Positions 1 through 36,631 of a stretch of DNA of 36,631 nt are shown in pieces. A program made the position numbers and the translations under genes. The stretch comes from a virus: positions 1 through 36,631 of the IMG/VR virus record IMGVR_UViG_3300045988_020874; one strand, given 5' to 3'. How positions within the stretch are numbered: position 1 is the first letter of the stretch; each line of letters opens with the position of its first letter. The notes beneath the pieces are model-generated. The model worked only from the letters and a program-made list of their open reading frames with translations, made no database searches and was not told the origin of the DNA.

Positions 1-178
1 ACCCATGCATTGCCGAAAACCCATGCGTTGCCGGAAACCTTTGCATTGCCGGACACCTTTGCGTTGCCGAAAACCTCTGCGTTGCCGGAAACCTTTGCAT
101 TGCCAAAAACCTCTGCATTGTCAAAAACCTTTGCATTGTCAAAAACCTCTGCATTTCCGGTAACCCATGCATCGCCGT
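1..178. repeat. 18-nt tandem coding repeat (6-aa unit [G/D]NA[KEWR]V[SFT]) of the split repeat gene
   Basis: Direct reading shows units such as gcattgccggaaaccttt repeated head to tail. Nt 1-80 are identical to 36352-36431, and nt 1-46 are also identical to 36586-36631. Confidence 0.9.
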
Positions 179-323
179 CTTGCGATACATTTCCCTCTTT
201 CTCTACGTATCCTCCAAGTTCTCCTGCTTTCACGTCTCCAAAATCAATTAATGCCTTAATTCTAAATAATTTTTTCCCAGCTTCGTTTGTAATAGGCTCT
301 GTTGTTAATTCAAATTTTTTCAT
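1..323 (-). CDS. Hexapeptide-repeat (predicted beta-helix) phage protein, N-terminal part. Cut by the left window edge and continues in frame with the ORF open at the right edge.
   Basis: ATG at 323 in an ATGA overlap with the stop of 320..886. Translation is MKKFELTTEPITNEAGKKLFRIKALIDFGDVKAGELGGYVEKEGNVSQDGDAWVTGNAEVFDNAKV..., followed by 6-aa repeats down to nt 1 with no stop. Absent from the ORF track because it is edge-truncated. Confidence 0.8.
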   Translation of the reverse strand, partial: MKKFELTTEPITNEAGKKLFRIKALIDFGDVKAGELGGYVEKEGNVSQDGDAWVTGNAEVFDNAKVFDNAEVFGNAKVSGNAEVFGNAKVSGNAKVSGNAWVFGNAW

Positions 324-886
324 TTCCCTTCTTCCTTTCTTGGCTTCCATTTTCCTAACATTTGTTCCAATTCTCTTGGTGTTAGCGTTTCGATTCCTAA
401 ATCTTCCGCTTCCTGTATCGTTCCTTTGATTAGCTCACTCATTTCCCGACTGTCGTAGGTATGTGAGCCTCTCATGAGCCTGTAAAACACTACCTCTTTG
501 CCTTTTTCTAGCCGCCGTCCTATCGCAACTGTGTGAACGTCCTCTTTTTTGTACATGATGTCGGTTGGGACGTTAGTTTTCAAAACTGCTATGTCCCCTT
601 TTATCAGCTCCGGCTGTCCGTATCTTCCTATCATTAAATTTTTAGCTTCCGCCTTGCTCGTGCCGATTTTCTCTGCTATTTTGGTGACTAACACGTGGAA
701 ATAGGCGTTTGCCGACAAGCTTCTTTTCTTGCGGAACGGTTTAATTATTACGGACAGCTTTTCCAGCTTTTTCAGTTCGTCCACGCCCTTTATAAACTGC
801 TCCGCCTCGTTGATTTCCAGGGTAACTGTTATCTTTTTGCTAAAATAATCCACTGCTAAGTTTTTTATTTTTCCAGTTAAATCCAT
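320..886 (-). CDS. NinB/Orf-like recombination mediator (tentative)
   Basis: 188-aa ORF. The motif KKRSLSANAYFHVLVTKIAEKIG resembles the RSLDQNRKLWA segment of lambda NinB. It lies next to the ERF annealase gene. Confidence 0.45.
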   Translation of the reverse strand: MDLTGKIKNLAVDYFSKKITVTLEINEAEQFIKGVDELKKLEKLSVIIKPFRKKRSLSANAYFHVLVTKIAEKIGTSKAEAKNLMIGRYGQPELIKGDIAVLKTNVPTDIMYKKEDVHTVAIGRRLEKGKEVVFYRLMRGSHTYDSREMSELIKGTIQEAEDLGIETLTPRELEQMLGKWKPRKEEGK

Positions 887-887
887 G

Positions 888-1457
888 CTATTCCAGTCCT
901 AATTCTTTCATGGCTTCAGCGTATTGTTGCTGTGTCGTCTGATACAATGATTTTAAACCTCTTTGACTTGCCCATTCCTTGATCTGGGCTTCCGTCATTC
1001 CTTTTTTTTGCATCAGATCATAGAGCCGTTTCGCCTCTTTCTCTGTGACAACCTCGTTGCGTTTATATTCGTCTGTATCTGCATCTTTGGAATCATCCAG
1101 AAGAAACAAGCTATTTAAGGCGTATTTCCTCGCGTAGCTCGATGCTGACCCGGTAACTTGTGCTGCGTCCATCTTTTTTTTGCTTTCCTCCTCCCTGGCG
1201 TATGCTGTAGTGCAAAAACTGCCATCACTTTCTGTGTCTTTTAAAATTGCTGTCGCCTTTATGTAAAATCGGTTGCCCAGCATGATGATTTCGTCGTTTA
1301 CGGTTAATATTAAGCCTTCCCTGTCCAATAAAGGCTTTACTGCCTCGTAGATGTCCTCTAAGCTCCTGTAACTATAGCCACCATACTCACTGTATTTACT
1401 CTTGGGCACCTTTAATTCTGCTTGAATTTTTTGCAACTTTGTGTAAACATCTCCCAT
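888..1457 (-). CDS. erf: ERF-family single-strand annealing protein
   Basis: 189-aa ORF with GSASSYARKYALNSLFLLDD, which is typical of the ERF superfamily. Sits in the recombination-module context. Confidence 0.8.
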   Translation of the reverse strand: MGDVYTKLQKIQAELKVPKSKYSEYGGYSYRSLEDIYEAVKPLLDREGLILTVNDEIIMLGNRFYIKATAILKDTESDGSFCTTAYAREEESKKKMDAAQVTGSASSYARKYALNSLFLLDDSKDADTDEYKRNEVVTEKEAKRLYDLMQKKGMTEAQIKEWASQRGLKSLYQTTQQQYAEAMKELGLE

Positions 1458-1462
1458 TTTTC

Positions 1463-1924
1463 TTACCTCACAATCACGCTCTTTGAGGTCTCAATGTGTG
1501 CCCCTGCGACCTCTTTCCCGGCTTTAATTGCCTTTTTAATCGCTGTCTTGTCCGCCTGTGGCTCTGGAATTCTGATGTATTCCTCTGACAGACTACCTAA
1601 GTCGTCAATAGTCACAGACTCGCTGTTTCTGTATGACACGCTGACTCTTGCCGTCTTGAGCTTTTCACCGTCAAGAGCATGGGACAGATAGTCCTTGCAC
1701 CTCTGTGCGGCGTTCTCGCAACTTCTACGGCGTTTCGCAAGCTTTTCTTCCTCCTCTTTGATTGCCTTTGCTTCTGCGGCATAATTCTTCACCGCCAGCG
1801 CGATTCCCTCCACCTTTTTGTCTCTCTCGATGTTGAGAGCCTCAAGTTTTTCGAGGTCAATAATTTCTCCTGTCTCCTCGTCTACACAGTCCATAATTGC
1901 ACTGTCAATCTCGTATAGTGTCAT
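1463..1924 (-). CDS. Siphovirus Gp157-family protein
   Basis: 153 aa. N-terminal MTLYEIDSAI..., a central charged coiled segment, and a position upstream of erf match the usual Gp157 pattern. Confidence 0.65.
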   Translation of the reverse strand: MTLYEIDSAIMDCVDEETGEIIDLEKLEALNIERDKKVEGIALAVKNYAAEAKAIKEEEEKLAKRRRSCENAAQRCKDYLSHALDGEKLKTARVSVSYRNSESVTIDDLGSLSEEYIRIPEPQADKTAIKKAIKAGKEVAGAHIETSKSVIVR

Positions 1925-2073
1925 TGCTCTAATTCCTCCTCATATCCCTGCTCGTATTCGTTGCAGTTTTCCGCACCTCGTTTGATTGCTTTGTGTGCTG
2001 TTCTGCACTCATATTCCGCCTCAAGGCGCTGTGTCTTTAAATACTCTCTAGCCGGGTCAAATCCTCGTTCCAT
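1921..2073 (-). CDS. Small hypothetical protein (50 aa)
   Basis: Translation is MERGFDPAREYLKTQRLEAEYECRTAHKAIKRGAENCNEYEQGYEEELEQ. Its stop overlaps the next start (ATGA). It fills an otherwise empty gap but has a weak RBS. Below the ORF-track length cutoff. Confidence 0.35.
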   Translation of the reverse strand: MERGFDPAREYLKTQRLEAEYECRTAHKAIKRGAENCNEYEQGYEEELEQ

Positions 2074-2314
2074 TTCCTGTACCCCATGTCTCTTTAATAG
2101 CCTTGCTCAGTTCGTTGTAGCCTCTGGCGTATGCCTCTATCTTTTTCATGTCGTTGCTTCTTTCAACGCCCAGTCTAAACAGCTCAAGCAGTCCCTGTGC
2201 CACCTCTCTGTCTTTGACAGTGATCGTGACTTCTGCCGGGATTACTCCTTTCCCCATCACTTTATCGTCATATTCCTTCGCCTGGAACCACGTCGCATTA
2301 ATCATCGCATCCAT
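2057..2314 (-). CDS. Hypothetical early protein (85 aa)
   Basis: ORF in series with the early operon. No motif recognised. Confidence 0.6.
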   Translation of the reverse strand: MDAMINATWFQAKEYDDKVMGKGVIPAEVTITVKDREVAQGLLELFRLGVERSNDMKKIEAYARGYNELSKAIKETWGTGNGTRI

Positions 2315-2966
2315 AGCCTAACCTCTCTTTCTTTCCTGCTATCCAGTCACCTAATGCTCCCTCGCACTGTTCCGGGGTATAATTTTTATTATCCTGCTCT
2401 AACCGCCCAACTATTTCTCCCAGTGTGGGGAGTTCTGGTACTGTTTCTTTTCGCTCTATCGCTCCCGCCGCTCTTATCATTTCTCGGAGCTTCGGCGGGT
2501 ACTTGTCTATCTCCTTTTGTCTTTCTAACGCCGCTCTGTAGCTTCTGAGGAAGTTTGACTGTATGACCGTCTGAAAGTCCGCTGAATCTACTACCGCCCA
2601 GTCATGGAGCGTCTGTGGCGTTCCTACTGCCTTTTGCAACGTAGGGGGCAGTTTGTCAAACTCCTCTCTGTAACCGTAAATCCCGTTACCGCACGCCTTT
2701 GCCACTGTTGCCCATGCTTCCTGCTCGCTCAGGTAGCTGCTTTCTGCCTTGAGCTTGCTGGCACACTCCAAAATGTCTGCCGGTGTTGGCGGAAACTTAC
2801 CTGTTGTCATGTACATCTGCGCCGCTACGCTTATTGTCTGGTAGTCGTTGTTCTTACCTACTAGGCGGTACCACATATCTAACGCCTGTTCGTTGGGAAC
2901 AAATCCCGGAGCCGTGTAAACGGTCTTTAGTGCGGCTACGATTTTAGAAAACTCCGAAATCGTCAT
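2298..2966 (-). CDS. G39P-like replicative helicase loader (tentative)
   Basis: 222 aa. The N-terminal pattern F..I...LK..Y......NEQALDMWY..L......A......GKFPPTPADIL resembles the SPP1 G39P loader family. It lies directly downstream of the initiator gene. Confidence 0.5.
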   Translation of the reverse strand: MTISEFSKIVAALKTVYTAPGFVPNEQALDMWYRLVGKNNDYQTISVAAQMYMTTGKFPPTPADILECASKLKAESSYLSEQEAWATVAKACGNGIYGYREEFDKLPPTLQKAVGTPQTLHDWAVVDSADFQTVIQSNFLRSYRAALERQKEIDKYPPKLREMIRAAGAIERKETVPELPTLGEIVGRLEQDNKNYTPEQCEGALGDWIAGKKERLGYGCDD

Positions 2967-3723
2967 ACATTCCGCCTCCCTCCTGTTCTTTCTGTGCCGC
3001 CCAGTGCTGTATATCTCCGTACAGCCGTTCGTTAATGTTCTTCGTGCTGTCGTTAGCTGTTTTCAGTTCAAAAAGTCCTAGCCACTCTTTATCCAATGAC
3101 TGGTCTATAATCTGTTTCATCAGTCCAACATCACCGCCAGATAATTCATGCAACTTTTTGAGTAATGCTTTCAAGGCTCTATCCGTCCGAACTGGTTTTC
3201 TAATCTTCTTACGCATGGAAAGAAATTCCAGAAACTTATTGTTTAGTTCCTCGTCCTCAAAGTATCTCGCGGGCGCGCCTTTATCTTTAGTATTATTACT
3301 AGTATTATTATTAGTATTATATATATTAGTATTATTGGTACCCATTTTGACTACACCCCCGTACCCATTTTGACTACACCCCGTACCCATTTTGACTACA
3401 CCCCCGTACCCATTTTGACTACACCCCGTACCCATTTTGACTATAGGGGGTTCAGCTTTTTCATGAGCTATATAACGGTTAAATTTCACCCCACTAATCT
3501 CTTCAACTCTCTTCTCAATTACTCCACGATTTGCAAGATTTTCAAGATTTCTTTGTGCAGTACTTTTTGACACGCCAAGAAATTTGGAAATATATTTCAA
3601 CGACCCTTTAAATTCTGATTCGCCATCCTGCGAAAAGCCATAAATAAGGGCATACGTGAGAAGTTCGTTCCCCTTTAACTGTAAATCTGATATCATCCAA
3701 TCTTGAATAACGATATATGCCAT
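2944..3723 (-). CDS. Replication initiator / replisome organiser with N-terminal winged-HTH
   Basis: 259 aa. The N-terminus has an HTH (LKYISKFLGVSKSTAQRNLENLANRGVIEK). The central segment is encoded by the iteron repeats (VKMGTGCSQNGYGGV twice). An N/T-rich linker is encoded by AT-rich DNA. Confidence 0.7.
   Translation of the reverse strand: MAYIVIQDWMISDLQLKGNELLTYALIYGFSQDGESEFKGSLKYISKFLGVSKSTAQRNLENLANRGVIEKRVEEISGVKFNRYIAHEKAEPPIVKMGTGCSQNGYGGVVKMGTGCSQNGYGGVVKMGTNNTNIYNTNNNTSNNTKDKGAPARYFEDEELNNKFLEFLSMRKKIRKPVRTDRALKALLKKLHELSGGDVGLMKQIIDQSLDKEWLGLFELKTANDSTKNINERLYGDIQHWAAQKEQEGGGMYDDFGVF
3338..3445. repeat. Iteron array (5 copies of GTACCCATTTTGACTA at alternating 23/22-nt spacing), candidate phage origin of replication
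   Basis: Direct reading gives gtacccattttgactacaccccc / gtacccattttgactacacccc alternating, with the fifth copy degenerate at its end. Flanked at 3289-3337 by an AT-rich tract. Confidence 0.75.
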
Positions 3724-3792
3724 GTCTACCTCCTATCTTGACAAATTGCCAAGTCTTTTGTAAAATCTAGTTATGTTTTATTTGGCAAGAGC

Positions 3793-3939
3793 CTAGTGGT
3801 AAGGTTCTTCCTTTTTCACTTCGTGTTCTACGCCGTCTTTATCGGTATAAAACACTTTGTCATACTCTACACCTTGTTGTCGTCCTAAAAGGGTGTAGAG
3901 TAGTCTAGCAACATACTCTGGTCTCGGAGGTTCATTCAT
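3793..3939 (-). CDS. Small hypothetical protein (48 aa)
   Basis: ATG at 3939 preceded by GAGAGGAG. Translation is MNEPPRPEYVARLLYTLLGRQQGVEYDKVFYTDKDGVEHEVKKEEPYH. The longer track ORF 3793..4200 overlaps the antirepressor gene and is not used. Confidence 0.55.
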   Translation of the reverse strand: MNEPPRPEYVARLLYTLLGRQQGVEYDKVFYTDKDGVEHEVKKEEPYH

Positions 3940-3943
3940 TTTT

Positions 3944-4693
3944 TTACTCCTCTCTTTTCGTAAGTTCCTGACATTGCAAGAATTTATTAATAAAATATTG
4001 CTGTCCTTTACCCGTGACTTTAGTTGTCTTGGTGATGATATTTTCACCCGCTCCGTTAATGTAGGAGCCTTCCTTGATTTCAAACAATCCAAGCTCCATA
4101 CCTTTCTGGGCTGGCATGTTTCTGCTTGACCCACGTTTGAGTAGAAAGCCATTTTCACGCATCCAAGAAAACAATCTTCGTTGTCCGATTTCGATGCCAT
4201 TCTGTTTTAACAGCTTCGCAAGCTCACCAATCAAAATTGAGGTCTGGCTTGCTGAAACGGCATCTGCAAACACTTCTTTTGGTCGCATACGCTCAACGCT
4301 TTCAAGCAAAACTGCATTGTCAGCTTTTAAAGATTCAATGGTTTTGTCAGCCATTCTTAAGGCTCTGGCAAAAACCTGTTCTGGCGTGTTCCATGCTTTT
4401 TCAAGGTCGAGAAAATATTGTCTGTACAATCTGCCTTTTTCCGAACGCTGAATCATGCAAATCTGTTTTGCCATGTCTGTCGAAATTTGATAATCAACCA
4501 TGTTCTGGGCTCCGCCAAGGGTGGGACATTTTTGGTACACCCTTTTCCAATCTACATTTTCTGTAAATCCATACTCAGTCATACGAGGAAACCACTTCCT
4601 AAAATCAGTGTTTATCTCCAAACCCTCATGCAAATCCCTTGCGGAGACAGTTGGTTGCTCCGAATCGTAGTTGACAGGAATTAAAATCTCCAT
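3944..4693 (-). CDS. ant: Phage antirepressor (AntA/AntB-type N-terminal domain plus KilAC C-terminal domain)
   Basis: 249 aa. The N-terminal VSARDLHEGLEI...FRKWF...GF.ENVD pattern and the C-terminal VSASQTSILIGELAKLLKQNGIEIGQRRLFSWMRENGFL match ANT/KilAC domain patterns. Confidence 0.8.
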   Translation of the reverse strand: MEILIPVNYDSEQPTVSARDLHEGLEINTDFRKWFPRMTEYGFTENVDWKRVYQKCPTLGGAQNMVDYQISTDMAKQICMIQRSEKGRLYRQYFLDLEKAWNTPEQVFARALRMADKTIESLKADNAVLLESVERMRPKEVFADAVSASQTSILIGELAKLLKQNGIEIGQRRLFSWMRENGFLLKRGSSRNMPAQKGMELGLFEIKEGSYINGAGENIITKTTKVTGKGQQYFINKFLQCQELTKREE

Positions 4694-4843
4694 CTAGTCA
4701 CCTTCTTTCTGTTCTTCACGTTCCTGCTTCTTATTACTTGCCATTGCTTCACCCATGCCAAGCAAGTAGCCTTTATTAAATTCAGACATATTAGGAATAG
4801 CTTTTGTTATAGCTTCAAGAATCTGTTTTTCTTTTTCTGACAT
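4694..4843 (-). CDS. Small hypothetical protein (49 aa)
   Basis: ATG at 4843 with AGAGAGGTG 8 nt upstream. Translation is MSEKEKQILEAITKAIPNMSEFNKGYLLGMGEAMASNKKQEREEQKEGD. The TAG stop abuts the ant start. Confidence 0.6.
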   Translation of the reverse strand: MSEKEKQILEAITKAIPNMSEFNKGYLLGMGEAMASNKKQEREEQKEGD

Positions 4844-4863
4844 TTTTCAACACCTCTCTTTCT

Positions 4864-4929
4864 CGACCTGCCATCATCAGTACCGGGAGGTCGTCTCCGG
4901 TAGACGGTCATTCCTGACCGTTTCGGCTA
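4864..4929 (-). ncRNA. Hammerhead-ribozyme-like element (helix II open, type-II-like permutation), candidate
   Basis: The minus-strand RNA reads UAGCC-GAAA-CGGUCA-GGAA-UGACCG-UC-UACCGGAG-ACGAC-CUCCCGGUA-CUGAUGA-U-GGC-AGGUCG. All invariant core nucleotides are contiguous with two good hairpins. Helix II is only 3 bp. See findings. Confidence 0.5.
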
Positions 4930-5130
4930 TTTATTTTCTAAAATAATTTCAAGCACATTTTTTTCTGTCACTCTCATATCAGTAACTCTTTTGTCTAAAA
5001 GCTCATCCGTTCCACAACTCAAAAAGTCATCCGCAAAGTGCTCTGTTTCGAACTTCATACCAAACGTTGTTACTACTGTTCTAATCAATGTGCTATTGTC
5101 GATTATCATTAAAATATCGTAGAAATTCAT
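4927..5130 (-). CDS. Hypothetical early protein (67 aa)
   Basis: ORF with RBS AGGAGGG in the conserved 5' UTR box. No motif recognised. Confidence 0.6.
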   Translation of the reverse strand: MNFYDILMIIDNSTLIRTVVTTFGMKFETEHFADDFLSCGTDELLDKRVTDMRVTEKNVLEIILENK

Positions 5131-5175
5131 CTTGTTTCCCTCCTGTTTGGTTGTCTTGTGTTTTGACCGTTTCGG

Positions 5176-5409
5176 CTAATTTGAAATGTTCTGTAATCCT
5201 GCAATTACAAGTGCAAGTGTTGTTTTACCATTGTTTGCTTCTTTTGCTCTTGCCATTAATGCTGAATAAAGTTCATGTGGGATGTTCTTTGTACCGTTTA
5301 AAGCGGCTAAACATTCATCGTAAGTTAATAAATTAATCATTTCTTTCGCCTGCTCAATACTTTCAAGCTTATCAATTTTCTTATTTGCTAAATCTTCTCT
5401 TGTTATCAT
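5176..5409 (-). CDS. Hypothetical early protein (77 aa), first gene of the leftward early operon
   Basis: ORF with RBS AAGAGGG in the conserved 5' UTR box. No HTH is evident. Confidence 0.6.
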   Translation of the reverse strand: MITREDLANKKIDKLESIEQAKEMINLLTYDECLAALNGTKNIPHELYSALMARAKEANNGKTTLALVIAGLQNISN

Positions 5410-5454
5410 GTTTTCCCTCTTGTTTGGTTGTCTTGTGTTTCTTAGCTTAGTTAT

Positions 5455-5483
5455 ACTTTATCATAACTCAGATAAATTGTCAA
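5455..5483 (-). promoter_or_regulatory. Leftward early promoter (PL-like)
   Basis: Minus strand has TTGACA (5483-5478), a 17-nt spacer, then TAAAGT (5460-5455) preceded by TGA (extended -10-like). Confidence 0.6.
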
Positions 5484-5506
5484 TAGTTTTTTATAACTCA
5501 GTTATA
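5458..5506. promoter_or_regulatory. Candidate operator sites of the genetic switch
   Basis: ATAACTCAG occurs at 5463-5471 and 5493-5501, 30 nt apart. The second copy lies in the palindrome TATAACTCAGTTATA (5492-5506). The first lies in TTATC-N8-GATAA (5458-5475), inside the PL spacer. A further AGTTATA half-site is at 5449-5455. Confidence 0.5.
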
Positions 5507-5513
5507 TTTTTTA

Positions 5514-5542
5514 TTGACTTTGTAATTGCTATGGTGTACTAT
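5514..5542 (+). promoter_or_regulatory. Rightward promoter for the repressor gene
   Basis: TTGACT (5514-5519), a 17-nt spacer, then TACTAT (5537-5542). RBS GAAAGGAGG follows ahead of the ATG at 5568. Confidence 0.55.
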
Positions 5543-5567
5543 ACTAATTAGAAAGGAGGTGTCAAAA

Positions 5568-5948
5568 ATGAATCGTCTTAACGAAAGAATTGATTATCTG
5601 ATAAAGAGTCTTGGGATGAAAAAAACAGCTTTCGCTGAAAAGCTTAATGTATCACAAGCTTTTGTATCACAATTATGTTCAGGGGTTAAACAGCCTAGTG
5701 AAAGAACAATACAGGACATATGCACTAAATTTAACGTCAATGAAGACTGGCTACGAACTGGAAACGGTGAAATGTTTATCGAATTAACAAGAGATGAACA
5801 GATAGAAAACTTTGTCGGTGATGTACTGAAAAGCGAGGAAGATTCTTTTAAAAAGAAATTTATTTCGATGCTTTCGGCGTTAGATGAATCTGACTGGGAA
5901 GTTCTACAGAAAATGGTGGAGCTAATGCAGGAAAACAAAAAGGGCTGA
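5568..5948 (+). CDS. CI-like XRE-family repressor (HTH only, no peptidase domain)
   Basis: 126 aa from the ATG at 5568, which has a strong RBS. The track ORF starts earlier at 5526. HTH segment is KKTAFAEKLNVSQAFVSQLCSGVKQPSERTIQDICTKFNV. Divergent from the early operon. Confidence 0.8.
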   Translation: MNRLNERIDYLIKSLGMKKTAFAEKLNVSQAFVSQLCSGVKQPSERTIQDICTKFNVNEDWLRTGNGEMFIELTRDEQIENFVGDVLKSEEDSFKKKFISMLSALDESDWEVLQKMVELMQENKKG

Positions 5949-6050
5949 TTATTTCAGCCCCAGTAAAGCCTTGATGTGTATGTAGATGAGCCGTAAACAA
6001 CGCTCATCTGCCATATCAAGCATTTTAATAATTTCTTTTCTGTAATCCAT
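5949..6050 (-). CDS. Small hypothetical protein (33 aa)
   Basis: ATG at 6050 with GGGAGGGG 5 nt upstream. Translation is MDYRKEIIKMLDMADERCLRLIYIHIKALLGLK. It ends in the hairpin GGGCTGA-ttatt-TCAGCCC (5942-5960), which is followed by a T-run on this strand. Confidence 0.4.
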   Translation of the reverse strand: MDYRKEIIKMLDMADERCLRLIYIHIKALLGLK

Positions 6051-6137
6051 GCAACCCCTCCCGTTATCAAATCTTTACTGCATTATATGATGCGCGTATC
6101 TCATTTATTCATTTTGGACATTATTTTCAGCAAATCC

Positions 6138-6166
6138 CTTGATATTTTATTCAATATCCTGTATAA
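6138..6166 (+). promoter_or_regulatory. Sigma-70-type promoter for the membrane protein gene
   Basis: TTGATA (6138-6143), a 17-nt spacer, then TATAAT (6161-6166). Confidence 0.6.
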
Positions 6167-6212
6167 TTTTACCTAAATTATTAATATAATAAATAAAAAA
6201 GGAGCAGAAAAT

Positions 6213-6851
6213 ATGAGCAAAGAAAAAACTAAAGTTTGCAAGCATTGTAAAGAAGAAATTGACGCAAAAGCTAAAGTGTGTCCTCATTGTCGAAAGAAAC
6301 AGGGCGGCAAGTTGAAATGGGTAGTTATCATTATCATTGTTCTGGCTGTTTTAGGCATGGCAATGGGCGGTGGTGACGACGACAGTTCTTCCACTGATTC
6401 TCAGACAAAGAGTGCTGCAACAACAGCGGCTAAGAAAGAAACTGCTAAAAAGGAAGAAACAAAAGAGAAAGACAGCGTAAAGGTTGGTGAATCTTTTGAG
6501 AATGACGGTTTAAAAGTAACTGCTAAAAAGGCTGAATTTGGATATGATGCCGGAGAGTACTTTACTCCAAAAGATGGATGTGAATATGTAGCTGTAGACT
6601 TTACTTGTGAGAATATTGCAGAAAAAGGTGACAAATATGTATCTGTATCTGATTGCGAATGCTATGCGGACAATTCAGCTTGCGAACAGCAATACATAGG
6701 AAACAGTGATTTTGTTAACACTAATTTATCTCCGGGAAAGAATGTAAGCTTTACAGCATACTACGAAGTGCCAAAAGATGCAAAGAAAGTGATTTTAGAA
6801 TATAGTGCTTCGTTCTGGACAGACAAGAAGATAACTATTAATTTAAAATAA
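6213..6851 (+). CDS. Zinc-ribbon / single-TM / DUF4352-like extracellular domain protein
   Basis: 212 aa. It has CKHC...CPHC at the N-terminus, a TM segment (WVVIIIIVLAVLGMAMG), an S/T/K-rich linker, and a beta-rich C-terminal domain of the type found in DUF4352 proteins. Confidence 0.6.
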   Translation: MSKEKTKVCKHCKEEIDAKAKVCPHCRKKQGGKLKWVVIIIIVLAVLGMAMGGGDDDSSSTDSQTKSAATTAAKKETAKKEETKEKDSVKVGESFENDGLKVTAKKAEFGYDAGEYFTPKDGCEYVAVDFTCENIAEKGDKYVSVSDCECYADNSACEQQYIGNSDFVNTNLSPGKNVSFTAYYEVPKDAKKVILEYSASFWTDKKITINLK

Positions 6852-6876
6852 TTAGTCCACTAATAGGACAACCAAC

Positions 6877-6915
6877 AAGAGGGAGGAATCAGTTCTTCCC
6901 TCTTTTCTTTTTTTC
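6877..6915 (+). terminator. Rho-independent terminator
   Basis: A 12-bp stem aagagggaggaa / ttcttccctctt (one G-U pair) followed by ttcttttttt. Confidence 0.8.
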
Positions 6916-6920
6916 TCAAA

Positions 6921-6953
6921 ACAATAAAAAGCACCTGTCGAAACAAGTGCTTT
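6921..6953 (-). terminator. Rho-independent terminator for the 8119-to-7048 operon
   Basis: Minus strand reads AAAGCACTTGT-TTCG-ACAGGTGCTTT followed by TTATTGTTTT. Confidence 0.65.
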
Positions 6954-7047
6954 ATCTTTCCAAAATGGAACTATTAATATTTTTGGTTTTCAAAACTAAG
7001 CTAACATTCACATCCCAAAATGTAACTATTAAAACCATGTCTATATA

Positions 7048-7293
7048 TTACTTCTTTTCTCCGTATTTGTCAATGAGTTCTTTTGCCTTATCTATATTTT
7101 CTTGTATGGTATTGTATTCAGAATACCGATGTCCCCCAAATGCATAATAAGTATGGTAATAATATCCAATACTAATGTATCCGTTTGGCATTTTTATCCT
7201 GAACTCATTATTTGACTTAAAAACCATGTCTTTAGGCAAAGTGGCTAAGAATCTGTCTAATTTTCTTCTTTTATTAAATTTTAATTCTTGCAT
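7048..7293 (-). CDS. Hypothetical protein (81 aa), third gene of the unknown operon
   Basis: ORF with RBS GAGGAGAG. Has a Tyr-rich core (GYISIGYYYHTYYAFGGHRYSEY). No family recognised. Confidence 0.6.
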   Translation of the reverse strand: MQELKFNKRRKLDRFLATLPKDMVFKSNNEFRIKMPNGYISIGYYYHTYYAFGGHRYSEYNTIQENIDKAKELIDKYGEKK

Positions 7294-7336
7294 ATTACTC
7301 TCCTCTGCCCTCGTAGCCTCCGGGGCGGGAATTTAA

Positions 7337-7612
7337 TTACTGAACCTCTATATTAACGATATTAACAAGTGTGCAATCTGCACTTTCTTCCTCCGGATTG
7401 TACTCGCTTTCAATTTCGAAAGAAATTGCAAAATGGTCGTCAGAATCAGGAACTTTATAAAAGATATTTTTATCCTTTAAAACATCATCCCACGCGCCCT
7501 CATCGTTTATCCAGTCCAGTTCAGAAGGGCACCCAAGCCTTGTCATGATTTCGTCTAATTCATAAAGTGATACTGTGTTCCCTGTTAATTCTCTTCTTAA
7601 AATTTCCAACAT
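7337..7612 (-). CDS. Hypothetical strongly acidic protein (91 aa)
   Basis: ORF with RBS GAGGA. By my count 23 D/E versus 6 K/R. No family recognised. Confidence 0.6.
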   Translation of the reverse strand: MLEILRRELTGNTVSLYELDEIMTRLGCPSELDWINDEGAWDDVLKDKNIFYKVPDSDDHFAISFEIESEYNPEEESADCTLVNIVNIEVQ

Positions 7613-7669
7613 AATAATTTTTCCTCGTCTTTCTTTCTCCGGCGGATTCCGCCGCCGGTCGTGTATTTA

Positions 7670-8119
7670 TTATAAAGATTCTATTTTGTCAGCAACTGTC
7701 CAGAGGATTTTTTTAATTAAACTTCCTCCTGGATTCTTACAAAACCAGTCTTCTTTTTTACAGTCGTAATACAATTTAGCTCCAAATCCCCAGTCAACAA
7801 GGTTTAATGCTTGACGCTGTGCAAAGCTTTTATATTCATCTGTGCAGATGCCATTAATGATTCTTCCACGTCCCATTGCTGCTGGCGTATTAGTTTCTTC
7901 GACTTCCAAATATTTCTGAAAGTCATTAATATAGATACGTTTCATATCGCCCTTCTCCCACACCTTATAGCCAAGGCGGATAAGCTTTTCCTCCATTGTT
8001 TCTCCCATGTTCTTTGCTTCCTTCCATGCTAATTTCAATCCTTCGGAGATGCAAAGACCTGCCTTTTTAACTAACTCCCATGCTCTTTTCATAATGTTTG
8101 ATAAATTGTATTTTTTCAT
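7670..8119 (-). CDS. Hypothetical protein (149 aa), first gene of the unknown operon
   Basis: ORF directly downstream of the strong promoter in repeat arm 1. The N-terminal MKRAWELVKKAGL...LKLAWKEAK motif is seen in many mobile-element proteins of unknown function. Confidence 0.65.
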   Translation of the reverse strand: MKKYNLSNIMKRAWELVKKAGLCISEGLKLAWKEAKNMGETMEEKLIRLGYKVWEKGDMKRIYINDFQKYLEVEETNTPAAMGRGRIINGICTDEYKSFAQRQALNLVDWGFGAKLYYDCKKEDWFCKNPGGSLIKKILWTVADKIESL

Positions 8120-8127
8120 TTCTTTGT

Positions 8128-8204
8128 ATCTCCTCTCTTGATTTACTCACATTATACACGATAGTGACTATTATGTCAAGAGAAAAATACACGAAAATAT
8201 ATTA
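8128..8204. repeat. Inverted-repeat arm 1, carrying a minus-strand promoter, 5' UTR and RBS
   Basis: 77 nt with 6 mismatches to the reverse complement of 8515-8591. The minus strand has TTGACA (8179-8174), a 17-nt spacer, TATAAT (8156-8151), then GAGAGGAGA and the ATG at 8119. Confidence 0.85.
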
Positions 8205-8212
8205 TTTTTTTC

Positions 8213-8241
8213 TTGATATTTATTTCAAAATAATGTACTAT
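8213..8241 (+). promoter_or_regulatory. Promoter for the small HTH gene
   Basis: TTGATA (8213-8218), a 17-nt spacer, then TACTAT (8236-8241). RBS AAAGGAGG follows ahead of the ATG at 8272. Confidence 0.5.
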
Positions 8242-8271
8242 ATATTTATAACGATTAAAGGAGGTTTCAAA

Positions 8272-8517
8272 ATGGAAACACGAGCAAGAAAAAGAAGTAA
8301 CATATATAAAGGTAGTATCTCATATAGTAATTTATGGGACACGCTAGAACGCAGAGGGTTAAAGCGTTCCAACCTATTAGATAAGGAAAGTTTTAATCTT
8401 TCCCCGGCGCTGGTCAATAAGTTGCGGCACGACAGAAACGTGAACATAGATACAATTATGTATTTGTGCGAGAAATTGGACTGTCAGGTGTGCGACATCG
8501 TAGAATATAAAAAATAA
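8272..8517 (+). CDS. Small XRE-type HTH protein (81 aa)
   Basis: The ATG at 8272 has a strong RBS; the track ORF begins earlier. The pattern LWDTLERRGLKRSNLLDKESFNLSPALVNKLRHDRNVNIDTIMYLCEKLDCQVCDIVEY is typical of short HTH_XRE proteins. Confidence 0.7.
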   Translation: METRARKRSNIYKGSISYSNLWDTLERRGLKRSNLLDKESFNLSPALVNKLRHDRNVNIDTIMYLCEKLDCQVCDIVEYKK

Positions 8518-8591
8518 TATATTTTCGTGTATTTTTTTCTTGACATAATAGTCATTATCATGTACAATATGATTAAATCAAGAGAGGAGAT
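8515..8591. repeat. Inverted-repeat arm 2, carrying a plus-strand promoter, 5' UTR and RBS
   Basis: Reverse complement of arm 1 with 6 mismatches in 77 nt. Has TTGACA (8540-8545), a 17-nt spacer, TACAAT (8563-8568), then the RBS and the ATG at 8611. Confidence 0.85.
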
Positions 8592-8610
8592 ATAGAGAGG
8601 TGAAAAAATT

Positions 8611-9279
8611 ATGAGTTTTTCAGATAGATTAAGACAAGCGCGAAAAAGGCAGGGGTTAACACAAGAAGAGCTTGGTAAAAAAAGCGGACTTTCGACATAT
8701 ACCATTCAACGCTATGAATACGGGAAATTAAATCCGAAGAAAGATACAGTAGCCAAACTTGCTGCCGCTTTAAATCTTGGATATAATTACACAAAAAGCG
8801 GCGAGCCATACTTTTACACTTTCGCTGATACCGTACCAAGTCGAGAATATGAAGGTGTCGAAGATTTTAACCAAGAACAGTGCCGAAATGCAATAGAAAA
8901 AGCATTAGAAGATGTAACTTTGTCAATGATAGGAGAAAAAATCAAAACTGTGCGCCTACAAAAGGGAGTTTCGCAGGCGGCACTTGCTAAATGTCTAGGT
9001 GTTTCAGCTGCCATGATTTACCAGTACGAAGTCGGAAAAAAGAAGCCAAAGGTAGAGACCTTATCAAAAATCGCAGGCGCTCTAGGTGTCGATTTAAAAG
9101 TTTTTTATGACGATTTGCCACAAAAAACTATGGAATTAAAAAGATACGAAAACATAGCATTGGTTAACGAATTTGAAAATGCTTGTTTTCGCTTGGTTAA
9201 CTTTCCGGACAGTGAAGAAATAACTGAGAAATACGAAAAGCTTAGAAAAAAGCTAATAGACAGGCTTAGTTGTATGTAG
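8611..9279 (+). CDS. Tandem double-HTH XRE-family regulator
   Basis: 222 aa with two HTH_XRE units (LRQARKRQGLTQEELGKKSGLSTYTIQRYEYG and IKTVRLQKGVSQAALAKCLGVSAAMIYQYEVG). Lies immediately upstream of int. Confidence 0.8.
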   Translation: MSFSDRLRQARKRQGLTQEELGKKSGLSTYTIQRYEYGKLNPKKDTVAKLAAALNLGYNYTKSGEPYFYTFADTVPSREYEGVEDFNQEQCRNAIEKALEDVTLSMIGEKIKTVRLQKGVSQAALAKCLGVSAAMIYQYEVGKKKPKVETLSKIAGALGVDLKVFYDDLPQKTMELKRYENIALVNEFENACFRLVNFPDSEEITEKYEKLRKKLIDRLSCM

Positions 9280-9324
9280 ATAGCAGCACCCGCCCCGGAG
9301 GTACGAAGGCAGGAAGGGAAATAA

Positions 9325-10662
9325 ATGAAAAGAGCCGCTTTATACGTGCGAGTAAGTACGCAAGAGCAGAAGAACAGTGGATTGTCCGTTGATTCGCAGA
9401 TAGATGCGCTTGAAAAATATTGTGAGGAACAGGGTTATACGGTTGCTGGCATTTATAACGATGCCGGCATATCTGCACGTAAAAAATATACAAAACGCCC
9501 CGCCCTCTTACAGTTGCTTGAGGATTGCAGGCAATGTAAGATTGACATAATACTCTTCACGCGCCTTGACAGGTGGTTTAGAGCCGTTGCAGGGTACTAC
9601 GAGGTACAAAATGTCCTTGACGCGTGTAAAGTGCCTTGGAGGGCTATCTGGGAGGATTATGAGACGGAGACAAGCCAGGGAATATTTAAAGTAAATATTA
9701 TGCTGTCCGTAGCGCAGGCGGAGGCAGACAGGGACAGCGAGAAAATACGGTCTGTTATGGAATTTAAACGGAACAACAAGGAATATATTGGTGGAAAAGT
9801 GCCGGTAGGTTATCGCATAGAAGGAAAAAAGATTGTAAAAGACGAAAAGACGCGAGGAATAATTGAGGATATGTTTGAGCATTACTTTCAGACCTTCTCA
9901 AAAGCAGGAACCGCCGACTATATTTTGAGTAAATACCCTGATTTTGTAAGAACCAGAACAAGGTTGGTTAAGATTATGTCCAGCCCGGCTTATCGCGGCG
10001 AAATGTATGGAGTAAAAAACTACTGTGAGCCGTACATCACAGAGGAACAAGCGCAAAAAATCAACGAAGTATCCAGCCAAAAAACTTGGACGGATTGCAG
10101 GAGGCGTATTTATATTTTTTCTGGCCTGATGAAATGCCCACTTTGCGGTTGCAGGCTTTCCGGGTGTGCAATAGGCAAAAAAGGAAAAAAGTACAAAGTA
10201 TATCACTGCCCCCACTCTGTCGCACAAAAGCACAAGACCTACACGAGATCAGAAAAAAAATTAGAAACATATATGCTCGACCACATCGAAGAAAAAATAC
10301 AGTTAGATGTATTAAAGGCAGAAGGTCGTGTGAAGGCAGGCGGAAACGATGCGGAAAAGAGAAAGAAAAAATTATCCAGTGAGTTGGGAAGAATTAATAA
10401 AATGTTTGAAAAAGGCAGAATAACAGAAGAATACTATGACGAAAGATACGAGGCTATATCGAAGGAACTAAAAGAACTATCCCAGACCGCCGCAACGGAA
10501 GAACTAGAAACTAAGAAAAAAATACAAAGTAAATTTCCTGACGGTTGGAAAGATATGTATATGCAGTTAGACGAACAAGGCAAGCAGGTGTTTTGGAAAA
10601 GCATTGTAAAAGAAATAAAAATATCCCCCGACACTTACGTGGAGGATATTATATTTTTTTAG
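9325..10662 (+). CDS. int: Large serine recombinase (phage integrase)
   Basis: 445 aa. The N-terminal resolvase-type catalytic motif is ALYVRVSTQEQ. A recombinase domain follows, then a Cys-rich zinc ribbon (CPLCGCRLSGC...YHCPH) and a C-terminal coiled coil. Confidence 0.85.
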   Translation: MKRAALYVRVSTQEQKNSGLSVDSQIDALEKYCEEQGYTVAGIYNDAGISARKKYTKRPALLQLLEDCRQCKIDIILFTRLDRWFRAVAGYYEVQNVLDACKVPWRAIWEDYETETSQGIFKVNIMLSVAQAEADRDSEKIRSVMEFKRNNKEYIGGKVPVGYRIEGKKIVKDEKTRGIIEDMFEHYFQTFSKAGTADYILSKYPDFVRTRTRLVKIMSSPAYRGEMYGVKNYCEPYITEEQAQKINEVSSQKTWTDCRRRIYIFSGLMKCPLCGCRLSGCAIGKKGKKYKVYHCPHSVAQKHKTYTRSEKKLETYMLDHIEEKIQLDVLKAEGRVKAGGNDAEKRKKKLSSELGRINKMFEKGRITEEYYDERYEAISKELKELSQTAATEELETKKKIQSKFPDGWKDMYMQLDEQGKQVFWKSIVKEIKISPDTYVEDIIFF

Positions 10663-10674
10663 TTTTTGTTATAC

Positions 10675-10712
10675 AGTAACTAGCCGTAACCACCAGATTA
10701 AAGCTAGTTACT
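10675..10712. other. Candidate attP core (10-bp perfect inverted repeat with an 18-bp spacer)
   Basis: AGTAACTAGC (10675-10684) and GCTAGTTACT (10703-10712). It sits in the int-to-cargo intergenic region, where attP is expected. Confidence 0.4.
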
Positions 10713-10763
10713 ACATAACTAAATATTAAAAATAAAGGAGATACAGTTACATTATACAAGAAG

Positions 10764-10797
10764 AAAGAGGACGTTTCAAGCGCCCTCTTTTATTTTT
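10764..10797 (+). terminator. Rho-independent terminator after int
   Basis: Stem aaagaggacg / cgccctcttt with one mismatch, loop tttcaag, then ttttattttt. It overlaps the 3' end of the convergent gene. Confidence 0.6.
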
Positions 10798-11093
10798 CGC
10801 AAAACTGACCGATATTCACGCGGGTACATTGCTTCGATGGCTTTCATGTGTTCGTCAAGCACGCGTAATAAGTGCTCAAAGTCTGCGTTTCGGGCGATTT
10901 CTTTAAATTCAGAATCTGGCTCGGAACTGTAAGAGTAGTATGATGTGTTTGGAGATAGTTGGTTCGGTTGTTGATTGCTCATTAAATTGTTGCGTACATT
11001 GTATAAAATCGAAAGCCGTTCGCAAGTGGCGTAGGTTGTTTTTCCTGCCTCTAATGCCGCAATTTCGGCATTAATTTCGCTCATATTAATCAT
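10776..11093 (-). CDS. Hypothetical cargo protein (105 aa)
   Basis: Last ORF before attP. Has a Q/N/S/Y-rich middle (NQQPNQLSPNTSYYSYSSEPD). Confidence 0.55.
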   Translation of the reverse strand: MINMSEINAEIAALEAGKTTYATCERLSILYNVRNNLMSNQQPNQLSPNTSYYSYSSEPDSEFKEIARNADFEHLLRVLDEHMKAIEAMYPREYRSVLRKIKEGA

Positions 11094-11110
11094 TGCGGCA
11101 CCCCTTCCTT

Positions 11111-11509
11111 TTATCGGTCTAATTCTGCTAATGCTCTGCCTAGCGCTGCCTGATCTGTGCTAGACAGATTACTGTCGTGCATCATGTCTTTGATAGTTTC
11201 TTTTACCTGCATTTTTGCATCGTTATAAGAGTAATGCCCCCTCACATAGTGCTGACCTCTACGAGCGTTGCTATAGTCGTCGTAATCCATGTCGGGATAA
11301 CGCCCGCGACTGTATCTTCCCGACGTGTTCCAGTCGCCACCACGGCTGTATTCGCTGTCACCTTCCAAATACATAATCTTGTCGATGTTTTTAATCGTGT
11401 CTGTCAGTTTGTGGACTGCCTCCAAATCTCCGGCGCTCATATCGCCTTTGTTTGAAATCTCGTCCAGCTCTCTGCACATCATCTTTTTTAATTTGTGTAA
11501 TGATTCCAT
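11111..11509 (-). CDS. Hypothetical cargo protein (132 aa) with an R/G/Y/D-rich core
   Basis: ORF with a helical N-terminus and a central YSRGGDWNTSGRYSRGRYPDMDYDDYSNARRGQHYVRGHYSY segment. Confidence 0.6.
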   Translation of the reverse strand: MESLHKLKKMMCRELDEISNKGDMSAGDLEAVHKLTDTIKNIDKIMYLEGDSEYSRGGDWNTSGRYSRGRYPDMDYDDYSNARRGQHYVRGHYSYNDAKMQVKETIKDMMHDSNLSSTDQAALGRALAELDR

Positions 11510-11522
11510 TTTACGCCCTCCT

Positions 11523-11945
11523 TTACGCTACTCTCTCGGCGATTAAATTGCTATTGGCTATATTAATTGCCTGCGTAGATGTATTTTCGACTGCGATTGT
11601 TATGCAACATCCGCGCGGCACGTCAATAAATGCCGCCGTAAATACATTAAAATATTCGCCTACGGCCGCAGGTGTTACGATTGCTGTCGCACTATTTAAT
11701 GGTTCTCCGGCGATTGCCAGGGCAATAGAAATAGGTGTCACAGTTCCACCGGCGGGTATGGCGATATTAGCCCCAAAGCTGACCTTATAGCGCGCCCTGC
11801 ACTGGTTTGTAAGGCCTCTAAGGGTCACAATTCCTGCCCCCTCCCGGTGTGTAATACAGCTACCGCACTTTACGGCTGTCTCTGTGAGCGGTAAATTCTG
11901 CCCCGCTGCCACGGTTACGATATTGCTATTAGTAAATTCTGCCAC
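11523..11945 (-). CDS. All-beta protein resembling TNF/C1q-like C-terminal domains of exosporium proteins (BclA/BxpB type), tentative
   Basis: 140 aa with a GTG start at 11945 and RBS AAAGGAG. Alternating hydrophobic beta pattern (YKVSFGANIAIPAGGTVTPISIALAIAGEPLNSATAIV...ITIAVENTSTQAINIANSNLIAERV). Confidence 0.4.
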   Translation of the reverse strand: MAEFTNSNIVTVAAGQNLPLTETAVKCGSCITHREGAGIVTLRGLTNQCRARYKVSFGANIAIPAGGTVTPISIALAIAGEPLNSATAIVTPAAVGEYFNVFTAAFIDVPRGCCITIAVENTSTQAINIANSNLIAERVA

Positions 11946-11960
11946 GTTATCACTCCTTTT

Positions 11961-11997
11961 TTAATAATAAACGGCGGAACGATTGCCCCGCCGCTAT
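11961..11997 (-). terminator. Hairpin / possible intra-operon terminator or attenuator
   Basis: Minus strand reads AGCGGCGG-GGCAATCGTT-CCGCCGTT followed by TATTATT. Confidence 0.4.
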
Positions 11998-12058
11998 AAG
12001 CATCATCGGCACAGGCCGAACAATCCCGTCAATGCAGGAAGCTGCTAATTATAAAATT

Positions 12059-12895
12059 TTAGCATCCGCAACCAGTATTGCATCCGCAATTACCGTACTG
12101 ATATGGTGCGGAAACCGGAAAAGCTGGCACTGGTCTAGGGTTGTAATAAGTAAACTGACCCTGCATGTATGCCTTTAAGGTCTCGTTCTGTGATGCCTGA
12201 GAAGCCGCTAACTGTGCCGCAAATAACTGCTGATTCTGCTCGGCAATCTTAGCGTCCTTAGCTTCGATTCTCTGCGCTGTGAGGGCATCGAGGATAGCTC
12301 TAGCGTTGTTGTTCTGGTTGTCAATGATGTCTCTTGTGTTGTTTGCGTTGTTAAAGTTTGTCTGGCAGAAGCCATTTGTAACTTCCTGCTGGATTGCATT
12401 GGTATTCATCGCCATGTTGTAGTTAACACCTGCAATAGCCTGTTTGTTATCACAACAACACTGTGCTAACTGTGCCTGTAAAGCATTAAAGCTCTGCATA
12501 TCTGCAATCTGTCCCTGCTGGATTGCGTTTCGTGTATCGTAGCCGTTCTGCTGGATTGTACTATTTGTTCCTGCAAATCCGTTGAGCAGAGAGGTATTCA
12601 TCGCATAAAATCCGTCACAAATACCGCTGTTGATGGCATCACCCTTTCTTTCGAGGGAGGAAATGCCGCTATCAATCTGACGCTGTAAGGTTGCGAAGTC
12701 AGAAGCTAATACATAGTTATCTACCACACCTCCGCCGCCGTTATTCCATCCATTTCCGTTTCCCCATCCGCAGAAGATGAAAAGGAAAAGAATGATAATC
12801 CACCAAGCGCCGTTACCCTCGCCAAATGCGCCGTTATTGTTGCCTGTGACTGCCGCTAAATCTGCCGGGCTCATTCCATCTGTTGTTAATCCCAT
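12059..12895 (-). CDS. G/N/Q-rich single-pass membrane protein with a Cys-rich C-terminus, function unknown
   Basis: 278 aa. Has a TM segment AWWIIILFLFIFCGW flanked by G/N runs, a Q/N-rich region with repeated N.IQQ and a CCC triplet, and ends GNCGCNTGCGC. Confidence 0.7.
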   Translation of the reverse strand: MGLTTDGMSPADLAAVTGNNNGAFGEGNGAWWIIILFLFIFCGWGNGNGWNNGGGGVVDNYVLASDFATLQRQIDSGISSLERKGDAINSGICDGFYAMNTSLLNGFAGTNSTIQQNGYDTRNAIQQGQIADMQSFNALQAQLAQCCCDNKQAIAGVNYNMAMNTNAIQQEVTNGFCQTNFNNANNTRDIIDNQNNNARAILDALTAQRIEAKDAKIAEQNQQLFAAQLAASQASQNETLKAYMQGQFTYYNPRPVPAFPVSAPYQYGNCGCNTGCGC

Positions 12896-12999
12896 GAAAT
12901 CACTCCTTTTTATTTATTTATTTAAAACCCTTTAAAAGGTTTTGAAACTGTGTTGCCATACCCTGCAACTGATTGTACTGTTGCTGGCTCATTTGCCCG

Positions 13000-13506
13000 C
13001 TATTTAGCAGGTTTTGTACTTCCTGTTTCGGGTCCCCTTGGAACTGCTGCCTGAACTGTTGAAACTGCTGTATCATCTGCATTGGATTGAGATTCATTCA
13101 ATATCCTCCTTCTTAACGTCTCCATTTGCCTTTCTAAGGCTTTTAAGCGTTCCTCGTAGTTGGTTGGTTGGTTGGATTGTGAAAGCTCCGCTGTGGGCGA
13201 ATCTGCGCCTTTGCGCTTGTATTCAAACACCTCTAAAAACGGCCTGCCTGTCTGGTCTGCTCTTTTTTCGTAAAAAACTGGCGCCTGACTGTCCCACAGG
13301 CGAACAAAAGAATTTGGTGCCACTAAATATGCCTCCGCCGCGCCCTGTCCTTGCACCCAAATCCGCTCATCAGGATTAGATTGCTGTTGCATTTGTTGAG
13401 ACGGCGCCTGCTGTTGTTTTAATCGGTTGAGCTGGTCGAGATAATCCGGTTGTGGATATTGCGGGTACTGTGGATATTGTTGTGGATATTGTGGATAACC
13501 GAACAT
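13000..13506 (-). CDS. P/Q-rich protein with N-terminal YPQ repeats, function unknown
   Basis: 168 aa. Starts MFGYPQYPQQYPQYPQYPQPDY, then has a Q-rich stretch, a conserved-looking core (ERIWVQGQGAAEAYLVAPNSFVRLWDSQAPVFYEKRADQTGRP), and a coiled C-terminus. Confidence 0.7.
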   Translation of the reverse strand: MFGYPQYPQQYPQYPQYPQPDYLDQLNRLKQQQAPSQQMQQQSNPDERIWVQGQGAAEAYLVAPNSFVRLWDSQAPVFYEKRADQTGRPFLEVFEYKRKGADSPTAELSQSNQPTNYEERLKALERQMETLRRRILNESQSNADDTAVSTVQAAVPRGPETGSTKPAK

Positions 13507-13884
13507 TTATTTTCCTCCTTCCCTCCAGTAATATATTGGTGTCATTGCTCCACTGTCCCACGTATCGTAGTAATTACCATCAATTACCGCTATAACGTGC
13601 CCTGACAGTGCTAATATATAAACCCCTTCCGGGTGGTTGTTTGCAAATTCTGAGACAGTGCAGGTCATATATTCGTCTGGGATTATATAACGGCTAAATC
13701 CATTGTCTTTGAGGTATGCGCCCCACACTGCGTTAGCTGAGGGCATATCTGACAGTATCAAGCCATACAGTGCAAGCTGTATATATGTTTCTTCCCACGT
13801 CTGACCCATAGCCTTTGAGATAGCGCGCACGGTGCAATCTCCCACTTTTGCCGCCGCTGGGTTAGGATTCCAATATTGATACAT
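13507..13884 (-). CDS. Small protein with a papain-like Cys...His...Asp pattern (possible peptidase/amidase), tentative
   Basis: 125 aa with VGDCTVRAISKA near the N-terminus and SGHVIAVIDGNYYDTWDSG near the C-terminus. Confidence 0.4.
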   Translation of the reverse strand: MYQYWNPNPAAAKVGDCTVRAISKAMGQTWEETYIQLALYGLILSDMPSANAVWGAYLKDNGFSRYIIPDEYMTCTVSEFANNHPEGVYILALSGHVIAVIDGNYYDTWDSGAMTPIYYWREGGK

Positions 13885-13917
13885 CTCTCCGCCCTCCTTA
13901 TAGTTTTATTATCGCAA

Positions 13918-13958
13918 ATAAATAAGCGTACCGCCACGAAGGTAGTACGCTTATTTAT
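13918..13958 (-). terminator. Strong stem-loop / terminator between the lysis region and cargo module
   Basis: A 14-bp stem (taaaataagcgtac / gtacgcttatttta-type; core aaataagcgtac 13920-13931 pairs with gtacgcttattt 13946-13957). U-rich 3' side on the minus strand. Confidence 0.6.
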
Positions 13959-13986
13959 CGCATGATTTTTAGTTATCTTTGGTTTC

Positions 13987-14238
13987 TCATAGACTGTTTA
14001 TGTACGGGATCGTGCCGGGAACTAATAAAATTTTTTCCACAGCACAACTCCACAGCCCTTGTAATCCTCTTGTGCTTATATCCATTTTCTCGGCGGCTTG
14101 CTCCTGCGTTAATCCATCAAAAAGCAAGTACTGTACAGTTTCGCGCTCCCGTAAAGTTAAGCGGGCGCACGACAAGGCGTAATCAATAAATTGTTTATCG
14201 CCTAATTTCCAGAGTTTTTTAATCAAACTTCTGTTCAC
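13987..14238 (-). CDS. Small sigma-70 region-4-like HTH protein
   Basis: 83 aa. LTLRERETVQYLLFDGLTQEQAAEKMDISTRGLQGLWSCAVEKI matches the region-4 / LuxR-like HTH pattern. Confidence 0.55.
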   Translation of the reverse strand: MNRSLIKKLWKLGDKQFIDYALSCARLTLRERETVQYLLFDGLTQEQAAEKMDISTRGLQGLWSCAVEKILLVPGTIPYINSL

Positions 14239-14271
14239 TGTATCACCTCAACACGCAAAAATTACGTAAAT

Positions 14272-14619
14272 TTATTTCGTTTTGTCCAGTCCTAAAATCG
14301 CTCTAACCTTGTCTGGGAGCAAATCAGGGTTAATTTTACCGATGTTCTCCACAATAGAGCCAAGCTCCATCAAAATAATGTATACACAAACTCCTGCGGC
14401 AATAGGCACCCGAAAGCCCAAGTCTACATATTTCTGAGCGTAGTCGATAAGATACGCAAGCACCACGAGCATAATGGAGCCAAGTTTGTGATACAATCCT
14501 CTACGCATCTCTGACGATTTCCAGATATGATTAGCACAAGCGGAAATATTTCCACTGATCGAATCAAACGCAATAAATAAACAAGTTAATAAGGGTAACA
14601 TAATATCTACCATCTCCAT
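14272..14619 (-). CDS. Holin (phage_holin_4_1 / TcdE-like family)
   Basis: 115 aa with multiple TM segments and the family-typical ELGSIVENIGKINP motif. Lies directly after the tail-fibre gene. Confidence 0.8.
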   Translation of the reverse strand: MEMVDIMLPLLTCLFIAFDSISGNISACANHIWKSSEMRRGLYHKLGSIMLVVLAYLIDYAQKYVDLGFRVPIAAGVCVYIILMELGSIVENIGKINPDLLPDKVRAILGLDKTK

Positions 14620-14672
14620 TCCTCCTTAAAAATTATTTTTCTTTTGTTTTTATAAATTAATTAAAGCCCTCT

Positions 14673-17144
14673 TTAGTTAATTTTTAGTTCTAGCGCAGGT
14701 TCGACATTTTCACTTCCTTTTGCAATCCACACTGTTAATGTTTCTTTGCTTCTATCAATAGCTATGAACGTGGATTTATAGCCTGTTGATTCAGCGCCGT
14801 CCCAGTCGCATACATAACTTGTCAGTCCATCTTCGATATAATACAGCTCTTCGTGCGAATGTCCGTGCAATAAGCATAATAAATCGTTTTCGCATCGGCT
14901 GAAATCATATTGATGAGCAATTCCGTCTGTGTCTGTATAAGTACCTTTACGCTTGTTTTTCCTGTCTTTCAAAACGTTAAATAACGCACCAAAAATTGGC
15001 TCTTCATAAGACTCCATTTTCCACGTTTGCTTTGTTCCATCCCTGTGTATATTGTTATCAGTCAATGCTTGGTGATTTAAAAAAATAATATCATACCCAT
15101 CATTTTTGGATAATTCTTTTACGAACCATGTAGCAACGACTGTTGGAACGCTTACCATCGGTACACCTGAATTAGGTGCATAGTAAGGGTCAAAAATAAT
15201 ATATTTCACGTTATGCAAATTATCCTTCACTGTATAACAACATCTTTTTGATTTTACAATATATCTTGCTTTTTCAGAAGTAAAAATCCTACGTAAAAAA
15301 TATTCTGTTGTGCTTGTGCCATCCCATTTATCGTGATTACCACACACACCAATATAGTTTCTTATGTATCTAATATTATTATATATTGTATCAAATTTTA
15401 AGTCATCCCAATGTTCGGTGACATCATCACCTAGGTTTATATTAGCTATTTTCATTCCATCTGTATCAATGTTATTAACATATCTTTGCGGATGTTGAGG
15501 TGACCATCTATGACTATCAGTACACACAAATATCGGGATGATGTCAGGATTTTCTTTGTATGCATTTAACAGCTTTTTATACGCTTCATCAATGATTGTT
15601 TCTCTATTGCTTTCCCATCCTTTTTTTCTAGGTAAATATGGTTCATTACGCTTGAAATCTCTATAAGAAATTGAGCTATCAAAAATAACGCTTGCTTTTT
15701 CTAAAAAGTCTGTATGACATGATATTCTCAAATATTTAGCGTTAGTTGGTTTTTCAAATTCAGTAATACCCTTCTTATATTCTATACTTTGTATAAAATT
15801 TTTATTTTCGTCATATAATGCATTGCTATCAGAATCTTCTTGACATTCAATTACAAAGTTTTTACAATCTGTTAATTCAATGAAATCAGATGATGAATAA
15901 GTATCACTATTTATTTCATTTCCATCTACATTATTTATATATGTGTATGAAACTTTATTAAATAACGCTTTTCCTTTATCAGCTTTTTTTAGCTTTTCAT
16001 TATTGCTATTTATTACCTGCATCGGAAAGACAAGAAACCGGACCTTTTTCATGATTTCTCGTTCGTTAGATACTACCAAACTTCTATATCCATCTGGAAT
16101 ATCAATATAATTCAAACCATTTTTTAACTCAACATTTTTAAAATTGGCATAGTTGGCAAAATACATAGCGTTATATTTTGAATCAGTTGGACTATAAATA
16201 ATAATTTTATCGCCTCCTAACACCGGTATATCTGCCAAATCCCAACCGTCATAGCCTATTATAGTACCTTCGGCATTGACATATAAGTTATTTGTGATTT
16301 TAGGATTAACCAGATACGCTTTTTGTGTTATTACTAAATCTTCCTTTAGATTACCAATTTGCTTCCTAACCGCTTCTCCAGCTGTACCATACACAACTCC
16401 ATCCGCTCCCGTGCGAATATCTTTCGTCTCCGCTGTATAACCGGTATAATCTGGAATCTTGGATTTATCTTCCCAATCAATCGCATATATAAGCACATCT
16501 CCTAAGGCCAGACTTACCGCTGCCGCGTCAATCGGTGCGATACGGAATTCTACTGTATCATTTGCATTTAACCAAAGTGGCAATGCTACAACCTTGAATA
16601 GTGCAAAATCACCGGCGGTATTATATGTTGATGCCAATGCTGCATTACGAGTACCGTTTATAAATGGAGCTAACTCGACTCGTTTATATGCAACAAGAGA
16701 GTTTACATTGATTCTTAATTCAAATAAGTACAGCCCACTTTTGTTTACTGCAATCTGATAATTTGATTTTTTTGTATACAAAGAAGATAATGGGCCTCCT
16801 TGATCTGTTGTAAAAGCCGGGACGTTCGTATAGTTTCCGGAAGTTGTCGTACACTTGACTGCAGTGTTACCGTAACTATGCAAGACTAACTTGCTCTGTT
16901 GGTATTCTCCAGGAGTGCCAGGTAGCTCATTGATGAGCACATCTATCCTTTTTCTTTCAATGTCTACCTCTGCTTTTCTCTCCTTTTTCTCAGTCACTAA
17001 TCCATCGACTACTGCCGCAACCGAATCTGGATGCCCCGTTGCATCCTTGTAGCATTGCTCAATGCCGTCATGTATAGCTTGACGCATGTCTCGCCCCTTC
17101 TGGGCGTTTTTTATTGTCGCAAGGACATCTGATATAAAAGCCAT
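14673..17144 (-). CDS. Tail fibre / receptor-binding protein with a C1q/TNF-like domain and a C-terminal calcineurin-like metallophosphoesterase domain
   Basis: 823 aa. The N-terminus has a phage-fibre-type helix. A jelly-roll-like segment follows (SGLYLFELRINVNS...LWLNANDTVEFRI). The C-terminal part carries all five Metallophos motifs in order: CTDSH, GDD, GNHD, NH, GHSH. Confidence 0.75.
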   Translation of the reverse strand: MAFISDVLATIKNAQKGRDMRQAIHDGIEQCYKDATGHPDSVAAVVDGLVTEKKERKAEVDIERKRIDVLINELPGTPGEYQQSKLVLHSYGNTAVKCTTTSGNYTNVPAFTTDQGGPLSSLYTKKSNYQIAVNKSGLYLFELRINVNSLVAYKRVELAPFINGTRNAALASTYNTAGDFALFKVVALPLWLNANDTVEFRIAPIDAAAVSLALGDVLIYAIDWEDKSKIPDYTGYTAETKDIRTGADGVVYGTAGEAVRKQIGNLKEDLVITQKAYLVNPKITNNLYVNAEGTIIGYDGWDLADIPVLGGDKIIIYSPTDSKYNAMYFANYANFKNVELKNGLNYIDIPDGYRSLVVSNEREIMKKVRFLVFPMQVINSNNEKLKKADKGKALFNKVSYTYINNVDGNEINSDTYSSSDFIELTDCKNFVIECQEDSDSNALYDENKNFIQSIEYKKGITEFEKPTNAKYLRISCHTDFLEKASVIFDSSISYRDFKRNEPYLPRKKGWESNRETIIDEAYKKLLNAYKENPDIIPIFVCTDSHRWSPQHPQRYVNNIDTDGMKIANINLGDDVTEHWDDLKFDTIYNNIRYIRNYIGVCGNHDKWDGTSTTEYFLRRIFTSEKARYIVKSKRCCYTVKDNLHNVKYIIFDPYYAPNSGVPMVSVPTVVATWFVKELSKNDGYDIIFLNHQALTDNNIHRDGTKQTWKMESYEEPIFGALFNVLKDRKNKRKGTYTDTDGIAHQYDFSRCENDLLCLLHGHSHEELYYIEDGLTSYVCDWDGAESTGYKSTFIAIDRSKETLTVWIAKGSENVEPALELKIN

Positions 17145-17145
17145 T

Positions 17146-18513
17146 TTATTCCTTTCTGCTCCATGCGTAAAAAATCAAATTTCCATTAGTTGTTACTGTA
17201 TCAAAAAGTTCCCATGTACCGCCTAAATTTTCTGCCGGGTTTATATTATTTGTCGCGCAATAAACAGAACCGACTGGGTACACTTTTTGTACCGCATCTC
17301 TCACAGCGTTTTCGGCTACTCTCTGCGCTTCTTGTGCCGTTTCCTGTGCCGTGCTTGCTGTTTCTTGCGCTTTGTTTGCTATTGCCTGTGCGTTCTCTGC
17401 TGTTCCCGCCGCTCCGCTTGCCGCCTGTTGTGCATTAGCCAATAACTGTTTGATACTTTTGTCTACTCCGCCGTTGCCTGTTAGGGTGTTGCCTGTGTAT
17501 CCAAATGTATACTCTGTTTGAGATGGGTTTAAAAAATTATAAACAATCTTATTACAGTTAAAATACTCATTGATACCATGCGGAGCAGAAACAACTTTGA
17601 CTTTGTCACCTAGTTTAATATCGTCTGTGTTTGCGTTTAACAGATGTAAATTTGCGGCAGTGACCGTAAGGGAAAGTGAGTTTAAATATCCATTCTCTAC
17701 ATCCTTTTTGGCCGCCGCAAGTAACTTGCTCGCAATATATATATCGTCATACTGCTTTGTTTTTACAATACGTCCAAACAGGCTAATACCATCTTGCGAT
17801 TCCACGTAGTCTTTTCCGTCGTTTGCCTTTTTTATTGTCAATCCCTCGGCACCAACCGGAATAAGCACGGTATAAACATCGTTAGCCGTGATACTTTCTG
17901 TTAAATCTAACAGATTGCTGCCAAATTCGATGATTTGCTGTGAGGTTCGCTCAAATTCTTTAAGGTAGTCGAGGTACCGGGTGTCACCGGATAGTCGCGG
18001 CACGATGTATCCGGCTGTATTCTCATTACCTGTTAATTTGTCAGTCATTTCTGTGTACGTCGTTGCGTAATTTTCATTCGAGCGAACTATTGTGTCGTTG
18101 CTATCCGTAACCGTCACACGCCCGACTGCAAATTGCTTGCTCTTTTCTACTTGCTCATTGTGATTATTTATATACTGCGTAAACAGTTCTTTTACTCCAC
18201 CTTTAAAATTATAAGGGCGTTGGATGCTATCTTGTAGAAATCCTAATTCTCCCTCGCAATACAGTTCCTTTTCGAGTAAAAAATTGCTTTCTTGGTGCAA
18301 AATTCTGCCCCGGAAAATTTCTTCGCCATCTTGATATGCATATATAAAATCTGTTAGCCTCTTTAATCGTGAATAAGCAGGATTAAGGACAGGGACAGTT
18401 ATCTCCAGCACAGCCGATTTGTTTGCCTCAAGGGTTAATTTCGCGCTTTCAAGAGCGTAACCATTTTGCAGAGGGTCATATAGTATGCCTGAATCCGCTT
18501 TTATTGTATACAC
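17146..18513 (-). CDS. Tail-associated protein (Tal / phage minor structural protein, Prophage_tail-like N-terminus)
   Basis: 455 aa with a GTG start. The N-terminal domain pattern is typical of siphovirus Tal. Also has an A/Q/E-rich coiled coil and a C-terminal YPVGSVY...GGTW motif. Confidence 0.7.
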   Translation of the reverse strand: MYTIKADSGILYDPLQNGYALESAKLTLEANKSAVLEITVPVLNPAYSRLKRLTDFIYAYQDGEEIFRGRILHQESNFLLEKELYCEGELGFLQDSIQRPYNFKGGVKELFTQYINNHNEQVEKSKQFAVGRVTVTDSNDTIVRSNENYATTYTEMTDKLTGNENTAGYIVPRLSGDTRYLDYLKEFERTSQQIIEFGSNLLDLTESITANDVYTVLIPVGAEGLTIKKANDGKDYVESQDGISLFGRIVKTKQYDDIYIASKLLAAAKKDVENGYLNSLSLTVTAANLHLLNANTDDIKLGDKVKVVSAPHGINEYFNCNKIVYNFLNPSQTEYTFGYTGNTLTGNGGVDKSIKQLLANAQQAASGAAGTAENAQAIANKAQETASTAQETAQEAQRVAENAVRDAVQKVYPVGSVYCATNNINPAENLGGTWELFDTVTTNGNLIFYAWSRKE

Positions 18514-19220
18514 TATAAACGGCCTCCTTTGTAATCTACTGACACAGTACCTTTTCCTGAGAAAACAATAGTTGTGTCTCGCGTGATTGTTAAGCCTGAT
18601 ATTTTACTATGTCCCTCTGGCAAACTGTAAGTGTTGCCATATATTTCTACTGTTACGCTGCCTACTACAATAAACTCAGGGGATTCGGGCATATCTGCTG
18701 CAATAATTTCAAGCTCATATGTTCCGTCAATTTCCAAATCTTTGTACTCTCTTGCTACATCCGTATCAAAATCAAACGGATCCCACAGCCAGTCTTCTAA
18801 ACTAGATTTTAATTCGTATTTAAACGGTTCGCAGGTAGCTTTAATTGTAATAGTTGATGCAAGCTTGTCGGCTTCCCATGATTCCATTTCGCAGCGCCCC
18901 ATATAATAATAGCTTGAGTCTTCATCCATGACGATTTTCAACCGTTTGCCGTGTACATCACTAGCAATTTCACTATATTTCTGAGACCAGTTTTCGCGCT
19001 TGCCTATATACAAGAATTTCCATGTTATCTCGCGATTTCGGTAGGTCGGGAACCCAGTCAAGACCTCCGTAAAATCCAGTGTGACGTTAGAGTAAGGAAT
19101 TTCCACGAAATTTGTGTTGACTTCGGGCAACCCAATTTCGGGGCGAATAGAAGGATAGACACCCCAGTCTCGCGTGGAATGTTTATCCCCGAACTGTGTA
19201 CCATATATCATCCTACTCAC
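18513..19220 (-). CDS. Distal tail protein (Dit, Sipho_tail family)
   Basis: 235 aa, positioned between the TMP and Tal genes. The N-terminal FG...ST.DWG pattern fits the family. Confidence 0.75.
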   Translation of the reverse strand: MSRMIYGTQFGDKHSTRDWGVYPSIRPEIGLPEVNTNFVEIPYSNVTLDFTEVLTGFPTYRNREITWKFLYIGKRENWSQKYSEIASDVHGKRLKIVMDEDSSYYYMGRCEMESWEADKLASTITIKATCEPFKYELKSSLEDWLWDPFDFDTDVAREYKDLEIDGTYELEIIAADMPESPEFIVVGSVTVEIYGNTYSLPEGHSKISGLTITRDTTIVFSGKGTVSVDYKGGRL

Positions 19221-22200
19221 CTCCTACTGTTATTGGTCTGAATCTGCCCTAATTGTCTGTCAATATAGGGAGCCATCATTTTTGCCATACCGCGCGGGTC
19301 ATATCCTTCCGCGCCAAAGTTGGGAAAATATTGCCGCATAAGCTCCAAAATAGCTGTCAAAAGCTCTGACACGTTATCATTTACCTGCCCTGTCGCAGTC
19401 CTTTGCGCGTTGTAGCCTGTGCTCCAATCGCCTGCCAGCAATGCATTGTTACTTAGCGTAGATAATGTGCTATAGACGCTATCTGCGTTGTTTTCGATGC
19501 CCCGTGCGATTCCAAGAGGGATAAATTTTCCAACTTGGTTTGCAAAGACACGGGACGGACTCTTGATTTGTAGAGACTTTTTGGACGTAGAGACAACAGA
19601 GTTCATAATGCTCTTAACGGCATTATTTAATTCACTGTATTGTGATTTGATGCCCTTACTCATGCCTTTTACAATATTTTCCCCGATTTTTTTCGCGTTA
19701 GCTCTGGTCTTAGAGCCTAGCTTTTTGAGATTTTTATTGTAAGCGTCCTCAAGCTTCTGCACTTGGTCGCCTGCGTTTTTAATCAACGCCTTTATCTGCG
19801 CCTCTGTGGACGCTTTCAAAACGTCGTTTTCACTGACTGCCTCTTTTAATGCAATACTTGATTTTTTATTATACAGCTTCACAAACTCGGAAAATTCCTT
19901 GTCCGTCATGTTTGCAATAGCTTCTAAAAATCCTGTATCCGTTACATCATAGCTGGTTAAATCGTCGTAGATTGCCCGGTTGCTCTTGCCTAGCCGTTTC
20001 TTAATTTTATCAAGTGTATTACTGTAGTCTGTTAATCCGTCAATGTGGGTTTGCAGATTGTCAAGAATCGTGTCGACATCCATGTCGGCGGTACTTTTGT
20101 TTAGCGAAAAAGCTGACGTGAGTTTGGTTGCGCTAAATAACGCATCCTTTCGACTCGTTACTGCATCATCGTAGGTTTTTACAACCGCCTGAATGTCTGA
20201 AATAAGCTGTTTTTGTACGTTGCTTATATCTGACTTAAAAGTTGTGTTAAGTTTTTTCACATCTTTATTGTACGTTTTCTTTGCAGATATAAATTTACTT
20301 AACGCCGAACGATATGCCGCCGTGCCCTTCTTTGCGTGCTTTAAAATCGTTTTCCAGTACATCGCTTCTTGTTTTTCGCTGATTTTGTTACTATTTTTTA
20401 ATTTAGTAACCTTTGTTGATGCCGCATTGACGAGTGCCTGTGAAAATTGTTTTCCTGATTTCTTTTTCCGCGTCTTGCTCACAGATTTATAAACAGCGTT
20501 GGCTAATTTAGTTCCTGCGCTAGTAGCCTTTTTAGTATTTTTCGTAATGCCAAGCGCCATACCTGCGACAATTTGTTTTCCTACCTCGTCTCTAAACTTG
20601 CGAGACGGGGAATGAATGCCAAGCGCACTTTTAGCCGCCGCTAACGCTCTTTGTGCCGCTCTTTTAGCCGCTGAAACCACTGCTCCTACTCCGCCGGAAA
20701 TACCATTAGCAATTCCTGATACAACGTTCTTTCCGACTGCGCTCCACCCGGCTTTAAATGCCCCCTTGATGCCGCTGACAGCCTTTCTGGCAAATCCTAA
20801 CAATTTGCTTGGCAGACTGGAGATTGCTTGCGCTATTGCTGACACAATGTTTTTAGCCACGCCACGCAAAGCACCTACTCCGGCAGAAAATGCCGATTTA
20901 AGCCCCTGTACACCTTTACTGCCTAGTGACTTAAGCGTAGACGGGAGGCTTTGCAAGGCTCCTTTGATGCCTGTCGCAATACTCTTAGCCGCCCCTTTTG
21001 CGGCTCCTATCATTTTTTTAATGCCATTTGCAAGACCTTTTGTGACCTTGCCACCTAGTGACACCCAGTTAAACGCTGTAACAACCGCTACAATCGCCTG
21101 TATGATTTGTGGAATACTGGAAATCAGGGAAGGTATTGCCTGTATAATACCTAAGCCAAGGGTTACAATGATTTTTAATCCCGTTGCAATTAATTTCGGT
21201 GCATTGTCGTTAATAATATTGGCTATATTAGTAACGATTTGCGGAATATACGTTATTAACGTAGGCAGACTATTGGCTATGCCCTGTGCAATGTTTAAAA
21301 TTAACTGCAACCCTGCGTCAATTAACTGCCCTGCGTTCGCCCGAAGCTGTGCGGAGAACTGTGTCAGCATCGGAAGCGCCTGCGCCAAGAAGTTTGGAAT
21401 ACCTTGCGCCATGCCACTAGCAATAGTCGTCAACAAATTTACGCCTACGGACGTAAGCACGCTTAATCCCGTAGAAATTGTCGATGCAAGGTTGTTTAAT
21501 AGCTGGCTGACCGCGCTTGTAATGCCGCCGGAATTTTGAGTAACACTCGAAATTAAACCGTTTATAAGGTCGCCGCCGATTTTTGTAAGCCCCGGCAACT
21601 GACCACTAAAATTAATCGCATCTTGCGCCAGTTTGGAAAGAGCACCACTTATTCCGCCGGATTCCATCGCCTCAGCTAATCCACTAACCTCGCTTGTTAC
21701 ACCTTTGATGGCACCACGGATAGCGCCCGAAAAAGTATTGTAAAAACCCAGTTCTAAGCCCTCTGTAGCACTAGATAGCAAGGTTATATCACCTTTTAGA
21801 TTGTCTAGCTGCGTAGCCGCCTGTTGTGCCGCGGAGCCGGAAGAATCCTGTATTCCCTTCCAGAATTTTTGTACAGTCGCATCACTTGATGCGGTCATTT
21901 TGTTAAATGCCTGTAAGCCTTGCGTTGTAAAAATCGTAGCAAGAGCGTTATTTTTTTGCTCTGCTGTCATGCCCTGCAAGGAGCCATTAAGCTCGTCTAC
22001 GAGGTCGTTAAAGTCCTTTGCATCTCCGTTGGCTTCGTAGGCAGATACTCCTAACTGGTTTAATGCTTTTGATGCATCATCAGTCGGAGTATATAAATCT
22101 GCCATTGCCCTATTTAACGCTGTAGATGCCTCGGAGCCTGTCACGTTCTGCTCTGCTAAGCGGAGTAAGGAAAGCGTGACACTGTCCGCCGCTTGGCCGT

Positions 22201-22801
22201 AGTTTTTCGCTGTGGCGGCAGAACCAGAGAAAGCCTCTCCAAGGCCTCTTACATCCGTATTGGCAAGAGTAGCGCCTTTTGCCATTAAGTCGGCGTAATA
22301 AGATGCGTTACTCATCGAGTCGCCGAAGCCTTTTACAGCTCCGGCAGTATATGATGCCGATTCTTCCAGACTCATAGCACCGGCAGAGGCAAGGTTAAGT
22401 ACTGTTCCGATACCGCTAATCTGTTCGTCGGCCGACAAACCAGCCTGGGCAAGGATATTCATTCCTTCCGCCGCTTCTGTTGCGGTGTACTTTGTTGTGC
22501 GCCCCATTTCCTCGGCCTTAGCTTTGACGTTTCCTATTTTGTCTACGGTTGTTCCCATAGTAGCTGCTACCTGAGACATCGCAGTATCAAAATTCATCCC
22601 GGAGTCTATTGACGTCTTTGTAAATGCGGCGGCGGCAGCAGAACCAGCCACCATGGCTGTTTTAGCCACTTTTCCGACTGTTTTAAATGCCCCGCCGATT
22701 TTTGATGTGGACGAGCTGGCGTTACCTTCTGCGTCTTTCAGCCCCTTCTTATATGCGGTGTCTTTGATTGCCAGAGTGACAAACAATTCCATCACATTCA
22801 A
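19217..22801 (-). CDS. Tape measure protein
   Basis: 1194 aa, A/G/S-rich helical, containing a hydrophobic G/A/I-rich central region. Its position after the frameshifted chaperone fits. The start is TTG at 22801 or ATG at 22792. Confidence 0.9.
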   Translation of the reverse strand: MNVMELFVTLAIKDTAYKKGLKDAEGNASSSTSKIGGAFKTVGKVAKTAMVAGSAAAAAFTKTSIDSGMNFDTAMSQVAATMGTTVDKIGNVKAKAEEMGRTTKYTATEAAEGMNILAQAGLSADEQISGIGTVLNLASAGAMSLEESASYTAGAVKGFGDSMSNASYYADLMAKGATLANTDVRGLGEAFSGSAATAKNYGQAADSVTLSLLRLAEQNVTGSEASTALNRAMADLYTPTDDASKALNQLGVSAYEANGDAKDFNDLVDELNGSLQGMTAEQKNNALATIFTTQGLQAFNKMTASSDATVQKFWKGIQDSSGSAAQQAATQLDNLKGDITLLSSATEGLELGFYNTFSGAIRGAIKGVTSEVSGLAEAMESGGISGALSKLAQDAINFSGQLPGLTKIGGDLINGLISSVTQNSGGITSAVSQLLNNLASTISTGLSVLTSVGVNLLTTIASGMAQGIPNFLAQALPMLTQFSAQLRANAGQLIDAGLQLILNIAQGIANSLPTLITYIPQIVTNIANIINDNAPKLIATGLKIIVTLGLGIIQAIPSLISSIPQIIQAIVAVVTAFNWVSLGGKVTKGLANGIKKMIGAAKGAAKSIATGIKGALQSLPSTLKSLGSKGVQGLKSAFSAGVGALRGVAKNIVSAIAQAISSLPSKLLGFARKAVSGIKGAFKAGWSAVGKNVVSGIANGISGGVGAVVSAAKRAAQRALAAAKSALGIHSPSRKFRDEVGKQIVAGMALGITKNTKKATSAGTKLANAVYKSVSKTRKKKSGKQFSQALVNAASTKVTKLKNSNKISEKQEAMYWKTILKHAKKGTAAYRSALSKFISAKKTYNKDVKKLNTTFKSDISNVQKQLISDIQAVVKTYDDAVTSRKDALFSATKLTSAFSLNKSTADMDVDTILDNLQTHIDGLTDYSNTLDKIKKRLGKSNRAIYDDLTSYDVTDTGFLEAIANMTDKEFSEFVKLYNKKSSIALKEAVSENDVLKASTEAQIKALIKNAGDQVQKLEDAYNKNLKKLGSKTRANAKKIGENIVKGMSKGIKSQYSELNNAVKSIMNSVVSTSKKSLQIKSPSRVFANQVGKFIPLGIARGIENNADSVYSTLSTLSNNALLAGDWSTGYNAQRTATGQVNDNVSELLTAILELMRQYFPNFGAEGYDPRGMAKMMAPYIDRQLGQIQTNNSRR

Positions 22802-23447
22802 TCACTCATCACCACCAATCCGGCTTTTTTTATGACATCTGCGGCTATTTCTTCGCCAGTCCTTGTTGTTGCTGTTTGCTTTTTGCTGTTATCAATTAAA
22901 TCAAAAAATGAGACAGAAAGATAATTTCCACCAAATGCCTGTGAAACGCTCTCGGTTATATCTCTCAATCCGTCGGTTATATACCGTTTGTAAATTAGTT
23001 CCTCTGTCTTGTCTAAAATATTGGCTTTGACATACAGTAGAAAGCCTTTTACGCTTCTTCCTCTGTATTCTCCTGCGCATCGCCAGAGGGTTCTTCTATT
23101 GCGCTTGTTGGCGCTGAGAAAAAAAGCTGACGTACCTCCGGCTCATTGACAAGGTCAACAACACCTTTGATAACATCCATTAATTTGTGCTTTTTCTTGT
23201 ATTCCTCGACGCTCTGTAATTCAAACGCTGCTAAAATTCCAATTACATCATCTTTGTGCGTTTTTAACAGCTTAGGAGCTGTTTTAGCCCCTCTAGCAAA
23301 GACTTTGATGTATTTCTCTCCTTCCTGCGGTACAAGCTTCTGGCAAAGTTCAAGCGCCACGTCATCATCTACGATATTGCCGATATACTCAAGGGAATTT
23401 GCAATCGCTTCTAATCCCTGTTCTGCTGTTAAATCTGATAATCTCAT
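22798..23447 (-). CDS. Tail assembly chaperone, long form made by -1 programmed frameshift (gpGT-like)
   Basis: The -1 frame is open from just upstream of the slippery run to the TGA at 22798-22800. It has no ATG/GTG start of its own (only one mid-ORF TTG). The downstream part reads ...KGFLLYVKANILDKTEELIYKRYITDGLRDITESVSQAFGGNYLSVSFFDLIDNS...EEIAADVIKKAGLVVMSD. Confidence 0.65.
23049..23447 (-). CDS. Tail assembly chaperone, short form (gpG-like)
   Basis: 132-aa acidic ORF between the major tail protein and TMP genes. Confidence 0.75.
   Translation of the reverse strand: MRLSDLTAEQGLEAIANSLEYIGNIVDDDVALELCQKLVPQEGEKYIKVFARGAKTAPKLLKTHKDDVIGILAAFELQSVEEYKKKHKLMDVIKGVVDLVNEPEVRQLFFSAPTSAIEEPSGDAQENTEEEA
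23119..23125 (-). promoter_or_regulatory. Slippery heptamer for -1 ribosomal frameshifting
   Basis: The minus strand reads CAG CTT TTT TTC in the zero frame, which contains U UUU UUC (seven T in a row). Confidence 0.6.
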
Positions 23448-23457
23448 GCTTTACCTC

Positions 23458-24033
23458 CTACGCCGCTTCGCCTGTTTTGATATAGACCTCGTAAGGTACT
23501 GTCTCTATGTTCTCAATGCTGTAATGTCCTGTGTATTCGAAGTCAAAATTCCCTTTTGCCTTATCGTCAGATTTAACCTTGAAACCGCCCGTTGAAAGTG
23601 CGTTCATGATTTTAATTGCGATAAATCCGGCGGAATCCCCGGAATTTTCGTCTGAATAGTCACCAATCCACCAAATATCCTTAAAATCTTCTGCTTTTAA
23701 ATCTGCTCTTGGTGTAATTTTATTCCCTGCTACGTCTGCCGCCGCCATAAAGCTTTTAGCCTGTGTGGTATCCATGGTAACAGCTGTACCTGATAATTTT
23801 ACTTCGATAGATTCGATTTTTTTTAATTCCTTTGTGTTTTCAGGCACATTGTCAATGTCTTCGCCAAAATCGGTAAAAGATGGCTCTGCGCTAAATTCGC
23901 AACCACCGCTGGTGGCCATAAGGATATTGGCTGGTGTTATAGCACCCGTCTCTGGCTCGAAAGTTGATGCGATAATGCCAGCATTAAGCTGGATTTTTTT
24001 AAAAAGGTCAGAAGGTACCTGTGTATACTTCAT
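23458..24033 (-). CDS. Major tail protein
   Basis: 191 aa. Position and beta-rich composition fit. No tail-sheath gene is present, so a siphovirus-type tail is inferred. Confidence 0.75.
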   Translation of the reverse strand: MKYTQVPSDLFKKIQLNAGIIASTFEPETGAITPANILMATSGGCEFSAEPSFTDFGEDIDNVPENTKELKKIESIEVKLSGTAVTMDTTQAKSFMAAADVAGNKITPRADLKAEDFKDIWWIGDYSDENSGDSAGFIAIKIMNALSTGGFKVKSDDKAKGNFDFEYTGHYSIENIETVPYEVYIKTGEAA

Positions 24034-24045
24034 TTGCTCACCTCG

Positions 24046-24411
24046 TTAAATAGTTATAAATTGCATAGTTATTACTGTGTATCTGCGTACTATTGACGAG
24101 TCGGCTTCATCAACTAAAGGAGTCCACGGCTGGTCTTGCGACAGAAAAATGATTCCATCATCGCACTTGACCGTGGTTCCTCCTTGCAGCCTGTCGCTGA
24201 TTTCTTTTGCCTTTTTGTTTGGAATTGCCTCTGATTCTGTGTGGTACCATACGTTTACAGTGCTGGCGGCGGCTGTGCCCGTCCACCAGTTTGCTGTAAT
24301 TGGTTCGTATGTGATAAAAGGGAATGCGGTATCCTCCGGCACCCTGTTAGACGGATATGCAGTTATGCCAAAAGAAGACCAGAACTGATACAGTGCCGCT
24401 GTTGGGGTCAT
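24046..24411 (-). CDS. Tail completion / tail terminator-like protein (tentative)
   Basis: 121 aa from the ATG at 24411, which has an ATGA overlap and RBS GGGAG. The track ORF starts at the GTG at 24426. Assigned by position in the head-tail joining block. Confidence 0.5.
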   Translation of the reverse strand: MTPTAALYQFWSSFGITAYPSNRVPEDTAFPFITYEPITANWWTGTAAASTVNVWYHTESEAIPNKKAKEISDRLQGGTTVKCDDGIIFLSQDQPWTPLVDEADSSIVRRYTVITMQFITI

Positions 24412-24755
24412 GACGTTAACTCCCACTTCTCCGCCATGACCTGCGCTATGTCTAAATTAGACGACGCAGGGGTTTCTTTTTCTCCTGCATTTGATGTAAC
24501 TCTAAAAATTTTTCCGTCTTTTGTTTTTAATACATCGTGATAGCTCAGCTTTACTGTTTTAGCTGTAGTAATTGTATATGTTGCTGTTACGCCCTCTTTC
24601 TCTGCCACTCTGGCAGACATAGAGGTATCTCGGACTATTGCCGCCTGTATTTTAGCGCCCTCGACCCACTCGGTGATAAATCCACCCTCGCCGTCGGAAG
24701 TGCGCTTTTTATCCATTAGTATGCAATCCTGTAAAAATTCGTTGATTAAACTCAT
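24408..24755 (-). CDS. Head closure / head-tail adaptor protein (tentative)
   Basis: 115 aa from the ATG at 24755, which has an ATGA overlap and RBS GGAGGA. The pattern D.GG....W......A.I...S is typical of Phage_H_T_join-like proteins. Confidence 0.5.
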   Translation of the reverse strand: MSLINEFLQDCILMDKKRTSDGEGGFITEWVEGAKIQAAIVRDTSMSARVAEKEGVTATYTITTAKTVKLSYHDVLKTKDGKIFRVTSNAGEKETPASSNLDIAQVMAEKWELTS

Positions 24756-25231
24756 GCCATTTTCCTCCATGGGTTCAGGCGCGCCCTAAAGGCATCCTGC
24801 CACGTGTAAGCCTCGCCTTTAGAGTTTGTTGCCCTGCTGTACGAATAGCCGGCAAATGACTCCGACTGATATGCCCCTAAATTGCCGTTTTTCGCCTGCC
24901 ACTCGCTGATTTCGTCCACCAGTGACAAAAACGGTTTAGGGATAGCCAGCGGAACCACTACGCCGTCAAACGTCTCCTCCTGTAACGGGGCAGTATCGCC
25001 TTTGTGATACTGATAAACCCCGTCATTAAATATGGAGCCGCTAATTAAATAATATTGCCCATCCTGTAGCGGGAGGCGAATCGCGGTGTCGGAATAACGT
25101 AGGTCTTTGGCGTCTGCCGTTGCATCTATGTGCGTGTCAAAAATCCATTCCCCTATTGTTATCTTGCCTGTGATTGCCGCCCCCTTGACCGGAAAGAAAT
25201 TGTGAATGTGATTCATGATTTCATAAAGCAC
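24752..25231 (-). CDS. Head-tail connector-like protein (tentative)
   Basis: 159 aa with a GTG start at 25231 and RBS AAGGGGA. Lies immediately after the major capsid gene. Confidence 0.45.
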   Translation of the reverse strand: MLYEIMNHIHNFFPVKGAAITGKITIGEWIFDTHIDATADAKDLRYSDTAIRLPLQDGQYYLISGSIFNDGVYQYHKGDTAPLQEETFDGVVVPLAIPKPFLSLVDEISEWQAKNGNLGAYQSESFAGYSYSRATNSKGEAYTWQDAFRARLNPWRKMA

Positions 25232-25245
25232 TCAATCATCCCCTT

Positions 25246-26133
25246 TTATTTTGTGGCTGCCTCTGCGGCTGCCTCTGCGGCTGCCTCTGTGGCTACTACA
25301 ACGCCGTCAAGTCTTTCCGCCAACAGTACAATGCCACTGATTACAGTATCGGATGCCGTAAGATTTGTGTAATCTGCCGTCTCGTGGATACCAATATAGC
25401 CTGTCTGATCTGTAGTAAAATTAAAAGCTTTGCTAAGTCCTGCGCTTGCAGCGGAAACGTAATAAAGCACAATATTATCCTTTGCTGTTGCGTAAACAGT
25501 ACCCTTCGGAACAGACGAGTTTAAAATAACTGTTCCCAGACCTAAGAAGTTCTCAATATATGTCATTCCGAATGCTGTCTGTGTGGAAATCTGTGCACTT
25601 TCAAGGTAATCTGCTACGTCTAGCTGATTTACAAAAAACACAGATTCGATTTCATCGTCTTCAAATAGAGCCTGTAATTTTCCCCATGCCTGTGCCAGTT
25701 TACCTTGTAATCCTTTTCCCTGAATCTTTGTAGTCCCAGTCCCGAGGAAGTCAAAAAACTGTTTTCTGATAGCTTTCTGCACGTCTTTGAGCATTCTGTC
25801 AGTAGTCATATCAACCGCCTGGTCGAATCCCTTTTCAATGATTGCCTCTGCTGTTGTAGCTTTTCTCCACTTCTTGAGGGTAATTTCGCCCCAGTTTTTA
25901 GCTGTTGTTTTATACTTGGAAAGTGGAATTGTCTCGCCTTCTGCAACGTCTCCGCTTTCGAGGGTACCTGTTGCCTTATATGTTTTGAGGACCGTTCCAT
26001 CCTGCTTCTGAATTTTTCTTGTGATTCCCAGCGCTTCTGTGAGTTTTTTAATGCTTTCGGAAAAAATTTCGACAAATTCCTGTTCTCTTGCCCACGCAAG
26101 GTCGGCACTGGTAATTAATTTTTCATCTGCCAT
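25246..26133 (-). CDS. Major capsid protein
   Basis: 295 aa, directly after the scaffold gene. Ends with an A/E-rich tail (ATEAAAEAAAEAATK). Confidence 0.8.
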   Translation of the reverse strand: MADEKLITSADLAWAREQEFVEIFSESIKKLTEALGITRKIQKQDGTVLKTYKATGTLESGDVAEGETIPLSKYKTTAKNWGEITLKKWRKATTAEAIIEKGFDQAVDMTTDRMLKDVQKAIRKQFFDFLGTGTTKIQGKGLQGKLAQAWGKLQALFEDDEIESVFFVNQLDVADYLESAQISTQTAFGMTYIENFLGLGTVILNSSVPKGTVYATAKDNIVLYYVSAASAGLSKAFNFTTDQTGYIGIHETADYTNLTASDTVISGIVLLAERLDGVVVATEAAAEAAAEAATK

Positions 26134-26139
26134 ATCTTT

Positions 26140-26736
26140 TTACTCCTTTTCTGTTTTTACAAACGCTTCTTTGTTTGCAATCATCGCGGCGCGCCTTTCT
26201 TCTCTGTCCGAAATTTTCATAATTTCCTCGCGAGTCATTTTCCCTGGCTCACTTTTTGGAGGATTAGACACGTCCGCGCCTTTTGTTTCTTTAGTTGTAA
26301 TATAGTCGGCATACGCTTCTTTGATGCCTTTTTCTACCTCTGTTGCATTCTCAAGTTTGCCGTCAGTTCCGATTTTTAAATTATCAATAGTCTCTTTTGA
26401 TGCTTTTAATGCAAGGTTAATTACTTTACTGGACACGCCGGAATCTTCAAGCATCTTTTTGTATGCGGCTTCTTTCGCATTGTACGATGCCTTCTTGTCC
26501 TGTTCGGCCTTGTAGCCTTCAAAATCTGCGTGTTCCTTCTCGTACTTGCCTTTCCAATCATCCTTTTCGTAGTCCTCCAATTTTTTCTGGAGGTCTGGAA
26601 CTTTCTCTGCGTCCTCTTTGTATTTAGTGATCTCGCCTTTTAAACCTGTAACGGTTGCAGAGTGTTCTTCGATGATCGCGGAAATCTGTTCATCTGTAAG
26701 TGTCATGCTTTTTAAAAAAGCTCTTGTTAATGCCAT
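26140..26736 (-). CDS. Scaffolding protein
   Basis: 198 aa, highly charged K/E-rich and helical. Lies upstream of the capsid gene. Confidence 0.75.
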   Translation of the reverse strand: MALTRAFLKSMTLTDEQISAIIEEHSATVTGLKGEITKYKEDAEKVPDLQKKLEDYEKDDWKGKYEKEHADFEGYKAEQDKKASYNAKEAAYKKMLEDSGVSSKVINLALKASKETIDNLKIGTDGKLENATEVEKGIKEAYADYITTKETKGADVSNPPKSEPGKMTREEIMKISDREERRAAMIANKEAFVKTEKE

Positions 26737-26807
26737 TTGATTACTCCTTTTCTTCGAGGGATTTCTTTCCCTAAATGACTTTATATGTAAATCGCAGTAC
26801 TTCGCGA

Positions 26808-27758
26808 TTACTTTCTAAATGTTTTTGCGGCTTTAAGGGATTTTGCTCCAAATTTGCCGTCAATTTTTAATTTACATTTTGACTGGAAAATGCTAACCGC
26901 ATCTTCTGTCTTTTCGCCGTATTTGCCGTCAGTATCTAATTTCGAGCCGATAGCCCAGTTTAAAAACTTCTGCAATTTTTCAATTTCCCATCCTGCACTT
27001 TTTAGCACTGTAATGCCGTCTAAAAATGTGTAATAGCCTCTTGGCGGCAATTTAGGGAATTTCCCGGTGTATTTACCTTTTTTTGCTGTTTCTTCCTTCT
27101 GCGCCGTCACCGAGAAGTCATGATATAAAATATTTAAATCAAAATTTCCGTCGTTGCCAGTCGAAACCTTGGTCGGAAATACGCCAGAGCTGGTATACTG
27201 CCATGCCATGAGGTCATCTACGTTTGCAGGTTTATAAGATTTGTTTGGTGTCGCTTTAAATGCCATGAGGTTATATCCTTTGTAATAACGTGCAATCCAC
27301 CAGTTTTTACACTTGACCTTGTTTTTATCAATATGCTCTGAGAAATACGACATCCCGGTGTAAACACCAAATTTATAGCCTCTTGACTCAACGACAGTCT
27401 GTGCCGCGTTGATAATCTCAGCAATCTTTGTTTTACTTAGCCCTGCCTGCACTTTGTCCTCGATATCAAACCAAACACCATACTTAAAATGCTTTTTGCT
27501 GATCTTGTCGAGGATGTCGCATACAAGTTTCATGTCTGACTTAGCTTTCGCCGTTGTGGTTGCGTATGTGTAGTTGTATACGCCCCATGGGATGCCTAAC
27601 TCCTCACATTTTTTGTAGTTTGCCTCAAACTTCTTGTCTTTGCCTAAATCTTTGCGGATAATCTTAATGATTGCACCATCACAACCGTATTTCTTTACTT
27701 TCTTCCAGTCGATTGTGCCGTTGTATACCGATACGTCAATAATTTTCTTCTGTGTCAT
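26808..27758 (-). CDS. Endolysin: GH25 muramidase plus a C-terminal PG_binding_1 domain
   Basis: 316 aa. GH25 motifs are IIDVSVYNGTIDW, WFDIED, WIARY, WQYTS, NFDLN. The C-terminal LDTDGKYGEKTEDAVSIFQSKCKLKIDGKFGAKSL is a peptidoglycan-binding repeat. Confidence 0.85.
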   Translation of the reverse strand: MTQKKIIDVSVYNGTIDWKKVKKYGCDGAIIKIIRKDLGKDKKFEANYKKCEELGIPWGVYNYTYATTTAKAKSDMKLVCDILDKISKKHFKYGVWFDIEDKVQAGLSKTKIAEIINAAQTVVESRGYKFGVYTGMSYFSEHIDKNKVKCKNWWIARYYKGYNLMAFKATPNKSYKPANVDDLMAWQYTSSGVFPTKVSTGNDGNFDLNILYHDFSVTAQKEETAKKGKYTGKFPKLPPRGYYTFLDGITVLKSAGWEIEKLQKFLNWAIGSKLDTDGKYGEKTEDAVSIFQSKCKLKIDGKFGAKSLKAAKTFRK

Positions 27759-28072
27759 ACCTGTACTCCTTTGTAATCTTCAAGCACTGTAATCCCATAC
27801 TCAGTGGCGCAGGTGTTCTCGATCTTACATCCTCTTGCCTTTTCCCATCCCTTTGCAAAATATGCAATATCGGCAGTTGATAATAATTCAAGCGATTTTC
27901 CCAGGAACCAAAGCGGTCTGGCATCTGCTGGAGCTGATTGAAAAAACGAATCAATAATCTCTGCTGGCTCCCCTAACAGTTTTTCTGCGCTTTTAATTGC
28001 GTTTTCTCTCTCTTTTAAGATTTCCTCATCTGATTTGCCTTTCATCGGCTGACTAATAAATAATTTCTTCAT
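27755..28072 (-). CDS. Hypothetical protein (105 aa), possibly nucleoside 2-deoxyribosyltransferase-like fold (DUF4406-like)
   Basis: MKKLFISQPMKGKSDEEI...STADIAYFAKGWEKARGCKIE is reminiscent of DUF4406-type proteins. The assignment is weak. Confidence 0.3.
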   Translation of the reverse strand: MKKLFISQPMKGKSDEEILKERENAIKSAEKLLGEPAEIIDSFFQSAPADARPLWFLGKSLELLSTADIAYFAKGWEKARGCKIENTCATEYGITVLEDYKGVQV

Positions 28073-28083
28073 AGCACTCTCTC

Positions 28084-28371
28084 CTATTCTTCTGTGTGGC
28101 AGGTATTGGTAAGTTTTTTATACACGTCCTCATACAACTCCTGTTTATCTCCGTTATAGGTGTATTCGGCATAAATTCCATCTCCGCTGAATGTTGTAGA
28201 AAGCAATGCTTTGTAATTCTGTAGAGTTTTGCATGACCATACAACAAATACATTGCTTAAATCCGCAGGCGGTGTCTGTGGTGTATCTGCATAACCATTC
28301 TTGTTGTACCATTCAACTAATTTCTTTTTACATACACTTTCAAAATGCGCCATTCCTGTAATAATCATCAT
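28084..28371 (-). CDS. Conserved phage hypothetical protein (95 aa)
   Basis: Start MMIITGM at 28371 in an ATGA overlap with the upstream stop. The motif VFVVWSCKTLQNYKALLSTT...YAEYTYNGDKQELYEDVYKK recurs in Firmicutes phages. The longer track ORF is rejected. Confidence 0.55.
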   Translation of the reverse strand: MMIITGMAHFESVCKKKLVEWYNKNGYADTPQTPPADLSNVFVVWSCKTLQNYKALLSTTFSGDGIYAEYTYNGDKQELYEDVYKKLTNTCHTEE

Positions 28372-28775
28372 TCCATCGCTCCTTTTAATTCGTCTGCAAT
28401 GATTGCTGTGTATTCTTTTGCGTAATTTGCCGCCGCCGGTTTTAAATATGGCTGCGCTCTCTGACCGTTTGTAATATGCCACTGTCCTTTATCATCCTGA
28501 TAAGTCCACGGGGTCTTTCGCCCTCCCTTGTAATACATACCAGTTCCCAACTCTACATAGGCGGCATATTCTTCGTTGCTGCCTATTATCTCTGTGAGAT
28601 TTTCCAAATCGGTCCGATGCGTAATACTGTTTCTCAACGCGCCTGTATCGACCGGGCAAAGGTCTTTTGCGTGCCCTTCCGCGGCGGCTCCTGCCTGTTC
28701 TAACGCCCTTGAAAGTGCCATGGTGGTTTTGAGTATCACTTCGTCCACGTGGCTCACAATATCAATGTCCGCCAT
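28368..28775 (-). CDS. HK97 gp10-family protein (tail/neck component)
   Basis: 135 aa from the ATG at 28775 (TAATG overlap). The motif PVDTGALRNSITH is present. The longer track ORF 28368..28916 is rejected. Confidence 0.65.
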   Translation of the reverse strand: MADIDIVSHVDEVILKTTMALSRALEQAGAAAEGHAKDLCPVDTGALRNSITHRTDLENLTEIIGSNEEYAAYVELGTGMYYKGGRKTPWTYQDDKGQWHITNGQRAQPYLKPAAANYAKEYTAIIADELKGAME

Positions 28776-29773
28776 TATATTCGCCCCCTTTGCGTTGCTA
28801 ACCATTCGTAATAGGTCATGTCTTCTATGACTTCGTTTCTGCCTGTCTCTGGGTTCCTGACGCGTATCATTCGCGGTTGTGCCAGTTCGGTAGGAAGTGC
28901 AGTTCTCTGTGTACAACGACAGTTATAAACTTCCGCCGGGATTCCGCTTGGGTCTCCCGGATACATAAGACCGTTTGAGTACGCCATGTTAAACGGTACT
29001 TCCTCACCGTCTAATGCCCTGTGGCTGTCTCGTGTTCTCAGGTCCTTTGTCGCTGTCCAATGCTTAACTACATCAATTCCCATCTGGTAGGCTTCCTCAT
29101 ATGCCGCCTGCCTGCCCCCATTTTGCGCACCTGTGAACGCTGTGCGGGCGTTTCTAATTGCGGCAGTATGATTCATTCCTGTAACGTCCTGAAATCGCCC
29201 TGCGAGCTTTTTTATGCTGTCACCCTGCAATATTCCTTGCAATAGTGCATTTTGCAATTTCTTCTTGTTCCAGTGCACATCCTTGCTTTTTAGTACCCTA
29301 CGCGGTGGAAGAATCTTCTGCTTTCTGACCGTCAGCCGTTTAACTGTGTGCTCGTCAACTAGATTAAAAGCAATATCTCCAATCTCTTTTATCTGCTTAT
29401 CAGGCATAAGAGATTTAATCATATACGCCTCGAAGTTATGATTAAGAGCAATCACAAGTGGGGTTTTCTCATTGATGTATGCCGCGGCAATCTGGTTTGA
29501 TTCTGTCAGCCGCCGCGCCATGTCCTCGCGGAGTGCTTCCCACTTCTGTCCTCTGCCATACTGATTCATTAGCCATGCTTCAAATTCTTTCTTGGTGTAC
29601 TTTCCTGCCTGGTATGCCGCGTATTCTTTAGCGTACCGGCTAGAAAACTGTTTAAAATAGTTTCTCGCTTTGCCGTCAAGCTCCTTTTCAGCCTGTTTAT
29701 ATACGTCTGTCAGCCGTTTTTCTAACTTTTGTAACTCCTGCTCTGTCCACTTGTCGGATGGATACATGGTCAT
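28775..29773 (-). CDS. Minor head protein (SPP1 gp7 / Phage_Mu_F family)
   Basis: 332 aa with WTATKDLRTRDSHRALDGEEV and YNCRCT motifs. Follows the portal gene. Confidence 0.8.
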   Translation of the reverse strand: MTMYPSDKWTEQELQKLEKRLTDVYKQAEKELDGKARNYFKQFSSRYAKEYAAYQAGKYTKKEFEAWLMNQYGRGQKWEALREDMARRLTESNQIAAAYINEKTPLVIALNHNFEAYMIKSLMPDKQIKEIGDIAFNLVDEHTVKRLTVRKQKILPPRRVLKSKDVHWNKKKLQNALLQGILQGDSIKKLAGRFQDVTGMNHTAAIRNARTAFTGAQNGGRQAAYEEAYQMGIDVVKHWTATKDLRTRDSHRALDGEEVPFNMAYSNGLMYPGDPSGIPAEVYNCRCTQRTALPTELAQPRMIRVRNPETGRNEVIEDMTYYEWLATQRGRI

Positions 29774-31128
29774 TCATCCCCTTCCGGGTCATCTTCCGGC
29801 GTATTGGGTTCAATCGGCTCCGTGTAGCGGTTATATGATTCTTCGTCCAACTTTGCCAAAATGTCCGGTACTTCCTCCGGTGCGACAAACGGTAATTTTT
29901 TCAGGATGGTTTCTTCATCCAGATAATTTGCTGCCTCAAGAATCATATCTGTACGCTCTTTCTCGTTACTGATTCTGTTCCGCTTAAATTGCGGCTCGTC
30001 ATCAATCCCTGCAAGCTCCAGAATTTTCTCGATTGCGTCACCCACGAAGTACTCAAAATCGTCCGCGTTATCGTCTAATGGTTGGTACGCAGCGTCGATA
30101 TGGTCGTTTGTTGCTCCGGCGGCTATGGCGTGTACATCCAGCGCCCCGAAGTCCTCATAAATCTCTGACCGCATCTGCGTGAGAAACTCTTTTCTGGCGG
30201 TATACGGCGGCTCTTGCGTGTATGCCTGTACCTGCCCCTCCTCAGCCTTTGCGATGTGCTGAAATTTGAGCCGGTCTCTAAACTCCGTCAGCTCATCATC
30301 TGTCATACCGTCAGCATTGGAAATGAGCCAATACATCTGCGCACAGTCGTCCAGATCATTGGCAAAACCACTTTGCACCGCGTCGTAGGCATCAATCTTT
30401 GACCGCATCCCCCTCAAGGTGCTTATGTGCCTTTTGTTGCCAAACATTGGTACAATAGGGAGGCTGCTATAATTTTCTTCTCCGATGACTTCGGGTTCCA
30501 AATTATTAGCAACCTCGACTCTTTGTCTGTATGCCCGTTTGGGAGCGGTCTCTTTTAATTCCCCGAATTTGCTTTCTGCACTGTAGGTTGTGTAGCCATC
30601 CACCTCGTACAGTACAACCTTAAACGGTTTCTGCTCGTCTAACTGCCAGAATCTTATGCCTGCCATCAACGCCCCTGTGTCCTCGTCCCACATCGGGGCG
30701 AACTGTGTAAGGGGAAATTCGTGCACGTGGTCTACATTCCAAAAAAGGAAGGACTGACCGTGAATTAATGCATTGTATGCCGCCTCTTTGATTCTCCTGT
30801 CAAACTGTTTGCCCAGTTTATCCTTGACACTCATGTCATTAAAAAAGACACCGTTTCCCAGACTGTATGAACAACGCTGCGTATTTAATTTATGAAAGAA
30901 ATTAGAGCATATCTGTGCGTTTGATGAGAAATTATCCACCTTTTTTTGACCTAATAGAGTGTAATAAACACGCTGGAACTGCAAGATGGTCTCATTTTCC
31001 TGTGCATCGTACTTATCCGCCTTTAGTGCCTCTTTGTATGCTCCTGTACTCTCGTGGAATTTTATAAACTGATTTATAAATTGCCCTTTGTCTTTTGCGG
31101 CAATAAAATCTTGATATGATAAATACAT
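29770..31128 (-). CDS. Portal protein (SPP1 gp6-like)
   Basis: 452 aa. Size, position after terL and an acidic C-terminus fit. Confidence 0.85.
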   Translation of the reverse strand: MYLSYQDFIAAKDKGQFINQFIKFHESTGAYKEALKADKYDAQENETILQFQRVYYTLLGQKKVDNFSSNAQICSNFFHKLNTQRCSYSLGNGVFFNDMSVKDKLGKQFDRRIKEAAYNALIHGQSFLFWNVDHVHEFPLTQFAPMWDEDTGALMAGIRFWQLDEQKPFKVVLYEVDGYTTYSAESKFGELKETAPKRAYRQRVEVANNLEPEVIGEENYSSLPIVPMFGNKRHISTLRGMRSKIDAYDAVQSGFANDLDDCAQMYWLISNADGMTDDELTEFRDRLKFQHIAKAEEGQVQAYTQEPPYTARKEFLTQMRSEIYEDFGALDVHAIAAGATNDHIDAAYQPLDDNADDFEYFVGDAIEKILELAGIDDEPQFKRNRISNEKERTDMILEAANYLDEETILKKLPFVAPEEVPDILAKLDEESYNRYTEPIEPNTPEDDPEGDE

Positions 31129-31134
31129 TTGTCG

Positions 31135-32415
31135 TCACCCTAGAATTGATTTGTATTGTCTTGATTGGCTGCGCTTGACGAGTTTTTTTGTTTTTACAAG
31201 ATACCTGATAGCATCCATTGCGTGATCTGACTGTTTTATAACTGCATCCCTGCCTTTGTCAGCCGCTGTTGGGTCCCATGCATAGATGCCAAACTCCTCG
31301 ATCGTGTGCGTGCAAGACGGGTCAAACGATAATTTGTCTTGTGTCAACATCGTCTCAACGTCTGCTATCCCATCATTAACAGTGTTATCCGCCTTTTTAA
31401 CCTTGTGCCCTCTACTGCGTAACTCCACGATGAGAGCGGCGGCGGATGGATCAACAATGACCAAATCATCTTTCTGCCCGTTTAGCGTATCCTCTAGTCC
31501 TTTTACCAGCTCGCTGACCGGCTTCATTCGGTTGTTCTCCCTGCCAGAATAGTAGTATTCTTTTACGCAGTGCCAGTTACCGGTATCTACTCTTTTTTGC
31601 CAGACCAGGAAGACGGTGGCGTTCTGCATACCAAAATCGGAGCTAACAATTATCTCCCCGCTAGTCTCCGCCTTACAAACGTGCCTTTCTTCCGAAAACA
31701 TATCATACACAAGCCCCTCGGCCACTGCCCAGTTGCCTAGTATGTAGCGTTGATACCTGTGTGTCCCTGAGTACTCTTTTATCAGTTCGTCTACTACCGC
31801 CGGGGGTAGGCAGCCATCGTGTATGTTGTACGCCTGTTGGAATATATCTGCATCAGAATCCAGAAATCCCTTAAACCAGTGTTTCGGTCCCGCCGGATTG
31901 CAAGTGCCATCGAAATGACTGTGTGACGTCCTGAGACGAGATTTTAACATCTCGAAAACTTCTTGGTTCCACGTTGTCACCTCATCGCCGTATGCGTACT
32001 CAATCGTTGCCCCCTGTATTCTTGCAACGTGTTTCTTATTGTCGGCACCTAATGCATATACTTTTTTGCCAAACAGCTGTACTGTATTGTCACTCCGTAT
32101 CTCGCCTACCAGCTCCTCACCCCATATCTCTCGCATGGGGTCAAGTATGTTACGTTGTAGCGTGCCTCTGGTGTTTCCCAACATCACAGCCAGCCCTAAT
32201 CCTTTTAGGTGTGTCAGGCGCTGAGGAATTACGATTGTGTAGTCCACAAATGATTTCCCGGAACCTGTAGCACCGGTCTTTACGTTCCAACGATGGTTAC
32301 AGCCTTGCAGGTATTCTGCCTGCTTGCTAGTCAATGGCACTATCGACACCCCCAAGGATTTCAATAGCTTTCGCCAGTGCTTTGTCGCTTGCACTCTCTG
32401 ACTGTGGCTTATCAC
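31135..32415 (-). CDS. terL: Terminase large subunit (PBSX/XtmB-like)
   Basis: Walker A motif KTGATGSGKS. The ORF is up to 426 aa. The true start may be the GTG at 32340 or 32349, just at the terS stop, rather than the ATG at 32415. Confidence 0.9.
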   Translation of the reverse strand: MISHSQRVQATKHWRKLLKSLGVSIVPLTSKQAEYLQGCNHRWNVKTGATGSGKSFVDYTIVIPQRLTHLKGLGLAVMLGNTRGTLQRNILDPMREIWGEELVGEIRSDNTVQLFGKKVYALGADNKKHVARIQGATIEYAYGDEVTTWNQEVFEMLKSRLRTSHSHFDGTCNPAGPKHWFKGFLDSDADIFQQAYNIHDGCLPPAVVDELIKEYSGTHRYQRYILGNWAVAEGLVYDMFSEERHVCKAETSGEIIVSSDFGMQNATVFLVWQKRVDTGNWHCVKEYYYSGRENNRMKPVSELVKGLEDTLNGQKDDLVIVDPSAAALIVELRSRGHKVKKADNTVNDGIADVETMLTQDKLSFDPSCTHTIEEFGIYAWDPTAADKGRDAVIKQSDHAMDAIRYLVKTKKLVKRSQSRQYKSILG

Positions 32416-32773
32416 GCCATTGTTCTGGCTTTCTGTTCTTTAACCAAAATATTTGCGCTGTCGTATCCGGTGCGACGTGTTTTTTTGTTACTTTTCGCTC
32501 CGTCATTACTCCGCCTTCGTACTTTTCGCTCGTCTCCTCGTAGCTGTACCCTAGTGCCCGTTGCAACAGGCTTTTTTCTACCTGCCTATCCACAACATCT
32601 TTTCCCTTTTTTAAGGTATCGGCTAAAATTGGAAATTTTTTCTTCCATGTATATAAGGTATCTGGGTTAATACCGATGTTCGCCGCAATCTCTTTGTCTG
32701 TGCATCCATCTCGCGCCCATCCCTCTAGCTTAAGTAACCCTTCTTGGGTCAGCCACTCCTGGTATTTACTTAT
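32327..32773 (-). CDS. terS: Terminase small subunit; the in-frame N-terminal HTH region lacks a canonical start codon
   Basis: In-frame translation from 32773 reads ISKYQEWLTQEGLLKLEGWARDGCTDKEIAANIGINPDTLYTWKKKFPILADTLKKGKDVVDRQVEKSLLQRALGY...AQIFWLKNRKPEQWRDK. The track reports only the 88-aa part from the GTG at 32593. See findings. Confidence 0.75.
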   Translation of the reverse strand: MSKYQEWLTQEGLLKLEGWARDGCTDKEIAANIGINPDTLYTWKKKFPILADTLKKGKDVVDRQVEKSLLQRALGYSYEETSEKYEGGVMTERKVTKKHVAPDTTAQIFWLKNRKPEQWRDKPQSESASDKALAKAIEILGGVDSAID

Positions 32774-32804
32774 CCCATTTTGGGGTCACCTCCTAAATGC
32801 AACC

Positions 32805-32836
32805 ATAACCCCGTAATGAATTGTTTACGGGGTTAT
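32805..32836. promoter_or_regulatory. Perfect 12-bp stem-loop just upstream of the terS RBS
   Basis: ataaccccgtaa - tgaattgt - ttacggggttat. No U-tract follows on either strand. Confidence 0.5.
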
Positions 32837-32912
32837 ATGAAAGGAAAGAAAATATGAAAAAAATCGTTTACGCCAGTTGCATAATGCAACTAAATACAAG
32901 TATAAGGAATTG

Positions 32913-33133
32913 CACCTTAACAGCCGCCGGGGTAAGACTAATAAAGCGGCTGGTCCCTAAACACTTGTAGACCCGCAACCTGTATGGAACGTAAGGCACC
33001 GTGGGATAGGTGTCTTACGCACTCTCTTTTACGCGGGTGAGAGTCTACACTTTTACCACAAAAAGATGAGGAGGTTATGTCTCACAAAAAGTTACCAGTA
33101 CTCGTCCGTACAAGTGTATTGTACGGCATTTTT
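32913..33133 (+). ncRNA. Candidate plus-strand (antisense) small RNA in the late-operon leader
   Basis: Putative promoter TTGCAT (32877-32882), an 18-nt spacer, TATAAG (32901-32906). Nested helices lie at 32967-33048. Terminator-like hairpin ccgtacaa-gtgta-ttgtacgg plus cattttt lies at 33106-33133. No homology was checked. Confidence 0.3.
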
Positions 33134-33153
33134 CAAGCCATGTTAGACAAACA

Positions 33154-33186
33154 TAAAAAAAGAGAGGGAGATAATTCTCCCCCTCT
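33154..33186 (-). terminator. Rho-independent terminator after the late-regulator gene
   Basis: Minus strand reads AGAGGGGGAGA-ATTA-TCTCCCTCTCT (11 bp, one G-U pair) followed by TTTTTT. It overlaps the TAG stop at 33185-33187. Confidence 0.75.
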
Positions 33187-33487
33187 AATATCCCGCATAT
33201 TTCCCAGCTAAATTGGCGAAAGCACTAAGCCATCTGCGTATAGTCATTTCTGCATATCCAAGCTTATCCGCCGCCCCTGCTATCGTGTATCTATCCTCAA
33301 AATATACCAGCTGTACAGCTTTCATTCTGTCCTCTCCGTTGTCCATTCCCTCTGTCTGCTTTATCGCCTTGTTGATAGCGTACATCCATAGGGCTGACTG
33401 GGCTGTATTTTCTGCAATCAGTTTATCTGGGTATTTTTTTACCTGCTTTACTGCGTGTCCATACCAGTCGTGTTTGGGATTGCTCAT
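33185..33487 (-). CDS. Putative late-gene transcriptional regulator (RinA/ArpU-like, region-4-type HTH)
   Basis: 100 aa. The C-terminal VQLVYFEDRYTIAGAADKLGYAEMTIRRWLSAFANLAG matches the pattern of phage late activators. Positioned upstream of the packaging genes. Confidence 0.5.
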   Translation of the reverse strand: MSNPKHDWYGHAVKQVKKYPDKLIAENTAQSALWMYAINKAIKQTEGMDNGEDRMKAVQLVYFEDRYTIAGAADKLGYAEMTIRRWLSAFANLAGKYAGY

Positions 33488-33720
33488 CGTTCTATCTCCC
33501 CGTTTCTTCCAACTTTTTTAAACCTCACTCTTTGTAGCGCGTCAGGGTACTTTGTTGTATTGACTCCCGAAAAAAATTGTTTTAAATCTCTACTCCATGT
33601 AAGCTGGGAAGGTGTAAAGTCTTTGTATATTACTTCTATTTTAAGAGACTCGGAATTTACTACAACGTCCGTTACGATATATAATTCTCCTTTGAAGTGC
33701 CTGTATATACAACCAGTCAT
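33484..33720 (-). CDS. DUF1653-like protein
   Basis: 78 aa from the ATG at 33720. Has YRHFKGELYIV...E..VIY motifs. The track ORF extends further upstream. Confidence 0.55.
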   Translation of the reverse strand: MTGCIYRHFKGELYIVTDVVVNSESLKIEVIYKDFTPSQLTWSRDLKQFFSGVNTTKYPDALQRVRFKKVGRNGEIER

Positions 33721-33728
33721 TTCTTCTT

Positions 33729-33836
33729 TCAAATATTGCACGCTCCTTCTGTTGTTCCAAACTTGCACTCCTCACACCTTCCTGTGCAAGCTTTTCTGAT
33801 TGTTTCTAATGCGTTCATCATTTCTTTTCTGTCCAT
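33729..33836 (-). CDS. Cys-rich mini-protein (35 aa)
   Basis: ATG at 33836 with AGGAGG 7 nt upstream. Translation is MDRKEMMNALETIRKACTGRCEECKFGTTEGACNI. Below the track cutoff. Confidence 0.55.
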   Translation of the reverse strand: MDRKEMMNALETIRKACTGRCEECKFGTTEGACNI

Positions 33837-33851
33837 TTTTGTTCCTCCTGT

Positions 33852-34049
33852 TTAAAAATATGTGAGCGTACCTGCAACGTTGTTTGCCATCAACTCGACT
33901 CGTTTCAAATATCTTAATTGATTCTGGATGTATGCATCGGAATCTTTGCCTCCCATTGACCTCCAGTCAGATATTCGCTTATCTACATCCTGAAGAACAT
34001 TAATCGGAATCATATCAAGATTGATATCTTTAAGGCTAAGCTGTTTCAT
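33852..34049 (-). CDS. Hypothetical protein (65 aa)
   Basis: ORF in series with its neighbours. No motif recognised. Confidence 0.55.
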   Translation of the reverse strand: MKQLSLKDINLDMIPINVLQDVDKRISDWRSMGGKDSDAYIQNQLRYLKRVELMANNVAGTLTYF

Positions 34050-34066
34050 ATAGTTTTATCACTCCT

Positions 34067-34345
34067 TTATATATGCTCATGTGGTTCGACCGGTTCCCAG
34101 TGTTTTTCAGCTTCCTGCTCAATCAATCGGTTATATCGCTCCACAAATTCATCCTCGCTTATTTCGCCCTGCATAAATTTTTCTGATATGCTCACGTAGG
34201 TGTTTATTGGTATCCTTTTCAGTCGGTTACACCGCTTCGTAAACTCCTCATCACTTATTTCATCTTTTATGTATTGCTGTGATAAACCCATATATGTATC
34301 CGGCTCTATCGCATCTATGTGCTTCTCATCCTCTCTGTCGCTCAT
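34067..34345 (-). CDS. Hypothetical protein (92 aa) with an internal duplication
   Basis: Two related segments are present: QQYIKDEISDEEFTKRCNRLKRI and EKFMQGEISEDEFVERYNRLIEQ. Confidence 0.55.
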   Translation of the reverse strand: MSDREDEKHIDAIEPDTYMGLSQQYIKDEISDEEFTKRCNRLKRIPINTYVSISEKFMQGEISEDEFVERYNRLIEQEAEKHWEPVEPHEHI

Positions 34346-34532
34346 ACCTTACTACCTCCCCATCATCCATCCTTATACGGATAATCGTTGGATACTTGCT
34401 TGCTGCGCAAGAATATTTCGCACTTACAATACCCGTAGGATTGTGATGGCTTCCTTCACATTTATTATAGTCATGGCTGCTTTCATATACTGTACCGCAA
34501 ATTTTGCAAATATATCGTTTGTCGTTTAACAT
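34326..34532 (-). CDS. Zinc-ribbon-like small protein (68 aa)
   Basis: Has CKIC...H...C..SHH at the N-terminus. Confidence 0.55.
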   Translation of the reverse strand: MLNDKRYICKICGTVYESSHDYNKCEGSHHNPTGIVSAKYSCAASKYPTIIRIRMDDGEVVRYERQRG

Positions 34533-34535
34533 CTT

Positions 34536-34844
34536 TCACTCCCACTTCCTTATTCTTCCGCACACTTTCGTCCACTCCCTCGCAAATCTCTTTTCCGCCA
34601 AGTCGCTTGGGAAAAACTTTGTTTTTTTGTTTTTGTTTCCTCTGTTTCTCAGCTCCCTTTCTACGGCTTCAATTTTTCCCCTCGATTTAGGTGTTTTGCG
34701 TAGTTCGGTCATTGCTTCCCTTAGCTCTTGTTCTGTGCATCCCACCAAGAATGTGGCTCGGTCAAGGCTTGGTATTTCATATAGTTTTTTCGCTACTTCG
34801 TTTTGTATTTTATCAAAATCTTCATCTTTCAGCCCGTATGGCAT
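34536..34844 (-). CDS. Hypothetical protein (102 aa)
   Basis: ORF in series. Has a basic C-terminal half. Confidence 0.55.
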   Translation of the reverse strand: MPYGLKDEDFDKIQNEVAKKLYEIPSLDRATFLVGCTEQELREAMTELRKTPKSRGKIEAVERELRNRGNKNKKTKFFPSDLAEKRFAREWTKVCGRIRKWE

Positions 34845-34846
34845 TT

Positions 34847-35170
34847 TTATTTCTCCTCCTCTTTCATCATTAACTCAACCCATTTTCTCGCTATTTCTTC
34901 TTGTGTGTCTTCAACATCATCCCACGCATCTGTGTTGCAGGCTAGTATTTCACAAATCAATATAACTTCTGCCATATTTCTGCGTAAAACACTCTCTGCT
35001 TTTAACACTTCCGCTGGGGTTGGGTTAAATCCCATAATTTCTGCGCGTATCGTTGCGGCTTTGGATAATTCATCCGCCTTTTCCGTTAATTTGCTAAACA
35101 ATACGCCTATTTCTAAATGTTCTAACAAATAGTCTTTCACTTCACTGTTTTGCATTTCTTCTACTTTCAT
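34847..35170 (-). CDS. Hypothetical protein (107 aa), possibly MazG-like all-alpha NTP pyrophosphohydrolase fold
   Basis: Helical, with an E-rich motif spacing (LEHLEIG...EKADELSKA...AEVILICEIL..D). The assignment is weak. Confidence 0.3.
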   Translation of the reverse strand: MKVEEMQNSEVKDYLLEHLEIGVLFSKLTEKADELSKAATIRAEIMGFNPTPAEVLKAESVLRRNMAEVILICEILACNTDAWDDVEDTQEEIARKWVELMMKEEEK

Positions 35171-35184
35171 TTTCTTTCCTTTCC

Positions 35185-35205
35185 CCTCCGGAATAAATCC
35201 GGAGG
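35185..35205 (-). promoter_or_regulatory. Hairpin overlapping the RBS of 34847..35170
   Basis: Minus strand reads CCTCCGGA-TTTAT-TCCGGAGG. The 3' arm supplies the GGAGG of the RBS. Confidence 0.35.
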
Positions 35206-35262
35206 AATCAATGGCATATAGCTCCTCATGGAACCGTTAACGTGTTGCTGTAATGTGTATCC

Positions 35263-35445
35263 TTAACCCCGGAGGGTGTCCAGCTGTTTTATCCAGTCAA
35301 ACGGCATTTTATTGACCAGTAGGCAATTTTTACATACATTTCCTATATCAAAAATGCATTCGTCGCAATATACGTGTTCGATGCAGTACTTCTTGAGTGT
35401 CTCTGCCGCTTTTCTTGCTTCTAAGTCTCCTGTTTTTTCCATCAC
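35263..35445 (-). CDS. Cys-rich small protein (60 aa)
   Basis: Contains YCIEHVYCDECIFDIGNVCKNC. Confidence 0.55.
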   Translation of the reverse strand: MMEKTGDLEARKAAETLKKYCIEHVYCDECIFDIGNVCKNCLLVNKMPFDWIKQLDTLRG

Positions 35446-35783
35446 TCCACCTCTTTGATCGTGATGCCGTATCTCTCAAGCATTAATTTGCGTTTGATAA
35501 TGTACTCTGGATTTTTTCTTGTGCGTGGAGATTTTACGTCCTCGACAATAATCTTGCCCTCTTTGTCTGTGTAACGGAAATCTGCTGTATATGATACAGG
35601 GCGTTCTGTAGTGCCATCCTCTCGTTTCTGGCTGCCCACAAGGATGTATCTAGCCTGTCGCTCTAATCCTGTAATTTTCCCCGCTTCTTGCATTGTCGCC
35701 AGTTCTAAATAGCGATGCATTTCTCTCTTGCTGTCAAACTTCCCATCTTTCGTAAAAATCTTTTTATTTCTAAATTTGTTCAA
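35442..35783 (-). CDS. DUF1064-family protein (nuclease-fold phage protein)
   Basis: 113 aa from the TTG at 35783 (RBS GGGAGG, overlapping the upstream TGA). NKFRNKKIFTKDGKFDSKREMHRYLELATMQEAGKITGLERQ matches the DUF1064 N-terminal pattern. The longer track ORF is rejected. Confidence 0.65.
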   Translation of the reverse strand: MNKFRNKKIFTKDGKFDSKREMHRYLELATMQEAGKITGLERQARYILVGSQKREDGTTERPVSYTADFRYTDKEGKIIVEDVKSPRTRKNPEYIIKRKLMLERYGITIKEVE

Positions 35784-36067
35784 AGGTAATTCCTCCCAAA
35801 TGTTTTGATAAATTCTTCCCTCGTTCCGTTGTTCTCCTCCCAGTACTTCTGCGCTAGCTCCTTGAGATACCTGTCTAGTGGTCCGTTGGGATTGCGATGT
35901 ACTGCCTCGCCACCGTTGGTATGGTGATTCAAACACAAATAAACTGTAAAACCATACTTTTCGGCTTGTTTTCTGTTGCTACTGCCATATAAAACATGAT
36001 GTCTGTGCAGATTTCTAGTCGTTTTGCAGAAAAAACACTCTTTTTTCGTTTGTAGTACGCTATTCAT
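35780..36067 (-). CDS. HNH-like zinc-binding protein (phage family, function unclear)
   Basis: Contains CFFCKTTRNLHRHHVLYGSSNRKQAEKYGFTVYLCLNHH. The likely start is the ATG at 36067 (RBS GAGGA) rather than 36088. Confidence 0.5.
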   Translation of the reverse strand: MNSVLQTKKECFFCKTTRNLHRHHVLYGSSNRKQAEKYGFTVYLCLNHHTNGGEAVHRNPNGPLDRYLKELAQKYWEENNGTREEFIKTFGRNYL

Positions 36068-36631
36068 TGCCAGAATCCTCGCTTGCAAAATGATATTCCA
36101 TCAAATCGGCAATCATTAGGTATTCTTTTGCTATTTTCCCGCTTCGTGTTTCTTTTACCTGTTTTCTAAACCCTTCTAAATCTCCATGGAAGCACCCACA
36201 ATTAACCATTATTTTTTTATTTTTTCCCCTGTAAAAAGTTGTGCAGCGGAATTTTATTCCAAAGCCCTGTACTAATGCATAATCTGCATTGTCGGACACC
36301 CTTGCATTGTCAGACACCCTTGCATCGCCGGAAACCCTTGCATCGCCGGAAACCCATGCATTGCCGAAAACCCATGCGTTGCCGGAAACCTTTGCATTGC
36401 CGGACACCTTTGCGTTGCCGAAAACCTCTGCATTGCCAGAAACCCATGCGTTGTTGTAAACCGTTGCGTTGCCAGAAACCTTTGCGTTGCTGGAAACCCA
36501 TGTGTTGCCGGAAACCTCTGCGTTGCTGAAAACCTCTGCGTTGCTGAAAACCTCTGCATCGCCGGAAACCCTTGCATCGCCGGACACCCATGCATTGCCG
36601 AAAACCCATGCGTTGCCGGAAACCTTTGCAT
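36060..36631 (-). CDS. Hexapeptide-repeat (predicted beta-helix) phage protein, C-terminal part. The ORF is open to the right window edge.
   Basis: The reading frame stays open from 36631. It has about 19 units of [G/D/S/N]NA.V. followed by a globular tail (DYALVQGFGIKFRCTTFYRGKNKKIMVNCGCFHGDLEGFRKQVKETRSGKIAKEYLMIADLMEYHF). The GTG at 36587 used by the track is internal. Confidence 0.8.
   Translation of the reverse strand, partial: AKVSGNAWVFGNAWVSGDARVSGDAEVFSNAEVFSNAEVSGNTWVSSNAKVSGNATVYNNAWVSGNAEVFGNAKVSGNAKVSGNAWVFGNAWVSGDARVSGDARVSDNARVSDNADYALVQGFGIKFRCTTFYRGKNKKIMVNCGCFHGDLEGFRKQVKETRSGKIAKEYLMIADLMEYHFASEDSGNE
36285..36631. repeat. 18-nt tandem coding repeat of the split repeat gene
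   Basis: Head-to-tail 18-nt units. 36352-36431 are identical to 1-80, and 36586-36631 are identical to 1-46. Confidence 0.9.

Follow-up and report, generated by a model that had tools for sequence, protein, structure and literature searches.

Does the early leftward operon of this phage carry a self-cleaving RNA, and what would such an RNA do to the transcript that contains it? The window analysed here, which is the whole 36,631-nucleotide stretch of DNA (positions 1 to 36,631 of IMG/VR record IMGVR_UViG_3300045988_020874), is a temperate siphovirus-like genome, and a sequence on its minus strand between two small early ORFs was originally predicted to form a hammerhead-ribozyme-like core. 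Judging from this sequence and its relatives, we are highly confident that 4864..4928 is a bona fide, probably active type II hammerhead, a member of Rfam family RF02276. The phage is a temperate one of gut Lachnospiraceae, and the element belongs to its early lytic operon. The hammerhead class, its pseudoknot and its prophage setting were all published in 2011. Because the class is published and the window copy shows every computable hallmark of it, we file the element as one of an already known kind. The additions made here are modest and comprise its fixed position by the lysogeny switch, its overlap with a stop codon and its island-like conservation.

Identification of a type II hammerhead ribozyme

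A search of the whole window on both strands with the Rfam covariance models identified RF02276 (Hammerhead_II) at 4862..4928 (−) with a score of 44.7 bits (gathering score 37, E = 3.8e-6). The match extends over the full model (positions 1-66 of 66), which bears out the hammerhead-like core that had been proposed. No family other than RF02276 reached its gathering score within the 36.6-kb window; hammerhead types I, III, HH9 and HH10 and the other self-cleaving ribozyme classes are among the families without a match at this threshold. A permissive Rfam rescan of 3500..6500 yielded nothing else with E < 1. The Infernal search places the type II model above its curated threshold and leaves the other hammerhead types without a match.

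We aligned 96 diverse copies of the element (alignment A1), in which the core nucleotides are invariant or nearly so, and used a covariance model (R1) that encodes helices I, II and III and leaves the pseudoknot out. With filters off, R1 finds exactly one hammerhead in the window, at 4858..4928 (−) with 81.2 bits, and the runner-up in the window scores 12 bits. The window copy is the highest-scoring match to this family model of 96 relatives. The register of helix II in the Rfam consensus line looks odd. In R1, helix II is encoded explicitly as 3 bp, and 98.5% of its cells are paired.

Membership in the type II hammerheads (RF02276, clan CL00010) is indicated by the model score, the catalytic core, the three helices and the pseudoknot. 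Read directly from the sequence, the core consists of C3 U4 G5 A6 N7 G8 A9, G12 A13 A14, the A15.1-U16.1 pair, H17 and the G10.1-C11.1 pair. Helices I and III are capped by loops and helix II is open at the RNA ends, which is the type II permutation. The helix-II-open permutation of the first description corresponds, together with its pseudoknot, to the type II hammerhead known from the literature. The identification by itself adds little, as standard Rfam annotation labels the element. The coordinates of the ribozyme and of the surrounding features are collected in Table 1.

Table 1. Features of the hammerhead ribozyme and of its operon in the window.
Feature	Position	Strand	Basis or remark
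Complete type II hammerhead ribozyme	4864..4928	−	RF02276 and model R1
Helix II 5' strand GCC (positions 11.3-11.1)	4925..4927	−	sequence; pairs with 4872..4870
Core G12 A13 A14	4922..4924	−	invariant in all 96 aligned relatives
Helix III hairpin ACGGUCA / UGACCGU	4904..4921	−	7 bp, 4921..4915 with 4910..4904
Loop III, GGAA tetraloop	4911..4914	−	sequence
Predicted scissile bond C4903 / U4902 (3' of C17, before U1.1)	4902..4903	−	RF02276 alignment and established hammerhead mechanism
Helix I hairpin UACCGG / CCGGUA	4881..4902	−	6 bp, 4902..4897 with 4886..4881
Loop I, AGACGACCUC, 10 nt	4887..4896	−	sequence
Pseudoknot 5' strand CGACCU in loop I	4888..4893	−	complementary to 4864..4869
Core C3 U4 G5 A6 U7 G8 A9 (CUGAUGA)	4874..4880	−	sequence, relatives
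Extra U between A9 and G10.1	4873	−	sequence
Helix II 3' strand GGC (positions 10.1-10.3)	4870..4872	−	sequence; 3 bp
Pseudoknot 3' strand AGGUCG, directly 3' of helix II	4864..4869	−	6 bp
Shine-Dalgarno-like GAGAGGUG of ORF49	4851..4858	−	5 nt after pseudoknot tail
ORF49, first cistron on 3' cleavage product	4694..4843	−	start codon at 4843
Antirepressor, AntA and KilAC domains, second cistron downstream	3944..4693	−	PF08346, PF03374; phrog_63
ORF67, upstream cistron	4927..5130	−	TAG stop (4929..4927) overlaps first nucleotides of ribozyme
Duplicate of early-operon leader and ribosome-binding region, before ORF67	5135..5163	−	29 nt, 97% identical to 5412..5440
Non-functional half-copy: TAG stop, helix II 5' strand, GAAA and helix III 5' arm only	5164..5178	−	after ORF77
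Likely early (lytic) promoter: TTGACA, 17-nt spacer, TAAAGT, upstream TG (extended −10)	5455..5483	−	consensus scan only
CI-like HTH repressor, divergent from ribozyme operon	5568..5948	+	Pfam HTH_3, Phage_CI_repr
Sie-like protein	6213..6851	+	
Serine integrase	9325..10662	+	

Anatomy of the window copy

Every core nucleotide is present in the window copy and no mispair adjoins the core. The closing pair of helix III is A15.1-U16.1, C17 of the GUC triplet is at 4903, and G4927 is shared by helix II and the TAG stop codon of ORF67, of which it is the last base. C17 is a C in 148 of 150 aligned relatives. The extra U at 4873 was found in 117 of 150 aligned relatives, in a collection for which one of the two search patterns demanded U. 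Other hammerheads are documented to tolerate an additional nucleotide between A9 and G10.1, and U is favourable at this position, according to a passage of PMC3705267 that cites De la Pena and Flores 2001.

The RNA string given in the original prediction is the exact minus strand of 4929..4864, and most of its parts stand as they were drawn. GAA, a 7-bp helix III, the GGAA loop, GUC and CUGAUGA all occur in the order stated, and the weak 3-bp GCC/GGC helix II follows an extra U as described (4927..4925 with 4872..4870, U4873). Helix I was drawn as 6 bp, a bulged C and 2 further bp; the 6 bp are retained here, and the bulge with the 2 bp is dropped, as these nucleotides overlap two pseudoknot pairs and the relatives favour the pseudoknot. 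The complementarity of the tail AGGUCG to CGACCU, raised as a possible pseudoknot, is present and covaries in relatives. The placement of the element in a non-coding gap holds for most of its length, the exception being its first nucleotides, which overlap the TAG stop of ORF 4927..5130.

Thermodynamic folding alone, in a nested-only prediction, did not recover the hammerhead. The nested-only minimum free energy is −24.8 kcal/mol for an alternative fold, as compared to −21.2 to −22.7 kcal/mol for the nested hammerhead fold. The alternative forms the pseudoknot helix as a hairpin, and the folding tool cannot add pseudoknot energies; the hammerhead is missed because the pseudoknot helix competes. 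Preference for the alternative in nested folding is expected for a pseudoknotted RNA, and we do not count it against the ribozyme.

The different nested fold, the extra U in the core, and the existence of decayed copies both in relatives and in the window itself (5164..5178) could be taken to mean that the element is a decaying, catalytically inactive relic and that the operon is not processed there. We find this hardly credible, since every core position, the three helices and the 6-bp pseudoknot are intact and the window copy, at 81.2 bits, tops the matches to the family model. Identical or near-identical copies in several contigs with different flanks also argue against a relic. Most members of the lineage share the extra U, an insertion known to be tolerated in other hammerheads (PMC3705267). 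An intact and probably active ribozyme remains the reading that we adopt.

Related copies and covariation

Related copies are carried by at least 220 contigs from gut phages and Lachnospiraceae. A search of IMG/VR for the helix III of the window together with its core flanks gave at least 119 contigs; nearly all of these are complete hammerheads, with 75 distinct versions among the matches listed. When helix III was left free, the scan found at least 109 further loci, which carry 99 different helix III sequences among the matches listed. A scan of bacterial genomes yielded 23 loci, almost all in gut Lachnospiraceae or other Eubacteriales, and the genera with the element include Blautia, Roseburia, Fusicatenibacter and Mediterraneibacter. 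Identical or near-identical copies recur in several contigs whose flanks differ, and four relatives (L123, L146, L201 and L159) contain arrays of 3-9 ribozymes. In a phage collection the element had just 4 matches; all are weak and come from uncultured contigs that carry no annotation. The nearest records to the window as a whole are unannotated faecal phage contigs.

Model R1 was searched against 99 loci and the window and returned 152 matches, from which the covariation set of 138 distinct sequences was taken. In this set 90.7% of cells at the paired positions are standard pairs, as compared to 63.8% with shuffled partners and 32-40% when one strand was slid by 1-3 columns. The covariation score is 0.675 for the observed pairs, 0.169 for shuffled partners and 0.065-0.104 for pairs slid by 1-3 columns. 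Double changes occur at 19 of the 22 pairs overall. Compensatory changes are found at all six pairs of helix I, where 97.3% of cells are paired, and at five of the seven pairs of helix III, across loci that were found without fixing helix III. Helix II has double changes at two of its three pairs and is 98.5% paired in relatives. The pseudoknot, which is absent from the aligning model, shows double changes at 6/6 pairs, with 17, 49 and 47 at the three central pairs (138 distinct relatives). Covariation in the related phage loci therefore extends over helices I, II and III and the pairing of loop I with the 3' tail, as the predicted structure leads one to expect. G-U pairs are present on the ribozyme strand in relatives. 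Since these pairs occur on one strand, selection appears to act on the RNA rather than on the DNA.

With this covariation in four helices and the E-value of RF02276 over the whole model, the notion that the resemblance is fortuitous, or that the sequence is something else (a terminator, a protein-binding hairpin or the short ORF at 4807..4911), is effectively refuted, and we give it next to no weight. CUGAUGA alone is not rare: the original prediction counted four other copies and a few expected by chance, and we count 5 in the window against 3.4 expected. Its judgement that the whole arrangement is unlikely to arise by chance agrees with the E-value of the RF02276 match. Neither hairpin is followed by a U-tract. 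The ORF that overlaps the element encodes 34 aa, and its AUG lies inside helix III, where other lineages have unrelated sequences without an AUG.

Operon and genomic setting

The ribozyme lies on the same strand as all flanking early genes. The leftward early operon is arranged in the order ORF77, ORF67, hammerhead, ORF49, AntA/KilAC antirepressor, O-like replication initiator, helicase loader and Gam-like protein. The promoter-like site at 5455..5483 (−) has operator-like repeats on its flanks and is conserved in relatives upstream of either cassette. The ribozyme is located ~545 nt downstream of this site (5483..5455), and no terminator-like site was found on the minus strand between the two. 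With the promoter-like site upstream, no terminator in between, and ORF49 and the AntA/KilAC gene downstream, the element sits in an early leftward operon ahead of the antirepressor cistrons, as had been proposed.

ORF77, ORF67 and ORF49 have no Pfam or PHROG match, so the genes that flank the ribozyme give no clue to function. ORF67 is an alternative cassette that is absent in two relatives, L107 and L001. Homologues of ORF49 were detected in 42 of the 119 lineage loci, among the matches listed.

Cassette exchange at the hammerhead

The gene upstream of the hammerhead varies among relatives. The arrangement leader-ORF77-hammerhead occurs in L107 and L001, leader-ORF67-hammerhead occurs in L037, L117, L025 and others, and the window and L038 carry both cassettes in tandem. 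Between the two cassettes of the window is a half-copy of the ribozyme, an exact 15-nt repeat TAGCCGAAACGGTCA for which 0.05 copies are expected by chance; the similarity extends to 18 nt at 94% identity. The half-copy (5164..5178) directly adjoins the duplicate of the operon leader (5135..5163). It is a recombination scar, in which a hammerhead broken in loop III was joined to the leader of the alternative cassette. The join at 5163/5164 was probably made through the microhomology AGAAA. The same type of scar, with a slightly different version of the junction, is present in L038, and other decayed copies occur in relatives at low frequency.

We considered the half-copy as a second or split ribozyme and rejected it: it lacks the 3' arm of helix III, C17, helix I and CUGAUGA, R1 gives no match at this site even with filters off, and the relatives show it to be a junction scar. 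On paper the half-copy could contribute to a discontinuous hammerhead with ORF67 as its 'loop III', an arrangement that is unnecessary and kinetically disfavoured. No further ribozymes were found in the window by the Rfam scans or by model R1.

A second structured RNA, RAGATH-8 (RF02687), is present in relatives L114, L031 and L077. In L114 it spans 4011..4280 with a score of 272.5 bits and lies directly 3' of the homologous hammerhead. The Rfam scan gave no match to RAGATH-8 in the window. The RAGATH RNAs have been published as a class whose defining feature is that they are associated with loci of hammerhead and twister ribozymes (PMC11061315).

Position of the ribozyme across the lineage

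Throughout the lineage the ribozyme keeps the same place, which follows the first small ORF and lies beside the lysogeny switch. At 111 of 193 distinct sites, among the matches listed, the upstream ORF ends in a stop codon that overlaps nucleotides 1-2 of the ribozyme or directly adjoins them. On the other side, the next start codon in relatives is usually 15-35 nt after helix II. A homologue of the window's repressor (30-100% identity) was detected in 62 of the 119 lineage loci that share helix III, among the matches listed, and in all 62 of these it is divergent and upstream of the ribozyme. The median distance from the start of the ribozyme to the repressor start codon is 397 nt (62 loci). 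In the set found with helix III left free, only 2 of 109 loci have a repressor of the window type, among the matches listed.

Homology between loci starts within 25 nt of the 5' end of the ribozyme in 93% of 3689 locus pairs (distinct loci, among the matches listed), and it ends within 25 nt of the 3' end in 84% of these 3689 pairs. The edges of homology coincide with the ends of the ribozyme, which indicates that the ribozyme is maintained independently of the flanking genes.

Such edges invite the explanation that the conserved block of 70 nt serves mainly as a DNA-level linker, a shared stretch of homology through which unrelated phages exchange gene cassettes, RNA cleavage being incidental or secondary. 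Among the matches listed, most locus pairs have hammerheads of 80-100% identity set between flanks that are otherwise unrelated. The ORF77 and ORF67 cassettes and the downstream RAGATH-8 insert are swapped exactly at its edges, and truncated and internally deleted hammerhead copies mark old junctions. What matters for a DNA linker is identity rather than structure. The pseudoknot and helices I and III nevertheless vary by compensatory substitution, at least 11 core nucleotides are invariant, and G-U pairs are kept on one strand only. In addition, the one join of the window whose origin can be retraced (5163/5164) went through microhomology inside loop III and was not a homologous exchange. We therefore consider a primarily DNA-level role distinctly improbable. 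A linker role is compatible with an RNA-level ribozyme function, which we regard as the best explanation, when it is taken as a side effect and not as the primary constraint.

Proposed function

Taking the cleaving ribozyme as the working model, its action can be outlined from the hammerhead mechanism. During transcription of the early operon, helices III and I and the short helix II can form around the conserved core, and the 3' tail AGGUCG can pair with loop I to give the pseudoknot. In type II hammerheads the pseudoknot holds helices I and II parallel. Internal transesterification would break the RNA between C4903 and U4902. The GC-rich hairpin of helix III, with a 2',3'-cyclic phosphate, would then form the 3' end of the upstream product, which would contain the leader, ORF77 and ORF67; this end would be 24 nt past the stop codon, which should be enough downstream RNA for normal termination. 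At the start of the downstream product (ORF49, antirepressor and replication genes) there would be a 5'-OH paired in the fold of helix I and the pseudoknot, and this fold would stand 5 nt ahead of the ribosome-binding site of ORF49. In the glmS case, 5'-OH ends are degraded by RNase J1. Hairpins at the 5' end stabilise mRNAs in Bacillus.

We suggest that the ribozyme probably cuts the early lytic transcript into two parts, one with the small ORFs next to the promoter and one with ORF49, antirepressor and replication genes. By analogy it may act as an intercistronic processing site that is independent of the host. The stability and translation of the variable promoter-proximal cassette could in this way be uncoupled from those of the conserved early genes downstream. 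The efficiency of cleavage in vivo is uncertain, because helices II and III would be opened for a time whenever a ribosome terminates at the stop codon that overlaps the element.

The overlap of the 5' strand of the ribozyme with the stop codon of the first small ORF also suggests a bolder scheme, which we think unlikely and put forward as speculation. In many temperate phages of Lachnospiraceae, which form a large group, the hammerhead lineage would here belong integrally to the switch between lysis and lysogeny and would be active only under certain conditions. Self-cleavage would be gated by terminating ribosomes, Mg2+ or folding conditions and would set the dose of antirepressor and replication mRNA; the ribozyme might also be a natural insulator that lets first-gene cassettes swap without disturbing downstream expression.

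The discoverers of the class described its biological function as unproven (PMC3088659), and we found no functional studies of prophage hammerheads after 2011 in the literature searched. The present lineage offers a clean test case, with a single ribozyme at a fixed position between the first cassette and the antirepressor and replication genes. This position is kept across repressors that are only 30% identical, and natural variants differ in whether they carry a single cassette, both cassettes or RAGATH-8 as an additional RNA.

Comparison with known systems

The closest known systems are the type II hammerheads described by Perreault et al. 2011 (PMC3088659), in which loop I forms a pseudoknot with the 3' tail and helix II can be as short as two pairs. 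In most members the pseudoknot comprises at least 4 bp, which loop I forms with the residues that immediately follow helix II (PMC3088659). The mechanism of the class is an internal transesterification 3' of position 17, and pseudoknotted type II hammerheads reach cleavage rates above 1 per minute in 0.5 mM Mg2+ (PMC3088659). In the type II hammerheads tested, the pseudoknot is required for fast cleavage at physiological Mg2+ (PMC3088659). The same paper describes prophage contexts with ribozymes that flank genes of varying identity, with tests on Clostridium scindens (Lachnospiraceae), from which prophage transcripts carrying several hammerheads were cut in vitro at the expected sites (PMC3088659).

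The published type II examples (PMC3088659) and the window copy are alike in the core, the permutation, a helix II of 2-3 bp and a pseudoknot of 5-6 bp that follows directly after helix II. Both also occupy intergenic sites in phages of gut Firmicutes, on prophage transcripts that are polycistronic in the published cases and predicted to be so in the window. The published arrays flank genes, whereas the window has a single ribozyme, which is no difference in kind. We did not find the fixed slot of the window lineage beside the lysogeny switch stated in the 2011 paper (PMC3088659).

The extra nucleotide of the core has a counterpart in the (+) hammerhead of Chrysanthemum chlorotic mottle viroid, which has one between A9 and G10.1; a U there raises trans-cleavage 3-4 fold, according to the same passage of PMC3705267. 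The viroid hammerhead differs from that of the window in its topology and in having loop-loop tertiary contacts in place of a pseudoknot. RAGATH-8 (RF02687) occupies the same intercistronic slot in close relatives and is absent from the window.

Two further systems resemble the proposed function. RNase III processing sites lie between early genes of phage T7 and phage SP82. These sites work like the window element only in the sense that structured intercistronic elements cut a long early transcript, whose new 3' end then carries a hairpin. The two are unrelated in sequence and in structure, and cleavage in the window would be autocatalytic, with no need for a host enzyme, giving 2',3'-cyclic phosphate and 5'-OH ends. 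In synthetic ribozyme insulators such as RiboJ, a hammerhead derived by engineering from a satellite RNA and fitted with an added hairpin, self-cleavage before the ribosome-binding site removes variable upstream RNA and makes downstream expression independent of it. We know of no natural phage hammerhead for which an insulating effect has been shown. The feature of the window lineage that resembles the RiboJ arrangement is its variable upstream cassette, which consists of ORF77, ORF67 or both.

First-gene cassettes of the early operon

In the early operon, an 18-nt repeat of the 5' part of the type II hammerhead adjoins a 29-nt repeat of the operon leader. It follows that ORF77 and ORF67, the two small genes preceding the hammerhead, are alternative cassettes for the first gene that have been joined one after the other in the window; relatives carry either the ORF77 or the ORF67 cassette. 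Neither Pfam nor PHROG gives a match for the three small early ORFs that surround the ribozyme (5176..5409, 4927..5130 and 4694..4843). Since no Cro-like HTH gene lies downstream of the early promoter in the window, the lysis-lysogeny switch may depend on the antirepressor.

Features in the window and in related loci (L-numbers)
Feature	Location	Strand	Remarks
Partial hammerhead and leader copy	window 5135..5181	-	repeats of 4915..4932 and 5412..5440
Two 30-nt direct repeats	window 5453..5512		overlapping early promoter
Tandem repeat	window 3338..3443		within O-like replication-initiator gene 2944..3723
AT-rich short-repeat tract	window 3287..3340		adjoins tandem repeat
CCGAUGA hammerhead	L211 4518..4588		
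RAGATH-8 RNA (RF02687)	L114 4011..4280		270 nt, 272.5 bits
Hammerhead array	L123 about 6200..9600		
Hammerhead array	L146 about 150..5100		

Repeats at the early promoter and in the initiator gene

The two direct repeats at the early promoter are 73% identical to each other and probably serve as repressor operators; a TATAACTCAGTTATA / ATAACTCAGATAA motif that resembles a palindrome is present in each. The tandem repeat in the initiator gene is perfect, with 2.4 copies of a 45-nt unit (or 4.7 copies of a 22-23-nt unit). Together with the AT-rich tract, it looks like origin iterons within an initiator gene.

Variation and loss of the hammerhead in relatives

CCGAUGA replaces the core CUGAUGA (U4 to C) in L211, L233 and L251, where the scaffold is otherwise intact. 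Seven other relatives (L010, L174, L241, L246, L095, L100 and L235) carry decayed hammerheads that have internal deletions or are truncated after helix III, several of them joined directly to the ribosome-binding site of the following gene. These decayed copies show that the ribozyme is occasionally lost through short-homology deletions. RAGATH-8, not found in the window, is inserted in some close relatives downstream of the homologous hammerhead and ahead of the ribosome-binding site of ORF49; besides L114, L031 and L077 also have it, in each case immediately 3' of the hammerhead.

Type II hammerheads form arrays of 3 to ~9 copies in each of L123, L146, L201, L177 and L159, spaced a few hundred nt apart and each beside single small genes. 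Unlike the published pattern of multiple hammerheads flanking genes (PMC3088659), the window holds a single hammerhead; the arrays in these five relatives match that pattern.

What the first reader, a model, noticed from the sequence alone, without database searches (positions are those of the whole stretch)
7048..8119. Strongly promoted three-gene operon of unknown small proteins (one very acidic) in the immunity region: candidate anti-defence or exclusion module
The genes 7670..8119 (149 aa), 7337..7612 (91 aa; 23 D/E versus 6 K/R by my count) and 7048..7293 (81 aa, Tyr-rich) are co-directional.

Each has a good RBS. The group is driven by a near-consensus promoter (TTGACA, 17 nt, TATAAT) and closed by a terminator at 6921-6953.

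The operon lies between the repressor/exclusion genes and the integrase. In temperate phages this is a hot spot for superinfection-exclusion, defence and counter-defence cargo. The DNA here is visibly more AT-rich than the structural genes.

I recognise no family for any of the three proteins. A small, highly acidic protein beside HTH regulators that share its promoter resembles the anti-CRISPR/Aca and DNA-mimic anti-restriction arrangements. That resemblance is analogy only.
Basis: inference. Interest (0 to 1): 0.7.

Follow-up and report, generated by a model that had tools for sequence, protein, structure and literature searches.

The report
Candidate anti-CRISPR cassette array in gut phage
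The three small genes are real, strongly promoted and of unknown family; in related phages of the gut bacterium Anaerobutyricum hallii the same slot also holds homologues of proven anti-CRISPR proteins. They are therefore best read as untested candidate inhibitors of bacterial immunity.

Summary
There are three co-directional minus-strand genes (149, 91 and 81 aa), a 12/12 consensus promoter, a terminator, an acidic middle protein (23 D/E against 6 K/R) and AT-rich DNA.

None of the three proteins matches a Pfam, PHROG, NCBIfam, PADLOC or PDB family. All three are under purifying selection.

- The promoter, 5'UTR and RBS form one arm of a 101-nt inverted repeat.
- The other arm drives the 2xHTH and serine-integrase operon.
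- The two arms flank an extremely conserved 81-aa HTH gene.

In about 48 related phage contigs this hub is constant. The genes beyond each arm are shuffled cassettes joined by recurring GC-rich linkers.

Three links to known anti-CRISPR proteins:
- Some relatives have a solo Cas5 homologous to the proven anti-CRISPR AcrIB3, always directly after the 91-aa gene.
- Others have a CapR-AP2 protein of the family that contains CasPR anti-CRISPRs.
- The N-terminal module of the 149-aa protein resembles the start of AcrIIA3.

Best reading: one arm of an anti-CRISPR-type locus controlled by an Aca-like repressor (confidence about 0.55). The evidence is guilt by association, not proof.

Separately, the prophage splits a dnaG-linked sigA gene.

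The parts
8110..8210 (-). Trio-side arm of the 101-nt inverted repeat. It holds the upstream element, the promoter, the 5'UTR, the RBS and the first codons of the 149-aa gene.
   Evidence: I1, 90% complementary to 8509-8609; alignment. Both arms are present in 48 of the 53 loci that hold a copy of it. Arm p-distance is 0.06-0.10, against dS of about 0.36 for the enclosed gene.
8151..8179 (-). Promoter of the trio: TTGACA, 17 nt, TATAAT. The spacer holds a small dyad (ATAGTCACTAT), and a TCGTGTA motif overlaps the -10 and recurs upstream of the -35.
   Evidence: 12/12; conservation over 48 unique arm sequences.
7670..8119 (-). g149, the first cassette gene. Residues 1-37 form a helical hairpin, the N-module (MKKYNLSNIMKRAWELVKK..LKLAWKEAK). 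A C-terminal alpha/beta domain follows.
   Evidence: 573 unannotated homologues. The N-module is conserved in front of at least five different C-termini. AF2 pLDDT 89.8. No PDB neighbour; only uncharacterised phage proteins in BFVD. hhalign against the AcrIIA3 N-terminus: 84.6%, E 6.8e-6. dN/dS 0.09.
7639..7658 (-). GC-rich hairpin linker, type A (CCGGCGG-CGGAAU-CCGCCGG), between g149 and g91.
   Evidence: -14.3 kcal/mol. The same linker precedes g91, F6 and F15 in relatives.
7337..7612 (-). g91, an acidic protein (pI 4.05) with an alpha/beta fold.
   Evidence: Composition. The family is tiny: 14 representatives among 1.84 billion proteins. AF2 pLDDT 88.5. Weak, convergent YugN-like signals. 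It lies immediately upstream of the solo Cas5b in all six contigs that carry Cas5b. dN/dS 0.28.
7294..7336 (-). GC-rich linker, type B (..CCCGCCCCGGAGGCTACGAGGGCAGAGGAG..), plus the RBS of g81.
   Evidence: The same linker precedes g81, F6, the viral Cas5b and a multi-HTH gene in relatives.
7048..7293 (-). g81, a basic (pI 9.5), Tyr-rich protein and the last cassette gene.
   Evidence: Only close homologues were found. No family hit. It follows the viral Cas5b in L096, L097 and L098 and, after a 67-aa ORF, in L100. dN/dS 0.14.
6960..7032 (-). 3'UTR with two direct copies of TTAATAGTT(A/C)CATTTTGG. Its role is unexplained.
   Evidence: D15; conserved variants in relatives. Tests for CRISPR-repeat identity were negative.
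6928..6953 (-). Intrinsic terminator that closes the operon.
8272..8517 (+). HTH26, an 81-aa Cro/C1-type HTH regulator enclosed by the two arms. It is the candidate Aca-like repressor of both.
   Evidence: Pfam HTH_26, E 2e-9. It is present in the same orientation in every related locus that includes that region. dN/dS 0.012. A related HTH_26-type gene sits co-directionally upstream of g149-g91-Cas5b in a second backbone.
8213..8241 (+). Promoter-like site of HTH26. It is a diverged third copy of the same promoter, back to back with the trio promoter.
   Evidence: (D5: 74% identity to 8530-8575).
8509..8609 (+). Integrase-side arm of the inverted repeat. It carries the twin promoter TTGACA-17-TACAAT (8540..8568) and a relic mini-ORF, GTG AAA AAA TTA TGA (8600-8614), which overlaps the ATG of the 2xHTH gene.
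   Evidence: In relatives this arm drives other cassettes.
8611..9279 (+). 2xHTH protein (222 aa). It is the cargo of the opposite arm and is optional among relatives.
   Evidence: Pfam HTH_3 twice. Absent or replaced in many relatives.
9325..10662 (+). Large serine integrase, transcribed from the twin promoter arm.
   Evidence: Pfam Resolvase with the Zn_ribbon_recom domain; phrog_95.

Best explanation
The trio is the cargo of one arm of a two-armed anti-defence expression hub in a temperate phage of Anaerobutyricum hallii. The hub is most probably of the anti-CRISPR type.

Anatomy (shown):
- A highly constrained 81-aa HTH gene (8272..8517) is flanked by two inverted copies of about 100 bp.
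- Each copy holds a near-consensus promoter, a 5'UTR and an RBS.
- Each copy fires outward into a short array of small genes.
- These genes are exchanged between related phages at the arms and at recurring GC-rich linkers.

Proposed working (inferred):
1. On entry of the phage DNA, and again at induction, no repressor is present.
2. Both consensus promoters then fire at once.
3. The left arm gives a burst of g149, g91 and g81, which bind and disable host immune effectors. The most likely target is type I-B Cascade, judging by the company these genes keep.
4. The right arm gives the 2xHTH protein and the integrase.
5. The HTH protein accumulates, binds the shared sequences in both arms and turns them down, as Aca proteins do for acr operons.

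Shown: the anatomy, its conservation, the shuffling of cassettes, and the co-occurrence with homologues of proven Acr proteins.

Inferred: inhibitor activity, the target, repression by the HTH protein, and the timing.
For: 1. Strong promoter and terminator; genuine coding genes.

2. Conserved hub. The 101-nt inverted repeat was found in 48 of the 53 related loci that hold a copy of the arm (the rest are cut by a contig end), always 294-298 nt apart. The arms evolve several times more slowly than the synonymous sites of the enclosed gene.

3. Hypervariable cargo on both sides. At least 12 families of small genes are shuffled there, several of them acidic. The same two GC-rich linkers precede unrelated genes.

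4. Viral Cas5b in the operon.
- A solo full-length Cas5b (PADLOC E 1e-66) sits inside the operon in six contigs, each time directly after g91.
- It is homologous to AcrIB3 (phmmer E 1.4e-17; BLASTP).
- AcrIB3 is a Cas5 homologue shown experimentally to inhibit type I-B CRISPR (bioRxiv 10.1101/2023.06.24.545427).
- Two of these contigs are listed in that paper's Table S3 as orphan viral cas5 genes with Anaerobutyricum as host.

5. Independent co-occurrence. In an unrelated backbone (L034-L037) the closest full-length relative of g149 (54-55% identity) shares an operon with another AcrIB3 homologue (33% identity over 227 aa, E 1e-42).

6. CapR-AP2 proteins.
- Proteins homologous to adc37 and adc12 (E 1e-24) occupy the opposite slot of several relatives.
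- In L099 such a protein lies directly upstream of g91.
- This family includes the CasPR anti-CRISPRs and marks acr loci in Bacillota (bioRxiv 10.64898/2026.02.23.707548).

7. N-module. The g149 N-module matches the N-terminus of AcrIIA3 (hhalign 84.6%, E 6.8e-6; hmmsearch E 1.2e-4 among 44 sequences).

8. Second backbone. An HTH_26-type gene lies co-directionally just upstream of g149-g91-Cas5b-g81 there, which is the classic aca-acr layout.
Against: - No assay exists. All the functional evidence is association.
- g91 and g81 match none of the 44 Listeria Acr or acr-associated proteins tested.
- In the Listeria screen, many genes located in acr loci showed no CRISPR inhibition (Table S2). Location alone gives well under even odds for any single gene.
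- The window itself carries neither the viral Cas5 nor the CapR-AP2 gene.
- The match to AcrIIA3 covers only 37 columns, and the domain responsible for AcrIIA3 activity is unknown to me.
- I could not establish whether A. hallii has a type I-B system.
- The locus lies in the lysogeny module, where prophage-expressed morons are also common.
Confidence: 0.55

Rival explanations
1. Prophage-expressed defence or superinfection-exclusion cargo. On this reading the trio is a moron, transcribed in the lysogen from its own strong promoter, that protects the host against other phages.
For: - It lies in the lysogeny module next to a DUF4352/Sie-like membrane protein.
- It has its own promoter and terminator.
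- It is AT-rich and variable, like many defence islets.
Against: - None of the three proteins, nor most of the alternative cargo, hits a PADLOC, Pfam or NCBIfam family.
- The only recognisable companions are counter-defence proteins: an AcrIB3-like Cas5 and CapR-AP2 proteins.
- The promoter is a twin of the one that drives the integrase. I would expect an integrase to be kept low in a stable lysogen; this expectation is inference.
Confidence: 0.13
2. Early host-takeover or lysis-lysogeny accessory genes unrelated to immunity. Examples would be inhibitors of host enzymes, or modulators of the decision circuit, that merely share a hot spot with anti-CRISPR genes.
For: - The g149 family is large (573 homologues) and is spread over many phage backbones that show no recognisable Acr neighbour.
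- Many acr-locus genes in Listeria showed no CRISPR inhibition.
- The trio is co-regulated with the integrase arm.
Against: - A gene essential to the decision circuit should be constant, but each of the three is dispensable among close relatives.
- Both g149 and g91 repeatedly and independently neighbour Acr homologues.
Confidence: 0.17
3. One of the three proteins is the recombination directionality factor (excisionase) of the serine integrase, co-expressed with it through the duplicated promoter.
For: - The same promoter sequence drives the trio and the integrase operon.
- RDFs of serine integrases are small and diverse (general knowledge).
Against: - The integrase is nearly invariant across the family, yet relatives exist with none of the three: no 149-aa C-domain, no g91 and no g81. 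L041 and L044 carry a 140-aa variant plus F8; L059, L066 and L067 carry only F13.
- An RDF would have to accompany its integrase.
Confidence: 0.04
4. The inverted repeat is the recombination site of an invertible DNA switch (an inverton) that flips the HTH gene, with the neighbouring serine recombinase as invertase.
For: 101-nt inverted repeats flank a 298-nt segment, and a serine recombinase gene lies 0.7 kb away.
Against: - In every related locus that includes it (about 50 contigs), the HTH gene has the same orientation relative to both flanks.
- The arms are promoters pointing outward, so inversion would change nothing for them.
- The recombinase is a large serine integrase with an identified attP/attL/attR.
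Confidence: 0.02

Closest known systems
Listeria prophage acr loci with an HTH autorepressor (AcrIIA1/Aca), as used for guilt-by-association discovery (bioRxiv 10.1101/2023.06.24.545427)
   Same: - Small, unrelated, often acidic genes in a variable prophage slot.
- A conserved HTH gene attached.
- Companions include a Cas5-derived Acr and CapR-AP2 proteins.
- Firmicute host.
   Different: - Here the HTH gene is divergent and is enclosed by two mirrored promoter arms that feed two cassette arrays, one of which ends in the integrase.
- The three window proteins have no full-length homologue among the Listeria proteins.
- The host is a Lachnospiraceae gut commensal.
AcrIIA3 (Listeria type II-A anti-CRISPR)
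   Same: An N-terminal helical module, xN(L/K)xxIMKxAW ... SxxLKxAWxxAK. hhalign gives 84.6% over 37 columns at 38% identity.
   Different: - The rest of the protein is unrelated.
- AcrIIA3 has a 15-residue insert within the module.
- No evidence that g149 acts on Cas9.
AcrIB3 (viral Cas5 that poisons type I-B Cascade)
   Same: Homologues sit in the same operon as g149, g91 and g81 in relatives.
   Different: - It is not present in this window.
- The 337-aa version in close relatives is longer than AcrIB3 (237 aa) and matches a full Cas5b model.
CasPR / adc37 CapR-AP2 DNA-binding proteins (bioRxiv 10.64898/2026.02.23.707548)
   Same: A homologue (F17; E 1e-24 to adc37 and adc12) occupies the opposite arm's slot in relatives.
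   Different: - It is not present in this window.
- adc37 itself showed no CRISPR inhibition in the 2023 screen.
Aca-repressed acr operons (Aca1/Aca2 type; from general knowledge)
   Same: A very strong promoter next to a small HTH protein, with conserved repeats within the promoter region.
   Different: - The regulator is divergent rather than the last gene of the operon.
- One regulator would serve two mirrored promoters.
- Binding has not been tested.
PeSL 'mobile regulatory cassettes' of T4-type phages and the boundary/linker sequences of lambdoid phages (from general knowledge)
   Same: Short conserved promoter or stem-loop elements at gene boundaries, across which small accessory genes are shuffled.
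   Different: Different sequences and phage groups. Here there is an inverted pair of promoter arms plus two GC-rich linker types.
YugN-like family (PF08868; PDB 2r5x)
   Same: g91 gives three weak, convergent signals: Pfam E 0.015, PDB sequence profile E 0.37, and Foldseek TM 0.50 with probability 0.75.
   Different: All are below threshold. YugN has no known function, so no mechanism follows.

Membership tests
Anti-CRISPR (acr) locus, operational definition | Small genes on a mobile element next to a conserved HTH (Aca-type) gene | tested here: met
Anti-CRISPR (acr) locus, operational definition | Same operon or slot holds homologues of experimentally validated Acr proteins in related elements | tested here: met
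   AcrIB3 homologues. CapR-AP2 (adc37/adc12). These are in relatives, not in the window itself.
Anti-CRISPR (acr) locus, operational definition | Gene product inhibits a CRISPR-Cas system in an interference assay | not testable with these tools
   Needs plasmid- or phage-targeting assays.
Aca-type autoregulation | The HTH protein binds repeats in the acr promoter and represses it | not testable with these tools
   Only conserved candidate sites were seen (TCGTGTA twice, and a dyad in the spacer), plus strong constraint on the arms.
AcrIIA3 family | Full-length sequence homology | tested here: not met
   Only the 37 N-terminal columns align. phmmer with the full g149 gave E 0.21.
Pfam PF07410 Phage_Gp111 | Score at or above the gathering threshold (27.1 bits) | tested here: not met
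   17.7 bits, N-terminal 36 residues only.
Pfam PF08868 YugN-like (g91) | Score at or above the gathering threshold (25 bits), or a clear fold match | tested here: inconclusive
   15.7 bits. 2r5x: TM 0.50, E 0.43.
Known anti-phage defence systems (PADLOC 2.0) | Any component model matched | tested here: not met
   0 families for all three proteins at E <= 0.1.
Invertible promoter / DNA inversion switch | Both orientations of the segment between the inverted repeats occur in populations | tested here: not met
   A single orientation was seen in every related locus that includes the segment, about 50 contigs.
Serine-integrase RDF | Obligate co-occurrence with its integrase | tested here: not met
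   Relatives with a near-identical integrase lack g91, g81 and the g149 C-domain.
RNA anti-CRISPR / viral mini-CRISPR array (3'UTR repeats) | The repeat matches a CRISPR repeat family or a host array | tested here: not met
   Rfam CRISPR-DR55: 18.9 bits against 41. No arrays in the metagenome scan. Single copies only in IMG/VR. The host's own repeat could not be obtained.

The most novel reading that the evidence does not exclude
g149, g91 and g81 are three new anti-CRISPR or anti-defence families aimed at the type I-B Cascade of a major butyrate-producing gut commensal. On this reading:
- g91 works together with viral Cas5, its constant neighbour wherever that gene is present.
- The genes are delivered from a previously undescribed architecture: one Aca-like repressor enclosed by mirrored consensus promoters.
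- The promoter arms and the GC-hairpin linkers act as recombination handles, giving an integron-like exchanger of counter-defence cassettes.
- The AcrIIA3-like N-module is a common leader domain.
Probability: 0.25. Interest if true: 0.75.

Novelty: new member of a known kind. Interest (0 to 1): 0.5.

Why it matters
Anti-CRISPR proteins are known almost only from a few model hosts such as Pseudomonas, Listeria and Streptococcus.

If these proteins are inhibitors, the locus would offer three things:
- Candidate inhibitors from phages of Anaerobutyricum hallii, an abundant gut butyrate producer.
- A set of about a dozen further cassette families to test.
- A compact regulatory design: one repressor with twin mirrored promoters.

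The locus also supplies an easily recognised marker for mining more such loci in Lachnospiraceae phages: the HTH gene plus the two arms.

The side observation may interest specialists more than the trio itself. The prophage interrupts a dnaG-linked sigA at the universally conserved ATWWIRQ codons.

Tried and rejected
- Family searches for the three proteins (Pfam, PHROGs, NCBIfam, PADLOC) gave only sub-threshold hits.
- PDB sequence-profile searches gave nothing significant.
- Foldseek of the g149 model found no PDB neighbour, and only uncharacterised phage proteins in BFVD.
- Foldseek of the g91 model found only a weak YugN match.
- The exhaustive HMMER search for g91 found only 14 representatives, so it added little depth.
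- A literature search for Gp111 / PF07410 returned only unrelated infliximab biosimilar papers.
- A literature search for A. hallii CRISPR types was uninformative.
- The genome-contig scan with the integrase found no close prophage in GTDB species representatives. The host was identified instead from the exact DnaG match.
- The inversion-switch reading of the inverted repeat was rejected, because only one orientation occurs.
- The RDF reading was rejected on co-occurrence.
- The CRISPR-repeat or Racr reading of the 3'UTR repeats was not supported.
- A CRISPR-DR45 hit inside g91 (24.3 bits against 37, E 0.8) is treated as chance.
- Weak Csm2 and Csx1 hits of the alternative cargo F8 and F5 are treated as noise.
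Full report

Yes.
- The middle protein has exactly 23 D/E and 6 K/R, with pI 4.05. The last protein has 9 Tyr.
- The promoter TTGACA-17-TATAAT at 8179..8151 is the only 12/12 match in 5000-11000.
- A hairpin at 6953..6928 followed by a T-run closes the unit. It folds at -13.2 kcal/mol, z -3.5.
- Each start codon has a GAGGAG/GAGGA motif 6-10 nt upstream.
- GC content is 36.6%, against 43.1% for the region 11000-36631, which holds most of the structural genes.
- Across related alleles the three genes have dN/dS of 0.09, 0.28 and 0.14, so they are real protein-coding genes.

**2. What the proteins are not**

None reaches the threshold of any Pfam, PHROG, NCBIfam or PADLOC family or matches a PDB sequence.

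*g149*
- It has 573 unannotated homologues.
- The alignment shows a nearly invariant N-terminal module of about 37 residues, MKKYNLSNIMKRAWELVKK..LKxAWKEAK. This module is joined to several unrelated C-termini.
- Its AF2 model is confident (pLDDT 89.8): a helical hairpin followed by an alpha/beta domain.
- The model has no PDB neighbour. In BFVD it matches only uncharacterised phage proteins.

*g91*
- It belongs to a tiny family, with 14 representatives among 1.84 billion proteins.
- Its model has pLDDT 88.5. The best PDB match is YugN (2r5x; TM 0.50, probability 0.75, E 0.43).
- This agrees with two other weak signals (Pfam E 0.015; PDB profile E 0.37). YugN itself has no known function.

*g81*
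- It has only close relatives and no family hit.

**3.

The promoter, 5'UTR, RBS and first codons of g149 (8110-8210) form one arm of a 101-nt inverted repeat.
- The other arm (8509-8609, 90% identical) carries TTGACA-17-TACAAT.
- That arm drives the 2xHTH gene (8611..9279) and the large serine integrase (9325..10662).
- In the second arm the former start of an N-module gene survives as a relic mini-ORF, GTG AAA AAA TTA TGA. It overlaps the ATG of the 2xHTH gene.
- Between the arms lies an 81-aa Cro/C1-type HTH gene (8272..8517; Pfam HTH_26). Its own promoter is a diverged third copy of the same promoter (D5).

**4. Comparative survey**

I collected 80 IMG/VR loci through the g149 alignment, plus metagenome contigs, and analysed them with scripts.

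*The hub is constant.*
- Of the 53 loci that hold a copy of the arm, 48 hold both copies; in the other five the contig ends before the second.
- The arms are always inverted and 294-298 nt apart.
- The HTH gene always has the same orientation.

*The HTH gene and arms are strongly constrained.*
- The HTH gene has dN/dS 0.012, with dS about 0.36.
- The non-coding arms differ by only 6-10%. They therefore change several times more slowly than neighbouring synonymous sites.
- TCGTGTA occurs twice in each arm, and the promoter spacer holds a small dyad. These are candidate operator sites.

*The cargo beyond each arm is shuffled.*
- Trio side: g149 or other N-module proteins (140, 109 or 112-115 aa). 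These are followed by combinations of g91, F6 (130-134 aa, acidic), F8 (160 aa), F15 (53 aa, Cys-rich), a 337-aa gene and g81.
- Integrase side: nothing, or a multi-HTH protein (193-324 aa), or a 205-aa protein, or an N-module paralogue plus F5 (acidic) plus F9 or F17.
- Two GC-rich linkers recur in front of unrelated genes. Type A (a 7-bp GC hairpin, window 7639-7658) precedes g91, F6 and F15. Type B (window about 7300-7330) precedes g81, F6, the 337-aa gene and a multi-HTH gene.
- One database protein (P0133) even fuses the N-terminal half of g91 to an F6-like C-terminus.

The trio is therefore one state of a cassette array, not a fixed operon.

**5. What the companions say**

*Viral Cas5*
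- The 337-aa gene is a full-length Cas5b (PADLOC PDLC02094, E 1e-66) with no other cas gene nearby.
- It occurs in six IMG/VR contigs, each time directly after g91, in two or three different backbones.
- It is homologous to AcrIB3 (phmmer E 1.4e-17; BLASTP).
- AcrIB3 is a Listeria phage Cas5 homologue shown experimentally to inhibit type I-B CRISPR (bioRxiv 10.1101/2023.06.24.545427).
- Two of these contigs appear in that paper's Table S3 as predicted orphan viral cas5 genes with Anaerobutyricum as host.
- In an unrelated backbone (L034-L037), the closest full-length relative of g149 (54-55% identity) shares an operon with a small HTH, an acidic 76-aa protein and another AcrIB3 homologue. That homologue is 33% identical over 227 aa (E 1e-42).

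*CapR-AP2*
- F17 is a CapR-AP2 protein homologous to adc37 and adc12 of the Listeria acr loci (E 1e-24).
- This family includes the CasPR anti-CRISPRs and is described as a frequent marker of acr loci in Bacillota prophages (bioRxiv 10.64898/2026.02.23.707548).

*AcrIIA3*
- The profile of the g149 family matches the N-terminus of AcrIIA3 (hhalign 84.6%, E 6.8e-6, 37 columns, 38% identity).
- hmmsearch gave E 1.2e-4 among 44 sequences, and AcrIIA3 was the clear top hit.

*Second backbone*
- In L100 and L028 an HTH_26-type gene lies co-directionally just upstream of g149-g91-Cas5b-(67 aa)-g81. This is the classic aca-acr layout.

*Limits*
- g91 and g81 match none of the 44 Listeria Acr or adc proteins.

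**6. Interpretation**

The best-supported reading is that the trio is the cargo of one arm of an anti-CRISPR-type counter-defence locus.
- The enclosed HTH protein would be the Aca-like repressor of both mirrored promoters.
- The twin promoter also drives the integrase. I would expect an integrase to be needed right after entry and at induction but kept low in a stable lysogen. That expectation is inference.
- By the same logic the trio would be expressed in an early burst and then shut off, which is what anti-defence proteins need.
- This remains guilt by association. In the Listeria screen many genes in acr loci had no activity against the CRISPR types tested.
- I give about 0.55 that at least one of the three is a counter-defence protein.

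**7. Rivals**
- Prophage-expressed defence or exclusion has positional support only and no family hit.
- A non-immune early or accessory role cannot be excluded.
- The RDF idea fails. Relatives with a near-identical integrase lack all three genes.
- The inversion-switch idea fails. Only one orientation exists.

**8. Host and integration site (side finding)**
- The flanking DnaG is identical to that of Anaerobutyricum hallii.
- In bacterial contigs the prophage lies inside the dnaG-linked sigA-type gene.
- attL leaves a 249-aa fragment (regions 1.1-2) ending ...STYATWW-FRLVTV*.
- attR is followed by IRQSITRAIADQARTIRIPVH... An ORF of 158 aa (regions 3-4) starts only at an internal Met. trmK follows it.
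- The crossover core is CTGGTGG. On the plus strand of the window this is CCACCAG at 10690-10696, within the imperfect inverted repeat 10655-10732.
- These bases encode the universally conserved ATWWIRQ motif.
- A strong outward promoter-like site (10779..10751, minus strand, 11/12) points across attR.
- I did not resolve how lysogens cope with this interruption.

**9. Novelty and score**
- The kind of locus is known: an acr or counter-defence locus with an HTH regulator.
- The three proteins would be new families within that kind.
- The mirrored-promoter hub with linker-mediated shuffling is an unusual layout.
- Function is unproven, so interest is moderate (0.5).

Noticed in passing
window 10655-10732 (attP; core CCACCAG at 10690-10696); L001:4195-4950 (attL); L103:4390-4944 (attR): The prophage integrates inside a dnaG-linked sigA/rpoD-type gene of Anaerobutyricum hallii, at the codons of the universal ATWWIRQ motif. 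This splits the gene into a 249-aa fragment (regions 1.1-2) and a 158-aa ORF (regions 3-4) about 37 kb apart. Region 2.4 is left without a start codon. How lysogens cope is unknown: a second sigA, or skin/sigK-like excision?
   Followed up: partly
window 10751-10779 (minus strand): A near-consensus promoter-like site (TTGAAA-17-TATAAT, 11/12) lies at the very end of the phage genome. It points outward across attP, and therefore toward the sigma r3-r4 fragment in the lysogen.
   Followed up: no
L008:8822-9835 (also L096-L100 and L028); L035:9307-9996 (also L034, L036, L037): Relatives carry solo viral Cas5 genes homologous to the anti-CRISPR AcrIB3. A 337-aa Cas5b always follows g91. A 229-aa AcrIB3-like protein shares an operon with a g149 homologue in another backbone. 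Two of these contigs are already listed as orphan viral cas5 genes in Table S3 of bioRxiv 10.1101/2023.06.24.545427.
   Followed up: yes
L045:6508-7134 (also L043, L050, L097, L098, L099): A CapR-AP2 protein (208 aa) homologous to the Listeria proteins adc37 and adc12 (the CasPR family) occupies the integrase-side slot of several relatives.
   Followed up: yes
window 6960-6977 and 7015-7032 (3'UTR of the trio): Two direct repeats. Read on the minus strand, the upstream copy is GGTTTTAATAGTTACATTTTGGGATGTGAAT. From memory this resembles a clostridial type I-B CRISPR repeat. Rfam (18.9 bits against 41) and the scans for arrays did not support the idea.
   Followed up: partly
window 7639-7658 and about 7300-7330: Two GC-rich intergenic linkers recur upstream of unrelated cassette genes in relatives. 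They may be recombination handles or RNA processing or stability elements.
   Followed up: partly
window 8600-8614: A relic mini-ORF, GTG AAA AAA TTA TGA (MKKL*), lies in the integrase-side arm. It is the remnant of the start of an N-module gene and overlaps the ATG of the 2xHTH gene.
   Followed up: yes
window 7582-7605 (plus strand, inside g91): A sub-threshold Rfam hit to CRISPR-DR45 (24.3 bits against 37, E 0.8). It lies inside coding sequence and is probably chance.
   Followed up: no
window 5453-5512: Two tandem 30-nt repeats lie in the CI/Cro intergenic region and contain the dyad ATAACTCAGTTAT. These are probable CI operators. The half-sites resemble the ATAAT-N4-ATTAT dyad in the hub promoters, so cross-control by CI is conceivable.
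   Followed up: no
window 8272-8517: The 81-aa HTH gene is under extreme purifying selection (dN/dS 0.012 over 466 allele pairs, with dS about 0.36), yet it matches no PHROG family.
   Followed up: partly
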